The notes under the pieces: model-generated | Seen by the model: only the letters and a program-made list of their open reading frames with translations | Databases searched by the model: none | Told to the model about the DNA's origin: nothing | Translations under genes and position numbers: made by a program | Shown here: in pieces, positions 1-50,343 of the stretch | Layout: each line of letters starts with the position of its first letter | Position numbering within the stretch: the first letter of the stretch is position 1 | Source: Minisyncoccota bacterium | Lineage (GTDB): Bacteria > Patescibacteriota > Minisyncoccia > Phycocordibacterales > UBA9973 | DNA length: 50,343 nucleotides | Direction: 5' to 3' | Assembly (NCBI GenBank): GCA_041665885.1 | Contig: JBAYHY010000004.1 | Location: 1 to 50,343, forward strand

Positions 1-47
1 ATTTGATCCATCACATTTTCTGTAATATTTTTTAATTCTTTTGGCAT
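1..47 (-). CDS. 5' fragment of gene downstream of ECF sigma (MPKELKNITENVMDQI...), possible anti-sigma/membrane partner; runs off the window
   Basis: ATG at 47 overlapping the sigma stop; open to window edge; typical position of an anti-sigma gene. Confidence 0.5.
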   Translation of the reverse strand, partial: MPKELKNITENVMDQ

Positions 48-574
48 ATGCTTTTCATTATTTTTTTAGCTCTACTAATACGGGTTGCGACTGTCCCCAT
101 CGGGATTCTCAAGATATCACTTATTTCTTCATAAGATTTTTCATCAATATAATACAGGGTGAGGGGCTCTGAATACAATAACGGAATATCTTTTAGACAT
201 TTTTCAACCCTCTCTTTTGTTTCTTTTTCCTCAAAATCTTTTTCAATATCGTCCTCACTTTTAAAATCCCAATCCTCTAAGAGCGGAGTTTCTTTTTGAT
301 GTTTTTTTGCCAGATTTATCGCTTGATTGTGGGCAATGCGATAAATCCAACTGGAAAATTTCTTTTCAATATTAAAACTATTCAAATTAATATAAGCACT
401 TATAAAAGATTCCTGAACAACGTCTACTGCCTTCTCTTCATCCTTAATCAAATTATTTACATAGCGGATGAGTTTTTTCTGATATCTGTCAACGATAACT
501 GCATAGAGATCTCGGTCTGAAGTTCTCGTTTTTTCTATGATTTCTTCGTCTGTTAATATCTCATTTTCAGCCAT
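32..574 (-). CDS. ECF (sigma-70 family) RNA polymerase sigma factor
   Basis: Region 2 (AVDVVQESFISAY...FSSWIYRIAHN) and region 4 (SYEEISDILRIPMGTVATRISRAK); start reassigned to ATG 574, 6 nt after TG-G-TACTAT. Confidence 0.92.
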   Translation of the reverse strand: MAENEILTDEEIIEKTRTSDRDLYAVIVDRYQKKLIRYVNNLIKDEEKAVDVVQESFISAYINLNSFNIEKKFSSWIYRIAHNQAINLAKKHQKETPLLEDWDFKSEDDIEKDFEEKETKERVEKCLKDIPLLYSEPLTLYYIDEKSYEEISDILRIPMGTVATRISRAKKIMKSICQKN

Positions 575-658
575 ACTAATATAGTACCAGTTTTTCGGAT
601 AATACATCAAACCCCGATTCACTTCGGGGTAAGACGTACTAACCAAATGCAAAAACTA

Positions 659-1051
659 TTAATTCATGCAATTGCCTCTACCCGCTCCATTGCCGAGTCC
701 TCCCATCATTCCTTGCCCTCGGCCATAGAGTCCGAGTTCTTGTCTGATTTTTTGAGCTCCCGCGATATCTCCACTTTCAGCCAAACGATGGGCCTCGGCA
801 AATTTCGCGAAGTTGTCTTGGTTGACGACTTGGGTAACTCTGCCCCTGTTTTGCATAAGCGCTTTCCATGCGCCGTAATCATTCGTGGCAAAAGCTTTTT
901 CCATGGCTGTCTCACGTTCTGCTGAATAGTTCGGACCCTTTACCGCAGGGTCTCCCCTGTATGCATTTGCATTATTGGCGATAATTCCGAAAACTCCCAA
1001 AACGAGCGCCAGCATTCCCAACCCCGCAATTATCTTTTTTGTTTTATTCAT
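659..1051 (-). CDS. Secreted hypothetical protein with Gly-rich C-terminus
   Basis: Basic N-terminus, hydrophobic signal, ANA-Y cleavage-like site; 130 aa. Confidence 0.75.
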   Translation of the reverse strand: MNKTKKIIAGLGMLALVLGVFGIIANNANAYRGDPAVKGPNYSAERETAMEKAFATNDYGAWKALMQNRGRVTQVVNQDNFAKFAEAHRLAESGDIAGAQKIRQELGLYGRGQGMMGGLGNGAGRGNCMN

Positions 1052-1174
1052 TCTGTTTGTTCATTTAATTTATAATATTAAATCGACCCAGTACTATTAA
1101 TACAATACTGGTGATACTTTTCTTTCATTTTACGTAGCCCGAAGAAACTCTCGCACAGATGGAGTTTTAAAAAC

Positions 1175-2101
1175 CTAGTTCTTTACACCAATTGAATTAA
1201 CGTAGTCTTGAATTCCCGCCACCGTCTGTTCAGCCATTTGCTCGAGTGCCTTGTCCCGACTTGTTTTATCCTGTAATACCTTGTCGTATATGTATTCGTA
1301 TTCAATAAGCATCGACGGTTTCGTCAGAGTGTTGGATGCTCCGAGGGCAATCAAGCTTTGATCTTCAAATAAACTATTGTAATAACCCGGCGCCTCGGGA
1401 GAAAGTTTCTTTTTTAATTCATTGTAAATATATTGAGCGACTTCTCGCGAGGTCGCGGCATTTACATTTTGTTTTTGTGGAATATACATGACGAAACCAT
1501 GTCGCGGTCCGGGCAATTTCACATTTTTTCTGGTGCTATTGTTAAAATGTAAATGAATAATCAAATCAACGTCACTTTCATTCGCCCATTTATTTATTCC
1601 ATAAAGCTCGATAGTGGCCGTAGGACCTACCACGGTGTGTTCTCCCATGTCCGGAACAATCTTCTCCTCCCCGGAGGCGACGAGAAGTTTGTAAGTTGCT
1701 TGACGTTCATTTTTAAAATCCAAAATCGCTTGCTTATTATTAATAAAATAATCAGCAAATATTGGATTCCAGACCTGTTTATCTCTAGCCACAATGATTT
1801 TATATTTTGGGTCCCCGCCCAAAAGAGCTGAAATATCGTCAGCCACTTCTACCACTAAATCTCTTTCATAGACACCCTTAAAACTCGCCCCGCCGGTATC
1901 CGTATTGTGGCCAGGGACCAGGAGAATCGTAAGTGGATTTGTGGCGGATGGAATGGCGACGGCGGGTTGGACAATACCAGATTCTGCTTGCTTTTCAACA
2001 GTATTTTTTTGGATCAAAAAATAAAATAAAAAAATGACAACTCCTGTTATCAATAGATATATAAAATATTTTCCGACCAACGCCTTTTTTAATTTAATCA
2101 C
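1175..2101 (-). CDS. N-acetylmuramoyl-L-alanine amidase (Amidase_3) with N-terminal membrane anchor
   Basis: VPGH, ERDL, HLHFN and LIEY motifs supply Zn ligands and catalytic Glu; N-terminal TM; GTG start. Confidence 0.85.
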   Translation of the reverse strand: MIKLKKALVGKYFIYLLITGVVIFLFYFLIQKNTVEKQAESGIVQPAVAIPSATNPLTILLVPGHNTDTGGASFKGVYERDLVVEVADDISALLGGDPKYKIIVARDKQVWNPIFADYFINNKQAILDFKNERQATYKLLVASGEEKIVPDMGEHTVVGPTATIELYGINKWANESDVDLIIHLHFNNSTRKNVKLPGPRHGFVMYIPQKQNVNAATSREVAQYIYNELKKKLSPEAPGYYNSLFEDQSLIALGASNTLTKPSMLIEYEYIYDKVLQDKTSRDKALEQMAEQTVAGIQDYVNSIGVKN

Positions 2102-2149
2102 GAATTTATTATAGCAAATGTTGTTAAAAATACTTCCAGTTTAGTGTCA

Positions 2150-2200
2150 AAATAAAAAGCGCCGTACCCGATGGCCGTGCGCCAAATTTCTCCCTTAGGA
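2150..2200 (-). terminator. Probable intrinsic terminator of the GC-rich orphan
   Basis: GC-rich imperfect stem followed by TTTTTATTTT on the minus strand. Confidence 0.5.
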
Positions 2201-2202
2201 GA

Positions 2203-2538
2203 TCAGTGTCCTGTTTCGGGGTTAACGGTGTCCCAACTTCCGTGATACGCGTCCCCGTCTATGTCATTAGCACCGTTGGGGTCGTAGGTTGACTCCTCGT
2301 GTAAGGCCTGCGACTCGAGCTCTTTCGGAGTGGGGTCCGGGTCACGCCACCCGTTTTGCTTGTCGTGTTCTTCCCGATGGCGCGCCTGTGCCTGACACCA
2401 GGTACATGTGTCGAAATGTGCATTGATAGCAGCCATGTTGTAGGGGTACATTGGCGCCACAGCATCCTTGTCTTTTCTGGTACAGAGCAATACGGTATTG
2501 ATCCTCAGTCGTCTTTCATAACCCTTAAAAGTTTGCAT
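2203..2538 (-). CDS. GC-rich orphan protein, 111 aa (CxxC motif HFDTCTWCQ, acidic C-terminus)
   Basis: AAAGGAGGTG Shine-Dalgarno before ATG; downstream hairpin plus U-tract. Confidence 0.65.
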   Translation of the reverse strand: MQTFKGYERRLRINTVLLCTRKDKDAVAPMYPYNMAAINAHFDTCTWCQAQARHREEHDKQNGWRDPDPTPKELESQALHEESTYDPNGANDIDGDAYHGSWDTVNPETGH

Positions 2539-2648
2539 ATCACACCTCCTTTTTTAAAAGCGCCAAAACGACGCGACGAGTCCACCAAAAGAATAACACA
2601 GATTTTTAATCCGACAAACTGGGGGTCTGACTCGCTCGAAAACCGTGA

Positions 2649-2858
2649 TTAAGATTTATCGTTTAAATACTTGCTGGCGACGCTCAGGGCGAATGAAGGC
2701 AGGATAATAAAAACAGTCGCAAACAAAAGCCTAATCAATATTTCACTTATCCTCGAATCTGGCGTATCCGGCCCGGAAGCGGTTATAACAATTAAAATAC
2801 CAATAATCCCGAAAACGATGGACGCATAAATGAAAACCTTCGCTGCTATTTTTTGCAT
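2649..2858 (-). CDS. Small two-TM membrane protein
   Basis: Two hydrophobic helices; TGCTATAAT 6 nt before ATG. Confidence 0.7.
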   Translation of the reverse strand: MQKIAAKVFIYASIVFGIIGILIVITASGPDTPDSRISEILIRLLFATVFIILPSFALSVASKYLNDKS

Positions 2859-2930
2859 GGTTTTATTATAGCAAATTTACATGTTGAGTGCCTGGTACGA
2901 CGTGTGAGCCTTTTTAATGAAAAATAAAGA

Positions 2931-3389
2931 TTAAATTAGAGTTTTTAACTCAGACAGTGTCTCTATGATGAAAGTCGGCGTGCCCGTTTCCATATTGGGT
3001 AATTCATTAGCAAAGGGTCCGCTTTTGAGCCAAGCTGTTGGATGATCGTTTATATTGCCGTATTTAATACTTTTTACTATCCTGTCATCAACAAATAATA
3101 TTTCTCCCTTTTTTAGATTTAATTTTTTAATTAATTTTTCCAAGATGCTGTCTTTTTCTTTTTCACCGGAAACTTCAAACATATCAATATATTTGCCCAA
3201 CGGTAAAGCTTTTATCTGGTTTTCTCTTTCTTCTATCGTAGTATTAGCCCTTACCAAGGAGGCGACACATATTTTATAACCTTTTTGTTTGCAATACGAC
3301 AAAACATCTTCTGCGTCAGAAATTTCTTTTTTGGTGTCAACATCGTATAAAGTCCTTCCCCAATCGAAAATTATTGCCTTGATGTTCAT
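2931..3389 (-). CDS. HAD-superfamily hydrolase
   Basis: IIFDWGRTLYD motif I, LFVDDR motif IV. Confidence 0.8.
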   Translation of the reverse strand: MNIKAIIFDWGRTLYDVDTKKEISDAEDVLSYCKQKGYKICVASLVRANTTIEERENQIKALPLGKYIDMFEVSGEKEKDSILEKLIKKLNLKKGEILFVDDRIVKSIKYGNINDHPTAWLKSGPFANELPNMETGTPTFIIETLSELKTLI

Positions 3390-3448
3390 AAATTTATTAT
3401 AACAAACTTGCGTGCTGACTGTTTGGAGCAGTATCCGAACGGTATTAG

Positions 3449-3892
3449 TTAATCCTTAATGTATCTAACTTCATCCGAAATAACTTTCCCTCTTTTAAAA
3501 TCTTCTCCAAAACCCCTGGGTAAAACTATGATATTGTCACTTGGATTAACCCAAACTATTTCCGTAATCTCATGAGCATGAGAACGGGTCAATTTTTCTA
3601 GATTATGATACTCGTTTCCGTTTGTTACCTCAAAAAAGAATTCCACATAATGTCTACCATCTTCGTGTGCAAATGTGTTAACGTAAAGTAACTTTCCTAT
3701 TTCTGGTTTTACACCAAGCTCTTCAATTATTTCTCTTGATAAACATTCCTTCGGATCCTCTCCCCACTCCAAGTGGCCACCCGGCAGGGCCACAAGATTT
3801 GCTGGATATCCAGGATGTTTTACTGCCAACAATTTTCCATTATCCAAAATGATCCCCCGACATTTTATAAGAACCTTTTTTTCTTTTTCCAT
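3449..3892 (-). CDS. NUDIX hydrolase
   Basis: Nudix box GGHLEWGEDPKECLSREIIEELG; probable start ATG 3892. Confidence 0.9.
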   Translation of the reverse strand: MEKEKKVLIKCRGIILDNGKLLAVKHPGYPANLVALPGGHLEWGEDPKECLSREIIEELGVKPEIGKLLYVNTFAHEDGRHYVEFFFEVTNGNEYHNLEKLTRSHAHEITEIVWVNPSDNIIVLPRGFGEDFKRGKVISDEVRYIKD

Positions 3893-3899
3893 AAATTTA

Positions 3900-4139
3900 T
3901 TATACAAAAAGTTTTAATTTTTTCTCCCTTCTCCAACGCTTAATTTCTGCTTCTCGTCTTCTTGCTTCCTTTAGTGTTGCAAACCCTTCAGAGTACTTCA
4001 GAATTACTGGTCTACGTATTTTTGTATAGTGTGCGCCGTATTTTGAATTATTGTGTTGCTCTAATCTCCTTTGTAAATTATTGGTACAGCCAACATACAA
4101 GCTTTTGTCTGCGCATTCTAGGATATAAGTGGAATACAT
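3900..4139 (-). CDS. Small GIY-YIG nuclease (UPF0213/YazA-like)
   Basis: TYIL...LYVGCTNNLQRRLEQHN...REAEIK; 79 aa. Confidence 0.9.
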   Translation of the reverse strand: MYSTYILECADKSLYVGCTNNLQRRLEQHNNSKYGAHYTKIRRPVILKYSEGFATLKEARRREAEIKRWRREKKLKLFV

Positions 4140-4149
4140 AGAATAATTA

Positions 4150-4246
4150 TACCTCGCCGCACTTCGCTTCGCTCAGTACTCACTCGGTACCTTCCTTCAG
4201 TTATTTTGTCACGGCCGTAGGCCCTGACGACCGAAGGGAGGAAGGG
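4150..4246. repeat. REP-like hairpin-rich spacer between tRNA-Gln and the GIY-YIG gene
   Basis: gccct...agggc stem (4221-4247), GAGCGAAGCGAAG motif on minus strand, GTAC...GTAC short stem. Confidence 0.55.
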
Positions 4247-4317
4247 CTGGGAGACTAGGATTCGAACCTAGATAAATGGATCCAGAATCCATTGTCCTAC
4301 CATTAGACGATCTCCCA
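4247..4317 (-). tRNA. trnQ: tRNA-Gln(CTG), CCA not encoded
   Basis: TGGGAGA/TCTCCCA acceptor, ATGGA-TTCTGGA-TCCAT anticodon arm, GGTTCGAATCC T arm. Confidence 0.95.
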
Positions 4318-4331
4318 AAATTACTTATCAA

Positions 4332-4373
4332 ACCATTAGATCTGCCTGCGCAGGCAGGCGATCTCCCAAAATT
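4332..4373 (-). repeat. Duplicated 5' end of tRNA-Gln (24 nt) interrupted by an 18-nt palindromic insert
   Basis: accattaga + cgatctcccaaaatt match 4299-4322 exactly; insert tctgcctgcgcaggcagg at 4341-4358. Confidence 0.85.
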
Positions 4374-4424
4374 TCTATTTACTTTGATAGATTACTCCAA
4401 AAAACTATGTTTTACAAGAAAATT

Positions 4425-6119
4425 CTATTTTTTCTTATTAATACAAGCTTTAATAAAAGACGTGAAAAGTGGATGTGGGCGAAGCGGGTGCGCTAAAAAT
4501 TCGGGATGAAATTGAGAACCTAAAAAGAATGGGTGTTTGTTTTTCGGCAATTCCGCTACTTCCATCAAATGCCCATCCGGTGAACGTCCAGAAAAGACTA
4601 AACCCTTGGCCTCAAGATCCCCGATAAATGACGGATTCACTTCATAGCGATGACGGTGCCTTTCAATAATTTCCCCGCCTGCTCCCGAACCACCGTGAGG
4701 GCGGGCAGGTTTTTTCCCATAATAAGCATCATAGGCAACCGTACCTTTTCGCAACATGGCCTTGTAGGCTCCCAGGCGCATCGATCCGCCATATAGATTT
4801 TTCTTCAAGAGTTCCTTTTGAGATTCCATCACATCAATGACTAAATACTTTGAATTCGGGTTTACTTCCCTCGTATTTGCGCCCTTCAGGCCCAAAACAT
4901 TTCTGGCATATTCTATCACCATCATCTGCATCCCGTAGCAAAGGCCGAGATATGGGATTTTGTTTTCTCGGGCAAATTTTACCGAGCTCAAAATTCCTTC
5001 CACTCCCCGCGCCCCGAAGCCTCCCGGCACCACGATGCCATCGTATTTTTTTAATTCTTTTAACTTTGCTGGATTTTTTTCAAAATCGGTGGAATTCAAC
5101 CAGGTTAAAATCGGTTTTCTGTTTTGCGCATAGCTGGAATATTTTATCGCCTCGATGACGGATAAATATGAATCGGACAAAATAAAGTCCCCGGTTTCAA
5201 AATATTTTCCTATCATGGCTATCTTCACCACCTCTTTACCGTTGTGCGCATGGTGCGCAAATTTTTTCCAGGCATTCCAGGATGCAATGTCGGGTTTCTT
5301 GCAAACAATTCCCAAAATACTGCAAAGCTTTTCGGACAATTTTTCTTTTTCAAAATTAATCGGTATATCATAAATACTACTGACGTCCGGCGCAGAAACC
5401 ACTCTATCCGCGGGCATATTACAGAAAAGCGAAAGTTTCTCTTTTCTTTTTTCGTCAAGATCATGTTCCCCCCTGGCTATCAAAATATCAGGCTGAATGC
5501 CGGAAGCATTCAAGGTGCGAACTGCATATTGGGTCGGTTTGGTTTTCATTTCTCCGATTTTTCCCGGTGTCGGCAGATAGGAAACCATCACAAAAGCGAC
5601 GTTTTTCGGATTTTCAATCTTCATCATACGGGCTGCCTCCAAAAACAAAATATTTTGATATTCTCCGATGGTTCCACCTATTTCGATAATGACGATATCC
5701 GCCTTGGCCACTTCCCCTGCTTTTTTGATACGTCCGATAACTTCGAGCGGGATATGCGGGACGACTTCCACACACTTACCTTTGTATTCCAAATTCCTTT
5801 CTTTTTCGATAACCGTCTTATATACTCGCCCGGTCGTCATGTAATTTATCCGCGTCAGATTGAGGTCCAAAAATCTTTCATAATTCCCCATGTCTTGATC
5901 CGTTTCATCTCCATCGGAAAGCACAAAAACTTCTCCGTGTTCGGTCGGATTCATCGTCCCGGCATCCACATTGATATATGGATCAACTTTAATCGCGGTT
6001 ACATTCAGTCCGCGATTTTTTAAAATAAGCCCCAAAGATGAAACGGTGACCCCCTTTCCCACCCCAGAAATAACACCCCCCACCACGAAAATATATTTTA
6101 TTTCTTTTTTTTCCGGCAT
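4425..6119 (-). CDS. pyrG: CTP synthase, with a 12-aa in-frame palindromic insert
   Basis: GGVISGVGKG, KVDPYINVDAGTMNP, GGTIG, GGFG, GLCYGMQ, ERHRHRYEVN, QFHPEF. Confidence 0.98.
   Translation of the reverse strand: MPEKKEIKYIFVVGGVISGVGKGVTVSSLGLILKNRGLNVTAIKVDPYINVDAGTMNPTEHGEVFVLSDGDETDQDMGNYERFLDLNLTRINYMTTGRVYKTVIEKERNLEYKGKCVEVVPHIPLEVIGRIKKAGEVAKADIVIIEIGGTIGEYQNILFLEAARMMKIENPKNVAFVMVSYLPTPGKIGEMKTKPTQYAVRTLNASGIQPDILIARGEHDLDEKRKEKLSLFCNMPADRVVSAPDVSSIYDIPINFEKEKLSEKLCSILGIVCKKPDIASWNAWKKFAHHAHNGKEVVKIAMIGKYFETGDFILSDSYLSVIEAIKYSSYAQNRKPILTWLNSTDFEKNPAKLKELKKYDGIVVPGGFGARGVEGILSSVKFARENKIPYLGLCYGMQMMVIEYARNVLGLKGANTREVNPNSKYLVIDVMESQKELLKKNLYGGSMRLGAYKAMLRKGTVAYDAYYGKKPARPHGGSGAGGEIIERHRHRYEVNPSFIGDLEAKGLVFSGRSPDGHLMEVAELPKNKHPFFLGSQFHPEFLAHPLRPHPLFTSFIKACINKKK
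4674..4709. mobile_element. 36-bp palindromic element inserted in frame in pyrG (encodes PARPHGGSGAGG)
   Basis: Arms cccgcctgc...gcgggcagg identical to those at 41210-41248; interrupts the usual YG..IxERHRHRY segment. Confidence 0.75.
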
Positions 6120-6130
6120 TTTTTTGTTTT

Positions 6131-7054
6131 TTACTTATTCAAATATTTTCTGATTGCCAGAAAACTGGAGAGAACTCCCAAAATCACTCCTGATAATAAA
6201 AGAATTATGAAAATCTGCGCAAAGCTGGAAATAAAATAATCATATAAATTTATCCCGAGAAAATCAGTCATTTTACTGCCGAACCAAGCCGTTATCGGAA
6301 AAAAGAGCACCACAGTAATGATCGTAGCAATAGCACCATAGATAGCCCCTTCTACCATAAAAGGACCTCGAACATGCATTTTTGAAGCTCCGACGAGACG
6401 CATAACCCCTATTTCCTCTTTAGAAATAAAAATAGCCAAACGAATAGTATTGAAGGTAACAACCACTGAGATAAACATTAAAATCAGAGTTACCAAGAAA
6501 CCGAGTGTCTGTGCACCAGAAATTATTGTATTCAATTTATCGATTATTAATTTATTTTGGTGATAATTGACCTTATCGATAATGGATGTTTCCCCGGGCG
6601 CGAGAATATTGTCTGACTTCATGAAATTCGCTATGCTCTCATACTGAGATACTTCTTTCGCTTTGACATTCAAATAGGCCCCGAGCGGATTCTCTCCTAT
6701 TTCATCTAGGGCTTGAATCGTCGGATAATCATTCTGGTGACGATCTCGGAAAAGCTGAAGCGCCTCATCTCGGCTAGTATAAGTGACTTGCGCCACTTCC
6801 GGTAATTTCTCCAGAGAAGATTTTAAATCCAAAATCTTGGTCTCGGTCGCCCCAGTAGTAAAATAAATAGTCACGTCTACTTTATCTTTTATCTGATCAA
6901 GAGAAAAATACAAAACGGCCTGCAGGAGAATGATAAGAGTAATGACCGAAAGAGTAATCGTGACGACGAGCACTGCCGCCCAAGAGACCACTCCTCCCCT
7001 TTTGAAATTCAGGAATCCATTTCTCATTATTCTTTTTAACGCAGTCATGGCCAT
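6131..7054 (-). CDS. ftsX: Cell division permease FtsX
   Basis: TM, extracellular domain, three C-terminal TMs, EIGVMRLVGAS motif; follows ftsE; start likely 7054 or 7048. Confidence 0.92.
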   Translation of the reverse strand: MAMTALKRIMRNGFLNFKRGGVVSWAAVLVVTITLSVITLIILLQAVLYFSLDQIKDKVDVTIYFTTGATETKILDLKSSLEKLPEVAQVTYTSRDEALQLFRDRHQNDYPTIQALDEIGENPLGAYLNVKAKEVSQYESIANFMKSDNILAPGETSIIDKVNYHQNKLIIDKLNTIISGAQTLGFLVTLILMFISVVVTFNTIRLAIFISKEEIGVMRLVGASKMHVRGPFMVEGAIYGAIATIITVVLFFPITAWFGSKMTDFLGINLYDYFISSFAQIFIILLLSGVILGVLSSFLAIRKYLNK

Positions 7055-7067
7055 AAAAAATTTTTGC

Positions 7068-7736
7068 TTATTTATTGTGTTTAGTATCTCTAATAATTTT
7101 ACCATTTTCCATGGTAATTACCCTCTTGCCCAGAGAATCAATCACTCCTTTATTATGAGTAGTTAGGATGACCGTCGTACCGAGGTCGTTTATTTTTCTT
7201 AATATTTGGACAATTTCGTGTGTATTCACCGGATCCAAAGTCCCCGTGGGTTCATCGGCGATGATGAGCTCGGGCTGATTTATGATGGCTCGAGCTATCG
7301 CCAGGCGTTGCTGTTCACCTCCGGACATTTGATTCGGAAAATGTCCGACCCGGTGACTTAAATCAACCAACTCTAAAACATGCGGAACATCGCTGGCGAT
7401 TTCTTCTTCTGTCTTGCCGACAGCTTCCATCGCGAAAGCAATATTTTCATAAGCGGTTTTGTTCGAAAGTAATTTGTAATCCTGAAATACAATTCCGATG
7501 CGACGACGAAGCATTGTTAAGTCGTTATTTTTCGCTTTATTCACGTTGATAGACTCAAAAAAAACCGTTCCCTCAGAGGGATTTTCCTCGGCTAAAATCA
7601 TTTTAGTGAGCGTGGTCTTACCCGCACCCGAGTGTCCGACGATAGAAACGAATTCACCCCCTTCGACGGTAAAAGTCACATCTTCGAGGGCGACCGTGTC
7701 TTTGTAAATTTTTGAAACATTGTTGAAATAAATCAT
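7068..7736 (-). CDS. ftsE: Cell division ATP-binding protein FtsE
   Basis: GHSGAGKTT Walker A, IGIVFQDYKLL, MSGGEQQR, IIADEPTG. Confidence 0.95.
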   Translation of the reverse strand: MIYFNNVSKIYKDTVALEDVTFTVEGGEFVSIVGHSGAGKTTLTKMILAEENPSEGTVFFESINVNKAKNNDLTMLRRRIGIVFQDYKLLSNKTAYENIAFAMEAVGKTEEEIASDVPHVLELVDLSHRVGHFPNQMSGGEQQRLAIARAIINQPELIIADEPTGTLDPVNTHEIVQILRKINDLGTTVILTTHNKGVIDSLGKRVITMENGKIIRDTKHNK

Positions 7737-7750
7737 TCTCTTCTATTATA

Positions 7751-7776
7751 TCATGGTTCGGGTTTCCTCACCATGA
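7751..7776. repeat. Intergenic hairpin tcatggt...accatga between prfB and ftsE
   Basis: 7-bp inverted repeat; shares tggttcggg and cctcac with the loop of the pyrG insert. Confidence 0.5.
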
Positions 7777-7801
7777 CCCTGAATTATTTTTTTATGAAGG
7801 G

Positions 7802-8683
7802 TCACAAATCCCGTTCCGCCTCAATGAAAAGGTCCAAGTCCCCATCCAAGACAGCGTCCGGATTCGAAGTTTCGACACCAGTTCGATGGTCTTTAACCAT
7901 TTTATATGGATGTAATACATATGAACGTATCTGACTGCCCCATTCTATTTCCGTATTTTTGGTCGACTTCATGCTCTCTTCGATACTCTTCTTTTCTTCC
8001 TCCGCTTTTTTGAAAATTTTAGCTCGGAGAATGGACAATGCTTGTTCACGATTTTGTTCCTGAGAACGTTCGTTCGAAGCATGCACGGCAATCCCCGTAG
8101 GAATATGCACCAAGCGCACGGCCGTCTCCCTTTTGTTCACATTTTGGCCGCCGGGACCACCGGAACGAGAATATTCTATTTTTAAATCCGCTTCAGGAAT
8201 AACAAAATCCTTTTCTTCCAACTTGGAAAACTTCGGTAAAATTTCCACCAATGAAAAAGAAGTATGTCGTAATTTTTTTGCGTTAAAAGGTGAAATACGC
8301 ACCAGGCGATGCACCCCAGATTCATTTTTCAATTCCCCATAGGCGCCCTTGCCTTTTATTTCAAAAGAAACATTCCGATACCCGCCATGATCATTTTTAT
8401 GTTCGTGGATAAAAGATATGTCCCATCCTTTTTTAGTCGCATATTTCATATACATGGATAGCAACAATGCAGAAAAATCTTCTGCGTCATCTCCTCCGGC
8501 GCCGGAGATGATGGTCAGAATAGCATTTCCTTTGTCATATTTCCCAATACCTTCTTTTTGGTTTTTCAGAGACTCAAGCTCTTTCAACATAGCCTGCGCT
8601 TTATTTTTATCGTTCCAAAAATCAGAAGTCTGCATCAACGTTTCAATCTTGTCTATTTCTATTTGAATACTTTCTTTATCCAT
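7802..8683 (-). CDS. prfB: Peptide chain release factor 2, shortened domain 1, no programmed frameshift
   Basis: SPF tripeptide (VRISPFN), [23 protein letters not shown]; 293 aa in one frame. Confidence 0.95.
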
Positions 8684-8684
8684 G

Positions 8685-8757
8685 AGCCATCCCCGAGGAT
8701 CGAACTCGGGACCCCGTCTTTACGAAAGACGTGCTCTACCAACTGAGCTAGGATGGC
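8685..8757 (-). tRNA. trnT: tRNA-Thr(CGT), CCA not encoded
   Basis: GCCATCC/GGATGGC acceptor, CGTCT-TTCGTAA-AGACG anticodon arm. Confidence 0.95.
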
Positions 8758-8779
8758 AAACCATTCCGATTAATTATTT

Positions 8780-8889
8780 GAAAGGTGCAAAAGTAGTTTT
8801 AAAATGGCTACGGAGGCCGACGGGCCGAGTCTTGAGCAAAAATTCACCAGAATTTTATGCGGACATTTTAAAATTGCTTTTGCACCTTA
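8780..8889. repeat. Long imperfect inverted repeat between the two tRNA-Thr genes
   Basis: aaggtgcaaaag-tagttttaaaatg ... catttttaaaattg-cttttgcacctt. Confidence 0.7.
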
Positions 8890-8894
8890 TTGCT

Positions 8895-8970
8895 TGGAGC
8901 CGTTGATCGGGATTGAACCGATGACCTCGATATTACCAATATCGTGCTCTACCAACTGAGCTACAACGGC
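8895..8970 (-). tRNA. trnT: tRNA-Thr(GGT) with encoded CCA
   Basis: GCCGTTG/CAACGGC acceptor, CGATA-TTGGTAA-TATCG anticodon arm, ends TCCA. Confidence 0.96.
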
Positions 8971-9033
8971 TTATTTGTTTAAAAAAAATTAAGCCCTTAT
9001 TATATTAGTTTATTTTGACCAATTTTGCAAAAA

Positions 9034-9579
9034 CTAATTTTTTACGGAAACCGTTAAGGAGAATCCACCATCTTCGGCATTAAAAACCATAAACAAATCG
9101 TAAGTTCCATTGTTCATTTGAAGCATATCAATATTCGCATCAGAAAAACTTATATTTTTCCACCCTTTTGATTCTAGCAATGAATGATAGGCATTGAAAT
9201 CATCTTTAGAAACATCTGTAGCCGCGACTTGCCAGCCATTGTTCTCAGAAGAAATCGACGCGGCCATGGTTAATTTTCCGGCAGTAAATTCCGGAATGTC
9301 GCTTGGCATATTAGAAGGCCAACTCGTCGCCTCTCCCGCGCTGAAACTACCCTTATCACTTTGTATCGAAACAGAACCGTCTTTTGAATTTATATTGACA
9401 TTACCGCCCAGCTGTTTTTCCAAAATATTTTCTGCCATCCTTTCTCCTGCTTTTCTGCCCCAGAATCCATTTACCACAAAGCCGACAACCAAAAGGGCAA
9501 TTATAGCAATAATTATAATTTTTTTATTTTTAGATAAACCACAAGCTGTTCCTTCTTTTTTTGTATTTTCTTGATCCAT
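9034..9579 (-). CDS. Membrane-anchored extracellular hypothetical protein
   Basis: N-terminal TM followed by polar domain; 181 aa. Confidence 0.75.
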   Translation of the reverse strand: MDQENTKKEGTACGLSKNKKIIIIAIIALLVVGFVVNGFWGRKAGERMAENILEKQLGGNVNINSKDGSVSIQSDKGSFSAGEATSWPSNMPSDIPEFTAGKLTMAASISSENNGWQVAATDVSKDDFNAYHSLLESKGWKNISFSDANIDMLQMNNGTYDLFMVFNAEDGGFSLTVSVKN

Positions 9580-9611
9580 ATTTTTTATTTAATTACTAAT
9601 AAAAGATTCAT

Positions 9612-10097
9612 CTATTTATTAAGTTCCATCTCTGCCCTTTCTGCTAAATCAATAACAATACCTATTTCTTCGGTTGTTAGTTTTCTTGGTTTGGTATCTT
9701 TTATACAAAAAACGCCGATTGGCTGACCTGTTTTGTGGTCAAAAAGAGCAATTCCTGCGTAAAACCGAATGAATGGAGCACCGATAACCATCGGATTATC
9801 AGCAAAACGTTCGTCCTTTGAGGCGTCTTCAATTATAAAAATATTTGTTGCCAGTAATGCATGACCACAAAATGAGGCGGCGCGAGGGCCTTCCTTTTTG
9901 TCATAACCAATGCAGGATTTGAACCACTCTCGATCAGAATCTAGAATGGTAACCATGGACATCGGAACCTTTAGTCTCTCCACCGCTTCACGAGTGAGCA
10001 CATCAAACCGCTCTTCGGGCTCGGTGTCGAGAATAGCCAGCCTGTGGACCGCTTCGATTCTCTCTTTTTCATTGGCTGGAATTGGTGCTTCTTGCAT
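9612..10097 (-). CDS. Stand-alone GAF-domain protein
   Basis: EKERIEAVHRLAILDTEPEERFD...SFCGHAL...DERFADNPMV...IRFYAG...GVFCIKD. Confidence 0.88.
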   Translation of the reverse strand: MQEAPIPANEKERIEAVHRLAILDTEPEERFDVLTREAVERLKVPMSMVTILDSDREWFKSCIGYDKKEGPRAASFCGHALLATNIFIIEDASKDERFADNPMVIGAPFIRFYAGIALFDHKTGQPIGVFCIKDTKPRKLTTEEIGIVIDLAERAEMELNK

Positions 10098-10157
10098 ATA
10101 TTAATTATATAGATATCTACTCACAAAGCAAGATAGAAACAAAACTCCCCAAATAAA

Positions 10158-10553
10158 CTAGAGTAAATTTAATCTTTCTTTTATCTTTTCCACGATTTCA
10201 TCCATGGTTTTGTCCACCTTTATGAAATAATACGTCGGTTCAAGCTTTGTGATATCTTTATTGCGCTCTTCGTCAGCGCTTGAAAGATTTGTTAAAATAA
10301 TTACCGGCACACCTCTACCCCAAGTGTCTTCTCGCAATTTTTTTAACATCGTCATCCCGTCCATTTTTGGCATTAAAAGGTCGAGTAAAATAAGGTCCGG
10401 ATGCTGACTTTTCGCTAAACTCAACCCTTCCTCACCATCATAAGCCACCAAAACACCAAAGCCCTCGGACAATAATTTCTCCTTTATGGCCTCCACTAAC
10501 ATTTTTTCATCATCAACCACCAACATCAAAACTTTTTTATTCAATTTAGTCAT
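10158..10553 (-). CDS. Single-domain response regulator (receiver only)
   Basis: VVDDE, PDLILLDLLMPKMDG, ILTNL, IK. Confidence 0.92.
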   Translation of the reverse strand: MTKLNKKVLMLVVDDEKMLVEAIKEKLLSEGFGVLVAYDGEEGLSLAKSQHPDLILLDLLMPKMDGMTMLKKLREDTWGRGVPVIILTNLSSADEERNKDITKLEPTYYFIKVDKTMDEIVEKIKERLNLL

Positions 10554-10564
10554 ATTTTATTAAT

Positions 10565-12340
10565 TCATTTTTTAATTATAGTAAAATAAAAAGTGGTTCC
10601 AGATTTGACGCTCGACTTGAGCCAAATAGAACCTCCGTTCGCTTCGATTAATTTCCTTGTAATATAGAGCCCGAGCCCGCTTCCGATAGACCTACAATTA
10701 AGGCCGCTACACCCATGTATAAATTTTTCAAATTTATTTATTTTACCAATGATCAACGGATCGATAGCCCCCTTGCTGTGCACAGAAAACAAAAAATTAT
10801 CTTTCTTTTCCTGAGCTGAAATAGTAATACTTGAAGAACCTGACTCGGAGTGGTTAATCGCATTATCCAGTAGATTTTTTATGGCTTCACTTATCAAGGT
10901 CGGGTCACAATAAATATTTTTTATTCCCGGGGCAATGTTAATTTTTATTGTTTTTTTATTACTTTCACTTGAAATTTTCAAAATATCTACTACTTCATCA
11001 ACTAATTCTTTGATTTTGACCCATTTTTTAATCACCGCAACTTTGCCCGTATCAACACGAGCGACATCCAGCATTTTGTTGACTATATGTATTAATCTCT
11101 CGTTCGATACCGTCAATTTATCAATTTTTTCTTTTTGCTCTTGACTTAAGCTTTTATCCTCACCCATGGTTTCTAGTACCCATTTTGTTCCCGAAAGTGG
11201 AGTCCGCAATTGATGGGAAGCTAAAAATATAAATTCGTTCTTCGCCTGCTCCAATTCCTTACCTGCAGTTATGTCCTGAATGGTGCCAATCATTCTTACT
11301 GGTTTTTTCTTTTTATCCAAATATTCCAATCGCCCTTTCCCATGCACCCAGAGCGTAACGCCATTGTTTTGCTTAACAATCCTATATTCCTTGTCAAAAT
11401 TAAACCCCTTCCCCAATACTTCCTTATAAAAATAATCTTCCATCATTTTTCTATCATCCGGATGTATTACTTTTAACCAACCCATAATTGAGCGAGAATA
11501 TTTCTCTCCAATTCCAAAAATTTTGTCCAAAACTTTTGAACTAGTCCAATAACCACTTTTAATATCTAAAACATAGCTGCCGAAATTCGCAATAACCTGT
11601 GCGTTTTCGAGTAGGCTTTCCTGTTCCTGTATCTCTTTTTCTATTTTTTTTCTTTTGGTTATGTCACGAAAAGACCAAACCCTAGCGACAGGTTTACCAG
11701 AAACACACATCGGGCTCGAAAATCGATCAAAAACCCTTCCGTCTTTAAAACTTATTGAATCATGAATACGCACAGTCGGGTTTTCATAAAGTTTTTTGAC
11801 CTTCTTCATAAACAAAGCAGGTTCAACTAATTGCCCTTGAACAAACTTTAATAACTTCTTGTCGTCTCTGGAGACGAGAATTTTATTCGGAATATGCCAA
11901 AGTCGAACGAATCTTCGATTTGCTTTCAAAACTTTTCCCTTGTGATCAATAACTAGAAAACCGCTATCGCTCGTTTCGACGATAGATTCAGTAAGCGAAG
12001 CCGCTCTTCTTGCTTCCTCTTCATTCTTTTTAAACAACTCACGTCTTCTTTTTTCTTTTTTTTTCGCAACGAGAGCAATCTTCCATGCGATTTTCTCTAG
12101 TTTACGCCTGGCACTTTCTTTTTCTCTAGCAACCAATGCAAGTCTTCTTGCAATTTTTATTAATCTGAGTTTGGCAATTTCTTTTTTTTGAGCAACTAGT
12201 GCTAACTTTTTTCCTTTTTCAATCAACCTCAAAATTACTTGTTCTTTTCGGGCAACGAGTTTTTTTAATTTTAATATTTGTTTTTCTAACACGAACGAAC
12301 CCTTTTTCCTTTTCATGGTTCTAGAAAAACACATATACAC
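10565..12340 (-). CDS. Cytoplasmic PAS-PAS sensor histidine kinase with basic N-terminal coiled coil
   Basis: HisKA ASHQLRTPL, N box NLLDNAINHS, G2 GSGLGL; two PAS-like segments; no TM; exact start uncertain. Confidence 0.88.
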   Translation of the reverse strand: MYMCFSRTMKRKKGSFVLEKQILKLKKLVARKEQVILRLIEKGKKLALVAQKKEIAKLRLIKIARRLALVAREKESARRKLEKIAWKIALVAKKKEKRRRELFKKNEEEARRAASLTESIVETSDSGFLVIDHKGKVLKANRRFVRLWHIPNKILVSRDDKKLLKFVQGQLVEPALFMKKVKKLYENPTVRIHDSISFKDGRVFDRFSSPMCVSGKPVARVWSFRDITKRKKIEKEIQEQESLLENAQVIANFGSYVLDIKSGYWTSSKVLDKIFGIGEKYSRSIMGWLKVIHPDDRKMMEDYFYKEVLGKGFNFDKEYRIVKQNNGVTLWVHGKGRLEYLDKKKKPVRMIGTIQDITAGKELEQAKNEFIFLASHQLRTPLSGTKWVLETMGEDKSLSQEQKEKIDKLTVSNERLIHIVNKMLDVARVDTGKVAVIKKWVKIKELVDEVVDILKISSESNKKTIKINIAPGIKNIYCDPTLISEAIKNLLDNAINHSESGSSSITISAQEKKDNFLFSVHSKGAIDPLIIGKINKFEKFIHGCSGLNCRSIGSGLGLYITRKLIEANGGSIWLKSSVKSGTTFYFTIIKK

Positions 12341-12360
12341 TACTTATACTATTATAAGTA
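12341..12360. promoter_or_regulatory. Perfect 8-4-8 inverted repeat overlapping the kinase -10 element (operator-like)
   Basis: TACTTATA-CTAT-TATAAGTA. Confidence 0.5.
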
Positions 12361-12390
12361 TATCCCAATTAAATCGAAAATTTTACTACT

Positions 12391-12399
12391 TTATCCACA
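12391..12399 (+). promoter_or_regulatory. DnaA-box consensus
   Basis: TTATCCACA, intergenic. Confidence 0.5.
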
Positions 12400-12419
12400 G
12401 TCCCTAATATTTACTGATT

Positions 12420-12770
12420 TTACTGAAAAAGGTGAAAATAAGCAGTAACAGCAATAAAAGCAAGAGCCAACACAAAAAATATGCCCAATCCGAGAATAAT
12501 CGCTTTATGTGGTCCGATTTTAGGAGCTAAGTAAATAATGGCAATCATATACGGTATCCAGGAAACAACGGTGCCCCAAAGGACAAACTTCGCATGCTGA
12601 CTGACTGCGAGTCCTCCTTGAGATTGACCGATAAAAACATAGGAGACCAGAGTAAAGACCGGGACAAGCGTCGCTAGCCCTGACCACAAACGAAAACCGC
12701 TCTCCTCGAGAAAAACAATCAACGCGGTAAATAATCCACCGGTTATAAAATAAATAAGGAGACTCTTCAT
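12420..12770 (-). CDS. Four-TM membrane protein (DUF3147/GlpM-like)
   Basis: Four hydrophobic helices; GL.TLVPVFTLVSY pattern. Confidence 0.6.
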   Translation of the reverse strand: MKSLLIYFITGGLFTALIVFLEESGFRLWSGLATLVPVFTLVSYVFIGQSQGGLAVSQHAKFVLWGTVVSWIPYMIAIIYLAPKIGPHKAIILGLGIFFVLALAFIAVTAYFHLFQ

Positions 12771-12789
12771 AATAATAAAATAATTTTTT

Positions 12790-13017
12790 CTATAGCTGTG
12801 GGTTTTCTGGACTTGAGCTCGTTTCCTTGATAGTACTCATGCCGAATAATTTATATAGACCACAAAATCCGGAAACTCCCGTGAAGAGCATTATAAGGGC
12901 CAACACATAAAATACGGCCTGCCAAATTCCACCGAGCCACCAAAACCCGACGACAAAAAAGACTATCGCCAATATAATTCTTACGATACGATCCAAATTG
13001 CTTTCATTTTTTTTCAT
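12790..13017 (-). CDS. DUF2892 (YgaP-like) membrane protein
   Basis: NESNLDRIVRI...TGVSGFCGLYKLFGMST. Confidence 0.85.
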   Translation of the reverse strand: MKKNESNLDRIVRIILAIVFFVVGFWWLGGIWQAVFYVLALIMLFTGVSGFCGLYKLFGMSTIKETSSSPENPQL

Positions 13018-13112
13018 ATTTTTACTTTTTTATTAATAATAATTCCCCAAAAACCCTCGGCCTAAAACCTACTATTATTTTACCATTAATATCTACAGCA
13101 AGCACCCTAAAA

Positions 13113-13141
13113 AACAAAAATCCCAGGCAAATGCCTGGGGG
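13113..13141 (-). terminator. Intrinsic terminator
   Basis: CCCAGGC-ATTT-GCCTGGG followed by ATTTTTGTTTTTT. Confidence 0.8.
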
Positions 13142-13187
13142 TGGCGAAACATGTTCGCCGATAGCGAGGCCTCTCGGCATCTCCCAC

Positions 13188-13379
13188 CTACCGGGGAGAT
13201 CCTTCGCAGGCCTCTTTGGACTTTTGGTTGAGAAACTCCTCGTTAAGCCGAAGGACCAGATCAGGCTCCTTCAACCCGAACTCCTCGGCAGTTTCTTCCA
13301 AGCTGTTTCTCAATTCCCTGAGGGTGAAGGAACCGAACAAATCTGTGAACAGCACCCGGAGAAAAGCGTTCTTGTCCAT
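13188..13379 (-). CDS. GC-rich orphan acidic peptide, 63 aa
   Basis: AAAGGAGG SD; TTGACA-N16-TATAGT promoter at about 13447-13474; terminator. Confidence 0.65.
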   Translation of the reverse strand: MDKNAFLRVLFTDLFGSFTLRELRNSLEETAEEFGLKEPDLVLRLNEEFLNQKSKEACEGSPR

Positions 13380-13496
13380 TTCGTCAACCCTCCTTTTTGG
13401 TGGTCCTCCTCAGTCCCCAAAAAACATTACAAATAGTTCTTTTATACTATACTACATCTGGTATATATGTCAAACATAATGACTAAAACGAATATT

Positions 13497-13724
13497 CTAA
13501 AAATTTAAAAATAAAATAGCACTTAATACAAAAGCAATAGTAAAAAAAATAGCCCCATAAAAACAAGGAGTGAGAAAAGGATTAACAACCTTATCCCCGT
13601 GCGCACAGCCCGTCGGACATATTTGGTGTTTTCTCCATGCGACAAACTCAACAATAAAATTACCCCAAGCGAATAATGTTCCCAACAATAAAACAAAAAA
13701 CTGATACATTATTATTTTTTCCAT
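13497..13724 (-). CDS. Small two-TM protein with three Cys in the loop
   Basis: QICPTGC...TPCFYGAIFF; leaderless-type promoter. Confidence 0.65.
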   Translation of the reverse strand: MEKIIMYQFFVLLLGTLFAWGNFIVEFVAWRKHQICPTGCAHGDKVVNPFLTPCFYGAIFFTIAFVLSAILFLNF

Positions 13725-13754
13725 ATTTATATTATAGCAATTATTCTATAAACA

Positions 13755-13780
13755 AAAACAACCCCGAACGGGGCTGTTTT
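13755..13780 (-). terminator. Intrinsic terminator after the 35-aa peptide gene
   Basis: AAAACAGCCCC-GTTC-GGGGTTGTTTT. Confidence 0.75.
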
Positions 13781-13786
13781 TAAAAA

Positions 13787-13894
13787 CTACTGAGCTGGAG
13801 TTTCCGGGGTTTCTACTTCCGGGGTTTCTGGAGTCGTAGGAATTTCTACTTCCGGGGTTTCCGGGGTGTTTGGAGTGGTTGTTTCGTCTGACAT
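13787..13894 (-). CDS. 35-aa Thr/Pro/Glu repeat peptide MSDETTTPNTPETPEVEIPTTPETPEVETPETPAQ (not in ORF track)
   Basis: ATG 13894 to TAG 13787; TG-A-TACAAT promoter near 13960; terminator directly after the stop. Confidence 0.6.
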   Translation of the reverse strand: MSDETTTPNTPETPEVEIPTTPETPEVETPETPAQ

Positions 13895-14052
13895 ATTATT
13901 GTTAGATTAATGATAAATACACTAACAAGCCAAGCTGACTAAGCGCTGGCTACTGATTGTATTGTATCACAAATATAAAAATCTTGCGCAACCGAGCGGA
14001 CGAAGTTGGAAGTAGAATAAGGCAGCATAACGACTGTATTTATATACCAGGG

Positions 14053-14562
14053 TTAAGAAATAAAAGTATTGATTTCAATTAATAATACTTCTGGGGTTTT
14101 TACAGTATCTACTACTAACTCTCCTTTTTCTGGTATAACTTCCATATCCTTATAATTTTCCTTCATTTTTTCAAAGTTTGTTATTAGTTGGTTAGGTTTT
14201 GGATTTTTAGTTCGTTCATTAAAACGTTCTGCCCATATTCTTTCATCGCTACAAATAACAAGTATTGAGTTTAATTCAACTTCTTTTTCTCCACACCATT
14301 TTTTGATAATAGAAAAATGTTCAATTGAGTGAAAAGGAAAATCAATAATAAACGAACAATTAGTTTTTATATTACTTTCTAGGATTGCATAAAGCGAACC
14401 ATAAGAGATTTTATTTCTTACCTGATGACTTTCTATAAATTCTGAAACTACATCATAAATATCATCTTTTCTTAAAACGGGAATGCCAGTTTTTTTAGAA
14501 AGAATATTTGAAATTGTGGTTTTGCCTACTCCAGGACGTCCTCTAAACAAAATAATTTTCAT
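14053..14562 (-). CDS. P-loop kinase-like protein (AAA_33-like), AT-rich
   Basis: GRPGVGKTT Walker A, FIIDFP. Confidence 0.8.
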   Translation of the reverse strand: MKIILFRGRPGVGKTTISNILSKKTGIPVLRKDDIYDVVSEFIESHQVRNKISYGSLYAILESNIKTNCSFIIDFPFHSIEHFSIIKKWCGEKEVELNSILVICSDERIWAERFNERTKNPKPNQLITNFEKMKENYKDMEVIPEKGELVVDTVKTPEVLLIEINTFIS

Positions 14563-14604
14563 AAAGTTATAATATCACAGTTCAAACCTAGCCAATTGGC
14601 AAAT

Positions 14605-14859
14605 CTAGATAAGGTAATTTGCTAATTGTTTTTTAAGATATCTCCTTCCCGAACCGCTTTTCAGAAATCTTTCCCTGCCTTCAGCATCTTTTTTGTTTAT
14701 ATATCCTTCGCAGTAAATTACTTTCCAAGTTTTATCACCCGTGGTCGTTTGACAACCGTGACCAGACAAATGCTCTTTCAATCTTTTCTTTAAATCAGAA
14801 GTATAGCCAATATACCAACTTTTATCTTTTTGATTTTCCAAAAGATATGTCCAAAACAT
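14605..14859 (-). CDS. Small GIY-YIG nuclease
   Basis: TYLL...WYIGYTSDLKKRLKEH...DAEGRERFLKSGSGR. Confidence 0.9.
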   Translation of the reverse strand: MFWTYLLENQKDKSWYIGYTSDLKKRLKEHLSGHGCQTTTGDKTWKVIYCEGYINKKDAEGRERFLKSGSGRRYLKKQLANYLI

Positions 14860-14877
14860 ACAGACATTATAGTCCCT

Positions 14878-15010
14878 GTCGCGTAAAAGCTAAAGCTCAC
14901 GCGACGCGCGTAAACAAAAAAAACACCATATGGTGTTTTTTTTGTCACACAGCTTCATCCCTTTTGGGGCGAAGCCGCGTGGCAAATGTTAAGCATTTGC
15001 TTTACGCGGC
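14878..15010. repeat. Four stacked hairpins between tRNA-Asp and the GIY-YIG gene
   Basis: gtcgcgt/acgcgac (14878-14905), perfect 30-bp palindrome (14915-14944), gcttc...gaagc (14952-14975), gccgcgt/acgcggc (14974-15010). Confidence 0.8.
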
Positions 15011-15083
15011 GCGACCGAGCGGATTTGAACCGCCAACCTCCCGCGTGACAGGCGGGTGCTCTAACCAGTTGAGCTACGATCGC
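15010..15083 (-). tRNA. trnD: tRNA-Asp(GTC)
   Basis: GCGATCG/CGGTCGC acceptor, CCCGC-CTGTCAC-GCGGG anticodon arm. Confidence 0.96.
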
Positions 15084-15130
15084 AACATTTCTATTATACA
15101 TAAAATCGTATAATTTCAAAGCTTTTTTTG

Positions 15131-15203
15131 TGTCGGCGGCAGGGAGTGCGCCTGCGACCCCGGGCTTATGAGTCCCGTGCTCTACTAACTGAGCTACGCC
15201 GAC
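15131..15203 (-). tRNA. trnM: tRNA with CAT anticodon (probably elongator Met) with non-canonical D and T loops
   Basis: Fully paired GTCGGCG/CGCCGAC acceptor, CTCATAA loop; T loop CGCACTC, D loop AGTTAGTA. Confidence 0.85.
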
Positions 15204-15245
15204 ATAATAAAGAATATAACAGAAAAGTTATCAAAATAAAAGCTT

Positions 15246-15923
15246 TTAGGTGTTTGATATGTGGTCTATCGCCCCAAGAATCTTGTTTCTAACACACGTG
15301 CCCTTTCTTACTTTCACCCTTAAAATACCTTTGTATTTCCCCATGTCTTTTAAAGAAGCCTTTTTGAGATTTGTTTTTATATAAGTAGTTTTTGAAAATT
15401 GTTCTTTTTTGATATTTAGGAAGTTTATCCAAAACAATTTTATGTTACTTTCTTCCCTCCTGAAAAATTCATTCAAGGTGAGCCGAAAAATCAAAACATC
15501 CTTTTCTATCCTCCACAACTTTAACCATTTAAAGTAAAAACGCATCATGTATGGGTTGCTATTTGTGAAACCGAACTCGCCGTTTTCGTATTTATATCCT
15601 TCTCCCCAATACAAACCAAGGCCAATCATCAAAATATCTCTACTTGACAATTCTCCCACGGCTGTTGCTCCCTCTCGTTTTTGCAAAATATTTCTTGAGA
15701 TCCTCTCTCTTCGCTTCAACTCCGAGTACTTTAAAAGTCCTCTGACAGATTTAATTTTTCCTTTCGTTTTTATTTTTTTTATTGCGGCCCCCGAGAGAAG
15801 GACATCTTTGCACCAAAAACTAAGCGTTGATTTGGCAATGTTTAGTTTTTTGGATATGTCACCCAGGCTTTCGCCGTTTTTCCTCATTTTTATCGTCGTC
15901 TCTTTTATGTGTGGATAGTACAT
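15246..15923 (-). CDS. N-terminal HTH plus LAGLIDADG-like domain protein, free-standing
   Basis: GESLGDISKKLNIAKSTLSFW HTH; GLGLYWGEG.K...FTNSNP motif. Confidence 0.7.
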   Translation of the reverse strand: MYYPHIKETTIKMRKNGESLGDISKKLNIAKSTLSFWCKDVLLSGAAIKKIKTKGKIKSVRGLLKYSELKRRERISRNILQKREGATAVGELSSRDILMIGLGLYWGEGYKYENGEFGFTNSNPYMMRFYFKWLKLWRIEKDVLIFRLTLNEFFRREESNIKLFWINFLNIKKEQFSKTTYIKTNLKKASLKDMGKYKGILRVKVRKGTCVRNKILGAIDHISNT

Positions 15924-15960
15924 AAGGTATATTGTAATCTATGTTCAGTACAATAACAAC

Positions 15961-15989
15961 TTGCATCTTTAATGAAGTTGGTATAAAAT
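15961..15989 (+). promoter_or_regulatory. sigma70 promoter of tRNA-fMet
   Basis: TTGCAT-N17-TAAAAT just upstream of the tRNA. Confidence 0.6.
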
Positions 15990-15998
15990 ACCTTTTAT

Positions 15999-16307
15999 AG
16001 CGGGGTAGAGAAGAGGCATCTCGTAAGGCTCAGCGGTAAATATGGGCCCCCTCTTGGGAAACCTGGAGGTGTGCACTCGTCAAATTCGGAGAAATCCTCC
16101 CTGCCGATTGGCAGAAAGACAATTCCGAGCTAAATTCTCTGAATGATATCAGAGATAAATGTGTAGAGACTAGATGACGGGCTCCTTAATCTATAATTAA
16201 TTTTTTAGAAAGGAGATGGTATAGTCCAGACCACAAACAGAATGGTAGTGAAAACTATAGTGGTAAAGCATAACCTTAAGACCCACGTTCGATTCGTGGC
16301 CCCGCAA
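15999..16307 (+). tRNA. trnfM: Initiator tRNA-fMet(CAT) split by an intron (exons 15999-16030 and 16269-16307)
   Basis: Spliced 71-nt cloverleaf: A1:A72 mismatch, A11:U24, TAAGG-CTCATAA-CCTTA, CCACG-TTCGATT-CGTGG. Confidence 0.92.
16031..16268 (+). ncRNA. Group I self-splicing intron (IC3-like), 238 nt, no ORF
   Basis: 5' exon ends in U33, intron ends in G; IGS UAUG-GGCC (16041-16048) pairs with both exons; P3 CTCGTCA/TGACGGG, P7 GACTA/TAGTC, P4 TTCGGA/TCCGAG. Confidence 0.92.
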
Positions 16308-16312
16308 CAATT

Positions 16313-16906
16313 TTAAATATATCCGTATGGATGAAAAATTTCCTCATATAAAGCGATGATTCTTTTCGCTTCATGCTGGGAAAGTTCAAAAGCCAGTCCC
16401 TCATGCGCTATTCTATTTCTGACCGTATGCACTTCCCAGGCAATGGTAAGTTCCGGAAAAGTATCTTGATTGGCGGATTTTAATTTATCCCCCAGGGTTT
16501 CTCCTTTAAACCCAAGCTGGTCCATAAGACCGTCCAGCATTGAGTCCGCCTCGATAATGGCAAGCTTCCAATCACTCCCGTGTTGAGAAAAAAGATACCC
16601 TAAAACTTTTCCCCAATGTTCATTTTTGGAACCGCCAGATTGTTCATGAAGCCTTTTTTCATATTCGATTTTGTTGTGTGCATATTCCGCTATTTCGTGG
16701 CGCAAATGTTCTTTTTCCTTTTTTCTTATTTCAAAAAGACGCACGATGGTATAACTGATTACAATCAAGAAAAACGTCGCCAAAAAGGACAGAATGGTTT
16801 TGAAAATAATTATTGCCTGATCACTCGTAATATAAGCGAAAAAATCTTTAATGGAGGAGGGCTCGCTACCAAATAAATTGTCCAGATTAAAGTATGATGG
16901 TTCCAT
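16313..16906 (-). CDS. Single-TM protein with C-terminal HEPN/DUF4145-like domain
   Basis: TM near aa 30-58; AIIEAD..LD, RNRIAH (Rx4H) motif. Confidence 0.6.
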   Translation of the reverse strand: MEPSYFNLDNLFGSEPSSIKDFFAYITSDQAIIIFKTILSFLATFFLIVISYTIVRLFEIRKKEKEHLRHEIAEYAHNKIEYEKRLHEQSGGSKNEHWGKVLGYLFSQHGSDWKLAIIEADSMLDGLMDQLGFKGETLGDKLKSANQDTFPELTIAWEVHTVRNRIAHEGLAFELSQHEAKRIIALYEEIFHPYGYI

Positions 16907-16927
16907 AAATAAAATTATAACACAATT

Positions 16928-18346
16928 CTACTCTCCATTTATTTCTTCAAATTTCCTACCGACATCAAAAAGGGCCTCTTCCCCGAAATGCGGAGCCATA
17001 AACTGAATGGAAAAAGGCAGACCGGCAGAAGAAAATCCGGACGGCAGGGCGATGGACGGCACACCCGATAGGTTCGCGGGAGCAGAAAAGATGTCGCTCA
17101 AATACATCGCCACGGGGTCATCTAATTTCTCCCCCAGCTTGAAGGGAAGAACGGGTGCTGTGGGAGTAAGAATATAGTCTACTTTTTCAAAAGCTCCAAT
17201 AATTTCTTCTTTTATTTTTTCCCTTACTTTTATTGCCTTGTTGTAATATGCATCATAATATCCATGAGAAAGCACATATGTGCCGAGGAGAATTCTGCGT
17301 CGAGCTTCTTTGCCGAAACCTTTGCCCCGGCTCTTCATATATACGTCTTTGAGATTTTCACCTTGCTCCGAAAGACCATAACGAATACCGTCAAAACGTG
17401 AAAGGTTCGTAGAGACTTCTGCCGGCATGATAATGTAATACGCAGCGAGAGAATATTTTGAGGTGGGAAGTTCGATGTCCATTATTTCATATCCGGCTTT
17501 CTTTAGTTTTTCCAAGGATGCTTTGAAGTTTTCCAGAATTTCCTCATCTACCCCTTCTTTAAATAAATGCCAGGGTACTCCGATTTTTTTATTTTGTATT
17601 CGCGATTTATTTCGCAACTCTTCGGGAACAGAGGTGCTGTCTTCTTCGTCGTATCTGGAAAGAGCCTTAAAAATTATTTCTGCATCTCGCACGTTTTTAC
17701 CGAAAGGTGAAACTTGGTCCAGCGAGTTCCCCATCGCGATGATTCCTTGCCTTGAGAGTGCGCCATAAGTCGGTTTTAATCCCACCAGTCCGCAAAAAGC
17801 CGAAGGCTCCCGCACGGAACCACACGTCTCCGTGCCTAGAGCCGCTAATGCCATATCTCCGGCAAGCGCTGCCGCTGAACCCCCAGATGAACCACCCGGG
17901 ACTCGGGACGGATCTATGGGATTTCGGGTAACACCGTAGGCAGAAGTTTCCGTGGAAGAACCCATAGCAAACTCATCCATATTCGTACGACCCAAGAAAA
18001 CAGCTCCGACTTTTTTCAAATCTTTTATAACCGTAGCGTCATAAACTGCTTTGTAATTTTCTAAAATTTTCGAACTGGCAGAAACCTTCCGTCCCTTAAT
18101 CAAAATATTATCTTTAATCGCAAAAGGGATTCCCGTTAATTCCGTGGCAATGCCGTCGATAAATTTTTTCTGCGCCTCTTCCGCTTGCAGAAAGACATCA
18201 TCATAAATCTCAAGATAAGCATTCAATTCGCCATTTTTCTCTGTAATATTTTTCAAATATTCTTCAGCTAATTCTCGACAACTAAAATCGCCTCGGGTGA
18301 GGGCTTCGTGCGCTTTTTCAATTGTTAAATTTTTTAAATCAATCAT
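16928..18346 (-). CDS. gatA: Asp/Glu-tRNA amidotransferase subunit A
   Basis: PFAIKDNI, GRTNMDEFAMGSS, PGGSSGGSAAA, SNLSRFDG-like segment. Confidence 0.97.
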   Translation of the reverse strand: MIDLKNLTIEKAHEALTRGDFSCRELAEEYLKNITEKNGELNAYLEIYDDVFLQAEEAQKKFIDGIATELTGIPFAIKDNILIKGRKVSASSKILENYKAVYDATVIKDLKKVGAVFLGRTNMDEFAMGSSTETSAYGVTRNPIDPSRVPGGSSGGSAAALAGDMALAALGTETCGSVREPSAFCGLVGLKPTYGALSRQGIIAMGNSLDQVSPFGKNVRDAEIIFKALSRYDEEDSTSVPEELRNKSRIQNKKIGVPWHLFKEGVDEEILENFKASLEKLKKAGYEIMDIELPTSKYSLAAYYIIMPAEVSTNLSRFDGIRYGLSEQGENLKDVYMKSRGKGFGKEARRRILLGTYVLSHGYYDAYYNKAIKVREKIKEEIIGAFEKVDYILTPTAPVLPFKLGEKLDDPVAMYLSDIFSAPANLSGVPSIALPSGFSSAGLPFSIQFMAPHFGEEALFDVGRKFEEINGE

Positions 18347-18390
18347 ATCTTATATATACAAAAATTAAAAAATTTAAAGAGTCGTGGGTC

Positions 18391-18415
18391 CCCTGTCTTT
18401 CTGTCTCCGAGGGCG
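18391..18415 (+). repeat. Intergenic motif shared with the 23S-5S spacer
   Basis: 21/25 identity to 50068-50092, both followed by an AAAATT...AAT stem. Confidence 0.6.
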
Positions 18416-18452
18416 AAGGCTCCAAAATTTTTTGAATTTTTGTTATTTATCA

Positions 18453-18725
18453 TCATAAAATTTTCTTTACCTTCAAAAAATCATCTTGCGCGTCGGGAAA
18501 TTGTTCCTTTATTAATTCCTTTGAGAAATCACGCTCTTCTATTTTATCCTCCCGCCAAATATTTCTGAGATTGCGCGCGGGCTCAACCTCCCCGATCTTG
18601 GCTTCTTTGATTTGGTCTACATACTCCAAAATACCCCCTATGTCCTTAAGGAGAGCCGTCTTTTCCTCGAGAGATAACTCGATTCTCGCCAATTCAGCCA
18701 AATTTTCTACGTCTTTAATATTCAC
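18453..18725 (-). CDS. gatC: Asp/Glu-tRNA amidotransferase subunit C
   Basis: DVENLAELARIEL...ILEYVDQI...WRED; upstream of gatA. Confidence 0.93.
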   Translation of the reverse strand: MNIKDVENLAELARIELSLEEKTALLKDIGGILEYVDQIKEAKIGEVEPARNLRNIWREDKIEERDFSKELIKEQFPDAQDDFLKVKKIL

Positions 18726-18794
18726 CCTAGAAGTATAACAAAAAAAGGTGTTTCAAAACAGGTACCTGCCACCCAAGAAATTTATCTTTGTGAA

Positions 18795-21700
18795 CTATGG
18801 TGTGGGGGTTGGGGTCGAACCATCAGCGACCGGAACGGGTGCGGCTGGCGCAGGATCGACGCAAGTATTATCCACCAAGGTTTGTGGCGAAGGACACACC
18901 GGAGGAGCTGGAGGAGTATCACCCGTAGCAACACCAGTTGAATCACCACCGAGGGAATCCACACAAACATTATCAACTAAAATCTGCGAAGCGGTACAAG
19001 TCATGGGTTCTGAACCCGTCGAGGAATCGGGAGTTGTGGACACTGTGCTTCCTCCGCCGGAAGCGGCAGTTCCGGCGAGAAGATTATCAAGCTCTGTTCG
19101 GGTGATACACGTCTCACCGGCAAGATCTGTCACACAAAGCTCCTTGGTGTGCACGCGGTTTGCAAAAAAGTCTCCTATTCCATTCGTCGTGTCTGCCATC
19201 CAAGCATCCATCCTATCAAAGAAAGCAACCACAAAAGATTCTGCCGGTGAACCCGGGAGCGGAATGACGGTACCGGTAATACTTTCTAAATTCAAATCTA
19301 AATCTTGTACTGATTTGACGAGAAGCGGAGTAAGTTTGGAATAATCAACCATCCAAGGCGTCTCTCCAGGCGACAATGGATCTATCCCATTATCCCCATT
19401 CGTAGTCACCGCTTCCGGATAAATATTATTTAACTCTTGAGCAATAAAACCGGTCATCCTTTGTTTGCTCGGGTCGCTAACAAAAGCAAAATCTGCAACA
19501 TTAATTTTCATCAAATCTGATAACCCAAGAGCAGTCGGCGCAATGTCTTCTTTAATACGCATATCAGAAGAAGTATTGAAAGCAACTGTCGTGGCAGCAT
19601 TTTGAGAAACACTTCCGATTACCGTGGCATCTGTTCTCTGAAAAGTAATCAATTGAGAAGCGGCCACTCCGGTATTGTTTCCCCCTAGAATTAATAATCC
19701 GTTGTTTTGAGTTGTTCCTCCGAGGGTATTGGCAATTCTAGCTGTCGGCGTACCCGCTGCTGGAGTTCCAGTAACATGAAAAATATTGGAAGGTGACGTC
19801 GCGCCGATGCCGACATTGCCACTTCCTAATATTGTCATCTTCTCCGACAATGTTTGAAGGGTGGTACCCGAGGCGAGCGTCGTTCCGGTAAGGAATGAAA
19901 TACTACTTGCCCCCGTACCCGTTCCAGCACCTGAAGTAAGGATTAAATTACCCCCAACAATATTAGTTCCTCCCGCAACCGTTCCCCCGGCGGCTACAGT
20001 CAAAGCTCTACCCATGGTTCCTGAGGCAGTGTTTTCTATCCAAATCTTTTGTGCAACACCGTTTCCTAAGCTTAAAATATTTGTAGGACTCGTAGTTCCG
20101 ATTCCGACTTTTCCACCACCAGTAGCAATAAGTACGCTACCATAGGCCGCCAATCCTATATTTGCCCCGCCGCTTAAATAAAGATTTCCTCCCGGAGTAC
20201 CGGATGACCCATACGACCCGGCAACGATTTTTAAATCATAAGAATTAGCCATATTATCAACGTCTAGTTTTATGCTTTGCGCGGTAGCAGAATTACTATA
20301 AAGTGCGATATTCCCGGCCACTTCTAGTTTTTCTCCTGGAGTAATTGTCCCAATTCCAACCCTATGATTGGCAGAATCCACAAAAAGAGAGTTGGTGTCT
20401 ACGGTAAGATTATGAATTCCCAAATCTACATTTGACGTTCCGCCAGTGTAAGGAATGTAACCAGAAAGAGAAGGAATGTCGCTCAACAAGGCAAGGGTTC
20501 CGGTGGTGGAAGGCATTGTAATAATATTATTCCCCGTATAACCAACTGCTGGGACTAATCGTAAATATGCCCCCATTGTTCCATTTGTGAAAATCATACC
20601 ATCTGGGGTCACGGACACCTCCCGTCTTGCTCCAATCGATGGCGTGATTCCACTATAAAGACCACTATATCCGAATCCAGAAAAATAGGAATCTGTCCCG
20701 TCGTCAAAACTCGTTGTTGCTCCATAAGAATTCCAACTTGCGATGCTAGTATCATCGTCGTTGCTTGAATTAATGCCAGTTGTATCTATAACAGTATGCT
20801 CTGATGTACCATTTACAGAATCCACTGCATAGACAGTCAATGCAGAAGTGGCGTTTCCTAAAAGGGAAATTTGAGAGGCCAACAAACCACCGTTTGCATT
20901 CGCCGCACCATCGCCGATCTGCAAAACTCCTGCGGCGTTGCGAGAAAGAGAAACGTCATTACTCCCACTTCGTGCATCTACTGTGCTTCTCCAAGTATTT
21001 AACATGCCACTACCATGTTCCAACCCCAAAGTATCAAGCCTTAAAACCACATCGTTTGTTCCGTTTTTTACCTGATATTCTCCGACAGGGGAAGATTTTG
21101 TAGTAAAATTATTTGCTGTCACAACACCACTATTGTCTATATTAAATTTAGTAGCTCCTCCCACCTGTGCGTCAATCAAATACTGCGCTCCACTACCGAC
21201 TGCTGTTTCTGTGCGGTTGATGAGGAGGTCGGTGTTGGCGGCGGTAGAAGCGACTTGATTGTAGGTAGGTTTGATAGCAAGGGTTGCGCCAGTGCCCGCG
21301 GTATTTGTGAAATTCCTAGCAAACAACGCATTGGTATAGGAAGCAGTAGACCCGACAGATTCACCCGAAAAAGCAATTCCAACGTCAGCGTTACTTACAG
21401 AATAACTATACATGGCTAGCCCCCTACCAGCGGCATCTGGCGTAGTGTAACTACTTCCCGAAAAAGAAAACAAATACGGCGACACGGTAGCCGCGCTACC
21501 AAGTCTGAAACCAAGTCCGGTAGTGGTAATGCCCGCATTCGTCACGCTAAACTTACTAACCCCTCCCACTTGTGCGTCTATCAAATTCCCACTTGTTTTT
21601 GCGGTTGGGTTAATTAAGAAATCTGTGAGAGCGGAAGAGTCGGCTTTGGCAAGAGATATTTGTGACGCCAACAAGCTCCCATTGGCATTCGCCGCACCAT

Positions 21701-24700
21701 CACCGATCTGCAAAACTCCGGCAGCATTTCGAGAAAGAGAAGTATCCATGTTTGTATTACCCGCCACGCCCGGCTCCCAACCAATGATAGAGGTATTGCT
21801 GCTTGATAACTTTGCCGCAGGAAGGAATTGACCATTTGAGGAATATCTTGCCTGTACTGTGCCACCTGCGACAAAATCGATAATGTTATTACTACTAGAA
21901 AAGATACCTGTGTTCGTTCCGCCACCACTGAAAGTTATGCTAGGGGCAGAAACTAAACCACTAGATAATAAAAGTCTTCCATTTGCATTCGCTCCGCCGT
22001 CGCCGATTTGGACTATCCCTGCGGCGTTGCGGGAAAGAGATAGGTCGGGAGTGCCATATGCGGAAGTAGTGGACGACCACTTCCGCATATTAGCCGCTGG
22101 CATCTCTTCATCGCCAGCTATGTAACTACTTCCCAAGATGTAGGCCGCCCCGCCAACATTGGAGTATAGGGTGTATCCAGCCACCTTGAAACCTACAGCA
22201 GAGTTGATATATCCATCCTTGTCCACACTAGCCTTCACGGCTCCCGTACTATCCTGCCATTCTTGAAGATTTGCAGTTTGTCCTGCGTAACCCTTAATGA
22301 TTGCACCTTTGTCGGTTATTGCACCAGAGTTAATTTGAAGTTTCGCACCTGGCGTCGTCGTCCCGATGCCGACGGAACCAGAGAAATAAGCACCGCCTGA
22401 AGTGTTGATAGAAGCAAGCTCTGACCCCGATGTCCCAGAAGAAACGTAAAGTGAACTAACTTTTATTTGTCGAAATGTTGTACCTGCTGCATTTGCAAAA
22501 GTGTAAGCATTGCCGCTGTCGTTCACGGCTGGCGTACCATAAAATAGAAGATCTTTAGATGATAAGTAGAATGAGTTGCCTGCTTGAACATTTACTGACG
22601 CATATATATTTCCTGTTACTTCTAATTTGTTACCTGGATTGGTATTCCCTATCCCGACGTTGCCGCTTACAATTAACCCATTAGAAGGAGCTGCGGTACC
22701 TGCATAACTGCCGAAGGCTGCATTGCCTTCTATGTCAAGAGTGTTCACGGCAGTACTTCCTGAAGTTCCGTATCGTAATCCAGTGTCGGTAAGTCTCATC
22801 CATTGCGTAACCGCTGTGCCAGTTATTCTGCCGAAGTATGAAGTACTACCAGACTGCACCATAGAAAATGCATTGTTTGCCGCACTACCAATCACAAAAC
22901 CCGTACCAGACCAGCCAGTTTGGCTTATTTGCCCAAGAGCTGCTGTTGCAGACGGGATACTGGTAAATGTACCGCCAGTGTTGGCTACTTGTATTCCACC
23001 AACTGTAGGACTCGTCGTCCCGATGCCGACACGATGATTCGTCGCATCAACAAAAAGAGAATTAGTATCTACCGTAAGATTATGAATTCCTAAATCTACA
23101 TTTGACGTTCCGCCGGTGTATGGAATGTAACCAGTGGTTAAATCGCTTACTAAAGCTAAGGTTCCTGTAGTGGCTGGCAGGGTTAAAGTTGGAGTGCCGG
23201 CTGCTGCCGCGACTTGGATAATTGCTTTGCCGGAAGTTGCCCCCGCCAAGGAGAGAACTCCAGCTGTTGTTCCGGCGGTGCCAAGGGTTAATAGTTCTCC
23301 GGGAGCAGAGTTACCAATACCGATTTTACCATTCTTGTCTATTACTGTTAGTGCCGTACCTGATGAATTTATCCATTGTTGCAAGTCTGCCGTCTGGGAA
23401 GCAGCGCCGCGAATCTTCAACCCAGTAGTTGCCGCAGTGGCCGCAGTTATGTTTATTGCGTCCGAACCTCCTGACTGAATGTTTGCACCATTGGTTGCAT
23501 AACCAGTGACTACGTATTTACCACTTATCAAAAACCCTGAACCATTAGCGGAAATATAACCGGCATTTGATGTAATTGCATTGAATGCCGTGTTCCAGTT
23601 ACCGGCACCAGCCTTCTCTGAATACCAAATATAACTCCCATCCATATAGTGAGCATCAATCCAATAATTGTCATACCCAGGAAAGTTAAATACTCTGTGC
23701 GTATAGGTATGCTTGGTGGGCACACCCGCATTCCAGGCATAAAATTCTTGATTTATATCTCTTGAATATCCACCATCACCAATAGCCGCGGGGATAGCGG
23801 TAGCACCCAGTGTTAGATTGCCAGCACTTGTTATTTTAGACAACACAGTCCCCGTACTATCCTGCCACTGTTGCAAATCTCCGGTCTGCCCTGCGTAACC
23901 CTTAATGATTGCACCGATGTCTGTTGTGACACCAGAGTTAACTTGAAATTTCGCCCCCGGCGCCGTTGTTCCGATTCCAACGTTGCCACTCGTTGGAAGA
24001 ATTATTATTCCCTGACTTCCAATTGATGCGTTGTAACCAATAAAGCCATATGTACCGCCTCCGCCAGAACCCAAATTCAAAAACGAACCAGCGGCAGCAG
24101 AATCACGAACAACCGCACCGAAGGTAGAACTACCATACACATCTAATTTTGCTCCTGGGCTCGTTGTCCCCACTCCCACTCGATGATTTGTCGCATCCAC
24201 AAAAAGAGAATTGGTATCTACGGTGAGATTGTGAAGTCCTAAATCAACATTTGAAGTTCCACCAGTATAAGGAATGTAGCCAGTAGTTAAATCACTTACC
24301 AAGGCTAAAGTTCCTGTGGTCGTCGGTAAGGTCAAAGTCGGAGTGCCTGCGGCAGCTGCTACTTGGATAATTGCTTTGCCGGAAGTGGCTCCTGCCAAAG
24401 AAAGGACTCCGGCTGTTGTTCCGGCGGTACCGAGGGTTAGTAATTCTCCCGGGGCGGCATTTTTGATACCAATTTTGCCCGTGGGAAATAGCACGTTGCC
24501 AGCAGAAGTATAATTAACATCCTGATAAACAGTGGTGCCGGCCTTATTTCTTATCATAAACCCATTGGCATCAAAACTTCCTATGTTGTTAACAATAAAC
24601 CTTCCGTTGCCAGTCCCCTCGTCTTTTAAATTAACCCAATTACTTGCTCCAAAATAGGCATCTCCGGCTACTTGAAACATAGCACTCGGAGAAACCGTTC

Positions 24701-25292
24701 CGATGCCAACATTGCCGCCCTTAAAATAGATCCCGGCTGTTGATGACGGCCCAATCCATGATTCTGCGAGAGTGGTTAGAGGATTAATGAGGGTAAACGA
24801 GTTTGCCGCGTTGGTATAAACTCCACTCACGACCGTAAGCGCACTATCTGCCACCATCGCAGCCGGAACTGCTCCGAGTTTTTTACGCGACACCATTTCT
24901 CCATCCCACCCAGGTGTCCCAGTACCTCCGATATTTACTCCGAGATAAAGTGTTTGATTAAAATCAACTCCAGTCAAAGGGGTAACCCCTCCGAGGAGAA
25001 CGCTAAAAAGTCCATTCGTCACCTGCACCTTGTCCGTATTTATTCTCGTCTCTGTCCAAATAGCAGTACCACCAGTCGGAACTGTGTACAAAGCAAACTC
25101 CATATTGTAAGTACCGTTGGCGACGGCTACTCCGGCCGAAGTGGTAAGTTTTCCTTGATAATTCATTTGCTTGTTTATCGCAGACTCTACGTCTCCGGTC
25201 GGAAAAAATATTATTACCAAAAAGACAAAAAGCGAAATAATATTTTTTACATTTTTTCTACTTGTTAACTTTTGTGAAAATAATATTCTCAT
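18795..25292 (-). CDS. Giant secreted tail-fibre/tailspike-like adhesin with peptidase S74 intramolecular chaperone
   Basis: Signal peptide; MNYQGKL...GLFSVLLG N-domain; many GIGTTxP repeats; SDMRIKEDI...GFIAQEL...VDYSKLTPLLVKSVQDL. Confidence 0.85.
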   Translation of the reverse strand: MRILFSQKLTSRKNVKNIISLFVFLVIIFFPTGDVESAINKQMNYQGKLTTSAGVAVANGTYNMEFALYTVPTGGTAIWTETRINTDKVQVTNGLFSVLLGGVTPLTGVDFNQTLYLGVNIGGTGTPGWDGEMVSRKKLGAVPAAMVADSALTVVSGVYTNAANSFTLINPLTTLAESWIGPSSTAGIYFKGGNVGIGTVSPSAMFQVAGDAYFGASNWVNLKDEGTGNGRFIVNNIGSFDANGFMIRNKAGTTVYQDVNYTSAGNVLFPTGKIGIKNAAPGELLTLGTAGTTAGVLSLAGATSGKAIIQVAAAAGTPTLTLPTTTGTLALVSDLTTGYIPYTGGTSNVDLGLHNLTVDTNSLFVDATNHRVGVGTTSPGAKLDVYGSSTFGAVVRDSAAAGSFLNLGSGGGGTYGFIGYNASIGSQGIIILPTSGNVGIGTTAPGAKFQVNSGVTTDIGAIIKGYAGQTGDLQQWQDSTGTVLSKITSAGNLTLGATAIPAAIGDGGYSRDINQEFYAWNAGVPTKHTYTHRVFNFPGYDNYWIDAHYMDGSYIWYSEKAGAGNWNTAFNAITSNAGYISANGSGFLISGKYVVTGYATNGANIQSGGSDAINITAATAATTGLKIRGAASQTADLQQWINSSGTALTVIDKNGKIGIGNSAPGELLTLGTAGTTAGVLSLAGATSGKAIIQVAAAAGTPTLTLPATTGTLALVSDLTTGYIPYTGGTSNVDLGIHNLTVDTNSLFVDATNHRVGIGTTSPTVGGIQVANTGGTFTSIPSATAALGQISQTGWSGTGFVIGSAANNAFSMVQSGSTSYFGRITGTAVTQWMRLTDTGLRYGTSGSTAVNTLDIEGNAAFGSYAGTAAPSNGLIVSGNVGIGNTNPGNKLEVTGNIYASVNVQAGNSFYLSSKDLLFYGTPAVNDSGNAYTFANAAGTTFRQIKVSSLYVSSGTSGSELASINTSGGAYFSGSVGIGTTTPGAKLQINSGAITDKGAIIKGYAGQTANLQEWQDSTGAVKASVDKDGYINSAVGFKVAGYTLYSNVGGAAYILGSSYIAGDEEMPAANMRKWSSTTSAYGTPDLSLSRNAAGIVQIGDGGANANGRLLLSSGLVSAPSITFSGGGTNTGIFSSSNNIIDFVAGGTVQARYSSNGQFLPAAKLSSSNTSIIGWEPGVAGNTNMDTSLSRNAAGVLQIGDGAANANGSLLASQISLAKADSSALTDFLINPTAKTSGNLIDAQVGGVSKFSVTNAGITTTGLGFRLGSAATVSPYLFSFSGSSYTTPDAAGRGLAMYSYSVSNADVGIAFSGESVGSTASYTNALFARNFTNTAGTGATLAIKPTYNQVASTAANTDLLINRTETAVGSGAQYLIDAQVGGATKFNIDNSGVVTANNFTTKSSPVGEYQVKNGTNDVVLRLDTLGLEHGSGMLNTWRSTVDARSGSNDVSLSRNAAGVLQIGDGAANANGGLLASQISLLGNATSALTVYAVDSVNGTSEHTVIDTTGINSSNDDDTSIASWNSYGATTSFDDGTDSYFSGFGYSGLYSGITPSIGARREVSVTPDGMIFTNGTMGAYLRLVPAVGYTGNNIITMPSTTGTLALLSDIPSLSGYIPYTGGTSNVDLGIHNLTVDTNSLFVDSANHRVGIGTITPGEKLEVAGNIALYSNSATAQSIKLDVDNMANSYDLKIVAGSYGSSGTPGGNLYLSGGANIGLAAYGSVLIATGGGKVGIGTTSPTNILSLGNGVAQKIWIENTASGTMGRALTVAAGGTVAGGTNIVGGNLILTSGAGTGTGASSISFLTGTTLASGTTLQTLSEKMTILGSGNVGIGATSPSNIFHVTGTPAAGTPTARIANTLGGTTQNNGLLILGGNNTGVAASQLITFQRTDATVIGSVSQNAATTVAFNTSSDMRIKEDIAPTALGLSDLMKINVADFAFVSDPSKQRMTGFIAQELNNIYPEAVTTNGDNGIDPLSPGETPWMVDYSKLTPLLVKSVQDLDLNLESITGTVIPLPGSPAESFVVAFFDRMDAWMADTTNGIGDFFANRVHTKELCVTDLAGETCITRTELDNLLAGTAASGGGSTVSTTPDSSTGSEPMTCTASQILVDNVCVDSLGGDSTGVATGDTPPAPPVCPSPQTLVDNTCVDPAPAAPVPVADGSTPTPTP

Positions 25293-25295
25293 TTT

Positions 25296-25655
25296 CTAGT
25301 TTATTGTCTCCACCTCGGAGGAAAGAGTTTTTTTACCTTCCCCTAAATCTGTTTTATTGTTCTTTCCATAAAAATAAATACTAAAAACAAGAATGCCCAG
25401 AAAAAGTATCCCGGAAATAATAAAAATATTTTGAGTTCTTCTTTGGGATAAGAAATCCCCAATGGCAAACTTATCGTGACGGATTTTTTGCTTAAAAATG
25501 TAATTCTTTATTTCCTCTTCGGTGGTAAACCAATTCCCTCCAATTTTCTCCCCTTTCATCTCTCCTTTGCGAATCAGGGCGCTCAAATAATCTGAATGGT
25601 ATCCAGAAATCTTTGATGCTTGGCTTAATGATATGACTTTTTTTAGATTTTCCAT
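25296..25655 (-). CDS. HTH_17/excisionase-like DNA-binding domain fused to a C-terminal TM helix
   Basis: ISLSQASKISGYHSDYLSALIRKGEMKGEKIGGNWFT; TM IFIISGILFLGILVFSIYF. Confidence 0.75.
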   Translation of the reverse strand: MENLKKVISLSQASKISGYHSDYLSALIRKGEMKGEKIGGNWFTTEEEIKNYIFKQKIRHDKFAIGDFLSQRRTQNIFIISGILFLGILVFSIYFYGKNNKTDLGEGKKTLSSEVETIN

Positions 25656-25763
25656 TATATGAAGATATATAATAGTTTCTCGGATAGACGAGATATCAAA
25701 AAACGGCGTCTCGGCTAAACGATATTTATTTATACCCTTATATTATAATAGGAAATCCCCTCT

Positions 25764-25783
25764 ATATCCACTAGTTATCCACA
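25764..25783 (+). promoter_or_regulatory. DnaA-box pair upstream of the HTH-S74 operon
   Basis: ATATCCACT (25764) and TTATCCACA (25775). Confidence 0.5.
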
Positions 25784-25807
25784 GTTTTTATTAAACATAA
25801 AAAAAGC

Positions 25808-27094
25808 TTATATTTGTTGAGTTTTTTTCTTGCGTTTCAGCAAAATACGCAATAAAAATAAGGCAAATATCGTTGCAATTATTAAAATTAGATAGAGGTA
25901 TGCGTTGCTTGAAGAATCGCTTTCTCCTGGGACTAAATTCTCCTTAACCAACAGCGCCCCCTCGCCTATTATAGTTGAGATATTATCCTTGTATCGATGA
26001 ATTTTTATATGATAGATGCCGGCATTTGGGAGTGAAGGAATTACACTTTGATAACGCTTGCTGTCTGCATTATATGAAAATAAATATTGCCCAATAACCA
26101 CCCCTTCCCCATCCACAACTTCCATCCAATCGTCAGGAAGAGTTTTTATATTCGTATCGATGATTGTGCTTTTGTTATTTTCAATCGTGATTACTTTTGT
26201 GCTCGTAAGTATTTCCGCTTGTTGATTGTATTGATATACAAAAAAGTTTTCTGGGATAAAAACTTCTGGGGGAATCTCTGTTCCCGGGGCCGGAGGCAAA
26301 GAAGAATAAGCAGATTGAGAAATTCCTGTGCCTGTTGAAAAATTTCCATTTATGTCTCTCGAAAATAATACATAAAAATATTTTTTTCCTTCTGTCACAT
26401 TTTTATCCAAAAATTTTTCTCCATTTCCTTCATAAATTAATTTCCCCAAGAATGGGTCTCCCCTGAAACGATCTTCATGTCTCATGATACGAATATAAGA
26501 AAAATTATTGTCCAGCGGATTCTGCCAGGTGATAGTGATACCGGAAACATCAGCAGACGTTTTCACATTTAGCGGACCCGAAGGGAGGGTGGTATCTTTT
26601 AAAAATTTTGTAAAAAAATAAGTCGATGGATGTATGCTATTTTTTCCATTAATGTCCTGACTTTCAATCGTAAAATAATACATTGTGCCAGCCTTTAGAT
26701 TCAATATTTCCATCCTGTGTTCTCTGGCAAAAACAACACTACGAAGGATGCCCTCTTTCGCTTCCATGGTCACTCCCCATTTTATGGTACTTATGGTGCT
26801 GACAGAAGTGTCCCAGCTGATAATTGCATTAACAAAATTTGCCTGAATAGACAAATTATAAATAGGGATATTCTCTCTAATTTTACTCCCGCTACTGGTG
26901 GAGGGTGGCGGGACCACGATTGCACAATCTACGGGACAAGAAACAACGGTCTCGCCGACTTCACATATGCCGTTATTATTACAACCATCAACTCCTAGAT
27001 TAACCTTAATTCCATCTGCCCCAGTATAAGCAAAAGCAGCATTATGCTGCAACAAAAATAAGACAATTATTAAAAAAACTAGTCGCTTTCCCAT
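25808..27094 (-). CDS. Secreted fibronectin type III-like protein with Cys-rich N-terminus and C-terminal TM anchor
   Basis: CNNNGICEVGETVVSCPVDC; LKAGTMYYFTI and ITITWQNP FN3-like segments; C-terminal TM plus basic tail. Confidence 0.7.
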   Translation of the reverse strand: MGKRLVFLIIVLFLLQHNAAFAYTGADGIKVNLGVDGCNNNGICEVGETVVSCPVDCAIVVPPPSTSSGSKIRENIPIYNLSIQANFVNAIISWDTSVSTISTIKWGVTMEAKEGILRSVVFAREHRMEILNLKAGTMYYFTIESQDINGKNSIHPSTYFFTKFLKDTTLPSGPLNVKTSADVSGITITWQNPLDNNFSYIRIMRHEDRFRGDPFLGKLIYEGNGEKFLDKNVTEGKKYFYVLFSRDINGNFSTGTGISQSAYSSLPPAPGTEIPPEVFIPENFFVYQYNQQAEILTSTKVITIENNKSTIIDTNIKTLPDDWMEVVDGEGVVIGQYLFSYNADSKRYQSVIPSLPNAGIYHIKIHRYKDNISTIIGEGALLVKENLVPGESDSSSNAYLYLILIIATIFALFLLRILLKRKKKTQQI

Positions 27095-27103
27095 ATAAAA
27101 TTA

Positions 27104-27877
27104 TTATAACACCAAAGCAGTGACGACGATCGAAGCAGAATAACTGCCAGAAGTTTGGATATGCGCCGAACCTGACTCAGCGCGAAAACGCACATTTACC
27201 GCGCTGCCCGTAGGCTGATTGCTGCCCCCCTTGCCGGCAATTGTCTTGGGCGAAGTGGAAAGCCCATCCCAACATTTACCACTAACCTCTCCCGTGCCAG
27301 TATTGCATATCAAACCATTGTCTTTAAAACGTGCATTTGTATCGACACCCTCTGGCGAAAAACCAAAAGCTGAAGTGGAAGAAAGAATAGAAAAATTATA
27401 ATCTGGGTCTGTCCCGGCCGGGGTATAATCAGAAAATGAATCATCAGCAGATCGAAGAGCTGGAATAGTTGTCGTTTTAATATCCATAACATAACCGGCA
27501 GTGTTATCTGTCACAATTTGCCAAGACATTGTCCCTTCTGTCGTTTCCCCATTTATCCCTCCGATATGAGTCAGGGCTAAGTCTGCGGGGGTAGAAATAG
27601 ATATATAGCTTTCCTGCATCTGCCAAAAACCCGCATGCAGATAATAATTGTTGCTATTTGAATCCCCCGTACCCACTTCCCCCAAAGTATCGTCAAGACT
27701 ATAGGTAGTACTCGTAGAAGCTTCTCCCCCGACATTGATACTGTCAGAGGTAATACGATAGGTATTACTTTGCATCGATTCCGCAAAAATCGTGTATAGA
27801 GGTATAAATAATAAAGAAATAAAGAAAAAAACCATAGCACTTCTTTTCTTAAGAAAAGATGTAATATTTTTTTTCAT
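27104..27877 (-). CDS. Secreted two-domain protein; C-terminal domain paralogous to the WxL/fimbrial-like subunits
   Basis: Signal peptide; W.IVTDNTAGY...PAL....DSFSDYT...FGFS; ends GSYSASIVVTAL. Confidence 0.6.
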   Translation of the reverse strand: MKKNITSFLKKRSAMVFFFISLLFIPLYTIFAESMQSNTYRITSDSINVGGEASTSTTYSLDDTLGEVGTGDSNSNNYYLHAGFWQMQESYISISTPADLALTHIGGINGETTEGTMSWQIVTDNTAGYVMDIKTTTIPALRSADDSFSDYTPAGTDPDYNFSILSSTSAFGFSPEGVDTNARFKDNGLICNTGTGEVSGKCWDGLSTSPKTIAGKGGSNQPTGSAVNVRFRAESGSAHIQTSGSYSASIVVTALVL

Positions 27878-27884
27878 TTCGTGA

Positions 27885-28862
27885 TTATTTTTTTCTTAAT
27901 TCAAAACGAGTCAAAATATAATAGAAGGACACAACCAGAAGCAGAATTACTGCAAACACGGGAACAAGTATTTTCCATGGAATTATCCAAAAGGACAACT
28001 TGGCATCAGCATATTCATTGTTATAACCTTTGTACAAAGAAAGATTTGCGGTGTAGCGCCCCAAACTAAAACCATTGGTCCAGTTTACCTCTCTGTATCT
28101 TATGGAATCTGGAAGAACAAAATACGCATCGACGGGTAACGTGCCGACGGTCTGACCAAATATGTTTTTTATAGTGATAGTTCCATAGGGCACAAGGTGA
28201 ACATTCCCCGTATTTTTGTATGCGATTTCAAACCCAGCCGGCCGGCTACTATAAAACATTTGAGTCGGCCCTATTGTCTTAAAATTTTCAATATTTCCTT
28301 CTTCTTTCCCCTCTCCGTTAATTCTTAACAAGAAAAGAGACCCGATTCTGGAAATAATACGAGTTTTGCCTTCAACCTCGCTTGTCCCGTCAGTCCCCAG
28401 CTTGTCAGGGTCATTTGATACAATTAACGCGCCGTAATAACCTCTAGGCTCAGCATCCTTGGGCACCGATACAGTGACCGGAATAGTGATTTTCTCTCCG
28501 AACTCTAAACTAAATTCTGTAATTTCAGGAATGATAAAATCCTTAAGTGAATAGGGACTGTTTGCATCCCCGAGAAGCACGACTGGCTGCTTCGCATCAT
28601 TTGAACCGATGAAATCCTCCGTGCTTAATTTGAATTTAACCGTCTTGTTTACTCTGTTGGTTATCGAAATGTTCTTAACCATGTTTTCTCCAGGATTTAG
28701 AAAAACTTCTGTCTTTCCTGGCTCTACCACGAAGTCATTTTGCGCAGTTACGTCAACATTGATCTTCGTATATGCTTCTGCCTGTAAGGGCAATGAAGAA
28801 ATACCTACAAATACAGAAATGATTGTTACACTATATATTATTTTTTTTATTGAAAAAATCAT
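27885..28862 (-). CDS. DUF916/DUF3324-like (WxL-interacting-protein-like) membrane-anchored protein
   Basis: Signal peptide, two predicted beta-sandwiches (ISITNR...ITIPVTVSVP..GYYGALIV; YKNTGNVHLVP.G.I.I), IIPW before C-terminal TM. Confidence 0.65.
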   Translation of the reverse strand: MIFSIKKIIYSVTIISVFVGISSLPLQAEAYTKINVDVTAQNDFVVEPGKTEVFLNPGENMVKNISITNRVNKTVKFKLSTEDFIGSNDAKQPVVLLGDANSPYSLKDFIIPEITEFSLEFGEKITIPVTVSVPKDAEPRGYYGALIVSNDPDKLGTDGTSEVEGKTRIISRIGSLFLLRINGEGKEEGNIENFKTIGPTQMFYSSRPAGFEIAYKNTGNVHLVPYGTITIKNIFGQTVGTLPVDAYFVLPDSIRYREVNWTNGFSLGRYTANLSLYKGYNNEYADAKLSFWIIPWKILVPVFAVILLLVVSFYYILTRFELRKK

Positions 28863-28878
28863 TTTTAAATTTTATTTT

Positions 28879-29508
28879 TTATAATGTAACAGCCGTACCA
28901 GTAATGGTGGCAGTATATGTCCCAGCGGCCGCAAAGACAGCATTTTGTTGAGCGGCAAAACAAATCGTCGTGGTAATACCGGCGACTGGGGTGGTGGTAG
29001 CCCTTGTGGCAATTATTTTGTCTGACGTGGAAAATCCAACATATTTTTGAGCGGCAGCGGGTACACCAGCTGCACCGCAAGATGCAGATGTCCCCCATGT
29101 GCCAGTGGCCGTGTCAGTACCATAAGCCGAATATCCAAATTCTTTTGCTCCGCTACCGACACTCCATAACTCAGGAGTCCCTCCGGCTGTCTCCGTATAA
29201 TCAGCAAATGAATTACCACCGCTTACCAATGCCGGGGAAGCAGAAGCCTTCACCGCCAAAGAATACCCGGCTGCTCCGTTAGTTATTACCAGCCAAGAAG
29301 AACTGCCGATAGATCCATTGGCAGACACACCGATATGCGGAGCCATGGTGACGGCGGCCCCATCTGAAATAGTAATACCAGAATCGACATCCAAGGTCAC
29401 GACCACTTGGTCTGTGACAGCGAAGGCATATTCCGTCAAAGAATAAAATTGAACAAAAAGAAAAAGAATCAGAAAACTTATTACAAATTTCTTATTTATT
29501 TTTTTCAT
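28879..29508 (-). CDS. Secreted WxL/fimbrial-subunit-like protein, paralog A
   Basis: Signal peptide, DQVVVTLDV first strand, C-terminal GTYTATITGTAVTL. Confidence 0.6.
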   Translation of the reverse strand: MKKINKKFVISFLILFLFVQFYSLTEYAFAVTDQVVVTLDVDSGITISDGAAVTMAPHIGVSANGSIGSSSWLVITNGAAGYSLAVKASASPALVSGGNSFADYTETAGGTPELWSVGSGAKEFGYSAYGTDTATGTWGTSASCGAAGVPAAAQKYVGFSTSDKIIATRATTTPVAGITTTICFAAQQNAVFAAAGTYTATITGTAVTL

Positions 29509-29579
29509 AAAAACTAAATCAAATGTTAATTTCTTTTATATACACGCACTCTCCTCTTCAAAAAACGAAACCGTATAAA

Positions 29580-30206
29580 TTATAATGTAACAGCCGTACC
29601 AGTAATAGTGGCAGTATATGTCCCAGCGGCCGCAAAAACCGTGTCCTGTTCAGCGGCAAAACAGATTGTGGTGGTTATGCCCGTGGTAGGAGTGACAGTC
29701 GCCCTTGTGGCAATTATTTTATCCGTTGGGGTCGCTGCAAATCCTACATATTTTTGAGTTCCGGTCGGAGCACCCGCTGAGCCACAAGAAGTCCCCGTCC
29801 CCCAAGTGGCTGTACTTGTGTCTGTCCCATATGCTGAATATCCAAATTCCTTGCTCGCCGCAGGCACACTCCACACTTCAGGAGTTCCGGGTGTCGCTTC
29901 GGTATAATTAGCAAAAGAATCCGTGGCACTCTTCAACGCCGGATCAGTCGAATCATGTACCGATAAACTATAACCACTTGCTCCGTTCGTTATTACCGTC
30001 CAAGTAGAACTACCGATAGAACCATTCGCAGTGATGCTAATGTGTGGGGCCATGGTGACGGCGGCCCCATCTGAAATAGTAATACCAGAATCGACATCCA
30101 GGGTCACGACCACTTGGTCTGTGACACCGAAGGCATATTCCGTCAAAGAATAAAATTGAACAAAAAGAAAAAGAATCAGAAAACTTATTACAAATTTCTT
30201 ATTCAT
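29580..30206 (-). CDS. Secreted WxL/fimbrial-subunit-like protein, paralog B
   Basis: As paralog A; start reassigned to ATG 30206 by alignment. Confidence 0.6.
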   Translation of the reverse strand: MNKKFVISFLILFLFVQFYSLTEYAFGVTDQVVVTLDVDSGITISDGAAVTMAPHISITANGSIGSSTWTVITNGASGYSLSVHDSTDPALKSATDSFANYTEATPGTPEVWSVPAASKEFGYSAYGTDTSTATWGTGTSCGSAGAPTGTQKYVGFAATPTDKIIATRATVTPTTGITTTICFAAEQDTVFAAAGTYTATITGTAVTL

Positions 30207-30276
30207 GTTTATAATAAAATTAAAAACTAATAGATATTGCAAGTATATTGTTTTTTTTCAAAAAAAGAAAGCACAG

Positions 30277-30294
30277 TTATCCACCTTATCCACA
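30277..30294 (+). promoter_or_regulatory. Two abutting DnaA boxes upstream of the subunit genes
   Basis: TTATCCACC-TTATCCACA. Confidence 0.55.
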
Positions 30295-30312
30295 GTACTT
30301 GAATTTTATGAT

Positions 30313-31203
30313 TTATATTTTTTCCCCGACTAAAGCTTTAATTCTTTCTTCCACGGGTGGATGAGTGGCAAAAAGTCCGGTAATTTTTTTACCTAGTTTT
30401 GAACCCTTCGGGTCGGCGATGTATAGATGCGCTATCACACTCGATTGATGCGCCATGGGTTGACTATATTCAGAAATTTTTCGAAGCGCGTTCGCCAGTC
30501 CTTCCGGATAACGGGTAAGTAGTGCCCCGGATGCATCTGCTAGAAATTCACGTTTTCTGGAAATCGCTAATTGAATCAAAATTGCAAAAAGTGGCGCAAG
30601 AATCGAAAGAATAATTCCAACAAGCATAAACAAACCACCTCCCCCTTCACCGTCTCTCCTTCTGCCAAAAAATAAATTTCTCCTGAAGACATCTGCGGCA
30701 ATGGTGACGAAACCGACAAGGACTACGACGACAGTAGAGAGCAACATATCTCTGTTGCCCACGTGTGAAAGTTCATGCGCGATTACTCCTTCCAGTTCGG
30801 TCTTGTCCAAAATGGCAAGTAGGCCGGTCGTGGCGCAAACGACGGCATGCTTTTTATCTCTACCCGTAGCAAAAGCGTTCGGGGCCCTGTCCTCTACCAC
30901 GTACACTCTCGGCATCGGCAAACCAGCCGTGATAGAAAGATTCTCCACGCTCGTGTATAAATCAAAATATTCTTCCCTTTTGGCTTCTTTGGCACCGGCA
31001 AGCTTGAGCACGATTTTATCTGAAAACCAGTAAGAAAAAACGTTCATCAAAATACTGAAAATAACAAAAAAATAAAGAATATCGGGGCTACCGTAATAAA
31101 TACTGAAAAACCAGCCGATTCCAATGACTATCACAAAAAATGCTGACATTAAAACCCAGGTTTTCGTAACATTTTTTGTTTGTTCGGTATATAACGTAGC
31201 CAT
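30313..31203 (-). CDS. htpX: Zinc metalloprotease HtpX (M48)
   Basis: PNAFATG, GVIAHELSHV, SRKREFLADA, FATHPP. Confidence 0.95.
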   Translation of the reverse strand: MATLYTEQTKNVTKTWVLMSAFFVIVIGIGWFFSIYYGSPDILYFFVIFSILMNVFSYWFSDKIVLKLAGAKEAKREEYFDLYTSVENLSITAGLPMPRVYVVEDRAPNAFATGRDKKHAVVCATTGLLAILDKTELEGVIAHELSHVGNRDMLLSTVVVVLVGFVTIAADVFRRNLFFGRRRDGEGGGGLFMLVGIILSILAPLFAILIQLAISRKREFLADASGALLTRYPEGLANALRKISEYSQPMAHQSSVIAHLYIADPKGSKLGKKITGLFATHPPVEERIKALVGEKI

Positions 31204-31700
31204 TATTCTATGGTAATGGGAATTAAAATGCTTTTATCGTTCTCTGGAAGCCCAGAAGCGTTATCGTTGTGAACTTCAATATAAGCTGGCCCCTTTGGCA
31301 GTGTCGAAAAATCAATGGTGGTCTTGAAGGAAACGGGCCCCGCGGTCATCCATTCACTCGTAGCATTGCCATTGCCAGCCTGAAGTAAATTTTTGTCTTT
31401 ACCCAAAACATTTATTAAAATATTTCCTTCAAAAAAATAACCCCCTTTGACAGAACCGGTGATTTCTACCACGCCTCTGACTTTTTGATTTGGCAGAACG
31501 GAAAGAAAAACTAAGTCGTCTTTATTCCCGAAAACTTGTAGCTCATTTTCGTTCGACGTTTTTCCCTCCTGATTTTGACTCCAAAAAGGAAAATACGTTT
31601 CTTTGTTCTCGAACATCACCAAAAGGGCGACTATCATCAGAATAATCAGAATAAATAATAGCGCAGTATTTAATTTCGAACCAAAAAAATTATTTTGCAT
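31203..31700 (-). CDS. Membrane-anchored Gmad2-like Ig-fold protein
   Basis: ITGSVKGGYFFEG, WMTAGPVSF, DNASGLPEND; start reassigned to ATG 31700. Confidence 0.7.
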   Translation of the reverse strand: MQNNFFGSKLNTALLFILIILMIVALLVMFENKETYFPFWSQNQEGKTSNENELQVFGNKDDLVFLSVLPNQKVRGVVEITGSVKGGYFFEGNILINVLGKDKNLLQAGNGNATSEWMTAGPVSFKTTIDFSTLPKGPAYIEVHNDNASGLPENDKSILIPITIE

Positions 31701-31740
31701 ACCTATATCGTACACAAAAATATGCTAAAAATCAATTCAA

Positions 31741-33450
31741 TTATAGATCTCCTTCCTCAATGCTCTCGAGTCTTTTCGCAAAATACTTTTCTGCTTCCTC
31801 CACATCCCTGGACAATGTATTCATCGTTTCTTTGTCATTCTCTGTAAGCTTGTCTTTTATTTCATCATTTTTAAATATTTTTATACTTTGTTTTATATCC
31901 TCATTTAATATCTTGAATATCTTATGGGCTTCACTTTCTGTTTGATCAAGATCTGTCAAAAGTTTTCTTCTCATTTTCTTCAACCGATGATAGAAATGAT
32001 ATGCGAGGTACAACAAGATGACCAAGAGCAACAGAACCGGGATAGCGACAGACAATATCTCAATTGCCAGCAAACTTAATTTGATAAACGCGGGTTTGTT
32101 TATGACAACGAAGTATTTATAAGAAGGTGGGCTAATCACCTCCGCCGATCTTACCGCCTCAGCATAAAAGGACACTAAGCCAGCATTGTTCGTAAAATCA
32201 CTCGTGAAAGTAAAACTGCCGTCTTCCAATGATCTGGTAATATAACTTTTTTCATCGAGATTTTCTTCTTTTAACCAAATACGAACATCCGTATTTGGAT
32301 ACGAGGTCCCCATAATTTCTATTTTTTCTCCTTTTTCAATTGATTCAGAATATTTGATAATTTGTGGAGACTTGTTCTCCGGAAAAACAGTTGTTAAAAC
32401 TTTTTCGCTTAAGTTGCCCGCCCTATCGTAAGCAATAATACTTAGATCATGTCTACCGGGCGCCACTGGTGGTAGTGTTATTTTTGTTAAACCATCACTT
32501 CCCCCCACCTCCGAGATCACCCCACCCTCAAGCAAAATTTTATATTTATTTATCCCAGAGGTGGCGTCCGTACTTTCAACCTGAAGCAAAACGAGGTCGT
32601 CCCCGGAGGCAGAACTGGTAATACTCGTAATAACTGGAGCCGTAGTATCGGTCTTAAATTTAAAGTGGGTGGTCTTACTCCAGCCCGCACCATTTTTAAA
32701 CCTTATATGAAGATAGTGAATTCCGTCACCTAAATCCTTAAGTGTTTTTTCTTTAATGGGTGGAGAATATGTAATGGAAGGAATTGAAGTTGGAGAGGAG
32801 TTTAGTAATGTTTGCACGGTAGAAACACCCGATGACAAATCCCAAGAAAAAGTAATCTTATTGAGTGAATACCAATCTTCATAAGACGCTATTTCCGAAG
32901 AAACGACAACGGGAGACGTCGGAAGTTTTTCTGACTCCATCGCTTGTTCTATTGTTTCAGCCCCTTGATATGAAATAATGTTTACTGCAATTCCCCTTTT
33001 AGAAGAGGCGACGTTTGTCCCCAGTCCATCGTTTGCGTAAATGCTTGCGGAATTAAATAAAATTTGAGCATTTCCAGCCTTTTTTGCTTTAAACAACACA
33101 CTGATTACTTTTCCACTTGTTCCCCTAAACCCCGGATTTGGAACACCCCCATTGAAAGAAATAGTTCCATTGATATTCGAAAACGTCGGTTGCTCAACCC
33201 ACATAGAAAACACCGAACCACTGCTACTTATAGAATCAACACTCAATAAATCAACCGGAAAAGAAATTAAACCTTCAATACTATTTATATATATTCCGGC
33301 GGTGTCTGTATTCACAGTCACGGTGAACGTTTGGTTTTCTGTTACAGTTTGGTTATTACTAGTACAAAAAATATCCGCCGCATTCACGGTTCTAAAAACA
33401 AACAGCGAAACTAGTATAAAAACAATTTTTAAATAAAAATTATTCTTCAT
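31741..33450 (-). CDS. Cohesin-domain protein with Ig-like domains, TM anchor and cytoplasmic coiled coil
   Basis: INSIEGLISFP..LL.V.SI...SVF.MWVEQP......ISF.GG.P cohesin-like pattern. Confidence 0.75.
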   Translation of the reverse strand: MKNNFYLKIVFILVSLFVFRTVNAADIFCTSNNQTVTENQTFTVTVNTDTAGIYINSIEGLISFPVDLLSVDSISSSGSVFSMWVEQPTFSNINGTISFNGGVPNPGFRGTSGKVISVLFKAKKAGNAQILFNSASIYANDGLGTNVASSKRGIAVNIISYQGAETIEQAMESEKLPTSPVVVSSEIASYEDWYSLNKITFSWDLSSGVSTVQTLLNSSPTSIPSITYSPPIKEKTLKDLGDGIHYLHIRFKNGAGWSKTTHFKFKTDTTAPVITSITSSASGDDLVLLQVESTDATSGINKYKILLEGGVISEVGGSDGLTKITLPPVAPGRHDLSIIAYDRAGNLSEKVLTTVFPENKSPQIIKYSESIEKGEKIEIMGTSYPNTDVRIWLKEENLDEKSYITRSLEDGSFTFTSDFTNNAGLVSFYAEAVRSAEVISPPSYKYFVVINKPAFIKLSLLAIEILSVAIPVLLLLVILLYLAYHFYHRLKKMRRKLLTDLDQTESEAHKIFKILNEDIKQSIKIFKNDEIKDKLTENDKETMNTLSRDVEEAEKYFAKRLESIEEGDL

Positions 33451-34012
33451 TTTTTCTTTTTTTGAGAATTCGATAAAAATAGAAAATTACCAGAATAATT
33501 ATTATACCGAAAAAGAACCAATTGTTTTTAATCTCCTCTTTCTCTTTCACGAGAATTTTATAATTCACCGGGGCAGACAATACCTCCGTGCCGAAACTAT
33601 CATTTAAATACGCAGCCATGTTTTGAGATGAAAAAGAAATGGTTCCCGCTGATCTTGGAATGATCGAAAGATCAAACACCCTTAGATCTTTTCCGAAAAC
33701 TCCTCCCGGCGTCCCTCCCGTAAATGAAATTTTTTGTCCTGAAATGCTGGGTTCATTCGGCCACATGCTAAATATCGACTTTTCTATACTTACACCGACA
33801 ATATCCAACGAACCCCCTATTTCCAGGCTTCCTTCTAAAACATTTATTTCATTGTCTCCCGTGTCAACATATATTTTGAACATCGCTGGCTCACCGACAA
33901 TAATCCTGGTGGGTTCTTTTATGTAAACATTTAAAGTATTAGCAAAAGATATTTTTGGTAATAAACTAATTGTTATAATAAATATAAATGCAAAAAAGAA
34001 AAATTTTTTCAT
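33440..34012 (-). CDS. Single cohesin-domain protein with C-terminal TM anchor
   Basis: INVLEGSL...SIFSMWPNEP...ISFTGGTP; C-terminal TM. Confidence 0.72.
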   Translation of the reverse strand: MKKFFFFAFIFIITISLLPKISFANTLNVYIKEPTRIIVGEPAMFKIYVDTGDNEINVLEGSLEIGGSLDIVGVSIEKSIFSMWPNEPSISGQKISFTGGTPGGVFGKDLRVFDLSIIPRSAGTISFSSQNMAAYLNDSFGTEVLSAPVNYKILVKEKEEIKNNWFFFGIIIILVIFYFYRILKKRKNEE

Positions 34013-34025
34013 ATATTATTCAAAA

Positions 34026-35720
34026 TTAATTAGAAACTGCTCCTACCTTTCCCCATTGTGAAAGTAAAATTGAGAAATCGACCGAATTAACCTTCAAATC
34101 TTTGTTTATATCCACATTTGGGTTTGAAAAGGGTGGATTTGTCTTCCAAAAAGCCAAAAGAATTGAAAAATCTACTGAATTGACCTTTCCATCACCACTG
34201 AAGTCAGCGACGTTGCGGGCACCATTGTTCACTGGTGGAAAATTCGTAGTTCCATCACCACCTCCACCACCTCCTCCGCCCCCACCTCCGGGAGTTGAAG
34301 AAATAGCCACAAATGACCTTGAAGCACCGGATTTTTCAGTACCATAATTTACTGCCACCTTAAAATAATAACTTCCCGGAGCAACAACCGTAGAAGACAA
34401 AATCGTGTCAAAATTTTCACCCGGATTAATTAATTTTGAAGCTGAAGAATAATAAGTGTCATCTCCACCACCACAATCGTTGCTCAAATTTGTGACCACA
34501 CACCATTCATAATAATATTCAAAACCAGTGAAACCTTCATTGGTAATACGAACATTCGCAGTTATATTCGGAACAGTAAGATCTTCCATGCTGGTGATTA
34601 TCACCTGTGGCGGAGCAGAAGTAGTCAGGGAGCGAACGGAATAATTCCACACATCCGCTACTAAAGTACCGAAGGTGGTGAGAGAGCGGGCGGAATATCC
34701 CCAGGTGTTGAGCGGAATACTTGCAATGTCTGCCCAGTTAATCGTATCTGTCTTGGCCTGGATGGCGGCGGCTGTCGTCCCCAGGGTGCCAATGTCACCC
34801 CAAGCGATAGTGTCAGTCTTCGTCTTGATGCCGGTCACATCTGCCCAAGCGATGGTATCGGTCTTCGTCTTGATGCCGGTCACATCTGCCCAAGCAAGGG
34901 TGTCCGTCTTGGCTTTAATGTCTCCAGCCGTGGTGACCAGTCCGGTTACATTACCCCAAGCGATGGTATCGGTCTTCGTTTTGATACCGGTAATATTTCC
35001 TGTGCCCACTTCGGTAATCAAAGTAGCCACATTTCCTTTAATCGCAGTTACATCTGTCCAATCGAGAGTATCCGTCTTGGCTTTAATGGCAGTGACATCG
35101 GATTCAACTGTACCGCCAAGAGAAGTTAAGGTTCTGGTGGTATTGCCCCACACATCCGCTACTAAAGTACCGAAGGTGGTGAGACTCCTCGTCGTAGAAC
35201 CCCAGATATCAGCCACGAGTGTTCCAAAAGTAGTCAGAGACCTGGTAGTATTGCCCCAAACATCAGAGACCAAACTTCCGAAAGTCGTAAGAGAGCGCGT
35301 TCCGGAACCCCACACAGATGAAGCAATGTCATTATTTAGCGAAGCCACCGTCGGCACAACAACGAATGTTTTATCCACCACGATTAAGTCCCCTCCACCA
35401 CCACTTCCACAAGACATAGCGGTAGACCAACTTCCCGTAGATTCTCCTCCACCCACAGCATAATCATAATAATGCCAACCAGTGGCAATAGTAGTCATAG
35501 CTCCAGCATTTACTTTTAAGGTTCCAACAGGGTCATTGATGGTTATCGTGCAAGCAGTGACCGACGGCGTATAATCATCGTTATAAACAAATTCACCAAT
35601 TCTGATAGTATCTCCAAGCGAGACTTTTTGATATTCTGCGTTCGCAATATTGGGAGAGGCAAAAATAATCCAAAAAATGGGCAGGAATAAAAAATGAATT
35701 AATAACGTTTGTTTGTTCAT
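34026..35720 (-). CDS. Secreted repeat-stalk fibre protein with poly-Gly linker and C-terminal dockerin
   Basis: Signal peptide; 16-aa and 15-aa repeats; duplicated loops DFSGDGKVNSVDFS and DINKDLKVNSVDFS. Confidence 0.78.
   Translation of the reverse strand: MNKQTLLIHFLFLPIFWIIFASPNIANAEYQKVSLGDTIRIGEFVYNDDYTPSVTACTITINDPVGTLKVNAGAMTTIATGWHYYDYAVGGGESTGSWSTAMSCGSGGGGDLIVVDKTFVVVPTVASLNNDIASSVWGSGTRSLTTFGSLVSDVWGNTTRSLTTFGTLVADIWGSTTRSLTTFGTLVADVWGNTTRTLTSLGGTVESDVTAIKAKTDTLDWTDVTAIKGNVATLITEVGTGNITGIKTKTDTIAWGNVTGLVTTAGDIKAKTDTLAWADVTGIKTKTDTIAWADVTGIKTKTDTIAWGDIGTLGTTAAAIQAKTDTINWADIASIPLNTWGYSARSLTTFGTLVADVWNYSVRSLTTSAPPQVIITSMEDLTVPNITANVRITNEGFTGFEYYYEWCVVTNLSNDCGGGDDTYYSSASKLINPGENFDTILSSTVVAPGSYYFKVAVNYGTEKSGASRSFVAISSTPGGGGGGGGGGGDGTTNFPPVNNGARNVADFSGDGKVNSVDFSILLAFWKTNPPFSNPNVDINKDLKVNSVDFSILLSQWGKVGAVSN
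34620..35330. repeat. Intragenic 45-bp and 48-bp repeat arrays
   Basis: tcttcgtcttgatgccggtcacatctgcccaagc in tandem with 45-bp period; ccacacatccgctactaaagtaccgaaggtggtgaga at about 34647 and 35148. Confidence 0.85.
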
Positions 35721-35768
35721 TTTTGTTATAATTATAATACATGAAATCTTTATTAATATCCATAAAAG

Positions 35769-35777
35769 TTATCAACA
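35769..35777 (+). promoter_or_regulatory. DnaA-box-like site in the divergent promoter region
   Basis: TTATCAACA. Confidence 0.4.
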
Positions 35778-35827
35778 GTTTTCTTTTATACGCCTTATTT
35801 CTATGTTAAAATAAAATCACAAACACA

Positions 35828-36445
35828 ATGATAAAGTTTTTACCAAATAAAAATTCTTTTAAGCTAGTCTCAAAGAAGGATGCATATAAGAAGGTCGAAA
35901 CTTTTGACGACTCACCCCTCGAAGAATTGACAGAAAATGTTAAAAATTTTGATAAGCGAGCTTTTCTAAAAGTATTGGGTATTGCAGGGCTTGGATTATT
36001 CGCTAGTTCACTTTTTCCAAAGAAAACCGACGCTTATGTTGTGGGAAGTACTCCGACTTCAAATGTCGTCGGAATAAAAGATTCCTCAAACACCAGAATA
36101 AACCCAGCCACAGACGACACCCTGAGTTCCCTCATCTCTGGGCAGGGAGTGAGCAAGCTTTCCACAAGCCTCTCTGCTTCTGGGGCAATTCATGCTCCCG
36201 CCTCTGGTAAAAAAATACGAGTCTACGCATCTCGTTTTTCCTTGACGGCAGATGCCACCTCCGTTTCATTTCGTTTTACTCCGAGTGGGACCGACCATGA
36301 AAAATACATATCTCCAAAAACTGGTGGCCTCTATGGAGCGAACAATCATCCGAACTATATTGAAGGAGGGGTGGATCAAGTGTTATACTGTGCGATAGTG
36401 GGGACCACAAGTGTGCAAATTAATATAGATTATTTAGAGGTCTAA
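35828..36445 (+). CDS. Putative Tat substrate with KR-type twin-arginine signal
   Basis: DKRAFLK (35951-35971), h-region VLGIAGLGLFASSLF, TDA-Y cleavage-like site; same operon as tatC. Confidence 0.65.
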   Translation: MIKFLPNKNSFKLVSKKDAYKKVETFDDSPLEELTENVKNFDKRAFLKVLGIAGLGLFASSLFPKKTDAYVVGSTPTSNVVGIKDSSNTRINPATDDTLSSLISGQGVSKLSTSLSASGAIHAPASGKKIRVYASRFSLTADATSVSFRFTPSGTDHEKYISPKTGGLYGANNHPNYIEGGVDQVLYCAIVGTTSVQINIDYLEV

Positions 36446-36460
36446 TTTTTAATAATAATT

Positions 36461-38590
36461 ATGACAAGAATATCAAAAGAATTATTGGTGACCAGTCCCG
36501 GAACTTTCAATTATCTGAGCGAGAGCGCATATGATTATACGAAATGGAATTTAGGCAAAGGGATTATTTATAACGCCGGGGCAACCGCAGTAGAAAAATA
36601 CATCGCCCCCTGTTTTGATGCTATTCGACCCCTCGAAGAAAGCACCGGCTTTGCTGTGGCCCAGGTGTTTGCTTACAATTTTAGCCCTACTTATGATTAT
36701 TTATTTGGAATTGAAAACTTGGCCACCGCCGTGGCGACAAGGCGTGTGCATTTATGGAAAATAAACAAAAAAGACGGCACACGAAGCTGGAATGGTTTTA
36801 TCACCATGACTCTTCTCACCGCCACGGCTCACACGGTTCGTGATTTTAAAATTGATGTAAAAAATGAATCGACGGGAACAGTCGGAGTGTCCGGTACTGC
36901 AGTTACCGGTAGTGGCACTCTTTTTGCAACCAATAAAGTCGCCGTAGGGGCCAGAATCGGCTTTGGTTCGAATGACCCAACGCAAATTACTACTTGGTAC
37001 AGAATTGCCACGAGAACATCAGACACCGCTTTGGTTTTAAACGTAACGGCCGGGACAATTGCCTCGGGGACATCTTATGTTATTCAAGAATTTAGACCCA
37101 TCTATGTGGCGACAAATGCTACTACGACCAACGGAGGCATCCACTACGGTAAGGGAATCAGCTTAGAAGATTTCACTGTCACGGGTACGACGATTCCCGT
37201 TGCTGTCGCCACCGATGACCAAAAAGCAATGTATTGGCTTAAGGATGCCTCTACTCAAACAAACCTAGTCGCCGCCGGTGCTGCCGCAGATTGGAGCACC
37301 ACCACACCTACCACCCTTGATTTTTATGTGTTGGACTTGGTGTCGGCGGGTAATTATAAAGTTTTTAAATATAACATTAGGGCCCCCCTCACCGTAGCCT
37401 CCGGCAATTCTGTTTCTGCCTTTTTGTTTGCGACAGGAAACAATGCTTTCACCGGCACGGGCTCTCAGCTCGCAAATCTTACTTTGGCTACCGCAAACCA
37501 TGGACCCCAGTCTGGGATACCTGCTTTATACTTTATATCCACGACCAGATTTATGGCCGCCCCTCTTTCTGCAATAGTAATCTCCTCGACTACTTGGATT
37601 ACAAACGTCATCGCAGAAATACCTACAGGAGGAATAACGACATACACCGTCACTGGAGCACTCGCTTCAATAGAATATATTGATGAAATTGACAGCTTTC
37701 TTCTAATGACTTCTTCTATCTATAATTACCTCACGCAATTCGTTTCAAGCGGTATTGCTTTTGATAGTGTCTGGGGCAGAAATGTATCCGCCCTAGAACA
37801 ATCTACGAAAGACGACGGCTGTCCAAAACAATATTCCATAAACGCAGTCGCCGGGATTGCCCACAACCGGGATGCTTCAGCCAGAACATATATAGTGAAA
37901 CAATCCACCACCGTAGGAATAGCGGTCGTGTATGTGATGGCGGCAGGTACTCAGTGGGGAGGCAATAACTATCTCGTAAGCCCGGAGATAGTCACACCAA
38001 ATGTTTTACACTACTACAGAGCATTTATAAACTCAGTTAACAGGGTCGGTAGTGAAGCACTCGGTAGGCCGGTAGAACCAGTAAAGCTTTTTATTCGTAG
38101 CACAAACATAACTAGCGATATAACGAGTGGCTGGACGGAAGTGGTAGAGGATAATAATATTTCAGGATTCTCTGGGGCAAGCTCTGTGCAGTTTAAAATT
38201 GAATTTAAAATATTTGGAGATAGTTGTATCCCCGCTCGTGTTTTAGGAATAAATCTCTCCTACGAAGACAACACTTCCGACTCTCACTTCTCGCTCTCTG
38301 TAGAAAAGTCCTCGGCTACAAGCAAAATATTTGCTTGGTGGTTTGATAATGATTTTGGTACAGTTGTACCGCCACTCACCGTCAAGCTTTATGACGCCGA
38401 CACGGGTGGACTTTTGCTTACAGATGATACTGTCCTGTCTGCTAACGGACTTTGGGAAAAAACCACCGACGGTACGAGCTGGGCACCCTATGACACGGTA
38501 GATAGAGGAAACAACACAACCTGGATACGATATACCCCATCATCACTAGCAGACAATGTAAAAGTCGAAGCATATTTACAGCAATCATAA
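36461..38590 (+). CDS. 709-aa beta-rich, virion-structural-like protein without signal peptide
   Basis: GTVGVSGTAVTGSGTLF...VGARIG...YRIATRTSDTAL module reminiscent of phage tail proteins. Confidence 0.55.
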   Translation: MTRISKELLVTSPGTFNYLSESAYDYTKWNLGKGIIYNAGATAVEKYIAPCFDAIRPLEESTGFAVAQVFAYNFSPTYDYLFGIENLATAVATRRVHLWKINKKDGTRSWNGFITMTLLTATAHTVRDFKIDVKNESTGTVGVSGTAVTGSGTLFATNKVAVGARIGFGSNDPTQITTWYRIATRTSDTALVLNVTAGTIASGTSYVIQEFRPIYVATNATTTNGGIHYGKGISLEDFTVTGTTIPVAVATDDQKAMYWLKDASTQTNLVAAGAAADWSTTTPTTLDFYVLDLVSAGNYKVFKYNIRAPLTVASGNSVSAFLFATGNNAFTGTGSQLANLTLATANHGPQSGIPALYFISTTRFMAAPLSAIVISSTTWITNVIAEIPTGGITTYTVTGALASIEYIDEIDSFLLMTSSIYNYLTQFVSSGIAFDSVWGRNVSALEQSTKDDGCPKQYSINAVAGIAHNRDASARTYIVKQSTTVGIAVVYVMAAGTQWGGNNYLVSPEIVTPNVLHYYRAFINSVNRVGSEALGRPVEPVKLFIRSTNITSDITSGWTEVVEDNNISGFSGASSVQFKIEFKIFGDSCIPARVLGINLSYEDNTSDSHFSLSVEKSSATSKIFAWWFDNDFGTVVPPLTVKLYDADTGGLLLTDDTVLSANGLWEKTTDGTSWAPYDTVDRGNNTTWIRYTPSSLADNVKVEAYLQQS

Positions 38591-38596
38591 AAATAT

Positions 38597-38767
38597 ATGG
38601 CATTAACCTCAATACAACCACCACCACAAAATAAAGCCGTGATTTACTTTGAAAGAGGAAATGTCGGAACCGTGGAAGATATTCAGGCCAAGGGGGAAAA
38701 CGAGCTCCAAATTCCTCTAATTGTGGCTGGGGGTGGAGGAGGAAATATTTTTATTATGTCAGAATAA
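38597..38767 (+). CDS. 56-aa protein MALTSIQPPP...VAGGGGGNIFIMSE (not in ORF track)
   Basis: ATG 6 nt after the upstream stop, TAA 11 nt before the next ATG. Confidence 0.7.
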   Translation: MALTSIQPPPQNKAVIYFERGNVGTVEDIQAKGENELQIPLIVAGGGGGNIFIMSE

Positions 38768-38778
38768 TTTTAAAATAC

Positions 38779-39384
38779 ATGATTCACATCGAAAAAGACC
38801 AGCTAGTACCAGAATATGAAAACCTAAGGACCCTTTCAGACTCCGGTGATTATAACGATGACGACATTATTGAATGCTACAACCCCGATGATTCAAGTAT
38901 TGCTATTTGTGGTTTTACTTCCTCTTTCATAAAATACGGGGGACTCATGTATCGGTTCAATGACCCGGCAGAGCTGGGAGCGGAAATTTTAAAAATTGAC
39001 CCTGAATCAACCCACTCAGCCGCCTCTTTCGTCAGGATGAAGGAAGAGCTGTCAAAAAAAATGGACGAGGGTTCGCTCGAGCCGGAATCATTGCAACAAG
39101 CACTCAAAGAGGAACAAACTATGATGGAGGAAAAAATAAATGAACCTGACCCTGAGATAGATACAGAAGAAATACCGGAAGAAGAAGTTCCTCCTGAAAC
39201 AGAACCAGAAATTATTCCCGATTCTGAGACAGAAATTATTCCAGATCCTGAGACAGAGCCTGAGATTATCCCTGAACCTGAGCCACCCATCGAAACGGAA
39301 CCAGAGCCAATCATTGAACCTGAACCTACCACCCCCGACCCGACAGTAAGCACCCTGTCTCGCAAGGGTAAAAAATTTTTTTAA
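38779..39384 (+). CDS. Acidic protein with Pro/Glu repeat tail and basic C-terminus
   Basis: (E/D)PE(T/I)E repeats in aa 130-190; ends RKGKKFF. Confidence 0.7.
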   Translation: MIHIEKDQLVPEYENLRTLSDSGDYNDDDIIECYNPDDSSIAICGFTSSFIKYGGLMYRFNDPAELGAEILKIDPESTHSAASFVRMKEELSKKMDEGSLEPESLQQALKEEQTMMEEKINEPDPEIDTEEIPEEEVPPETEPEIIPDSETEIIPDPETEPEIIPEPEPPIETEPEPIIEPEPTTPDPTVSTLSRKGKKFF

Positions 39385-39425
39385 CTATCTGAAGCAGGTA
39401 TAATCCCTTTAACCTTCGAAAATAA

Positions 39426-40175
39426 TTGATTAATGATTTGCTTGAAAATATAAAAAAATTCCTTCCATTTATAGAGGAGCTGAGGCGCAGACTTTATACT
39501 TCTGCCGTAGTTTTTGCTTTTGTTTTTATCGGTGGGTTTTTTTCCACCGGCCTAGTCATCAAGCATTTCGTTTCAACTTTTCACATTGAGGGGGTAACCA
39601 TTACGACCACTTCTCCTTTCCAGCTCACCGACCTAGCCGTAGACCTGGGGATATTTTTTGCTTTGATTGTCACTATTCCGTTGGCCATATTCCAGATATA
39701 TTCTTTTATCTTCCCGGGATTAAACAAAAGAGAACAAAAATTATTGTTATTGTCTATCCCCATATGTCTTCTCTTGTTTGTGTTTGGCTTTATTTTTGGC
39801 GCTGCTATTCTCTTTTTCGCTTTTAAAATTATCGCAAAGATTAATGAAAGTTTGGGTATTTTAAATATTTGGGACATTAGCTCCTACCTTTCTCAGATTT
39901 TTATTACTTCTGCGCTGTTGGGACTATTATTCCAATTCCCACTAATTTTAACGGGACTTATTAAGCTAGGTTTATTTGGTGTTTCCGCTCTCAAAAAAAA
40001 GAGGCACTTCGCCTGGCTTGTTGTTTTTATTATTACCTCTCTTCTTCCTCCCACCGACGGGTTATCCCTAATCGCAATGTCTTTACCCATGATATTCCTA
40101 TATGAAATAACAATATTCGTCAATCGAAAACCGGTGTTCCTCCCCGTGGAAATAAAAATGGACAAACCAGAATAA
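39426..40175 (+). CDS. tatC: Twin-arginine translocase subunit TatC
   Basis: EELRRRL, FQIYSFIFPGLNKRE, PPTD..S....PM..LYE; six TMs; TTG start. Confidence 0.9.
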   Translation: MINDLLENIKKFLPFIEELRRRLYTSAVVFAFVFIGGFFSTGLVIKHFVSTFHIEGVTITTTSPFQLTDLAVDLGIFFALIVTIPLAIFQIYSFIFPGLNKREQKLLLLSIPICLLLFVFGFIFGAAILFFAFKIIAKINESLGILNIWDISSYLSQIFITSALLGLLFQFPLILTGLIKLGLFGVSALKKKRHFAWLVVFIITSLLPPTDGLSLIAMSLPMIFLYEITIFVNRKPVFLPVEIKMDKPE

Positions 40176-40300
40176 TCGCGATTCAAAAAGGATTGTGCCT
40201 CTTTACTTCCATTCCCCAATGGTCTATCATTATGTGAGTGGCAGAGCCACTGGTCGTACTTTGTAGAGTATTAATATTTATAAAAATAACTAACAAAACC

Positions 40301-40483
40301 ATGTTTGGATTAGGAACTAAAGAAATAATAATTATAGCAGTAATCGCGATTCTTCTTTTTGGTTCAAAAAAGATTCCAGAGCTTGCGAAAAGTTTAGTGG
40401 AGGCTATCCGCCACATAACCGGAGCATTCAGGAATGTTGACGAAACAGCTTCTCGCTCAGATAACAATAAAAAGAAGTCTTAA
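40301..40483 (+). CDS. tatA: Twin-arginine translocase subunit TatA/E
   Basis: MFGLGTKEIIIIAVIAILLFGSKKIPELAKSL; start reassigned to ATG 40301. Confidence 0.92.
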   Translation: MFGLGTKEIIIIAVIAILLFGSKKIPELAKSLVEAIRHITGAFRNVDETASRSDNNKKKS

Positions 40484-40551
40484 TGTTTTTTAATACTCAC
40501 AAAGAATTTTGTAATACTTTTTGAGTTTGTTTTGTTGTTTTTAAAAATTCA

Positions 40552-40587
40552 AATAAAAAAACCAGCATTTTTGCTGGTTTTTTTATT
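40552..40587. terminator. Bidirectional terminator between tatA and lemA
   Basis: aataaaaaaccagca-tttt-tgctggtttttttatt. Confidence 0.85.
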
Positions 40588-40608
40588 CTCTGAAATTAAT
40601 TATTCAAC

Positions 40609-41163
40609 TTAATTAAATTTAACTTCCACCGGATTTTGAGCAACGTCATTGTCGGCAAGATCAAAGAACTCCATTTTAGCGAAATTAAACATCTTGGCGA
40701 TTATGTTGCCAGGAAAACTTTCAATCGCGGTATTCAGGTCACGAACATTCGCATTATAAAATCTGCGAGCTGCCTGGATCTTGTTTTCCGTATCGGAAAG
40801 TTCTCCTTGTAATGCTAGGAAATTTTGATTCGCCTTTAATTCCGGATACGCCTCGGCGATAGCAAACACTGACTTCAGCGCGCCGGTTAACATATTCTCC
40901 GCTCCGGCCTTATCTGCTAAATTACCCCCTGCGCCCATGGCCGCCGAGCGGGCTTTGGTAACATTTTCAAAAGCAGAACTCTCGTGCGTAGCATAACCCT
41001 TTACTGTGTTTACCAAATTCGGGATGAGGTCATATCTTCTTTTTAATTGAACTTCAATATCCGCCCAAGCCTCTTTGGTACGATTACGACGAGTGACAAA
41101 ACTATTAAAAGCAAAAATTACTAATAAAATTAGAACCCCTAAAACAATTAAAGCATACATCAT
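40609..41163 (-). CDS. lemA: LemA family protein
   Basis: AWADIEVQLKRRYDLIPNLV, AEAYPELKAN, ARRFYN, FPGNIIA. Confidence 0.96.
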   Translation of the reverse strand: MMYALIVLGVLILLVIFAFNSFVTRRNRTKEAWADIEVQLKRRYDLIPNLVNTVKGYATHESSAFENVTKARSAAMGAGGNLADKAGAENMLTGALKSVFAIAEAYPELKANQNFLALQGELSDTENKIQAARRFYNANVRDLNTAIESFPGNIIAKMFNFAKMEFFDLADNDVAQNPVEVKFN

Positions 41164-41209
41164 AATACTGATGATTATATCACAAAAATATCAAAGATAA
41201 AATCTATTT

Positions 41210-41248
41210 CCCGCCTGCAAAAGCTATGCTTTAGCCATTGCGGGCAGG
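41210..41248. mobile_element. 39-bp palindromic element forming the secF C-terminus and stop
   Basis: cccgcctgc-aaaagctatgctttagccatt-gcgggcagg; arms identical to the pyrG insert. Confidence 0.75.
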
Positions 41249-42145
41249 TTTCTTTTGGTGTTCCTGCACGAGAACCAGGAGTGGCGAAGCAAGGAAAATT
41301 GAAGAATATGTTCCAAAAAACATTCCGGCAGTAAGCATAAGGGCAAAATATCTTGTAGAAACTGGCCCAAAGAAGAAAAGCGCCAAAAGTACGAGAATGA
41401 CAGTCATGGAAGTAGAGATGGAGCGTACGAAGGACTGCTCCAGACTCTTCCCCACTATTTCACCGAAATCTATTTTGGACACATTCGCTTGATTCCTTAA
41501 ATTCTCACGAATTCTGTCGAAAATAACGATGGTATCTGAAACAGAAAGCCCCAGAATAGTAAGTACTGCCACCACGAAGAGAGTATCTACCTCCGCTCCA
41601 AAATAGTGAGACAAAATGACAAACAGACCGACAGGGATAGCGACGTCGTGCAGAAGGGTGACAATTGCGATAATCCCATACTTCCAAGAAGAAACCGGTT
41701 TAGAAACTTTGCGAAAAGCAAAAGCAATAAATAAAATAATCGCCAAAGAAACTAAAATGATTGCTAGAATGGCCTTTCTGGCAAGTTCCGCTCCCACCGT
41801 TGGGCCGACAGAAGTAAAGCTCATTTCAGTAAGCGCGTCTTTATTGTCCCCGGAAAGAGTTGTCAAAAGCAGGGCATGCTCTCTGTCACTTAGGTCACGA
41901 GTCTTCACAATATAACCCAAGTCCCCCGTAGGCTGAAGAAGAATAGATCCCAAATTAAGGACTTCGAGAGATTTTTCTATTGTTGCCTGGGCTGGACGCT
42001 CAGTGGTGTAAACAACCTCGGTAAGCGCCCCTCCCTTAAAATCAATACCGAAATTCAATCCGAAAACAAATAAGGAAATAAAAGAGAGAACCACCAAGGC
42101 TATCGATATACTAATAAATATTTTTTTGTGTTTGATTATAAACAT
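41231..42145 (-). CDS. secF: Protein translocase subunit SecF
   Basis: GIDFKGG, VGPTVGAEL, TLLHDV, SVSDTIVIFDRIRE, GTYSSIFLASP. Confidence 0.96.
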   Translation of the reverse strand: MFIIKHKKIFISISIALVVLSFISLFVFGLNFGIDFKGGALTEVVYTTERPAQATIEKSLEVLNLGSILLQPTGDLGYIVKTRDLSDREHALLLTTLSGDNKDALTEMSFTSVGPTVGAELARKAILAIILVSLAIILFIAFAFRKVSKPVSSWKYGIIAIVTLLHDVAIPVGLFVILSHYFGAEVDTLFVVAVLTILGLSVSDTIVIFDRIRENLRNQANVSKIDFGEIVGKSLEQSFVRSISTSMTVILVLLALFFFGPVSTRYFALMLTAGMFFGTYSSIFLASPLLVLVQEHQKKPARNG

Positions 42146-42151
42146 AATTTT

Positions 42152-43546
42152 TTATTCTTTTTGTTTTGACACGCCACTCGAAAGACCACTAGAAAACAAA
42201 AACCTCGATACTTTACCTTCTTTTATAAAACCAAGGGTTGAAAGAAAAATCCTGGTAACAGTAATCGCGCTAAACATGGAAACTATAATACCCATGCCGA
42301 GGGTCAAGGCGAAACCTTTAATCAAGGATGTGCCAAACCAAAAAAGAATAAGGGCGGTGATAAAACTAGAAATATTCGAATCTCGAATCGAAAACCAGGC
42401 CCGAGAAAAGCCCGCGGATATCGAGTCAGAAATACTTTTACCGGAGCGCAACTCCTCTTTCACGCGTTCGAAAATAAGCACATTCGCATCGACGGCTATA
42501 CCTATAGAAATAATAAACCCGGCGATACCAGCGGCGGTAAGGGTAACGGGCATTAATTTGAAGAGGGCTAAAATTATTACAATAAAAATACAAAGGGAAA
42601 TCGTGGCGATAAGCCCCGGCAGGCGGTACAAAAGAATGAGGAAAAGAGCCACCAAGAGAAATCCGAAAATTGCCGCCTTCACTCCGGCGTTGACCGCGCT
42701 GTCCCCCAAGATCGCACCGATGGTATTGGTGGAAAGAATGGATATCGGTACCGGCAACGCCCCAGAATTAAGTCTACCCACCAATGTCTTTGCTTCTGTC
42801 GGAGTAAAGCTACCCGAAATTACCGCCTGCCCATTCGGAATTTCTTCCCGAACAACAGGGGTTGAAATAGGAGCGCCATCTAGAAAGATCGCAACAGTTT
42901 TTCCAATATTATCTTTTGTAATTTGAGCAAAGAGTTTCGTCCCGGCGTCATCAAATTGCAAACTCACCTTTGGCTCACGAGTATTTTGATCAAACTCCAG
43001 AGTCGCTTTCTGTAAATATCGTCCCGTAAGTTCAGTGGAAACATATTGAGGAGACAAATCTACTGCCCCCAAATCCACCTTTCCATCTTTGCCGACAGTT
43101 ACGTTTTGAGGAGCATTTTTGGGCCCTTCTATTTTAAATTCAAGAAGCGGGGTAAGGCCTATCATCTCTTTCGCTTTTTCAACATCCGTTACCCCCGGAA
43201 GATCGACAATTAATTGCTCTCCGGCACCAGAAACGAAACCGGCATGTTGTACTTGCACTACCGGCTCGGAAACTCCAAAAAGATTTATGCGACGTTCTAT
43301 CACATCACGAAGAGCGTTCATCGAATCATTCACCTGCCCCGCTGGAACCAAAGAAGTATCCGCCTTGTATATCAAATGACTACCTCCAGAGAGGTCCAGT
43401 CCGAGCCTAAAAGGAAATTTGGACAAGCCGGTGGCACTCACACCCGGAGCTAAGTGTCGGTAGTTGGCCTCTGATTTATAAACAAAAAAGCCAATCCCAG
43501 CACCCAATAAGAGTATAAATATTGATAAAATTATTTTCTTAATCAT
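42152..43546 (-). CDS. secD: Protein translocase subunit SecD
   Basis: LGLDLSGG, RINLFGVSEP, LNSGALPVP, GIAVDANVLIFERVKEE; start likely ATG 43546. Confidence 0.96.
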   Translation of the reverse strand: MIKKIILSIFILLLGAGIGFFVYKSEANYRHLAPGVSATGLSKFPFRLGLDLSGGSHLIYKADTSLVPAGQVNDSMNALRDVIERRINLFGVSEPVVQVQHAGFVSGAGEQLIVDLPGVTDVEKAKEMIGLTPLLEFKIEGPKNAPQNVTVGKDGKVDLGAVDLSPQYVSTELTGRYLQKATLEFDQNTREPKVSLQFDDAGTKLFAQITKDNIGKTVAIFLDGAPISTPVVREEIPNGQAVISGSFTPTEAKTLVGRLNSGALPVPISILSTNTIGAILGDSAVNAGVKAAIFGFLLVALFLILLYRLPGLIATISLCIFIVIILALFKLMPVTLTAAGIAGFIISIGIAVDANVLIFERVKEELRSGKSISDSISAGFSRAWFSIRDSNISSFITALILFWFGTSLIKGFALTLGMGIIVSMFSAITVTRIFLSTLGFIKEGKVSRFLFSSGLSSGVSKQKE

Positions 43547-43557
43547 GATTTTCCACA

Positions 43558-43576
43558 CCTGTCCGCCTCCGGCGGA
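43558..43576. repeat. Short palindrome upstream of secD
   Basis: cctg-tccgcc-tcc-ggcgga. Confidence 0.6.
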
Positions 43577-43636
43577 TAAATATATGGGTATTCTATCTGT
43601 TTTTATACCAAAAAGCAAATTTAAAAAGAAAGAAAA

Positions 43637-44218
43637 TTACTTGTTTTTCCTCTTCAATATTTCAGAGAAAAACGGCGCCAAAGACAAGAGTATGATGAGA
43701 ACAGTTATAGGTAAAACATATTGATCAATATTTTTTATCGAATTCCCGAGAAAGTACCCGGCAAAAATTATTACCAGGGTCCACAAGAAACCACCAAGTA
43801 TATTATAAAAAATAAAATTTTTATATTTCATATTTCCCACTCCCGCCAAAATCGGAGCGAAGGTCCGCACAATGGGCACAAAACGAGCAAGCACGATGGT
43901 CTTTTTGCCATACTTATCGTAAAAATTAGTCGTCTTGTCAATATTCTTCTTGCTGAAAAAAAATGACTCCGGTTTGGAAAAAATTCTAGGGCCGAGTTTT
44001 TTCCCCGTCCAGTACCCTACGCTATCCCCCAAGACCGCGCAAATAAAAGAACCTAAAAATAAATAATATATATTAAAATGGTGCGCGGCGGCCAAAAGGC
44101 CAGCGCTAAATAAAAGAGAATCTCCGGGAAAAAAGAAGCCAAAAAAAAGTCCGGACTCGGCAAAAACAACAGCAAATATTCCCAAAAGTCCCAGGCCCTC
44201 AATAAAAGATAAAATCAT
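43637..44218 (-). CDS. dedA: DedA family membrane protein
   Basis: FAESGLFFGFFFPGDSLL, LARFVPIVRTFAP..AG. Confidence 0.93.
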   Translation of the reverse strand: MILSFIEGLGLLGIFAVVFAESGLFFGFFFPGDSLLFSAGLLAAAHHFNIYYLFLGSFICAVLGDSVGYWTGKKLGPRIFSKPESFFFSKKNIDKTTNFYDKYGKKTIVLARFVPIVRTFAPILAGVGNMKYKNFIFYNILGGFLWTLVIIFAGYFLGNSIKNIDQYVLPITVLIILLSLAPFFSEILKRKNK

Positions 44219-44767
44219 TTATAAAATTCGTGAATATTTTTTTAAAAAATAATCAAAAGTAAAACTAACAATAAAACCGAGAATATATCCACCCAAAATA
44301 TCAAAAGGAAAATGCACCCCGGCGGTGATGCGCGCGAGCCCTATCAACAAAGCAAAAAACATGAAAGCATACCCGGCCTTTTTGTGCAAAAAGAAAATCG
44401 AGAAAGCGAGGGCTGAATAGAAGGTCGCATGCCCAGAGGGGAAAGCAAAACCAGATTCAGCAAAAAGAGAAGTGACATTATTAAAAGTTAAAAAGGGACG
44501 TGGGCTTCCAATTAAATTTTTTAAAACAAAAGCTATGGCCCAAGCACCAACCCCGGGCAACAAAACCGTGAGTATTTCTCTTTTTTTCTCCCAAAGGACC
44601 CGCGCCGGACTCTCTGCTCTTAGAACTTCATGATGAAAAAGCAGGAATAACCCCGCAAGAATAACCACAATGTATGGAAAATAGACAGCAAAGAAAATTA
44701 TTAAATAATCAATCAATTTCGATTGATGAGCTAAATTATAAAAAAAGAAAAAGATTTGATTGTTCAT
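44219..44767 (-). CDS. PAP2-family phosphatase (undecaprenyl-PP phosphatase-like)
   Basis: K....PRP, FPSGHA, ARITAGVHFPFD. Confidence 0.9.
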   Translation of the reverse strand: MNNQIFFFFYNLAHQSKLIDYLIIFFAVYFPYIVVILAGLFLLFHHEVLRAESPARVLWEKKREILTVLLPGVGAWAIAFVLKNLIGSPRPFLTFNNVTSLFAESGFAFPSGHATFYSALAFSIFFLHKKAGYAFMFFALLIGLARITAGVHFPFDILGGYILGFIVSFTFDYFLKKYSRIL

Positions 44768-44810
44768 ATAATATTTTTAATCATAATACATATTAACAAA
44801 AATGCATAAT

Positions 44811-44836
44811 CCCCCATTTACGCCATGGCTTAAATG
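44811..44836. repeat. Palindromic direct repeat, copy 1
   Basis: cccccatttacgccatggcttaaatg, identical at 45215-45240. Confidence 0.9.
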
Positions 44837-45195
44837 TGGGTATTATAGGGTTTAGCCAGTTTAAAAGTTTTAAAGTCGTCCTTTATTCTTATCCTCTCTA
44901 AATAATCCAAGAAATCTTTTGGCAAAGGTGATGGGCCAACCCAGACACTTTTTTGAATCATAACATAGCCAAACTTAACTAGCTGGCGACGAAACCAGTC
45001 TCGTTCCTTCTTTAAGTTATGTGGAATATCATACATCACAATAAGATTTTTAGGTGCGTCTTTTTTGAAGGGTGAAATAAAAACAGAATTATAAAAAGCC
45101 TTTTTTCTTCCTTCTATTTTTGCGCGACTTTTTCTATCTCTTGAAAAAAGAGGAATGCCGAAGGAATTAACTCTCATGCCTTTATACGTAGCCAT
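44830..45195 (-). CDS. Stand-alone Cas2-like (PaaX central-domain-like) protein
   Basis: IVMYDIP, FRRQL..FGY..IQKSVWV; no other cas genes in the window. Confidence 0.75.
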   Translation of the reverse strand: MATYKGMRVNSFGIPLFSRDRKSRAKIEGRKKAFYNSVFISPFKKDAPKNLIVMYDIPHNLKKERDWFRRQLVKFGYVMIQKSVWVGPSPLPKDFLDYLERIRIKDDFKTFKLAKPYNTHI

Positions 45196-45214
45196 ATCTT
45201 AAGTATACATCATG

Positions 45215-45240
45215 CCCCCATTTACGCCATGGCTTAAATG
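45215..45240. repeat. Palindromic direct repeat, copy 2
   Basis: Identical 26-mer 404 bp from copy 1; CCCCATTTA-C-GCCATGGC-T-TAAATGGGG palindrome (45216-45243). Confidence 0.9.
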
Positions 45241-45258
45241 GGGATTATTATGAATTCA

Positions 45259-45777
45259 TTAAAATTTAGAGAAAATTTCACCAACAACATCTTCCATGGA
45301 TCTTTCGGCATCAACGGGAATAGCTCCCTCTTCCTGTAATTCCTTTTCAAAATTTTTATACCAACTTAAAACATTCTCTTGATCTAAAATATGTTTACCA
45401 AAATTATGGTTATCTCTTTCTATTAACCTTTTAATAAAAATATCTTCTGGGCAACGCAAAAGAAAAACCTTGTCAAACAAACCCCATAATTCCGAACGAT
45501 TATTAAACAACCCCGCGACAGCTATGGTTTTTTCTGGATTATTTTTTATTAAATTATTTAATTTTTCTTTATCACAAACATACTGATGTTTTTTGTACCA
45601 ACCCTCACTCATTCCTGGATTCCATGCTGATTTTTCTTTTGTTCTTTTGTCTATCCAGTAAGTCAAACCATTAACTGAATCGGCATCTATTGAAAAAATC
45701 CCTTTTTTAACTAACTTTTTTACAACACTTGATTTTCCTGTTCCGGGCATTCCTGTTATAAAAAATACTTTTTTCAT
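45259..45777 (-). CDS. P-loop nucleotide kinase-like protein (AAA_18-like)
   Basis: ITGMPGTGKSS, IDAD, R...RD lid-like segment. Confidence 0.8.
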   Translation of the reverse strand: MKKVFFITGMPGTGKSSVVKKLVKKGIFSIDADSVNGLTYWIDKRTKEKSAWNPGMSEGWYKKHQYVCDKEKLNNLIKNNPEKTIAVAGLFNNRSELWGLFDKVFLLRCPEDIFIKRLIERDNHNFGKHILDQENVLSWYKNFEKELQEEGAIPVDAERSMEDVVGEIFSKF

Positions 45778-46604
45778 TTTTTACTTTTCGCTACTGTTAA
45801 TACATTATTAAGAAGCATAGCGACGGTGACCGGGCCCACTCCGCCGGGCACGGGTGATAAATATCCAGCAACTTCTTTCACCGATTCCGAATCAACATCT
45901 CCGATTATCCCTCCCTCTGATTCAGAAGTCCCGGCGTCGATCAATATCGCGCCTTTTTTAATCATATCACCGGTAAGGTATTTGCCCTTCCCCATTCCTG
46001 AAATCACGACATCTGCTTGTTTGATAATCTCTTCTTTGTTTAACGTTTCGTTGGTAATTATTTCCGGTGATAAATTCCTCGCGCGAAGCAAGGCGGCAAC
46101 CGGCCGACCCACCAACATTCCTTGCCCCAGGATAACTATATTTTTTTCTTTCAAATCCACGCCGATAGAATCAAGCAGAGCCATACAAGAAAATGCCGCC
46201 GGAAAACTTATATCGTTTTCTCCTTCGTAAAATTTTCGACTGGCAATAGCCCCCAAACAATCAACATCAAGACGTGAATCAATGCTATCTAATACTTTTT
46301 GTTTATCTAAATGCTCCGGAAGAGGAAGCTGAACAATAATTCCGCACATATTGGGAACTTTATTTAAGTCTTTTATTTCTTCAATCAATTTTTCTGTATT
46401 TATCTCTCGCGGAAAGCTCGTAGGATAAAATGAAATACCGACAGCCTCAGCCATTCGTTCTTTTATTTTTACATACTGCACAGAAGCTGGATCATCCCCC
46501 ACCAGGACATCGCAAAAAATCGGCACGAATGAAAGTTTCCCCACTTCGTCTTTTACTTTAGCCAAAATTTCATCTCGAATTTTTCTCCCATCAATAATTA
46601 TCAT
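45774..46604 (-). CDS. folD: Methylenetetrahydrofolate dehydrogenase/cyclohydrolase
   Basis: GIIVQLPLP, LVGRP, LIDAG, SPVPGGVGPVTVAMLL. Confidence 0.95.
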   Translation of the reverse strand: MIIIDGRKIRDEILAKVKDEVGKLSFVPIFCDVLVGDDPASVQYVKIKERMAEAVGISFYPTSFPREINTEKLIEEIKDLNKVPNMCGIIVQLPLPEHLDKQKVLDSIDSRLDVDCLGAIASRKFYEGENDISFPAAFSCMALLDSIGVDLKEKNIVILGQGMLVGRPVAALLRARNLSPEIITNETLNKEEIIKQADVVISGMGKGKYLTGDMIKKGAILIDAGTSESEGGIIGDVDSESVKEVAGYLSPVPGGVGPVTVAMLLNNVLTVAKSKK

Positions 46605-46609
46605 TTGTG

Positions 46610-47749
46610 CTAAATACCCAAAAACTCATTTTTAATATCATCTCGGTGTGCTGACCTCTCATACCGACGCATGCCCATTAAAATACCCAATCCCATAAAT
46701 TCAGCCAAAAGGTGTGAACCCCCATAACTCATAAAGGGAAGCGGAATACCGGTAACGGGCATAATTCCTAAATTCATACCGACATTGATAAGAATATGCC
46801 CCATAAAGAAAATCGCAATACCCAAACCAAAAAGTATCTCAAAATTTGACGCCCCCAAATACGCAGTATGGAGAATCCTCCAAATTACCAAACTAAACAA
46901 CAAAAGAATCAAAACTGAACCGACAAAACCCCACTCCTCGGCAAAAGCGGCAAAAATGAAATCAGACTGCGGAACCGGCAGGAATTTTAATCGGGATTGT
47001 GTCCCAAAGCCCAAGCCCTTACCGAGGATCTGACCAGAACCGACGGCGATAGTTGACTGAAAAACATTATAGCCGGTTTTCTGAACATCGGTAAGCGGAT
47101 TTAAAAAATTATAAATACGTGCTTTCTGATACGGTTTAAAAGCAAAAACCCAAAGCAAAGTAAAAATTAATATTCCGGAAGCCATAACCAAAAAAAGGTG
47201 AGTTTTAGAAATTCCAGAAACTAAAACCATCCCTAGCCAAATAAAAAGTATAATCATAGCCGAACCAAAGTCGGGCTGGAGTAAAACCAAAATAAGCGGA
47301 ACCAAGGCATAAAAACCAGAAATAAAAATGTGCTTGATATCTCTAATCTCCACGTGCCGACGAGAAAAATATTTAGCTAAAACTAAAATCAATATCAGTT
47401 TCATCATGTCTACCGGCTGAAAGGAAAAAAAACCAAAATCAAACCAACTTTTCGCTCCATGAGAAATTTTCCCCAAAACCACCAAAAAAAGTAAAATAAA
47501 AGAAAAAAATAAAAATAAAAAAACTAAAACATCAGTCCGCTTTAAAAATCGAAAATCAATAAGAGAAAAAACAAAAAAAACAAAAAAAGAAATTGCTACC
47601 CAAATAATCTGCTTTCCAAAAAAATCAGCCGTGCTCTCAGCCGGAGTAAAAGACTTCATCGTCACCAGTCCCGCCAAGACTATCGGGGCGACAAAAGCCA
47701 CCAGCAACCAATCTACTCCGTTAGAGATTTTTTTTACTGAATTTGGCAT
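46610..47749 (-). CDS. rodA: SEDS peptidoglycan polymerase, RodA-type
   Basis: GAKSWF..GFFSFQP, LLQPDFGS, GTQSRLKFLP..QSDFIF, PLPFMSYGGS. Confidence 0.88.
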   Translation of the reverse strand: MPNSVKKISNGVDWLLVAFVAPIVLAGLVTMKSFTPAESTADFFGKQIIWVAISFFVFFVFSLIDFRFLKRTDVLVFLFLFFSFILLFLVVLGKISHGAKSWFDFGFFSFQPVDMMKLILILVLAKYFSRRHVEIRDIKHIFISGFYALVPLILVLLQPDFGSAMIILFIWLGMVLVSGISKTHLFLVMASGILIFTLLWVFAFKPYQKARIYNFLNPLTDVQKTGYNVFQSTIAVGSGQILGKGLGFGTQSRLKFLPVPQSDFIFAAFAEEWGFVGSVLILLLFSLVIWRILHTAYLGASNFEILFGLGIAIFFMGHILINVGMNLGIMPVTGIPLPFMSYGGSHLLAEFMGLGILMGMRRYERSAHRDDIKNEFLGI

Positions 47750-47760
47750 AATTTCGTTGA

Positions 47761-48552
47761 TTATTGCAGTTTAGCAGAAAAAATATTGAACATCGGAATT
47801 ATTTCTTTTTGTACCACGTCGCCCGGCAACGGCCCTGGCCAGGTAAAATTGACATCCGAATTTTGCAGGGGCCCCAATTGTTCGAAATATGTCCGGCTGG
47901 TAGAAACTGCATTCCCCATCGCATCGTATAAAATCGCCACTACGTCTACGTTCGGAATGGTGAAAAGTGAACTGTTTTTTATCGTGGCAGAAAGTCTCGG
48001 GCTTGTTTTTTCGTCTGTGAGTTGAATATTAGAAATAAAAACTTTCAATTGATTTATTTTCTCCGTAGAAACCTGTAGCCAGACAGGCTCCTCGGTAAAT
48101 TCAAAAGAAACATAAACAGGGACAGCGCTTCCAATGTCTATCGCCGGCTCAAAGACGGCGAAGTTACCACCCGGGGGTACAAAAGTGCTCCCTTCCCGTT
48201 TTCCGACATACACATTGTTCACGTCGGCAAAACGAAATCGATAAGTTATGTTTTCTATGGCTTCATTTTGATTGTGGTTCGTAAGATAGGCGACAGCGTT
48301 ATAACGTCCGGGCACCACCTCAAAAGTTCGCGCCCATAGAATCGAGACCTGGTCCACTTGAAAAACACAAGCTTTCGGGCAAGATCCCCCACAATCTACT
48401 CCAGCTTCGTCTCCATTTTGTTTATTATCCGTGCAAGTGGGTGCTTTATTTAAATTGGGATAAATTATCAAAAATCCAAGTATTGAAATGAATAAAACCA
48501 AAATGGTTATATATATAATTTGACGCTTGAGCGCCCAAGTCATGATTACCAT
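47761..48552 (-). CDS. Membrane-anchored protein with CxDxxxNGDExGVDCGGxC motif and two Ig-like domains
   Basis: TM then CTDNKQNGDEAGVDCGGSC; start reassigned to ATG 48552. Confidence 0.7.
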   Translation of the reverse strand: MVIMTWALKRQIIYITILVLFISILGFLIIYPNLNKAPTCTDNKQNGDEAGVDCGGSCPKACVFQVDQVSILWARTFEVVPGRYNAVAYLTNHNQNEAIENITYRFRFADVNNVYVGKREGSTFVPPGGNFAVFEPAIDIGSAVPVYVSFEFTEEPVWLQVSTEKINQLKVFISNIQLTDEKTSPRLSATIKNSSLFTIPNVDVVAILYDAMGNAVSTSRTYFEQLGPLQNSDVNFTWPGPLPGDVVQKEIIPMFNIFSAKLQ

Positions 48553-48600
48553 AGACGTATAATAGCATTTAAGGGCCAAAAAATAAACGCCCAAAAATGA

Positions 48601-48638
48601 AAAGGCCCGGACACCGTCATGGAGACGGGCCGGACCTG
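48601..48638 (-). terminator. Terminator of the GC-rich two-gene cassette
   Basis: AGGTCCGG...CCGGGCCT-TTT. Confidence 0.65.
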
Positions 48639-48648
48639 AATATCTGAT

Positions 48649-48837
48649 TTACCAGTGGCAATAACTTCGTTGCCACTTGAGCAACCGGTTCCTGAACCTC
48701 CGGGGAACCGGGAATTTCTTCACCAGCTCCCCTGGACACAGAGCAATCGCCAGGAGCATGACGGCAATCGCGAGGGTAGCAATATACCCGATGTATATAC
48801 ACAGGCACAAAAGAACAACCAAAACCTTTTCTAACAT
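48649..48837 (-). CDS. GC-rich small single-TM protein, 62 aa (MLEKVLVVLL...)
   Basis: G-rich SD AAAGGGGGGT before ATG 48837; TM plus basic tail. Confidence 0.55.
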   Translation of the reverse strand: MLEKVLVVLLCLCIYIGYIATLAIAVMLLAIALCPGELVKKFPVPRRFRNRLLKWQRSYCHW

Positions 48838-48850
48838 TAAGCACCCCCCT

Positions 48851-49069
48851 TTAGTTTGTACTTGTCCTTTTTCGTCCGAAGACGATCGCCATGATCGCCT
48901 CATCTATCCTGAACGTGGCGGCAACCGACATCGCCGTAAAAACGATAATGGCAATGACTTCCGTCGTGGTGTAATCCCGCATGGGGATCTCACCACAACT
49001 CGCAGTCAAGAAAGCCCCCACAAGAAACAGACCAGCAAAGACGACCCTAAGGCCCGAAATCTCTCTCAT
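48851..49069 (-). CDS. GC-rich small two-TM protein, 72 aa
   Basis: GGAGGTG SD; TTGACT-N18-TATAAT promoter at 49088-49117. Confidence 0.6.
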   Translation of the reverse strand: MREISGLRVVFAGLFLVGAFLTASCGEIPMRDYTTTEVIAIIVFTAMSVAATFRIDEAIMAIVFGRKRTSTN

Positions 49070-49122
49070 TTGTCACCTCCATTTTCTATTATATCACACG
49101 AAGTATGAAAAAGTCAAGTAGC

Positions 49123-49150
49123 AAAAAAGCCATATAAATATGGCTTTTTT
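49123..49150. terminator. Terminator after the DUF975 gene
   Basis: aaaaaagccata-taaa-tatggctttttt. Confidence 0.8.
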
Positions 49151-49171
49151 GGTTAAAATGAACTTTTATGC

Positions 49172-49780
49172 TTATTGAGCCGGTGCAGGATTCGGAGCTA
49201 CCATTTTACCGGAAATATCATCATAAAACTTCGCCATCGTTATCTGCACGTAGGGTATAAGCCACAGAAATCCTATTCCCAAGGTTAAGATACTTAACAA
49301 TGCCCACCCCAAAAATCTTAAACAGAGAAAAAATAATTTCTTCTTGTTGCCATACATCATTGCTTTACTTTTCTTTATCGCTTCTCCCCCGCTAATCGTT
49401 TTATCTTCTGCGAGAATATAAAATGTTTGGGAATATGACAGAGCTGCGATAATCCCGGGGACTATCAGAAGGAGCGCCCAGAGAAGAATAAAAAGTATCC
49501 TCAAAAAATAAGCTACGAAAGTTCTTCCGAATTCATTGAACCCGAGAAACAATTGAGAAACAGAGGCTTCTTGTTTTCTGGAAAAAGCCAAAGAAAAAGT
49601 CGCTAGTCCAAAAAGCATGGGACCGCCAATCACCAAACCGAAGAGCGACCCGATTTTACGCGGAGATTGTACGACGATCGTTATTAACATGTATAAAAAA
49701 CAAAATCCTATCGCAAGCCCCCACCTCCCCGCGAGAGTTTCTCTCGCTTCCTTCATTAAAAGTGCATTATCCTTTTTCAT
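49172..49780 (-). CDS. DUF975 family membrane protein
   Basis: AR..L.GRW, LWALLLIVPGII..LSYSQT.YIL, S..MM.GNK..LF.L. Confidence 0.88.
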   Translation of the reverse strand: MKKDNALLMKEARETLAGRWGLAIGFCFLYMLITIVVQSPRKIGSLFGLVIGGPMLFGLATFSLAFSRKQEASVSQLFLGFNEFGRTFVAYFLRILFILLWALLLIVPGIIAALSYSQTFYILAEDKTISGGEAIKKSKAMMYGNKKKLFFLCLRFLGWALLSILTLGIGFLWLIPYVQITMAKFYDDISGKMVAPNPAPAQ

Positions 49781-49843
49781 AAAATTTTATTTAACTAATA
49801 AATTTATAACCCTTTAATTATACAACTATTAAAAACACAACAC

Positions 49844-49872
49844 AAAAACCAGTAATTTTATTACTGGTTTTT
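49844..49872 (-). terminator. rRNA operon terminator
   Basis: aaaaaccagtaa-tttta-ttactggttttt. Confidence 0.8.
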
Positions 49873-49888
49873 TTAGAATCAAGTACTC

Positions 49889-50000
49889 GGTGTTGGCGAC
49901 AGCCTACTTTTCCCATGAAGAGTATCATCGGCTCAACAAGGCTTAACTTCTCTGTTCGGAATGGAAAGAGGTGTTTCCCTTGCGACAAATCACCAACACT
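49889..50000 (-). rRNA. rrf: 5S rRNA
   Basis: Terminal helix GTGTTGGTGA/TCGCCAACAC; CCATTCCGAAC and GAAGTTAAG conserved loops. Confidence 0.95.
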
Positions 50001-50175
50001 GAAAACTTGATTACAAAATTCTTCACAAAGAATTTTTAAAAAACGTGTACCTCCCTGCTAAAGCAGGCCCAGTCCTTTTGACTCCGAGGGCGCAGTTTTA
50101 AGAAAATTCTTTGCGAAGAATAATATTTTAATTGTCCCTGTCGCTCGCGAGCGACAGGGTGTGGTTTACAAATTT

Positions 50176-50343
50176 CTTAACAGGAATCGAAACATTAGTA
50201 CTTCTCAGCTCAACGCATTGCTGCGCTTACACTTAAAGCCTATCAACGTGATCATCTCTCACGGTTCTTAACGATTCCTAATCTTGAAGCTGGCTTCCCT
50301 CTTAGATGCTTTCAGAGGTTATCCATTCCCGACATAGCTACCG
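50176..50343 (-). rRNA. rrl: 3' end of 23S rRNA (partial; 3' boundary approximate)
   Basis: Plus strand cattagtac, cgcttacac...cctatcaacgt, cttagatgctttcag match conserved 23S domain VI. Confidence 0.96.

Follow-up and report, generated by a model that had tools for sequence, protein, structure and literature searches.

The CTP synthase gene (pyrG) of an ultra-small Nomurabacteria (CPR) genome of 643 kb, here labelled G000, contains 36 nucleotides, inserted in frame between the codons for ...YYGKK and EIIERHRHRYE, which an earlier note on this DNA had taken for a palindromic element without counterpart in homologues. This raises the question of what the segment is and how it came to lie there. 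The window, that is, the whole stretch of DNA analysed, comprises the 50,343 nucleotides from position 1 of contig JBAYHY010000004.1 (assembly GCA_041665885.1), and its relevant features are collected in Table 1. On the evidence, the pyrG segment is best read as a single member of a family of ultra-small, GC-rich, non-autonomous mobile hairpins with the ends CCTGCCCGC...GCAGGCGGG; to this reading, in which a mobile hairpin resembling REPs and Rickettsia palindromic elements (RPE) has adapted to intragenic life, we give a probability of about three in four.

Table 1. Position and character of the element copies in the window and of the genes associated with them.
Feature	Position	Strand	Description
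pyrG (CTP synthase)	4425..6119	-	Host gene, 564 aa; ORF, Pfam and PDB match
36-nt element, subfamily 'type A'	4674..4709	-	Sense strand CCTGCCCGCCCTCACGGTGGTTCGGGAGCAGGCGGG; in-frame peptide PARPHGGSGAGG
secF	41231..42145	-	ORF; Pfam SecD_SecF_C, Sec_GG; C-terminus and stop from element
39-nt element, subfamily with internal TAA	41210..41248	-	CCTGCCCGCAATGGCTAAAGCATAGCTTTTGCAGGCGGG; last five codons and stop of secF (PARNG*)
18-nt perfect-palindrome relative	4342..4359	.	CTGCCTGCGCAGGCAGG / CTGCCTGCGCAGGCAGGC; consensus CCTGCCTGCGCAGGCAGG; D-loop position of tRNA-Gln 5'-end partial duplicate
Intact tRNA-Gln(CTG)	4244..4318	-	ARAGORN; Rfam tRNA 65.4 bits; adjoins element-bearing fragment

The insertion in the CTP synthase gene

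PyrG consists of the Pfam domains CTP_synth_N and GATase, and source annotations likewise name it CTP synthase. At the insert the plus strand reads CCCGCCTGCTCCCGAACCACCGTGAGGGCGGGCAGG; the coding-strand codons (CCT GCC CGC CCT CAC GGT GGT TCG GGA GCA GGC GGG) specify 12 residues, PARPHGGSGAGG, rich in Pro, Gly and Ser and bounded by K470 and E483, with the conserved RHRHRYE motif of the glutaminase domain 5 residues downstream. The absence of a counterpart was borne out: the insert is missing in 28 of the 28 PyrG sequences recovered from relatives, in the nearest PyrG found in a set of 5.8 billion proteins (P0002, 551 aa, 90% identical), and in the Sulfolobus CTP synthase PDB 3NVA, whose alignment (E = 6e-153) has a clean 12-residue gap there. 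The empty site of relatives, ggt aaa aaa^gaa ata (^ marks the junction), corresponds to ggg aaa aaa-[36]-gaa att in the filled gene; the junction falls between Lys and Glu codons, the frame is kept, and target-site duplication is absent (AAA AAA^GAA becomes AAA AAA-[36 nt]-GAA). The same allele is found in two more assemblies in the public record, which name the samples 3300037810 and ERZ27249449 and match over 3.2-3.7 kb at 99.94% and 100% identity, and the insert is therefore not an assembly artefact. These alignments indicate that pyrG acquired the segment cleanly and recently.

The earlier note had suggested mapping the insert on a PyrG structure; in an AlphaFold2 model it is predicted to occupy a disordered surface loop, residues 468-482 being coil and residues 471-480 having a mean pLDDT of 49 vs 77 overall. 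Most likely the insert is a tolerated, near-neutral passenger.

Related copies elsewhere in the genome

The exact ends CCTGCCCGC and GCAGGCGGG occur together three times in the 643 kb, in pyrG, secF and gyrA (C12:16686), with a spacing of 18-21 nt. The pyrG and gyrA copies encode PARPH(G/D)(G/S)SGAGG, and the filled gyrA site, gaa aag-[36]-gga gcc where 29 relatives have K(D/E)^G, is again without target duplication. In secF, whose 39-nt element indeed has 9-nt ends identical to those in pyrG, as had been claimed, the protein closes with ...KKPARNG*; siblings of this 39-nt type stand at ORF 3' ends in relatives (PARNAKA* in L078, PARNA* in L095), and a 38-nt relative is intergenic in G000 (C6:7980-8017).

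The 18-nt palindrome lies outside genes, within a partial duplicate of tRNA-Gln laid out as ttTGGGAGATCG-[18 nt]-TCTAATGG, 13 nt upstream of the intact TGGGAGATCGTCTAATGG...; the same arrangement of tRNA fragment plus element is found in relatives, and further perfect or near-perfect 18-nt copies are situated at C5:493, C5:7977, C2:23208 and C2:85994. Duplication of the tRNA gene by the element was considered and rejected; since element-free partial tRNA copies are common in G000, insertion into harmless pre-existing fragments is the simpler reading. An 18-nt palindrome in ComEC (C9:17094, encoding GLPAQAG) was dropped from the family because relatives are equally long there (FLPxNxG), so that it is not an insertion.

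A family with constant ends and variable interiors

The family was defined by the pattern CCTGCCCGC-N0-30-GCAGGCGGG, and the same pattern read backwards served as control. Matches were obtained in 15 of 41 relatives and, across the order, in approximately one sixth of the genomes (66 of 401, from 56 of 223 genera), while the reversed pattern gave 0 matches in every genome. The elements are 18-48 nt long and fall into many subfamilies across the order, with constant ends and variable interiors, and the suggestion of a CPR family with fixed arms and variable loops proved sound. Copies per genome are few (1-32; 3 exact in G000). Type A also has near-identical copies in about 13 other CPR genomes, on 24 stretches in all. 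Family-like copies also occur in IMG/VR contigs, although most of the 118 matches come from contigs rich in GC, in which the pattern is expected to turn up by chance; among them the AATGCTTCGC-type and CCAGTGCC-type copies alone resemble true family members.

Length, reading frame and placement in genes

The multiples of three that the earlier note had remarked on are a property of the whole family: 118 of 141 copies (84%) and 90 of 108 distinct sequences are 3n in length. Within long ORFs the proportion rises to 44 of 45. Copies of other lengths are intergenic or close a gene, to which they then contribute the stop codon; the five of length 3n+2 all fall outside ORFs or on ORF ends. Genes are a frequent location, 48 of 71 copies lying within, or ending, ORFs of at least 150 aa. 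Of the six possible readings, the sense strand in phase 0 (PAR...AGG) is used by 34 of the 45 intragenic copies (76%; p = 5e-18 vs 1/6, and p = 7e-8 vs the 36% that an A^GA target by itself would give). Such a target motif, A^GA(A), was rejected as the sole cause of the frame bias on this account, predicting about 36% sense/phase 0 where 76% was observed. The bias could also reflect a useful peptide or RNA rather than mere tolerance.

Hairpin structure and target sites

The description of the element as palindromic held in part: the family forms hairpins, but the arms are complementary in register at only 7 of 9 positions (the reverse complement of CCCGCCTGC is GCAGGCGGG, not GCGGGCAGG), and the word overstates the symmetry. 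The predicted fold of the sense strand consists of an unpaired 5' tail of 4 nt, CCTG, and a hairpin with the basal stem CCCGC/GCGGG. Full-length sense strands, folded as ssDNA, give -10 to -12.5 kcal/mol (z = -2.0 to -3.7), and hairpin energies across elements range from -6 to -13 kcal/mol. Covariation in the apical stem involves 2 base pairs of the 39-nt subfamily (AU, UA, CG, UG; CG, AU, UA) and 1 of the 36-nt subfamily; pairing holds in 94-98% of cells, vs 30-52% once the partners are slid.

Several arrangements are of the kind that mobile DNA leaves behind. Copies are nested within the loops of other copies (PyrG of P0013/L119; G325:C11:16667-16714; 78-nt doublets in G064), and others abut in tandem (G330, L310). 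The PyrG junction GKK^E holds other subfamilies in 9 other Nomurabacteria, which are scattered on the PyrG tree such that at least 9 changes are needed, although this repeated occupation could partly represent recombination of gene patches rather than re-insertion. G000 and P0003 share the PyrG flank LRK.TVAYDAYYGKK, though they are not sisters on the tree. Junctions are unpaired more often than control positions (0.71 vs 0.57, p = 2e-5), and position -1 is A in just 38 of 71 copies, with no conserved tetra- or pentanucleotide target on the 5' side. The signal for unpaired targets may simply reflect A-richness.

Alternative explanations

It is conceivable that nothing transposes, and that short-homology recombination or copy-choice through the 9-nt arms swaps the interiors, while insert-bearing gene patches move between competent CPR cells by transformation. 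Such exchange would suit the PyrG junctions of G000 and L120, where the same arms enclose wholly different 18-nt interiors between nearly identical flanking codons, as well as the 9-nt remnant GCAGGTGGC lying in the gyrA of G018 exactly at the G000 gyrA site; the type A copies of G000 differ at 2 of 36 positions though their sites may be old, and the genome does encode ComEC. Recombination nevertheless requires arms that are already in place, and leaves unexplained the first arrivals in dozens of unrelated genes as well as the loop-nested and tRNA-fragment copies; arms of 9 nt are, moreover, very short for homologous exchange, and the empty pyrG site is without arm-like sequence in any near relative. 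Because the insert is cleanly absent in 28-29 relatives at pyrG and gyrA, de novo gain is favoured at both sites, and we consider recombination as the whole explanation unlikely.

Retention of the family for a function would account for the frame and length rules in another way, the element being either an RNA or DNA signal (an mRNA-stabilising or processing hairpin, or a host-protein site) or a functional PAR...AGG loop. The pyrG element folds more strongly as ssDNA on the sense than on the antisense strand (-10.2 kcal/mol, z = -2.25 vs -7.4 kcal/mol, z = -0.61), which, with the stem covariation, the preference for sense phase 0, the regular position of one subfamily at gene 3' ends, and the near-identity of copies in genomes that share only 55-80% protein identity, speaks in its favour. 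The hosts and positions are, however, unrelated (pyrG, gyrA, secF, a TatD-like gene and many more), close relatives manage without the insert, and copies have decayed at their sites (PARNESHSGG, PAHPHQGAGG and the gyrA remnant). The peptide is predicted to be disordered, and no Rfam 15 model matches the element, whether the gathering threshold or E <= 1 is applied. The secF copy as an intrinsic terminator was rejected, since no T-run follows the hairpin on its sense strand. Retention of the family for a function seems to us quite improbable.

Ordinary lineage-specific loop expansion, to which the variable length of the same PyrG loop in other lineages lends some colour (an unrelated insert in G032, and other insert types), or an assembly artefact, either with coincidentally shared 9-mers, is already refuted by the control counts (the paired 9-mers are present at three places in the 643 kb and in 66 of the 401 genomes, the reversed pattern nowhere), and the gyrA copy identical at 34 of 36 positions and the occurrence of the allele in three assemblies stand against it as well.

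Comparison with known elements

The mobile hairpin that we prefer is nearest, in size and form, to the tetranucleotide-tagged REPs, which carry a terminal GTAG or CGTC and in some cases lie within genes (Di Nocera et al. 2013, PMC3733652). Shared with REPs are an imperfect GC-rich palindrome of 20-40 nt that ends on one side in a short, conserved, single-stranded tag, a multiplicity of subfamilies within each lineage, the occurrence of some copies in frame within genes, and insertion inside other palindromes; CGTC REPs also lack a dedicated transposase, and different REPs struck about the same recB site in two Xanthomonas species (PMC3733652). REP/RAYT 'REPtrons' and REPINs have been described (PMC3116915), and REP doublets are comparable to the 78-nt doublets of G064. 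What separates the two is a CCTG tag (complement CAGG; fixed by the search pattern), with neither GTAG nor CGTC at either end; a mostly intragenic location, where REPs are predominantly extragenic; low copy number, 3n lengths and one dominant frame; and CPR hosts with genomes of 0.5-1 Mb. Of the characters of a REP, then, the element has the short, dispersed GC-rich palindrome and lacks the tag, the extragenic location and a flanked Y1 gene, none being found among about 40 inspected.

Its way of life recalls RPE, to which the earlier note had compared it. RPE are selfish palindromic repeats of about 150 bp that lie in frame in unrelated housekeeping genes of the reduced Rickettsia genome, at fold-compatible positions (Ogata et al. 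2000, in PMC10969869); they are not known to us to show a nested or tRNA-loop insertion pattern. In-frame insertion in housekeeping ORFs and addition of a conserved peptide are common to both (pyrG and gyrA; PAR...AGG in 34 of 45). Because RPE (families RPE-1 to RPE-10; about 100-150 bp, vs 18-48 nt) are so much larger and their sequence is unrelated, and with Rickettsia rather than Nomurabacteria as hosts, the comparison stands as a good functional analogy and fails as family membership.

Single-strand 'peel and paste' transposition of IS200/IS605 elements employs an ssDNA target and yields no target duplication, with a subterminal hairpin and strand asymmetry (PMC6006769). Absence of target duplication and of strict terminal inverted repeats, a hairpin and strand asymmetry are seen here too; the analogy would be one of mechanism only, given that the element has no conserved 5'-side tetra- or pentanucleotide target and that no linked TnpA was found. 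MITEs differ in having terminal inverted repeats of 15-30 bp and a target duplication, whereas the arms here are 9 nt (7/9) and pyrG and gyrA are free of duplications.

Small dispersed repeats (SDR) of Nostoc punctiforme, 21-27 nt in length and said to have been described by Elhai et al. in 2008, reportedly form hairpins, are mobile and non-coding, and insert in each other and in conserved sequences. They too are hairpin repeats of under 40 nt without coding capacity, from a cyanobacterium and of unrelated sequence; to our knowledge, no 3n or single-frame rule has been reported for them.

Selfish DNA residing harmlessly inside essential genes has until now been known mainly from Rickettsia and a few intragenic REPs. 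The same strategy appears here in a far smaller format (18-48 nt), with its own rules: 3n length, one frame, no target duplication, and loops as sites. A bolder proposal, which we regard as doubtful, is that CCTG-tailed hairpins might form an undescribed, 'gene-dwelling' class of mobile DNA, for which the ORF interior is the primary niche, the 3n, stop-free, Pro/Gly/Ser-rich frame has been evolved by the element, hairpin loops or ssDNA are targeted without duplication or an adjacent cognate transposase, and the range extends across CPR and apparently to other bacteria and phage contigs. If so, the class would offer the minimal proteomes of ultra-small bacteria a steady supply of surface loops, C-termini and stop codons.

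In practice, annotation and alignment of CPR proteins will meet unexplained 'PAR...AGG' loops, and phylogenies or structure models using the element columns will be misled; the inserts are, on the other hand, convenient markers of recent common descent or recombination. The family is a tractable case for the adaptation of an element to host coding constraints and for the origin of loops, C-termini and stops in minimal genomes.

A proposed mechanism and candidate enzymes

In the mechanism we propose, the element would travel as single-stranded DNA, its sense strand forming the CCTG-tailed hairpin, and would insert in unpaired, A-rich or loop DNA, mobilised by an enzyme acting in trans, for which an HUH/Y1 (RAYT/IS200-like) transposase is the leading candidate. 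The family would have adapted to ORFs in that only 3n, stop-free copies with a benign hydrophilic frame persist in genes, and stop-carrying variants may survive solely at gene ends, as in secF, or intergenically.

Across the genus, Y1_Tnp (PF01797) genes are a common presence, with 32 of 41 genomes carrying them. About 40 of them (RAYT-like), from 14 genomes including the copy-rich G007, G064, G128, G200 and G325, were inspected; none is flanked by CCTGCCCGC...GCAGGCGGG, and where flanking palindromes could be detected, they form in nearly every case a different pair belonging to that gene, e.g. GCGTTAGGTCTTGCCTAACGC in G000. Y1 and element counts do not run parallel (6 elements and 0 Y1 genes in G013; 8-11 Y1 genes and 0 elements in G003, G008 and G014). 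Because each Y1 gene has its own palindromes and Y1 numbers do not follow element numbers, a Y1/RAYT link is unsupported for the inspected genes, while action in trans remains compatible with these findings.

As to a longer, autonomous form, in G000 no gene is enclosed by two arms at a distance of 0.5-3 kb, nor does such a pair appear in the arm map of G064; a candidate on G064 C26 was rejected, being either a hairpin contig or a ClpB-like gene region duplicated in inverted orientation. Two elements, in L114 and L338, lie just beyond the left hairpin of a Y1 unit, at a distance of 50-70 nt; this was treated as coincidence. In G033 an intact tRNA-Val is enclosed between two element arms, as if it were cargo.

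A 36-nt hairpin element was gained by pyrG

The segment at 4674-4709 belongs to a family of very small mobile hairpins specialised for intragenic life, and this copy is translated. On the coding strand (4709-4674) it reads CCT GCC CGC CCT CAC GGT GGT TCG GGA GCA GGC GGG, corresponding to PARPHGGSGAGG, with a G+C content of 78% versus 40% across the genome (G000; 643 kb in 16 contigs, the window being contig C4). The earlier note had described an in-frame insert without counterpart in homologs and had proposed a family with fixed arms; the observation is confirmed and the interpretation supported, with refinements. Of 41 related genomes, 38 yielded a PyrG, and the 12 residues were absent from all 28 proteins that could be aligned (top identity 83%). 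In a set of 5.8 billion proteins, where the nearest named sequences belong to Candidatus Nomurabacteria / Paceibacterota, the closest PyrG (P0002, 90% identical) also lacked the insert (aag aag/gaa att, the slash marking the junction), and the Sulfolobus CTP synthase 3NVA aligned with a 12-residue gap (LYGKK------------VYERHRHRYE). Comparison of the empty site in relatives (ggt aaa aaa/gaa ata) with the filled site (ggg aaa aaa-(36 nt)-gaa att) gave unambiguous borders and zero duplicated bases. The insert is not an assembly error, because the identical pyrG allele recurs in two further public assemblies (99.94% and 100% identity); judged from these comparisons, the segment is a clean gain. 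When the insert was mapped on an AlphaFold2 model (46 homologues in the alignment; pTM 0.81), residues 468-482 were predicted as coil, preceded by a helix (461-467) and followed by the strand EIIER (483-487), with a mean pLDDT of 49 for residues 471-480.

Two assemblies of one population (L182 and L183) are identical across pyrG, tRNA-Gln and a GIY-YIG gene and diverge just past the latter, where one carries an HD_4 gene and the other a NUDIX gene (window 3400-4200); this is a rearrangement or a strain difference.

Features of genome G000 (C-numbers are contigs; positions without one are in the window)
Feature	Position	Strand	Remarks
pyrG	4425-6119	minus	564 aa ORF
36-nt element in pyrG	4674-4709	minus (sense strand)	between ...AYDAYYGKK and EIIERHRHRYE
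39-nt element at secF end	41210-41248		both 9-mers of the pyrG copy recur
Exact-armed gyrA copy	C12:16686-16721		2/36 positions differ from the pyrG copy
Degenerate secF-type relative, 38 nt	C6:7980-8017		intergenic
Single Y1_Tnp gene	C6, ~6050-6715		223-codon frame, HUH motif NHFHILV, YIHLNP tyrosine

The element is a tagged hairpin that recurs across the order

The arms had been called palindromic and common to the pyrG and secF elements. They are indeed common to both, the stop codon of secF lying within its element so that SecF ends in ...KKPARNG; they are not exact reverse complements, since CCCGCCTGC reverse-complements to GCAGGCGGG and the actual other arm is GCGGGCAGG. What holds of the palindrome is the hairpin: folded as ssDNA, the sense strand begins with an unpaired tail of 4 nt (CCTG) and then forms a hairpin, in which CCCGC pairs with GCGGG at the base and a small internal loop separates this basal stem from a middle stem (TGC with GCA in common subfamilies), topped by the apical stem and loop. 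The predicted energy of the pyrG copy was -10.2 kcal/mol for the sense strand (z-score -2.25) and -7.4 kcal/mol for the antisense strand (z-score -0.61); the 36-nt and 39-nt consensus sequences gave sense folds of -12.5 kcal/mol (z-score -3.65) and -12.1 kcal/mol (z-score -3.14). Among 14 distinct 39-mers two apical pairs covaried (AU/UA/CG/UG and CG/AU/UA), and 94.5% of cells were paired versus 35-46% with the partners slid; one pair switched from UA to AU among 11 distinct 36-mers. This covariation supports the predicted fold. The basal stem is invariant because the search pattern fixes its sequence; an 18-nt palindrome of the same architecture in G000, CCTGCCTGCGCAGGCAGG, differs at one pair of the basal stem, where both partners are altered and C:G becomes T:A. 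The element matched no Rfam family.

A genome search for the arms revealed a third exact-armed copy, in gyrA, whose orientation and phase match those of the pyrG copy; it reads PARPHDSSGAGG and falls where two blades of the C-terminal beta-pinwheel meet. This insert was absent from 29 relatives; G018 carries a 9-nt arm-like remnant, GCAGGTGGC, precisely at the junction. The pattern CCTGCCCGC-N(0-30)-GCAGGCGGG was found in 15 of 41 close relatives (maximum 17 copies per genome) and in 66 of 401 genomes of the order, representing 56 of 223 genera (maximum 32 copies), with no match to the reversed control pattern in either sample, in agreement with the proposed CPR family. A search with four degenerate positions placed the pyrG subfamily (type A) in 24 stretches from ~13 other genomes, labelled Nomurabacteria, Paceibacterota, Parcubacteria or 'Saccharibacteria'. 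In IMG/VR, the general pattern matched at least 118 contigs, the majority of them GC-rich, so that chance matches are expected; several of these putatively viral contigs, with 48-63% G+C, carry clear, mostly intergenic family members (for example CCTGCCCGCAATGCTTCGCAACGCGAGGCAGGCGGG, eleven times).

Length, orientation and frame are constrained

Lengths were multiples of three, as the few copies first seen had suggested, in 118 of the 141 copies listed from the order (84%) and in 90 of 108 distinct sequences (18, 24, 27, 30, 33, 36, 39, 42, 45 and 48 nt). Flanks were compared for 71 copies from relatives. Forty-five lay within ORFs of 150 aa or more, and 44 of these had 3n lengths; all five 3n+2 copies were intergenic or at gene ends. 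Three further copies, at ORF 3' ends, provide the stop codon, like the one in secF. Sense orientation in phase 0 (Pro-Ala-Arg...Ala-Gly-Gly) accounted for 34 of the 45 intragenic copies (p = 5e-18 against 1/6), and for 31 of 34 when subfamilies of the window's own genus were counted alone. Phase 0 encodes P, A, R, N, S, H, D and G; the remaining frames are Leu-, Met- and Cys-rich.

The 5' flank had A at position -1 in 38/71 copies and the 3' flank leaned towards G-A-A (+1 G in 36/71, +2 A in 49/71). An A/GA(A) target predicts just ~36% sense/phase 0 insertions in G000 genes (p = 7e-8 for the observed share); target preference alone is therefore insufficient to account for the frame bias, and part of it must come from selection acting on the peptide or from the element's own adaptation. 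Approximately a third of the copies (23/71) lay outside long ORFs versus ~13% non-coding genome, a pattern that purifying selection against coding insertions would produce.

Signs of mobility

Elements were found inside and beside one another. In a Nomurabacteria PyrG (P0013, stretch L119) the insert is nested, PARNAT-PASNASRSDSGW-HSVAGG; in G325 (C11:16667-16714) one 24-mer occupies the apical loop of a second, oppositely oriented 24-mer, and G064 contains many 78-nt doublets consisting of a 39-mer within a 39-mer. Tandem copies abut directly in G330 and also within a TatD-like gene from Parcubacteria (L310; JBBDZA010000048.1, 7264-7526), where a type A array with PARPHDSSGAGG repeated surrounds an N-masked gap, the reading frame differing between its two sides.

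Alignment of the 120 best PyrG matches revealed that the GKK/E junction is occupied in nine other proteins, dispersed on the tree and requiring at least nine state changes: PARNATHSVAGG in P0003, P0074 and P0075, PARNATHRVAGG in P0009, SASTRGDSSMRGG in P0010, the nested form in P0013, and decayed forms in P0024 (PARNESHSGG), P0041 (PAHPHQGAGG) and P0056 (LARPHKGAGG). Part of this repeated occupancy may reflect recombination instead of re-insertion, as G000 and P0003 have flanking codons in common though they are not sisters. With elements removed, junctions were predicted to be unpaired more than control positions (0.71 versus 0.57; p = 2e-5), a signal that may reflect A-richness alone.

The PyrG loop of other Nomurabacteria holds two more insert families, SQGRSLNLQKGPT-like at GKK/E and LSAKALASAD-like three residues upstream (P0030, P0042, P0078, P0099, P0107; P0066, P0081, P0096, P0120, P0024), and both resemble translated palindromes. 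In G064 (C26:5800-7900; L177) the start of a ClpB-like gene is duplicated as a perfect inverted repeat with one element copy per arm; the duplication may be genuine or may stem from hairpin-type misassembly.

Candidate mobilising enzymes

Y1_Tnp (PF01797) transposase genes were present in 32 of 41 genomes of the genus. The single G000 gene is flanked by GCGTTAGG-TCTTG/CAAGA-CCTAACG palindromes at C6 positions 6043 and 6743; another lies at 7339, and the stretch C6:6043-7360 is a REP/RAYT-like unit. Such units number as many as 11 in relatives, every unit having a palindrome of its own, and in G007 six TAGCAAGAACCGTTCTTGCTA repeats form an array. The units examined look classical, consisting of a gene of ~210-270 codons and perfect, unit-specific palindromes of 20-50 nt spaced ~700 nt apart; none was flanked by a pyrG-type element. 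Y1 and element counts were uncorrelated among the relatives: G013 has six elements and no Y1 gene, and G003, G008 and G014 have 8-11 Y1 genes and no elements. The element might be moved by a single-strand, HUH-type process, towards which the absence of target duplication, the tagged hairpin (its tag single-stranded), the strand asymmetry and the loop preference all point; since no cognate enzyme was found among the Y1 units examined, we infer such movement only tentatively and regard it as rather unlikely.

Comparison with known systems

The nearest known system in size and form is that of the tetranucleotide-tagged REPs, 20-40-bp palindromes tagged GTAG or CGTC, some of which lie within genes or within other palindromes, the CGTC type lacking a dedicated transposase (PMC3733652). 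In consequence the nearest are the Rickettsia RPEs (~150 bp), which occur in frame within housekeeping ORFs (PMC10969869); the suggested likeness to these holds to that extent and does not amount to membership. The CCTG tag, the lack of a linked RAYT, the mostly intragenic location and the 3n lengths place the family outside both REPs and RPEs. The kind, REP/RPE-like intragenic palindromes, is already known, and the family is a new variety among them; a full-text literature search, with most subscription journals outside its scope, returned no account of such a family in CPR/Patescibacteria.

Elements and tRNA genes

Five of the 71 copies, and an 18-mer in the window (4342-4359), occupy the D-loop or T-loop site in tRNA fragments that are partial duplicates of the adjacent tRNA gene. 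Duplication caused by the element is not favoured, as at least 7 of 35 G000 tRNA genes have nearby element-free partial copies; more simply, hairpin loops may be readily targeted, with insertions surviving only in dispensable fragments. In G033 (C9, ~61.3-62.3 kb; L046) an old tRNA-Val(GAC) is split by two elements, in the D-loop and T-loop, and an intact, different tRNA-Val(GAC) with encoded CCA lies as 'cargo' between the arms of the first.

Other arrangements around G000 tRNA genes were observed. tRNA-Lys, tRNA-Leu and tRNA-Pro (C12:9238-9620, C2:59900-60100) are each followed, 60-110 nt downstream, by AAAA(T/G)CACCTGG(C/T)(T/G)ATGTAAT(A/C)(G/A)CCG together with a perfect repeat of the final 17-19 nt of the tRNA, in effect an att-like miniature insert between long direct repeats of its 3' end. 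Two tRNA-Val genes (C1:45939-46080, C3:6032-6230) each follow one or two ~70-nt tandem units that open with the tRNA's first 18 nt and continue with TAGCGACGC... In the window, Rfam detected a tRNA missed by ARAGORN (15131-15203, minus strand; 54.2 bits), which adjoins tRNA-Asp (15008-15083), and a group I catalytic intron match at full model length (16021-16248, plus strand; 70.6 bits, E = 5e-16).

Follow-up and report, generated by a model that had tools for sequence, protein, structure and literature searches.

A probable family of small tRNA-end cassettes, with a structured RNA module and a minimal GIY-YIG nuclease gene, in a Minisyncoccota bacterium and its relatives

Closest described systems

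SegB of phages T4 and T6 is a free-standing GIY-YIG homing endonuclease encoded in a tRNA gene cluster (PMC2330249; PMC13096335). Like the nuclease gene considered here, that of SegB lies among tRNA genes and is sporadic in relatives, and it promotes the inheritance and rearrangement of the tRNA region (PMC2330249; PMC13096335). SegB differs in being larger and in belonging to the homing-endonuclease lineage, which is set apart from the Slx1-like proteins in the sections of a 2006 phylogenomic analysis cited here (PMC1564403). Moreover, it is accompanied by neither target duplication nor a structured RNA module, whereas the locus described below lies on a bacterial chromosome, encodes an 84-amino-acid (aa) catalytic domain only, and belongs to cassettes with 9-20-nt repeats of tRNA 3' ends. 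The minimal proteins of the Slx1-like/UPF0213 family, such as BH0048 (PDB 1zg2) and EF2693 (PDB 1ywl), are the best sequence matches of the cassette protein, share its single-domain architecture and, as far as the cited sections go, likewise do without the Asn that is typical of the UvrC/homing-endonuclease lineage (PMC1564403). In those sections, the family is seen as one of repair enzymes inherited vertically, and the tRNA context is a fusion to a tRNA methyltransferase rather than gene neighbourhood; tRNA-end insertion, target repeats and a trailer module, all of which are present here, were not found in them (PMC1564403).

Islands that tyrosine integrases insert by T-loop crossover likewise sit at tRNA 3' ends, where the tRNA is restored in full and a direct repeat stretches from the T-loop as far as the 3' terminus, but the cassette is devoid of an integrase, can be as short as ~450 bp, and in one lineage carries repeats matched to different targets. 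The rRNA genes of CPR bacteria hold non-intron insertions that encode GIY-YIG proteins, with many short inserts of <200 bp (PMC11270868). These share with the present locus the radiation in which they occur and the placement of small GIY-YIG genes in structural RNA loci without group I or group II intron features; however, tRNA, hairpins and palindromes go unmentioned in the main text of that paper (PMC11270868), whereas the cassette combines a tRNA 3' end with a covarying RNA module. Finally, elements of the REP and Rickettsia-palindromic-element type have a likeness in the short GC-rich palindromes scattered in the genomes studied here (family B), but palindromes of this type vary independently of the number of GIY-YIG genes, and the cassette module consists of multiple helices and not of a single palindrome. 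No published description was found of cassettes that recur as a family at tRNA ends.

An insertion at the 3' end of tRNA-Asp

The window analysed here is a stretch of 50,343 nt of contig JBAYHY010000004.1 (assembly GCA_041665885.1), and the features of the tRNA-Asp locus all lie on its minus strand. The tRNA-Asp(GTC) gene at 15008-15083 (ARAGORN; Rfam 69.5 bits) is the only tRNA-Asp gene found in the assembly, which is 97% complete. Its last 15 nt recur downstream of a kinase gene, at 13986-14000 (TCCGCTCGGTTGCGC), where 14/15 positions are identical to tRNA positions 61-75, and the ~1 kb in between (14001-15007) is therefore read as an insertion whose right boundary is the displaced tRNA end. 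The base that follows the displaced end is A, as in the empty alleles of relatives, in which tRNA-Asp ends G73-C-A, the filled gene ending G73-C-C-G. Bounded by these repeats are a folded RNA module, the gene for the 84-aa GIY-YIG protein and a gene for a rare P-loop kinase, and the GC content is 0.325 over 14001-15000 vs ~0.40 genome-wide.

The sequence-only reading of this DNA had described a tRNA gene, stacked hairpins and a GIY-YIG gene as one unit. All of these features were recovered, and the unit recurs, the nine closest DNA relatives carrying the module at four different sites. The core cassette is ~450 bp long and consists of a structured module of ~130 nt followed by a promoter-proximal, minimal Slx1-like GIY-YIG gene that is predicted to be leaderless. 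Taken jointly with the mechanism proposed below, the explanation that the locus is an insertion belonging to a family of small tRNA-end cassettes is considered reasonably probable.

The cassette is patchily distributed among close relatives, in which cognate sites are empty, as is expected of Seg-like elements. The tRNA-Asp site is filled in G000, G001, G359 and G182 and empty in G002, G022, G009, G019, G017, G013 and G003, the empty sites including those of same-genus relatives; the empty-site tRNA-Asp of G002 is 99% identical to that of this genome, and that of G013 equals the filled one of G182 save for the last base shown. Perfect repeats of the tRNA-Asp end, 16 nt long in G359 and 19 nt in G182, flank cassettes of ~450 bp, and analogous repeats flank those of G001 (9 nt), G017 (11 nt, specific to the tRNA-Gln at which this copy resides) and G032 (~20 nt, at a non-tRNA site). 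Cassettes also occur behind the initiator tRNA in G077, G099 and G252, and no flanking repeat was found at these three, which is a point against the explanation given above. Terminal inverted repeats were discarded as a general trait because only G359 has a pair (CCACGTG...TTTTACGTGG, abutting the right repeat), and they are absent from the window, G001, G017, G032 and G182. A second tRNA-Asp remnant between the GIY-YIG and kinase genes, which serial insertion would predict, was likewise rejected, the candidate TTGGCTAGGTTTGAACTG matching at ~11/16 positions, which is not significant.

A tRNA 3' repeat flanking an insert while the tRNA stays intact is also what integrase-made islands display. 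The locus might thus be a remnant of such an islet, namely the left end, now decayed, of a larger element that a tyrosine integrase had inserted with a T-loop crossover, in which the GIY-YIG gene, the hairpins and the kinase gene are leftover cargo and the nuclease had no role in insertion. The 15-19-nt repeat from the T-loop to the 3' terminus, with an intact tRNA regenerated, is a classic attL/attR footprint, and the same footprint occurs without a GIY-YIG gene in the kinase insert of G006, which lies behind tRNA-Ser with a decayed tRNA-end repeat, and, in this genome, at tRNA-Lys and tRNA-Leu, where the inserts consist of hairpins only and have 19-nt repeats; on the evidence of these inserts, tRNA-end insertion needs no resident cassette nuclease in cis. 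We nevertheless regard the islet remnant as unlikely. No recombinase ORF lies inside the insert and no integrase was found in or near any cassette locus read; the whole genome has a single tyrosine recombinase gene (PF00589), on another contig (C2) and away from the cassette. A decayed remnant also sits poorly with the complete ~450-bp units and perfect repeats of G359 and G182, with the strong purifying selection on the nuclease, and with the fact that one lineage has repeats matching Asp, Gln and non-tRNA targets, which is easier to reconcile with duplication of the target than with an att site borne by the element. The T-loop-to-3'-end repeat, being the exact footprint of a tyrosine-integrase island, is at the same time an observation that speaks against a nuclease-driven reading.

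The structured RNA module

The 148-nt spacer between the tRNA and the nuclease gene (14860-15007) folds with -75.9 kcal/mol vs -41.6 +/- 3.4 kcal/mol for 200 shuffled sequences (z = -10.1), none of which folded as well, and the architecture of the structured trailer module within it (14907-15007) recurs in nine cassette copies. A closing stem, GCGTAAA...TTTACGC (~15007-15001 with ~14913-14907), starts at tRNA position 76 and encloses the hairpins HP1 (15000-14982), HP2 (14981-14946) and HP3 (14945-14914), and the 28-nt hairpin HP4 (GTCGCGTGAGCTTTAGCTTTTACGCGAC, 14905-14878) follows on its 3' side. In the folded tRNA precursor, the cloverleaf is preserved, and both G73 and C74 are base-paired within the closing helix. 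An overlap with the tRNA discriminator, as originally noted for the first hairpin, therefore does exist but belongs to the closing stem instead of HP1.

The helices are maintained by compensatory changes. In nine related copies, the helices of which were aligned by hand, pairing is kept in 71/71 cells of HP1 with 8 distinct arm sequences, in 62/65 of the closing stem and in 61/61 of the HP4 outer stem; the HP4 inner stem covaries from AGC/GCT to GAAC/GTTC, and the change of A76 to G in the window is offset by a change of T to C on the partner strand. In the four copies tested, folding favours the sense over the antisense strand by 5-17 kcal/mol, and G-U pairs number 4-5 on the former vs 0-2 on the latter. 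The position of HP3 is occupied by a different hairpin with a U-run in each of the nine copies. In the window, it is a perfect 16-bp A8/T8 hairpin and, as a stable hairpin followed by a U-run on the transcribed strand, it is a predicted intrinsic terminator of the tRNA transcript, which a simple terminator scan missed because the stem is A/T-rich.

HP4 is identical at 28/28 nt in three genomes, despite saturation at synonymous sites of the adjacent gene. Since it occupies the place where a -35 box is expected, it may be an operator or a hairpin bound by protein. A TATAAT box was read from the sequence at 14866-14871, 6 nt 5' of the GIY-YIG ATG, at a spacing kept in G032, G001, G359 and G182, and the GIY-YIG mRNA is predicted to be leaderless; a consensus scan did not flag the box because there is no good -35. 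Consensus scans for promoters and terminators were set aside as evidence, being uninformative at this locus. Every module that was found adjoins the nuclease gene, bar lone HP4 copies inside the 23S rRNA genes of two relatives, and the module is absent from the only more distant copy read, in G253 (66% DNA identity, behind 5S rRNA). A census of HP4 in public genomes by the loose pattern GTCGCGTG-N8-14-TTACGCGAC was rejected, as it returned mostly chance matches in GC-rich genomes; among the matches listed, a GIY-YIG gene lay nearby in 4/119, and more inner-stem variants were gained.

Palindromes and the nuclease

The sequence-only reading had proposed a partnership between the nuclease and palindromes, and the hairpins might accordingly act as DNA, that is, as cruciform or single-strand substrates whose cleavage by a structure-specific nuclease would mobilise both the cassette and related short palindromes. 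Such a role would suit the invariance of HP4 across genomes with saturated dS, the lone HP4 copies in 23S rRNA genes, and the palindromes of families A and B that split tRNA fragments directly 5' of GIY-YIG genes on contig C13 of this genome, in G015 and in G013. It is nonetheless held to be most improbable: the G-U pairs, the stability bias and the U-run of HP3 indicate one strand, although a single-stranded DNA intermediate of that strand would fit too, and the copy numbers of family B are uncorrelated with GIY-YIG genes (rho 0.23 with p 0.07 overall, and rho 0.03 inside the genus), genomes free of GIY-YIG genes still holding 8-13 copies. The co-occurrence of palindrome families and nuclease genes across genomes, put forward as a check of the partnership, is thereby left unsupported.

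Family B comprises short GC-rich palindromes scattered in genes and RNA-gene fragments, including an insert in pyrG and the so-called secF element, the string of which occurs once, at 41219-41235, covering the stop codon of ORF 41231-42145. A resemblance of its loop to the string AAAAGCTAAAGCT, which occurs once, at 14885-14897, had been offered as a link between in-gene palindromes and nuclease-adjacent hairpins; the two have ~8 nt in common, which is not significant alone, and the resemblance was rejected as evidence of a link. The nuclease is linked to the hairpins of the cassette itself but, at the genome level, not to the in-gene palindrome family. A local connection between palindromes and the nuclease may exist, because a secF-type palindrome splits a tRNA-Val fragment directly 5' of a GIY-YIG gene in a relative and because of the lone HP4 copies in 23S rRNA genes.

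A minimal GIY-YIG nuclease

The nuclease ORF (14605-14859) matches PF01541 over residues 1-72 with 60.5 bits against a cut-off of 22.6 bits (1.9e-16), and the UPF0213 structure 1zg2 with 3.4e-9. The only NCBIfam hit, to the N-terminal third of an intron-endonuclease model, stays below threshold (25.3 bits vs a 56-bit cut-off). By its domain matches, the protein is a stand-alone, single-domain GIY-YIG protein of the Slx1-like/UPF0213 type without extensions, and Y5, Y16, R26, H30 and E63 are invariant in seven cassette proteins. SegB-type enzymes carry a separate DNA-binding part, and no separate DNA-binding domain of the kind that marks Seg-like homing enzymes was found here, the catalytic domain filling the 84-aa protein. 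In this it is unlike proven GIY-YIG homing endonucleases, an observation against a nuclease-driven reading.

Small GIY-YIG genes adjoin tRNAs in 3/3 cases in this genome and at 10/29 loci fetched from relatives, a frequency of adjacency with P ~1e-9, and in 13/13 tRNA-adjacent cases they are on the strand of the tRNA. The nuclease gene is under purifying selection, with dN/dS of 0.06-0.22 at saturated dS, and this combination also suits a long-resident, host-useful gene, which again speaks against a nuclease-driven reading.

A domesticated host gene, that is, a housekeeping enzyme of repair or RNA metabolism placed beside tRNAs for expression, with ordinary terminators and REP-like repeats as the hairpins and nothing mobile at present, would fit both the constraint over saturated synonymous distances and the shared strand. 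It would also fit the proposal, in the sections of the 2006 analysis cited here, that prokaryotic Slx1-like proteins, one of them fused to a tRNA methyltransferase, are vertically inherited repair enzymes (PMC1564403). Such a gene would not, however, be expected to vary between 0 and 7 copies per genome, to be missing from 9/61 relatives, to be pseudogenised by stops or truncations in several copies, to alternate between filled and empty alleles among close relatives, or to have perfect target repeats in two relatives and one lineage at four kinds of site. Domestication is accordingly judged very unlikely.

Kinase and other cargo

The AT-rich 169-aa ORF at 14053-14562 encodes a P-loop, NMP-kinase-like protein (AAA_33, 37.6 bits vs a 27-bit cut-off, 3.3e-9) with the Walker A motif GRPGVGKT, for which no equivalog family and no solved relative were found. 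Its description as cargo is borne out, as it lies within the repeat-bounded insertion and is a rare accessory gene, present in 5/121 relatives. Its best homologue is the G006 gene mentioned above, and G359 has a kinase-like gene outside the flanking repeats, which is a point against the favoured explanation. At a second place in the window, the order of tRNA-Gln (4244-4318), GIY-YIG (3900-4139), NUDIX (3449-3907) and HAD (2931-3389) genes is as originally reported, but NUDIX and HAD genes as recurrent cargo of the unit are unsupported and were rejected on the evidence of the NUDIX loci, of which 0/10 homologous ones in relatives adjoin a GIY-YIG gene.

Proposed mechanism

In the mechanism that we favour, the module would act as RNA, namely as a 3' trailer of the tRNA precursor, which supplies the C75(A76) context and clamps the trailer to the acceptor stem, and the tRNA transcript would terminate at HP3. 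With such a trailer, clamp and terminator, the host's only tRNA-Asp would stay functional and the nuclease gene would be insulated behind its own promoter, over which HP4 would serve as a binding or control site. As for the route of cassette movement, we infer a homing-like one, in which cleavage of unoccupied tRNA-gene ends, or of their folded DNA, by the nuclease would keep the cassette in the population; no other step of the mechanism is as uncertain. The kinase gene would be a passenger, acquired through co-insertion or through serial insertion at the same hot spot.

A bolder version is that the cassettes are transposase-free mobile DNA whose nuclease reads shape, not sequence: it would recognise a tRNA-like fold in the DNA of a tRNA gene under heavy transcription and nick this DNA in the T-loop (~56/57) and at the 3' terminus (74/75), and the module would have a dual role, protecting the tRNA as RNA and marking the end of the element as DNA. 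Recognition of shape with two fixed nick places would account both for repeats that recur at lengths of up to 19 nt and for the presence of related cassettes at many tRNAs, yet this version is decidedly unlikely.

Implications

If the cassette reading is correct, these units would be among the smallest self-contained selfish cassettes known (~450 bp), residing in ultra-small bacteria at the 3' ends of tRNA genes that are essential and single-copy, and they would appear to pay for their place with an RNA module of their own, by which the tRNA remains functional. Such cassettes would provide a defined, testable substrate for the long-uncharacterised bacterial nucleases of the UPF0213/Slx1-like type, and their module would represent a compact natural 'insulator' made of a CCA-proximal clamp, a terminator and a leaderless promoter. 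They would also explain the many tRNA-end duplications and the small accessory genes beside tRNAs, here a rare kinase gene, in the genomes of these bacteria.

Structure and boundaries of the tRNA-Asp cassette

The genome around the contig measures 643 kb, is 97% complete and has a GC content of 40%. All cassette features in the window lie on the minus strand: tRNA-Asp(GTC) at 15083-15008, identified by tRNA-gene and Rfam calls; a TATAAT box at 14871-14866, 6 nt before the ATG of the 84-aa GIY-YIG gene (PF01541, 1.9e-16); and, downstream of this gene, a 169-aa P-loop protein (AAA_33). A sequence-only reading had placed stacked hairpins between tRNA and nuclease gene and an AT-rich P-loop kinase behind them, and both are borne out: the 148-nt spacer folds at -75.9 kcal/mol, compared with -41.6 +/- 3.4 for shuffles (z = -10.1), and the kinase-bearing stretch has 32.5% GC. 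The order tRNA-Gln, GIY-YIG, NUDIX, HAD in copy 1, the other such unit in the window, was likewise recovered.

The cassette region is inserted DNA, and its ends are defined. Positions 61-75 of tRNA-Asp, its final 15 nt, are repeated with one mismatch at 14000-13986, downstream of the kinase gene, and the base after this displaced end is A, the same as in uninterrupted alleles. Empty sites, in which tRNA-Asp ends in ...GCG-CA and is followed by unrelated DNA, are found in seven genomes of the same genus, including G002, whose tRNA-Asp is 99% identical to that of the window. The site is filled in four genomes, namely the window genome, G001, G359 and G182. The G359 insert (~450 bp between perfect 16-nt repeats, TCCGGTCGCTCGCGCC) carries nothing besides the GIY-YIG gene and hairpin module, and the same content is flanked by a perfect 19-nt repeat (CAAGTCCGGTCGATCGCGC) in G182, whose tRNA-Asp equals that of the empty-site genome G013 save for the last base shown. 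The same cassette lineage occurs at other sites as well. In G017 it follows tRNA-Gln(UUG), the end of which is repeated over 11 nt; in G032 it occupies a site outside tRNA genes and has a ~20-nt repeat ending in GTCGC(G/A)C; and in three other genera it follows initiator tRNA. The left junction is N73-CC-(A/G)CGTAAA in every case. A repeat such as this, spanning the tRNA from T-loop to 3' terminus, is the classic footprint of an integrase, but every cassette locus read lacks a recombinase, the single tyrosine recombinase of the window genome is located elsewhere, and complete units are only about 450 bp. Moreover, repeats that match different targets within one cassette lineage favour target-derived duplication.

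Just past the right boundary, a 44-codon ORF (13760-13893, minus strand) with its own terminator encodes a Pro/Glu/Thr repeat peptide (…TPETPEVE…).

Passengers and putative non-coding relatives

A kinase gene lies within the repeat-bounded insert in the window genome and G032, and G359 has a kinase-like gene beyond the right repeat; pairwise identity among the three is only 20-28%. The window's kinase is present in 5 of 121 relatives, and its best homologue (49% identity, in G006) follows tRNA-Ser at a distance of 41 nt, at a locus that lacks a GIY-YIG gene and has a decayed repeat of the tRNA end. Kinase genes thus recur as passengers of tRNA-end insertions, with no tie to this nuclease. Of the proposal that both units trail nucleotide enzymes, the kinase part stands, but copy 1's NUDIX gene occurs sporadically (10/61 genomes) and no homologue adjoins a GIY-YIG gene among the other genomes' loci, making the pattern half coincidence.

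At C12:9238-9610, on another contig of the window genome, hairpin-only inserts of 60-95 nt stand behind tRNA-Lys(CUU) and tRNA-Leu(UAG). Each insert ends in front of an exact 19-nt repeat of its tRNA's 3' end, and the two have the hairpin AAAATCACCTGGnnATGTAATnnCC in common; they resemble the tRNA-end insertions and may be their non-coding relatives. Together with the G006 kinase, they show that tRNA-end insertion needs no cassette nuclease in cis. The 84-aa Slx1-like enzyme may make the cuts; that it does so by recognising shape and placing two nicks is rather improbable.

Palindromes and other tRNA-gene peculiarities

The nuclease-adjacent hairpins had also been linked to in-gene palindromes through the secF element (41210-41248). 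This element belongs to a family of short GC-rich palindromes (family B, arms CCTGCCYGC...GCRGGCRGG) that includes the pyrG insert (4674-4709). This link fails at the genome level, where the two are distributed independently: counts of secF-type palindromes do not track those of GIY-YIG genes across 61 genomes (rho 0.23, p 0.07; within genus rho 0.03), and GIY-YIG-free genomes hold 8-13 copies. It may hold locally: in two relatives a palindrome splits a tRNA fragment that immediately precedes a GIY-YIG gene, secF-type in tRNA-Val (5' fragment, G013) and family B in tRNA-Gln (G015). At the same site as in G015, the exact palindrome CCTGCCTGCGCAGGCAG splits a tRNA-Gln 5'-end fragment in the window (4340-4375, minus strand). 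Two exact 24-nt palindromes, CCCCGTCACTCGCGAGTGACGGGG and CCCCGTCGTTCGCGAACGACGGGG, split a pseudo tRNA-Trp half upstream of copy 3 (C13:16493-16590), and the spacer between the 23S and 5S rRNA genes holds a fourth member of this 24-nt family, CCCTGTCGCTCGCGAGCGACAGGG, at 50136-50159. Lone copies of HP4, the fourth hairpin of the module, occur within the 23S rRNA genes of G182 and G404.

Other tRNA genes are unusual as well. A tRNA(CAU) at 15131-15203 (minus strand), 47 nt upstream of tRNA-Asp, scores 54 bits in Rfam with no ARAGORN call, and its T-loop is CGCACTC, versus TTCRANY. A group I intron (16021-16248, Rfam 70.6 bits) interrupts another tRNA(CAU) gene (15991-16310, plus strand), which stands back to back with a 225-aa ORF (15246-15923, minus strand) bearing an HTH domain and a LAGLIDADG-like motif, GLGLYWGEGYK. 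The tRNA-Asp of G001 has an insert of ~200 nt in the anticodon loop, intron-like by appearance. Upstream of many tRNA genes of the window genome (Val-GAC, Val-UAC, Glu-UUC and Gly-CCC; C1:45939-46157, C3:5956-6179, C1:43102-43269 and C1:52437-52567) stand one or two incomplete copies of the gene's own 5' end and promoter-like DNA, arranged as tandem ~70-nt units; such copies precede tRNA-Asp in G002 and G022 too. No GIY-YIG gene was found at sites with these tandem copies.

Distribution of the GIY-YIG family

As a family, the GIY-YIG genes resemble accessory or selfish elements in their behaviour, with 0-7 copies per genome among 61 relatives and stops or truncations in several copies. All three small GIY-YIG genes of the window genome adjoin tRNAs, as do 10 of the 29 loci fetched from relatives, co-oriented in 13/13 cases (adjacency, P about 1e-9). 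The protein is under strong purifying selection (dN/dS 0.06-0.22), with synonymous sites saturated. Asp-site copies share 73-84% protein identity, a group that includes the non-tRNA-site copy of G032, against 61-74% between this group and the Gln-site and initiator-tRNA copies. Because identities cluster by target, we conclude that target switches are rare.

At L197, a locus of G253, a related gene that lacks the hairpin module stands immediately 3' of a 5S rRNA gene and its terminator, in agreement with published GIY-YIG inserts at CPR rRNA loci. At L161 and L163, loci in GC-rich genomes from a public scan, the gene lies between HP4-like hairpins (GTCGCGTAAAAGACTTCGTCTCACGCGAC and relatives), and the cassette appears to break a long reading frame that continues beyond it and is possibly integrase-like, a guess from the wording of its sequence. 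An HP4-type hairpin may accompany GIY-YIG cassettes well outside CPR.

SegB is the nearest proven analogue of the tRNA-end cassette (PMC2330249, PMC13096335). Minimal Slx1-like bacterial proteins have been interpreted as vertical repair enzymes (PMC1564403), and non-intron insertions with GIY-YIG genes are reported from CPR rRNA genes (PMC11270868) in a text that mentions neither tRNA nor hairpins nor palindromes. A full-text literature search of incomplete coverage, in which absence is not proof, brought up no account of GIY-YIG cassettes that sit at tRNA ends and carry a structured module.

The hairpin module as a probable tRNA trailer

The 148 nt after tRNA-Asp fold into three hairpins (HP1-HP3) inside a closing stem, followed by HP4, and folding gives the same architecture in nine cassette copies. 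When tRNA and trailer are folded jointly, the cloverleaf stays intact and the closing helix begins at G73/C74, stacking on the acceptor stem. Pairing is kept in 71/71 cells of HP1 despite 8 different arm sequences, in 62/65 of the closing stem and in 61/61 of the HP4 outer stem; in the window, an A76-to-G change is offset by T-to-C in the partner strand of the closing stem. In the four copies compared, the sense strand has 4-5 G-U pairs versus 0-2 in the antisense strand, and its fold is more stable by 5-17 kcal/mol. HP3, in the window a perfect 16-bp hairpin (A8...T8), differs in sequence from copy to copy, but all copies have a hairpin with a U-run behind it. The module is conserved and covarying, and most likely acts as RNA. 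HP4 is identical at 28/28 nt in three genomes, though dS is saturated, and because it covers the -35 region of the GIY-YIG promoter, it is probably a binding site.

Given the covariation, the one-strand bias in G-U pairs and stability, and the constant U-run of HP3, the module can be read as the new 3' trailer of the tRNA, in which a clamp beside the CCA position would be combined with a terminator. Such a trailer would preserve the function of tRNA-Asp, for which one gene was found in the assembly, and would insulate the nuclease gene, for which a separate leaderless promoter is predicted.

Follow-up and report, generated by a model that had tools for sequence, protein, structure and literature searches.

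This locus raises the question of what a free-standing gene is doing between two tRNA genes with CAU anticodons, one of which is interrupted by a group I intron. To our knowledge, a homing endonuclease is hardly ever encoded within the group I introns of bacterial tRNA genes, and for that reason their mode of spread is an open question; those of the cyanobacterial type are, as far as we know, regarded as having no mobility partner. The window analyzed was a stretch of 50,343 nucleotides from a Minisyncoccota bacterium (contig JBAYHY010000004.1). The gene in question is an ORF of 225 aa at 15246..15923 on the minus strand (stop codon at 15246-15248), and the label FAM is used here for its protein and for the family of that protein. 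The arrangement agreed with the sequence-only reading: the gene lies between tRNA-fMet (15999..16308, plus strand) and an odd tRNA-Met (15131..15203, minus strand), is divergent from the former across a 75-nt spacer (15924-15998), and ends 42 nt upstream of the latter on the same strand.

The split tRNA gene was assigned by ARAGORN (option -i) as an initiator tRNA(CAU) with exons at 15999-16030 and 16269-16308 and a 238-nt insert. The exons were compared with the unsplit tRNA-fMet genes of relatives, and the exon/intron borders were set by the U/omega-G rule. The joined exons displayed initiator features, namely A-GCGGGG...CCCCGC-AA, a 1x72 mismatch, and A11:U24. The insert (16031..16268, plus strand) is a group I intron placed between U33 and C34 of the anticodon loop. 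It matched RF00028 at 16021-16248 (plus strand) over the whole model (1-253, Rfam), with 70.6 bits against a cut-off of 50. At its junctions the 5' exon ends with GGCU, the intron reads CAG...AAAG, and the 3' exon resumes with CAUAACC, giving the 5' exon a final U and the intron a final G. It was the sole group I intron in the genome at E<=0.01, and no ORF longer than 37 aa was found inside it, as expected from the earlier statement that it has no endonuclease. It shares its Rfam family and the kind of insertion site with the cyanobacterial-type introns in the anticodon loops of tRNA-fMet and tRNA-Leu(UAA), and its intron-core pattern retrieved mostly tRNA-Leu(UAA) introns and some tRNA-fMet introns from other bacteria. 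Unlike those introns, it has a candidate partner gene 75 nt away.

Apart from tRNA-fMet, the genome has just one tRNA with a CAU anticodon, the elongator tRNA-Met on the other side of the gene. It was recognized by the Rfam tRNA model (54.2 bits) and was missed by ARAGORN because of its T-loop (CGCACUC) and a D-loop lacking GG. The next gene in the same presumed transcription unit is tRNA-Asp(GUC) at 15008..15083 on the minus strand. A promoter-like site (TTGTTA-17-TACAAT, 15931..15959, minus strand) lies 7 nt ahead of the FAM ATG, and the FAM mRNA may be leaderless or near-leaderless. No terminator-like site was seen between the ORF and tRNA-Met/Asp, and FAM is probably co-transcribed with these tRNAs. 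An interpretation of the unusual tRNA-Met T-loop as an immune allele tied to FAM was rejected, since relatives with FAM and relatives without it alike show GTGCAA-type T-loops and D-loops lacking GG.

The full-length AF2 model of FAM reached a pLDDT of 94.5, and the start at M1 was backed by the N-termini (MYYPxIKE) kept in orthologues. Residues 1-44 (15792..15923, minus strand) form a three-helix HTH of the transposase/resolvase type, with helices at 4-15, 20-27, and 31-37 in the AF2 model and near-invariant residues at R14, G17, I23, and W37. The HTH was weak in the query itself (HTH_28, E 0.002; 18.4 bits against a Pfam cut-off of 25) and clear in 72 homologues, where HTH_23 matched 51, HTH_38 matched 41, and HTH_28 matched 37 (best E 3e-10); HTH_7 also matched the N-terminal region of homologues. 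This is followed by a linker consisting of a single 45-residue alpha-helix (residues 45-89, 15657..15791, minus strand; DSSP H45-89, pLDDT > 94). The helix is missing in a short-linker clade, in which HMM positions from about 50 to 90 are gone (L037, L043, L050, and L053). The remaining 136 or so residues (90-225, 15249..15656, minus strand) constitute a C-terminal domain which, when modeled alone by AF2, gave a pLDDT of 92.5 and a pTM of 0.84. Near its beginning is the LAGLIDADG-like motif MIGLGLYWGEGYK (residues 99-111, 15591..15629, minus strand), which contains the putative catalytic residue E108. Across 122 members from all clades, E108 was retained in 121, Y105 and G109 were invariant, and K111 and N121 were conserved at 97% and 99%, respectively.

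The kinship of this domain to LAGLIDADG proteins is suggested by motif and sequence profiles. The A1 profile matched the second LAGLIDADG domain of I-DmoI with an E value of 4e-4, aligning GLGLYWGEGYK of FAM with GLYVAEGDK of I-DmoI, and hhalign of FAM against the same domain gave a probability of 66.7% and an E value of 5e-5. In the profile alignment E108 falls on E117 of I-DmoI, which is presumably a catalytic residue. FAM also has the motif helix, with small residues and a terminal conserved acidic residue (..GxxxxxD/E-G), that is characteristic of the LAGLIDADG homing endonuclease superfamily, and, as in I-DmoI and enzymes of the I-CreI type, the acidic residue at the end of this helix is followed by G-x-K, a short hairpin, a helix, and a strand. 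Enzymes of this superfamily make Mg2+-dependent, site-specific double-strand cuts with 4-nt 3' overhangs. The Pfam models LAGLIDADG_1/2/3 and WhiA did not match the query at E<=10, the 25 families listed as matched most often by the 72 homologues included no Pfam LAGLIDADG model, and neither NCBIfam nor PHROGs contained a matching model. A Foldseek search of the full model against the PDB gave no significant neighbor, a search of the C-terminal domain against the PDB and BFVD gave nothing at E<=1e-3, and LAGLIDADG proteins were not among the 50 best listed matches of each of three Foldseek searches. Thus, of the earlier description of the protein as HTH-LAGLIDADG-like, the HTH was borne out by the homologues, and the second term holds at the level of motif and profile, not at that of Pfam models or structural matches. 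In contrast to I-CreI and I-DmoI, FAM is not encoded by an intron or intein, it adds the N-terminal HTH and the 45-residue helix, and its third strand is followed by an insertion or extension of about 50 residues. The order of its elements is alpha-beta-alpha-beta-alpha-beta-beta-alpha rather than the alpha-beta-beta-alpha-beta-beta-alpha of LAGLIDADG domains, strand 3 being followed by one additional helix and one additional strand. The best Foldseek match, IspF (E 0.04-0.09), and OmpA-like proteins were dismissed as generic alpha/beta sandwiches. A Pfam match to ADPrib_exo_Tox (E 0.011, below the cut-off) was dropped, and the homologues gave no support for it.

The relation between gene and intron was examined in the clade to which this FAM belongs, referred to here as the main clade. 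In all 79 evaluable species-representative loci the adjoining tRNA-fMet was split by an intron. This count derives from 80 loci, 76 of which were resolved by ARAGORN and 3 more by Rfam, the last being cut by a contig end. All five main-clade loci checked in relatives likewise had an intron-split tRNA-fMet, and within the same genus the intron was present at 4/4 main-clade loci versus 3/26 others (Fisher p = 0.0013). Two alternative insertion sites are used, U33/C34 and U36/A37, which lie 3 nt apart in one loop and are both tied to the main clade. The rule runs one way, as FAM predicts the intron and the intron does not predict FAM. Introns without FAM were found in G033 (93% identical to the present one), G031, L213, and L214, and homologous fMet introns without a FAM-type gene occur in two high-GC contigs from outside Patescibacteria (L172 and L232). 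FAM-less introns scored 75.2 and 63.4 bits on RF00028 versus 47.8-82.1 bits for those linked to FAM, and the distances of FAM and intron correlated only weakly (0.33-0.37). A sister clade (G009, G010, and G062) occupies the same site beside an unsplit tRNA-fMet with the motif kept, and the anticodon arm of that tRNA is identical to that of empty alleles; at least this clade is therefore deduced not to cut the anticodon loop. A single genus thus contains alleles that are empty, with the intron only, with a FAM-family gene only, and with both.

The gene itself behaves as an optional element. Compared with the G033 locus by BLASTN and junction reading, a unit of 710 nt (15246..15955) is present here and absent there. 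The two loci are otherwise 80-92% identical, and homology stops sharply at the FAM stop codon and, on the other side, roughly 32 nt before the ATG. Among 30 evaluable loci of the same genus, the fMet/Met site was filled in 8 (4 main clade and 4 sister clade) and empty in 22. At a further site, between dnaX and tRNA-Gln, a FAM gene was present in G000 and G006, remnants were found in G062 and G012, and 11 checked relatives were empty. The present genome itself has a paralogue of an intron-free clade at C10:21394-22083. Split or truncated copies were observed in L025, L042, L111, L116, L158, L188, G012, G062, and G122. The phylogeny of FAM disagreed with that of neighboring genes: FAM was 72-81% identical where GatA was 51-79% identical, with no correlation between the two (rho -0.17), and in G009 a neighbor gene was 68% identical where FAM was only 31% identical. 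Presence and absence with discrete borders, incongruent phylogeny, and decayed copies, all as expected of a selfish element, were thus found together. Within the subgroup the mean distance was 0.26 for FAM versus 0.40 for GatA, and this better conservation could equally reflect a function useful to the host. At the class level, much of the history of FAM looks vertical, because its distances correlate modestly with those of GatA (Mantel 0.39) and its synteny is conserved across the class.

Beyond this locus, FAM is a large family, comprising about 2,700 clusters at 50% identity, that is unnamed in Pfam, NCBIfam, and PHROG and specific for individual tRNA genes. It was present in 33 of 61 relatives and, across the phylum, in 24 of 121 genomes, at 0-5 copies per genome. 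The genomes of 60 relatives contained 53 family genes. For 45 of these the distance from the end of the gene to a co-directional tRNA was at most 100 nt, for 37 it was at most 20 nt, and in 21 the stop codon fell inside the tRNA (binomial p of about 1e-33, with 40 tRNAs per 650 genes as the null). Abutment on the 5' end of a tRNA was rejected as special in itself, given that dnaX and other ordinary genes of these compact genomes also end 6-40 nt before tRNA-Gln; what distinguishes the family is that its members are nearly always the gene preceding a tRNA. Clades and tRNA identities correspond one to one, with those at Gly-GCC, Ile-UAU, Gln-UUG, Val-GAC, and Arg-CCU each monophyletic at 97-100% support, and the identity label changed 21 times on the tree versus 45 times when shuffled. 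Because most other clades precede intron-free tRNA genes (Gln, Ile, Gly, Val, and Arg) and the sister clade lies beside an unsplit tRNA-fMet, FAM is a tRNA-locus family and not an intron family. The co-occurrence with tRNA introns put forward in the sequence-only reading accordingly applies to this clade and not to the family as a whole, in which the commonness at intron-free loci that this reading had named as refuting was observed. In viral contigs, 34 relatives carrying motifs of other clades were found, nearly all within tRNA arrays of large phage-like contigs, and motifs specific to the fMet clade had no match in the viral contigs scanned.

The near-absolute link to the intron in its own clade supports a functional partnership between FAM and the intron, and of mobilization, splicing help, and regulation, which had all been suggested for this protein, mobilization by trans (collaborative) homing fits best. 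We therefore propose, with a probability of roughly 0.45, that FAM is a free-standing homing endonuclease working with the adjoining ORF-less intron. The protein would combine an HTH head for DNA binding, a rigid helical spacer, and a divergent LAGLIDADG-like domain that, because each chain has a single motif, would act as a dimer. The family would colonize sequences 5' of particular tRNA genes in Patescibacteria and, in large phages, their tRNA arrays, the present clade having specialized on the initiator-tRNA locus with the intron as its partner. On tRNA-fMet alleles that lack the intron, FAM would cut the anticodon loop or its vicinity, and repair of the break from an occupied allele would copy in the intron together with the FAM gene 75 nt away (co-conversion). 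Where the intron is already resident, it would interrupt the target and so protect the chromosome. From the one-way rule and the two insertion sites 3 nt apart, we infer that the target would be the intron insertion site itself and that the intron would confer immunity; DNA cleavage, the target position, and intron protection are all predicted features of this scheme.

A study by Zeng, Bonocora, and Shub in 2009 reportedly dealt with collaborative (trans) homing (reviewed in PMC3984707). We know of no such pair in cellular genomes, the earlier ones having come from phages, and FAM with its intron would be the first. Two papers (PMC3984707; PMC2790892) describe the free-standing F-CphI with an ORF-less psbA intron in cyanophages and mobE of T4 with the I-TevIII intron. 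As in these pairs, a free-standing endonuclease-like gene here adjoins a group I intron with no working endonuclease; the proposed interruption of the target by the intron and joint movement by co-conversion would be further likenesses. Unlike them, FAM resides in a cellular chromosome rather than a phage, the host gene is a tRNA and not protein coding, the pairing is conserved across a class of bacteria with two insertion sites, and the putative nuclease is LAGLIDADG-like with an HTH rather than GIY-YIG or HNH. SegB of phage T4 and other free-standing homing endonucleases lie in phage tRNA clusters (PMC2988022; PMC13096335). FAM genes are similarly free-standing among tRNA genes, optional, and mobile, with relatives in the tRNA arrays of large phage-like contigs, whereas FAM is unrelated in sequence to the GIY-YIG enzyme SegB, mostly chromosomal in Patescibacteria, and divided into one clade per tRNA identity.

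Three other explanations were weighed against collaborative homing. FAM could be a homing endonuclease that recognizes either the spacer or the sequence just 5' of the downstream tRNA-Met, a target broken by its own insertion as in the intron-free clades, with the intron about 110 nt away hitch-hiking by co-conversion. Most FAM clades do abut intron-free tRNA genes, the sister clade occupies the fMet/Met site with no need of an intron, and the borders of the insert are sharp and lie within the spacer. We nevertheless consider this unlikely, as tRNA-Met is no longer adjacent in Kaiserbacteria-like and other lineages while the split tRNA-fMet always is, and a passenger intron would not yield co-occurrence in 79 of 79 loci over two insertion sites. 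A rather improbable reading is that FAM is a domesticated, noncutting DNA-binding regulator of the flanking divergent tRNA promoters. The analogy is with WhiA, a universal, single-copy transcription factor derived from LAGLIDADG proteins that has two degenerate domains without catalytic acids and a C-terminal HTH, and FAM resembles it as a free-standing protein of bacteria in which a LAGLIDADG-type domain is joined to an HTH. The position of FAM in a promoter region common to tRNA-fMet, its probable co-transcription with tRNA-Met/Asp, its strong conservation, and a nuclease fold that the structure searches did not confirm are all compatible with such a role. Against it, FAM is patchy and multicopy with pseudogenes, its sites are empty in close relatives, relatives occur in phage tRNA arrays, and its acidic motif residue is near-invariant, unlike the degenerate domains of domesticated LAGLIDADG proteins; the link to the intron would also be left without a reason.

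More improbable still is that FAM is a maturase for the tRNA-fMet intron, that is, a LAGLIDADG-type protein that moved out of the intron or was never inside it, and that is retained because the initiator tRNA cannot do without splicing. LAGLIDADG maturases are on record, including a bacterial one (PMC3984707), and both the strict dependence of gene on intron and a conservation above that of GatA within the subgroup would suit this role. The co-occurrence expected in both directions for a maturase and its intron was found in one direction only, since the essential tRNA-fMet carries an intron but no FAM in G033, G031, L213, and L214. The suggestion that the protein helps splicing was thereby weakened, particularly by the 93% identity of the G033 intron and by the Rfam scores of FAM-less introns, which are no worse than those of the others. 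The homologous introns in high-GC contigs also manage without a FAM-type gene, one clade goes with introns of two types inserted at different sites, elsewhere in the family the tRNAs are intron-free, and the N-terminal domain is an HTH of the DNA type. Collaborative homing, by comparison, is consistent with what was found at all 79 loci, namely an intron adjoining and co-occurring with a free-standing gene.

If this proposal is true, FAM supplies tRNA group I introns with a mobility partner. The occurrence of all four allele states in one genus makes the partnership of gene and intron directly testable. A wider and more tentative reading is that FAM is an unrecognized nuclease family comprising phylum-wide tRNA-locus homing genes of Patescibacteria chromosomes and large phages, with thousands of members and a clade per tRNA gene, and that at least two clades (tRNA-fMet and tRNA-Thr-GGU) may provide the mobility that was missing for ORF-less tRNA group I introns, which have long counted as immobile. 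The four allele states of the tRNA-fMet locus would then show, side by side, the steps of the Bonocora-Shub pathway that precede entry of the nuclease gene into the intron. Should FAM proteins cut DNA, compact, sequence-specific nucleases of modular build (HTH, rigid spacer, and nuclease) would become available from a new source, and the family would be a previously uncounted force on the tRNA loci of the Candidate Phyla Radiation and of its phages.

As a side observation, the inserts of split tRNA-Thr(GGU) genes gave no match to RF00028 at E<=1e-3, and group-I-like core strings were seen in them by eye.

The layout of the locus was taken from the ORF call, Rfam and ARAGORN. The 225-aa protein FAM is encoded at 15246..15923 on the minus strand (ORF call). 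Divergent to it, with 75 nt between the two gene starts, lies a tRNA(CAU) with a 238-nt insert at 15999-16308 on the plus strand (ARAGORN with intron search), and the Rfam group I intron model was matched over its whole length at 16021-16248 (plus strand; 70.6 bits, gathering threshold 50). The borders were set by the group I rule, by which the 5' exon ends in U and the intron ends in G, placing the intron proper at 16031-16268, between U33 and C34, and the plus-strand exons at 15999-16030 and 16269-16308. The split tRNA reads as the initiator: its exons carry A1xA72, the acceptor stem GCGGGG/CCCCGC, A11:U24 and a discriminator A, and hardly differ from relatives' unsplit tRNA-fMet genes. A search for ORFs of more than 37 aa overlapping the intron found none. 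Downstream, 42 nt past the FAM stop, is a second CAU tRNA, an elongator tRNA-Met with non-canonical T- and D-loops (15131-15203, minus strand; Rfam), followed by tRNA-Asp(GUC) at 15008-15083 (minus strand; Rfam match at 15010-15083). These coordinates bear out in every positional detail the sequence-only reading, which had placed the gene divergent to an intron-containing tRNA-fMet and directly upstream of an odd tRNA-Met, and had seen no endonuclease gene in the intron.

Genome-wide, the elongator tRNA-Met is the only other CAU tRNA, and a third (tRNA-Ile2) was not found in this genome. Its T-loop is CGCACUC instead of UUCGAAU, its D-loop is without GG, and the gene itself was not found by ARAGORN. 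Odd elbows also occur in relatives (T-loops GTGCAA or GATCGTA, GG-less D-loops), with FAM present or absent alike, and the T-loop and D-loop oddities appear to co-vary. The tRNA cluster is bordered by a second small gene of nuclease type, about 150 nt past tRNA-Asp, which encodes an 84-aa stand-alone GIY-YIG domain protein (14605-14859, minus strand; Pfam E 1.9e-16). The anchor gene used as a synteny marker (16313-16906, minus strand; 197 aa, without Pfam family) occurs in 38 of 41 genomes of the genus at only 45-69% identity, its protein being fixed in position and fast-evolving. Elsewhere in the window's genome (G000), ARAGORN -i predicted a 317-nt insert in a tRNA-Arg(UCU) at C3:60197-60596, where a whole-genome RF00028 search found none; the prediction could be spurious or could reflect a divergent intron. 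Close by is a tRNA-Ile whose anticodon is UAU (C3:62627-62701).

In a 122-member maximum-likelihood tree, the genes at tRNA-fMet loci formed one clade (85 rows, support 100/97), which divides into a main clade of 81, including the window gene, and a small sister clade, type B. A scan of GTDB species representatives gave 80 loci (31-81% identity) from Nomura-, Kaiser-, Vogel-, Zambryskii-, Giovannoni-, Sung-, Lloydbacteria and others. In 76 of the 80, ARAGORN found a split tRNA upstream of the gene, at a distance of 71-130 nt (at most 289 nt) from its start and divergent in all of these except L105 and L118; some were labelled Leu or Ser, and all had the exons GCGGGG...CCCCGCAAC of tRNA-fMet. 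For three of the remaining four, Rfam found a group I intron that ARAGORN had missed, and the last, cut by a contig end, was left out, so that the intron was present in 79/79 evaluable main-clade loci. Two insertion sites were observed, GGCU|CAUAACC (U33/C34) and GGCUCAU|AACC (U36/A37), the latter scattered among several FAM subclades. Since FAM no longer adjoins the downstream tRNA-Met in many of these lineages, the conserved partner of main-clade FAM is the intron-split tRNA-fMet. The co-occurrence with tRNA introns that the sequence-only reading had proposed to check thus held for the window's clade; most other clades lie at intron-free tRNAs.

Two family genes share one 2.6-kb metagenome-assembled contig (L140, CALMKR010000215.1): a main-clade copy adjoining an intron-split tRNA-fMet and, 750 nt downstream, a long-branched copy related to type B. 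Many relatives have tRNA-Asp(GUC), which follows one or two genes further down the cluster, interrupted at position 37 by about 205-215 nt (L068, L070, L074, L083, L089, L099, L126, L158, L161; G021:C18:9075-9376). RF00028 matched some of these inserts (G030, G001, G004, G012, G021); the tRNA-Asp of the window is unsplit.

Allele states were compared by locating the same-genus syntenic locus via the anchor gene and scanning it, with L009 and L010 added from the scan of relatives' loci. The intron accompanied a main-clade gene in G000, G061, G021 and G028 and a type B gene in G007; a type B gene stood without intron in G009, G010 and G062, the intron without gene in G033 and G031, and neither was present in about 20 genomes. 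Over these loci, the association with the intron had a Fisher's exact p of 0.0013 for the main clade, or 0.0067 when any family gene was counted. A scan of metagenomes for a conserved intron-core pattern yielded mostly tRNA-Leu(UAA) introns of other bacteria. Among its Patescibacteria-like tRNA-fMet introns, five had an adjacent gene (one split into two ORFs), two had none (L213, L214) and one had a family gene 1.2 kb off; the high-GC contigs carrying fMet introns had no FAM-type gene. From the genus allele states and these gene-less metagenome introns, the rule is one-way: the main-clade gene implies the intron, and the intron does not imply the gene.

The borders of the gene were deduced from G033, among the closest genomes by anchor gene (69% identity). 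G033 matches the window at 91-93% identity in promoter, exons and intron and at 78-85% on the tRNA-Met/Asp side, with an unrelated 150-nt hairpin-rich spacer in place of FAM. This spacer (L062, about 970-1100) contains two strong hairpins, TGACGGCCGTCA within TTATCA...TGATAA and ATGTTAAACAC..GTGTTCAACAT. Homology stops at the FAM stop codon (15246 +/- 3 nt) and restarts 32 nt before the ATG, near 15956; a promoter-like site, TTGTTA-17-TACAAT, lies at 15959-15931. By these borders, the insert unit is 710 nt, comprising the ORF and the promoter-like site. The same pattern holds for the single paralogue in the window's own genome (L290; C10:21394-22083, minus strand; 32% identity, Gln clade), which lies 36 nt from the dnaX stop on one side and 5 nt from tRNA-Gln(UUG) on the other. 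That site is filled in G000 and G006; G062 retains an N-truncated remnant there and G012 a pseudogene, and in 11 relatives checked it is empty, dnaX being directly followed by tRNA-Gln. Within the closest subgroup, identities were 72-81% for FAM, 51-79% for GatA and 49-73% for the anchor gene, the FAM values being uncorrelated with those of GatA (rho -0.17, n = 14); G009 matched the window at 68% in the anchor gene, 60% in GatA and 31% in FAM. Counting against a purely horizontal history are the order GatC-GatA-anchor-tRNA-fMet-FAM, kept across the class, and a modest overall correlation of FAM with GatA distances (Mantel 0.39, p = 0.002).

A word-indexed search with FAM gave 509 relatives, of which the best 120 share 68-81% identity with it and are nearly all unnamed Nomurabacteria/Paceibacteria proteins of exactly 225 aa; an exhaustive search gave 2,697 50%-identity clusters at E<=1e-3, mostly of 215-240 aa. 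The family occurs in 33 of 60 relatives' genomes (0-4 copies each) and, phylum-wide, in 24/121 genomes and 22/108 genera, some copies being full of stop codons. Every match in the relatives was fetched and its locus scanned with the family HMM and ARAGORN. A co-directional tRNA gene began within 100 nt of the gene end in 45 of 53 family genes and within 20 nt in 37, and the stop codon was inside the tRNA in 21, recurrently as a TAG formed by tRNA U8-A9-G10 (p about 1e-33 for family genes before a tRNA, under a generous null model with 40 tRNAs per 650 genes). Tight spacing as such was ruled out as a special feature because ordinary genes, too, run up close to the 5' ends of tRNAs in such compact genomes; in several relatives, for instance, 6-40 nt separate the end of dnaX from tRNA-Gln. 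What is special is the choice of neighbour. The tree contained one clade per tRNA identity, each monophyletic at 97-100% support: Gly-GCC (8 members), Ile-UAU and Gln-UUG (5 each), Val-GAC and Arg-CCU (4 each), and Arg-UCG, Arg-GCG and Glu-UUC (2 each). Label changes numbered 21, compared with 45 for shuffled labels (0/200 shuffles as low). In IMG/VR, relatives of 24-35% identity occurred in 34 contigs of up to 527 kb, some of which may be misassigned as viral, almost all within dense tRNA arrays. A short-linker clade (L037, L043, L050, L053 from G037, G001, G044, G039) adjoins a split tRNA-Thr(GGU) in 4/4 cases; the inserts (177-204 nt, after U36, ending in G) have group-I-like core strings (AAGATACAGTCTAG) and gave no RF00028 match at E<=1e-3.

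The protein had been described as HTH-LAGLIDADG-like. Pfam gave the query itself only a sub-threshold HTH_28 match, and NCBIfam and PHROGs gave nothing useful. The HTH was clear in the N-termini of 72 homologues (HTH_23 in 51, HTH_38 in 41, HTH_28 in 37, HTH_7 in 28). An AlphaFold2 model from the 72-sequence alignment (pLDDT 94.5) predicted a three-helix HTH (4-37), one 45-residue helix (45-89), which the short-linker clade is without, and an alpha/beta domain (94-224); the latter modelled by itself gave pLDDT 92.5 and pTM 0.84. Against all PDB sequences, the family profile matched I-DmoI only (E 4e-4), pairing GLgLYWgEGsK with GLYVAEGDK and E108 with E117, which we take to be catalytic; hhalign of the C-terminal alignment spanned the whole second domain of I-DmoI (66.7% probability, E 5e-5). 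E108 is kept in 121 of 122 members, across all clades, and Y105, G109, K111, N121, W165 and G199 are likewise (near-)invariant. Foldseek searches of both models against PDB/BFVD, however, gave no significant neighbour and no LAGLIDADG protein among the listed matches. "LAGLIDADG-like" is therefore a label reasonably given on profile evidence and does not stand for a demonstrated fold; one possibility is a LAGLIDADG core that has been heavily remodelled, about 50 residues having been added after the third strand.

The most economical interpretation of these sequences is that the family consists of free-standing, homing-endonuclease-like genes specialised on tRNA loci. It is suggested by the optional, patchy distribution, the site- and tRNA-specific clades, the sharp insertion borders, the decayed copies, the relatives in phage tRNA arrays, and the conserved acidic motif with an accessory DNA-binding domain. 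For the main clade and its intron, we favour collaborative (trans) homing, a mechanism described for phages (PMC3984707; PMC2790892), with a probability of about 0.45. The enzyme would target the uninterrupted tRNA-fMet site, the intron would interrupt and so protect it, and the two would travel together by co-conversion, for which one-way co-occurrence is predicted. At the DNA level, the anticodon stem-loop forms an inverted repeat, with the two intron sites 3 nt apart at its centre, and would suit a homodimeric single-motif enzyme. Under this interpretation the LAGLIDADG fold is profile-based and DNA cleavage only predicted, and the unusually high conservation of FAM is a real difficulty.

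Type B genes lie beside intact tRNA-fMet genes whose anticodon arm is identical to that of empty alleles, so that this clade at least must have another target. A homing enzyme with its target in the flank, the intron hitch-hiking, is an unlikely account of the main clade. Of the functions other than mobilisation that the sequence-only reading had allowed, a WhiA-like regulator, for which the HTH could be cited, is rather improbable, as it leaves the optional distribution, the pseudogenes and the intron link unexplained. The strict pairing with the intron could also indicate a maturase for it, the least probable of these alternatives: the predicted asymmetry is opposite to the one-way rule, a 93%-identical intron persists without the gene in G033, FAM-less introns score equally on the Rfam model, homologous introns in other bacteria are without any such gene, and most of the rest of the family is at intron-free tRNAs. 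The remainder of the probability falls to readings not yet imagined.

Searches of the literature on LAGLIDADG proteins, tRNA, Candidate Phyla Radiation/Patescibacteria and group I introns returned no description of the family or of this arrangement. The locus would be a variant on free-standing or collaborative homing, itself known, but set at cellular tRNA genes and based on a nuclease-like family that is unnamed in the protein-family libraries searched.

What the first reader, a model, noticed from the sequence alone, without database searches (positions are those of the whole stretch)
15999..16307. Initiator tRNA gene hidden by a 238-nt group I intron at U33/C34
All splicing determinants are visible: U33.G wobble in P1 (exon GGCU with GGCC 16045-16048), P10 (UAUG 16041-16044 with exon CAUA), P3, P4, P7 and terminal G16268. 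The site matches the known cyanobacterial tRNA-fMet intron position, and tRNA group I introns have been reported in Patescibacteria, so the class is known, but standard annotation would miss this essential tRNA. The spliced tRNA has only two of the three initiator G-C anticodon-stem pairs (A29-U41).
Basis: partly seen in the sequence, partly recalled or inferred. Interest (0 to 1): 0.72.

Follow-up and report, generated by a model that had tools for sequence, protein, structure and literature searches.

The report
Self-splicing intron in initiator tRNA gene
The only initiator (start-of-translation) tRNA gene of this tiny-genome Patescibacteria bacterium is split by a 238-base self-splicing group I intron of an already catalogued type, so it is a real and correctly read feature but an ordinary one.

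Summary
Rfam's group I model hits window 16021-16248 at 70.6 bits (cut-off 50). ARAGORN with intron search calls tRNA(CAU) 15999-16308 with a 238-nt intron at 16031-16268 (aggct|intron|cataa). Four species of the same genus carry an uninterrupted gene 100% identical to the predicted spliced tRNA, which proves the junction.

Nineteen homologous split genes support P1-P10 and the cloverleaf: 93.7% of cells paired against 36-43% when partners are slid, and 44 pairs changed on both sides.

The tRNA is the initiator. It has an A1xA72 mismatch, A11:U24 and G30-C40/G31-C39. Fmt is present and TilS absent, and a separate elongator tRNA-Met and a tRNA-Ile(UAU) exist. No second initiator gene exists in the 97%-complete genome. 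A29:U41 is a lineage-wide, known natural variant.

The site (U33/C34, U-1, omegaG) is the classical cyanobacterial 'fMet.2Ug' IC3 type (Williams 2020). The same element sits in initiator tRNA genes of more than 12 phyla, often carrying an I-Ssp6803I-type endonuclease gene. The window's copy has no ORF.

It is a new member of a known kind. The neighbouring 225-aa gene co-occurs with the intron, but I could not show it to be a nuclease.

The parts
15999..16030 (+). 5' exon of tRNA-fMet (positions 1-33; ends with U33)
   Evidence: ARAGORN with intron search. Identical to the 5' half of uninterrupted genes in G004, G022, G039 and G060.
16031..16268 (+). Group I intron, 238 nt, no ORF, type fMet.2Ug (IC3)
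   Evidence: Rfam RF00028 70.6 bits. Boundaries from ARAGORN with intron search and from empty sites. 63.5% identical to the seed Tpc1.fMet.2Ug.
16269..16307 (+). 3' exon of tRNA-fMet (C34 to discriminator A73; CCA not encoded)
16027..16030 (+). P1 exon strand GGCU (G30 G31 C32 U33); U16030 is the -1 uridine
   Evidence: Pairs with 16045-16048. The U.G pair is invariant in 19/19 homologues.
16041..16048 (+). Internal guide sequence UAUG|GGCC: 16045-16048 forms P1 and 16041-16044 forms P10
   Evidence: The AUG/CAU part of P10 is kept in 17/19 homologues.
16050..16069 (+). P2 hairpin with GAAA loop (16058-16061)
   Evidence: All 8 pairs show changes on both sides.
16076..16082 (+). P3 5' strand CUCGUCA (pairs with 16175-16181)
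   Evidence: 4 of 7 pairs are compensatory and 97% of cells are paired.
16086..16128 (+). P4 (16086-16091/16123-16128), P5 (16095-16096/16118-16119), P5a (16101-16105/16110-16114)
16129..16162 (+). P6 (16129-16130/16161-16162) and P6a (16136-16142/16149-16155)
   Evidence: All 7 P6a pairs are compensatory.
16166..16172 (+). P7 5' strand G-(A bulge)-GACUA; pairs with UAGUCC 16222-16227. Inferred guanosine-binding helix.
   Evidence: Invariant in 19/19 homologues. Same 'A-AAAAA' pattern as the published consensus structure.
16175..16181 (+). P3 3' strand UGACGGG
16182..16215 (+). P8 (16182-16187/16210-16215) with an AU-rich distal part
16222..16227 (+). P7 3' strand UAGUCC
16230..16264 (+). P9 three-way junction: ACCAC/GUGGU (16230-16234/16260-16264) enclosing P9b UAGU-GAAA-ACUA (16246-16257)
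   Evidence: Same layout as the Williams seed sequences.
16268..16268 (+). Terminal guanosine (omegaG)
   Evidence: Invariant in 19/19 homologues, and in about 75 further split initiator genes from other phyla.
15131..15203 (-). Elongator tRNA-Met(CAU), the only other CAU tRNA in the genome
   Evidence: Rfam 54 bits. G1:C72 and C11:G24.
15246..15923 (-). 225-aa HTH protein gene, divergent from the tRNA and 75 nt from it. Linked to the intron in congeners; function unproven.

Best explanation
Window 15999-16307 is the single initiator tRNA (tRNA-fMet, anticodon CAU) gene of a roughly 0.64-Mb Patescibacteria genome of the Nomurabacteria type. It is interrupted between U33 and C34 by a 238-nt, ORF-less group I intron of subgroup IC3, the catalogued 'fMet.2Ug' type.

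Inferred mechanism, from the established chemistry of group I introns:
1. The precursor folds so that the guide sequence 16041-16048 pairs with the exon end GGCU (P1, with U33.G16045).
2. A free guanosine bound at the P7 helix (G16168-C16226, next to bulged A16167) attacks the 5' splice site.
3. The guide's UAUG then aligns the 3' exon CAUA (P10), and omegaG16268 replaces the free guanosine.
4. The exons are ligated into a 7-nt anticodon loop CUCAUAA.
5. RNase P, 3' trimming, CCA addition, MetRS and Fmt then make fMet-tRNA.

Because no other initiator gene exists, all translation initiation depends on this splicing.

The guide sequence reads the most conserved stretch of bacterial initiator tRNAs (GGCU|CAUA). 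This explains why the same intron family occupies this site in many phyla. Within this genus the intron is present in about a quarter of species. Its sequence divergence mostly follows host divergence, which fits long residence with repeated precise loss.

Shown here: boundaries, structure conservation, initiator identity and uniqueness of the gene. Inferred: catalysis and in vivo splicing.
For: - Group I identity: Rfam RF00028 70.6 bits, E = 5e-16. It is the only such hit in the genome.
- Boundaries: ARAGORN with intron search gives identical boundaries.
- Empty sites: uninterrupted genes 100% identical over 72/72 nt to exon1+exon2 in G004, G022, G039 and G060.
- Structure: across 19 split homologues in at least 7 families, 86 pairs are 93.7% paired against 36-43% when slid. 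44 pairs have changes on both sides, and 0 of 500 shuffles reach the observed values. P7, U-1.G and omegaG are invariant.
- Fold: the unconstrained MFE recovers P1, P2, P3, P4, P5, P5a, P6a, P8, P9 and P9b, with z = -3.1.
- Initiator identity: A1xA72; position 1 is A, C or U against an invariant A72; A11:U24 in 19/19. Fmt present at 220 bits; TilS absent. tRNA-Ile(UAU) and an elongator tRNA-Met are encoded.
- Uniqueness: no other CAU tRNA or initiator-like loop in the 97%-complete assembly. BLAST found no intact second copy in the split-gene congeners (G031 gave no BLAST match at all and was identified by Rfam and ARAGORN).
- Type: Williams 2020 lists fMet.2Ug as classical and IC3. The published consensus structure matches my helices. 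The nearest seeds are fMet.2Ug and Met.2Ug at about 63%.
- Breadth: 119 or more loci with omegaG directly before C34, in more than 12 phyla. 10 of 12 sampled loci pass the Rfam cut-off.
Against: - There is no RNA-level evidence.
- P1 has only four exon pairs, and it borrows G30 and G31 from the anticodon stem. Folding may therefore need help from the tRNA body or a protein.
- The assembly is a 16-contig draft that lacks tRNA-Ala and tRNA-Asn, so a second initiator gene in unassembled DNA cannot be strictly excluded.
Confidence: 0.93

Rival explanations
1. The intron cannot splice on its own in the cell. It depends on a protein cofactor, for example the product of the neighbouring 225-aa gene acting as a maturase, or a host RNA chaperone.
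For: P1 is short, and it competes with the anticodon stem for G30 and G31. Close orthologues of the neighbouring ORF occur only beside split genes: 7 of 14 split against 0 of 39 intact congeners.
Against: Intron-bearing congeners G031, G033 and G041 have no such adjacent gene, and in G055 it is decayed. Own knowledge, not tested here: the classical IC3 tRNA introns of this architecture are reported to self-splice in vitro. The ORF has no recognisable maturase or LAGLIDADG fold.
Confidence: 0.08
2. The split gene is a dead copy, and a functional uninterrupted tRNA-fMet lies in the unassembled 3% of the genome.
For: The assembly has 16 contigs and lacks tRNA-Ala and tRNA-Asn.
Against: The ribozyme helices are kept by compensatory changes across 19 species, and the core is invariant. 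The exons are identical to functional intact genes. Other congeners, including G007 (100% complete, 6 contigs), have only the split gene.
Confidence: 0.02
3. The interrupted tRNA(CAU) is not the initiator. It is an elongator tRNA-Met or a tRNA-Ile2.
For: Only two of the three canonical G-C pairs are present (A29:U41). Williams' catalogue also has 'Met.2Ug' and 'Ile2.2Ug' classes with the same P1 sequence.
Against: The tRNA has a 1x72 mismatch and A11:U24. TilS is absent and tRNA-Ile(UAU) is present. A separate elongator with G1:C72 and C11:G24 lies at 15131-15203. The au/GC/GC pattern is a documented natural initiator variant.
Confidence: 0.02
4. This is an add-on to the main explanation, not an alternative. 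The ORF-less intron and the divergent 225-aa HTH gene form a two-part mobile unit that spreads by collaborative homing. The protein would cut intron-less tRNA-fMet alleles, and repair would copy both the gene and the intron.
For: The gene lies 75 nt from the tRNA. Orthologues at 72-79% identity sit in the same position in G021, G028, G037, G045 and G052, with a decayed copy in G055, all beside split genes and none beside the 39 intact genes. ORF identity (72-79%) exceeds GatA identity (58-62%) in those genomes. Presence of the intron is patchy within the genus.
Against: No nuclease fold or family was detected: Foldseek against PDB and BFVD gave no hit better than E = 0.3, and Pfam and PDB profiles found only an HTH. 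Paralogues at 26-31% identity sit beside intact tRNA-fMet genes, and another sits beside tRNA-Gln. Intron divergence mostly tracks host divergence. The association may simply reflect shared ancestry.
Confidence: 0.12

Closest known systems
Classical cyanobacterial tRNA-fMet group I intron ('fMet.2Ug', subgroup IC3; Synechocystis PCC 6803 intron with I-Ssp6803I; Biniszkiewicz et al. 1994; Williams 2020)
   Same: Same host gene and same insertion site (U33/C34), with U-1.G, omegaG and the same helix plan. 63.5% identity to the seed Tpc1.fMet.2Ug, and 58% to a cyanobacterial copy, L137. It is the only initiator gene of the genome.
   Different: The host is a Patescibacteria genome. The window's copy has no endonuclease ORF (238 nt against 655 nt). 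The exons carry A29:U41 and A1xA72 instead of G29:C41 and C1xA72.
Azoarcus pre-tRNA-Ile(CAU) intron ('Ile2.5Ug', IC3)
   Same: Compact IC3 architecture with GAAA loops on P2 and P9. Near-identical core strings: AAAUUCGGnGAAA, GUGUAGAGACUAGA and AUAGUCCAG.
   Different: Inserted at 36/37, not 33/34. It has a simple P9 hairpin instead of a three-way junction. 52% identity overall.
tRNA group I introns noted in CPR and metagenome-assembled genomes (Lui et al. 2021, PMC8172020; Williams 2020, 'unnamed phyla' at 0.49 per genome)
   Same: Same phenomenon: tRNAs that seem missing from CPR genomes because of group I introns.
   Different: Those reports give no locus-level analysis. This report adds the exact junction, the structure and the within-genus presence and absence.
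Collaborative homing of ORF-less introns with free-standing endonucleases (F-CphI with the psbA intron of cyanophage S-PM2).
   Same: An ORF-less intron has a linked, separately transcribed gene beside the interrupted gene, and the two co-occur across relatives.
   Different: The neighbouring protein is not shown to be a nuclease and matches no known fold. The setting is a chromosomal tRNA gene rather than a phage protein gene.

Membership tests
Group I intron (Rfam RF00028) | Covariance-model score at or above the curated gathering score | tested here: met
   70.6 bits against 50, E = 5e-16.
Group I intron (Rfam RF00028) | U at -1 forming a U.G wobble in P1 with an internal guide sequence; P10 with the 3' exon | tested here: met
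   U16030.G16045 is invariant in 19/19. P10 AUG/CAU holds in 17/19.
Group I intron (Rfam RF00028) | Terminal guanosine (omegaG) before the 3' splice site | tested here: met
   G16268 is invariant in 19/19. The junction is fixed by empty-site alleles.
Group I intron (Rfam RF00028) | Conserved core: P3-P7 pseudoknot, P4-P6 stack, P7 with bulged A (guanosine-binding site) | tested here: met
   P3, P4, P5 and P6a are supported by compensatory changes. P7 is invariant and therefore uninformative for covariation. The core matches the published consensus structure.
Group I intron (Rfam RF00028) | Guanosine-dependent self-splicing | not testable with these tools
fMet.2Ug tRNA intron type (IC3) | Insertion after the second anticodon-loop nucleotide (U33/C34) of an initiator tRNA, with U-1 and omegaG | tested here: met
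   aggct|intron|cataa. The definition is in Williams 2020.
fMet.2Ug tRNA intron type (IC3) | Sequence and architecture closest to catalogued members of the type | tested here: met
   63.5% to Tpc1.fMet.2Ug and 63.4% to Sba135.Met.2Ug, against 52-58% to other tRNA types and 43% to the tmRNA intron.
fMet.2Ug tRNA intron type (IC3) | Intron-encoded I-Ssp6803I-type homing endonuclease (present in some members, not a defining feature) | tested here: not met
   The window's intron is 238 nt with no ORF. Homologous long introns in other phyla carry the ORF (2OST, E = 1e-51).
Bacterial initiator tRNA | Unpaired or weak 1:72 position | tested here: met
   A1xA72. Across homologues, A, C or U stands opposite an invariant A72.
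Bacterial initiator tRNA | A11:U24 in the D stem | tested here: met
   19/19 (columns 11/23).
Bacterial initiator tRNA | Three consecutive G-C pairs 29-31:39-41 | tested here: not met
   The pattern is A29:U41, G30:C40, G31:C39, invariant in the lineage. au/GC/GC is a documented natural variant in alpha-proteobacteria and some mycoplasmas, so this does not exclude membership.
Bacterial initiator tRNA | Genomic context: Fmt present, separate elongator tRNA-Met, no need for tRNA-Ile2 | tested here: met
   Fmt 220 bits. TilS absent. tRNA-Ile(UAU) and an elongator tRNA-Met are encoded.
LAGLIDADG homing endonuclease (neighbouring ORF 15246-15923) | Match to a LAGLIDADG family profile or to the alpha-beta-beta-alpha-beta-beta-alpha fold | tested here: not met
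   Pfam at E <= 10 finds only weak HTH matches. A PDB profile search finds only an HTH. The AF2 model has pLDDT 85. Foldseek against PDB and BFVD gives no LAGLIDADG hit, best E = 0.36. The model has beta-alpha-beta units, not beta hairpins.
LAGLIDADG homing endonuclease (neighbouring ORF 15246-15923) | LAGLIDADG-like motif with an acidic residue at a helix end | tested here: inconclusive
   GLGLYWGEGYK is invariant in 47 homologues. This is motif resemblance only.
Collaborative homing pair | A free-standing gene adjacent to an ORF-less intron, co-occurring across genomes | tested here: met
   7 of 14 split against 0 of 39 intact congeners for the close orthologue. Hypergeometric p is about 2e-5 by my own arithmetic, not corrected for phylogeny.
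Collaborative homing pair | The protein cleaves the intron-less allele at or near the insertion site | not testable with these tools
   Needs a biochemical assay.

The most novel reading that the evidence does not exclude
The ORF-less intron is not an immobile relic. On this reading it travels with the divergently transcribed 225-aa HTH gene at 15246-15923. That gene belongs to a family of over 500 unannotated proteins that sit beside tRNA genes in Nomurabacteria and Paceibacteria. The protein's C-terminal domain matches no known nuclease fold. If it cuts intron-less tRNA-fMet alleles, this would be collaborative homing on an essential chromosomal tRNA gene, driven by a new type of homing endonuclease.
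Probability: 0.12. Interest if true: 0.65.

Novelty: new member of a known kind. Interest (0 to 1): 0.27.

Why it matters
- Annotation: initiator tRNA genes that look 'missing' from CPR/Patescibacteria genomes can be present but split. Completeness checks and tRNA inventories should search for group I introns. Default ARAGORN misses this gene, and the tRNAscan-SE 2.0 paper says that program is not designed for such introns.
- Biology: in a roughly 0.64-Mb genome, all translation initiation depends on a ribozyme reaction that needs guanosine. This mirrors the known situation in Synechocystis.
- Distribution: the census shows that the fMet.2Ug intron family occupies the same site in more than 12 phyla. 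Within one genus it is present in about a quarter of species. That makes these genomes a good natural series for studying intron gain and loss.
- None of this changes the current understanding of group I introns.

Tried and rejected
- ARAGORN in default mode finds no CAU tRNA in the genome. Only intron mode and Rfam find them.
- ARAGORN's second 'intron tRNA' (C3:60197-60596, called tRNA-Arg with a 317-nt intron) is the tmRNA, so I rejected it.
No RNA-seq test of the spliced junction was possible.
- The original papers (Biniszkiewicz 1994, Paquin 1997) are not held. I established the insertion site from Williams 2020 and from my own genome scan instead.
- The LAGLIDADG reading of the neighbouring ORF got no support from Pfam, PHROGs, PDB sequence or profile searches, the AF2 model with Foldseek against PDB and BFVD, or the C10 paralogue.
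- A purely horizontal origin of the window's intron is not favoured. Intron identity tracks GatA identity for most congeners.
- blastn for tRNA-Asn and tRNA-Ala in G000 found nothing. They probably lie in unassembled DNA.
The absence of named Synechocystis or Gloeobacter records from it means nothing.

Full report
**1. Observation**

Rfam's group I intron model matches 16021-16248 on the + strand at 70.6 bits (gathering score 50, E = 5e-16). It is the only such match in the whole 643-kb, 16-contig, 97%-complete assembly.

ARAGORN in default mode sees no tRNA here, and no CAU tRNA anywhere in the genome. With intron search it calls tRNA-Met(cat) at 15999-16308 with a 238-nt intron, 'aggct-intron-cataa'.

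ARAGORN's other 'intron tRNA', on contig C3, is the tmRNA.

**2. The junction is proven by empty sites**

I searched 100 relatives by BLAST with the predicted 72-nt spliced tRNA. Four congeners (G004, G022, G039, G060) carry an uninterrupted gene identical at 72/72 positions. About 35 further congeners carry intact genes at 75-97% identity. The flanks differ, but the gene reads ...AAGGCT|CATAACC... without the intron.

In the genus of 61 genomes:
- 14 have the split gene and no intact copy.
- 39 have an intact gene.
- 8 are undetermined.

Five of 40 other families of the order also have a split gene.

**3. Structure**

I aligned nineteen split genes and wrote the whole structure on the alignment:
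- the tRNA stems
- P1, P2, P3, P4, P5, P5a, P6, P6a, P8, P9 and P9b
- P7 and P10 as pseudoknots

The counts are:
- 86 pairs, with 93.7% of cells paired, against 36-43% when the 3' partners are slid by 1-3 columns.
- 44 pairs with changes on both sides.
- 0 of 500 shuffles reach any observed measure.

P2, P3, P5, P5a, P6a, P9b and the tRNA T, anticodon and acceptor stems all covary. U-1.G, P7 (with its bulged A) and omegaG never vary.

An unconstrained fold of the window's own sequence recovers P1, P2, P3, P4, P5, P5a, P6a, P8, P9 and P9b, with z = -3.1.

The guide sequence 5'-UAUG|GGCC-3' (16041-16048) is contiguous. It pairs with CAUA of the 3' exon (P10) and with GGCU of the 5' exon (P1). 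These are the most conserved nucleotides of bacterial initiator tRNAs.

**4. Identity of the tRNA**

The spliced tRNA has the initiator marks:
- A1 opposite A72. Among homologues, position 1 is A, C or U, always opposite A72.
- A11:U24 in 19/19 homologues.
- G30:C40 and G31:C39.

A29:U41 replaces the first G-C pair in every member of the lineage, in intact genes as well. This au/GC/GC pattern is a documented natural variant in alpha-proteobacteria and some mycoplasmas (PMC5389676).

The genomic context agrees:
- Fmt is encoded (220 bits, above the cut-off) and TilS is not.
- tRNA-Ile(UAU) is present.
- The only other CAU tRNA, at 15131-15203 on the minus strand, has elongator marks G1:C72 and C11:G24.
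- No other initiator-like anticodon arm exists in the assembly.

The split gene is therefore the sole initiator tRNA gene.

**5. What is known**

[quoted passage not shown] The paper names four classical types: Leu.3Ug, Arg.5Ug, fMet.2Ug and Ile2.5Ug, all of subgroup IC3. With its numbering (CUU/.../AAAA = Leu.3Ug), fMet.2Ug means CU/...g/CAUAA, which is U33/C34.

The published consensus structure has the same helices as mine, including the 'A-AAAAA' P7 and a P9 that encloses an inner hairpin.

The window's intron compares with the seeds as follows:
- 63.5% to Tpc1.fMet.2Ug and 63.4% to Sba135.Met.2Ug
- 52-58% to the other tRNA intron types
- 43% to the tmRNA intron

The same paper reports 0.49 interrupted tRNA genes per genome in metagenomic assemblies of unnamed phyla. 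Lui et al. 2021 mention CPR tRNAs with group I introns. The tRNAscan-SE 2.0 paper attributes 36 'missing' fMet or Ile2 genes to such introns.

**6. Breadth**

I scanned all GTDB species genomes for a G directly before C34 of an initiator-type 3' half. An intact gene cannot give this signature. They come from:
- Nitrospirota, Acidobacteriota, Omnitrophota and Planctomycetota
- Proteobacteria, Methylomirabilota, Elusimicrobiota and Chloroflexota
- Cyanobacteria (L137) and Melainabacteria (L151)
- many CPR groups

About 80 of these loci are called as split tRNA(CAU) genes, and about 75 of those read ...GGCT|C...G|CATAACC, with introns of 205-790 nt. Ten of 12 sampled loci pass the Rfam cut-off.

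About 25 introns of 626-677 nt carry a sense ORF of 147-178 aa. One example matches I-Ssp6803I at E = 1e-51 (PDB 2OST). The 2OST identification is my own knowledge; the tool's title for the entry is 'Putative endonuclease'. This ties the family to the characterised Synechocystis intron (655 nt, 150-aa ORF).

Locus L110 is the same contig as congener G007:C1 and is labelled 'Candidatus Nomurabacteria bacterium', which places the genus.

**7. History within the genus**

Intron identity to the window mostly follows GatA identity:
- 92% and 91% in the two nearest genomes (GatA 85% and 80%)
- 68-77% in most far-group genomes (GatA 58-62%), with G046, G052 and G059 higher at 80-86%
- about 60% in other families (GatA 55-57%)

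Intact alleles are interspersed at all distances. This fits long residence with repeated precise loss. G052, G046 and G059 are somewhat more similar than expected, so occasional transfer is possible.

**8. The neighbour**

The 225-aa ORF at 15246-15923 on the minus strand lies 75 nt from the tRNA and is divergent from it.

Its distribution is striking:
- Close orthologues (72-79% identity) occur only in this position beside split genes, in G021, G028, G037, G045 and G052, with a decayed copy in G055.
- None occurs beside the 39 intact genes.
- Paralogues at 26-39% identity lie beside both split and intact tRNA-fMet genes.
- G000's second copy lies beside tRNA-Gln.

The family has over 500 members, all annotated as hypothetical and with no Pfam domain.

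I could not show that it is a nuclease:
- Pfam, PHROGs and PDB sequence or profile searches find only a weak N-terminal HTH.
- A confident model (pLDDT 85) has no fold match better than E = 0.36 in PDB or BFVD.
- The model lacks the LAGLIDADG beta-hairpin topology.

The collaborative-homing idea therefore stays a low-probability lead.

**9. Verdict**

The observation and the interpretation are both right. The element is a new host-lineage member of a catalogued, classical intron type.

Noticed in passing
window 15131-15203 (-): The elongator tRNA-Met(CAU) has an unusual elbow: T-loop CGCACUC instead of TTCRANY, and D-loop AGUUAGUA without G18-G19. All stems pair. ARAGORN misses it, and Rfam scores it at 54 bits.
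   Followed up: partly
window 15246-15923 (-): A 225-aa HTH protein with the invariant motif GLGLYWGEGYK and a C-terminal domain that matches no known fold. Close orthologues are found only beside intron-split tRNA-fMet genes (7 of 14 against 0 of 39 congeners). The family has over 500 unannotated members. A second copy, G000:C10:21421-22053, lies beside tRNA-Gln(UUG).
   Followed up: partly
window 14605-14859 (-): An 84-aa stand-alone GIY-YIG domain gene (Pfam E = 2e-16) about 150 nt from tRNA-Asp (15008-15083). The tRNA neighbourhoods of this genome collect small nuclease-type genes.
   Followed up: no
G000:C3:60197-60596: ARAGORN in intron mode calls a 'tRNA-Arg(tct) with 317-nt intron' here. 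It is the tmRNA gene (ARAGORN -m; tag peptide AGAQYYRDRVIECPGNTRNKGTRLKNIWLA as predicted).
   Followed up: yes
G000 whole assembly; L019, L027: The assembly has no tRNA-Asn and no tRNA-Ala (ARAGORN, Rfam, blastn). In congeners, tRNA-Asn(GUU) carries a group I intron and sits beside tRNA-Ala(UGC). In G000 the pair probably lies in unassembled DNA.
   Followed up: partly
L003, L029, L045, L047 (Thr-UGU); L021, L050 (Asp-GUC); L005, L008, L011, L019, L022, L027 (Asn-GUU): Other tRNA genes of this order are also split by group I introns. 59 of 101 relatives have at least one Rfam group I hit, and several have 3-6.
   Followed up: partly
G019:C3:38343-38366, G044:C23:4002-4024, G056:C1:58812-58835, G059:C15:1421-1451: Short duplicates of the first 23-31 nt of tRNA-fMet lie just upstream of intact genes in G019, G044 and G056. 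In G059 and G044 the duplicate lies next to a paralogue of the 225-aa ORF. These may be footprints of insertions beside the tRNA gene.
   Followed up: no
L167 (JAMPXW010000002.1, 267,744 nt, labelled Burkholderiales): The contig carries a CPR-type split tRNA-fMet (70% intron identity to the window) and a 73%-identical homologue of the 225-aa ORF (P0104). The taxonomic label of this MAG looks doubtful.
   Followed up: no
L066, L074, L085 (Acidobacteriota): These split initiator genes have ambiguous boundaries because CAUAACC is repeated at both intron ends (GGGCTCAT|AACC...GCAT|AACCC). ARAGORN places the intron after U36, while an omegaG reading places it at 33/34.
   Followed up: no
L051, L059, L065, L079, L099, L100, L102, L104, L109, L116, L125, L134 and others: Introns of 626-677 nt at the same site in Acidobacteriota, Nitrospirota, Omnitrophota, Planctomycetota, Gammaproteobacteria, Vulcanimicrobiota and CPR carry intact I-Ssp6803I-type ORFs of 147-178 aa. 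L055, L086 and L108 instead have a 152-200-aa ORF on the opposite strand.
   Followed up: partly
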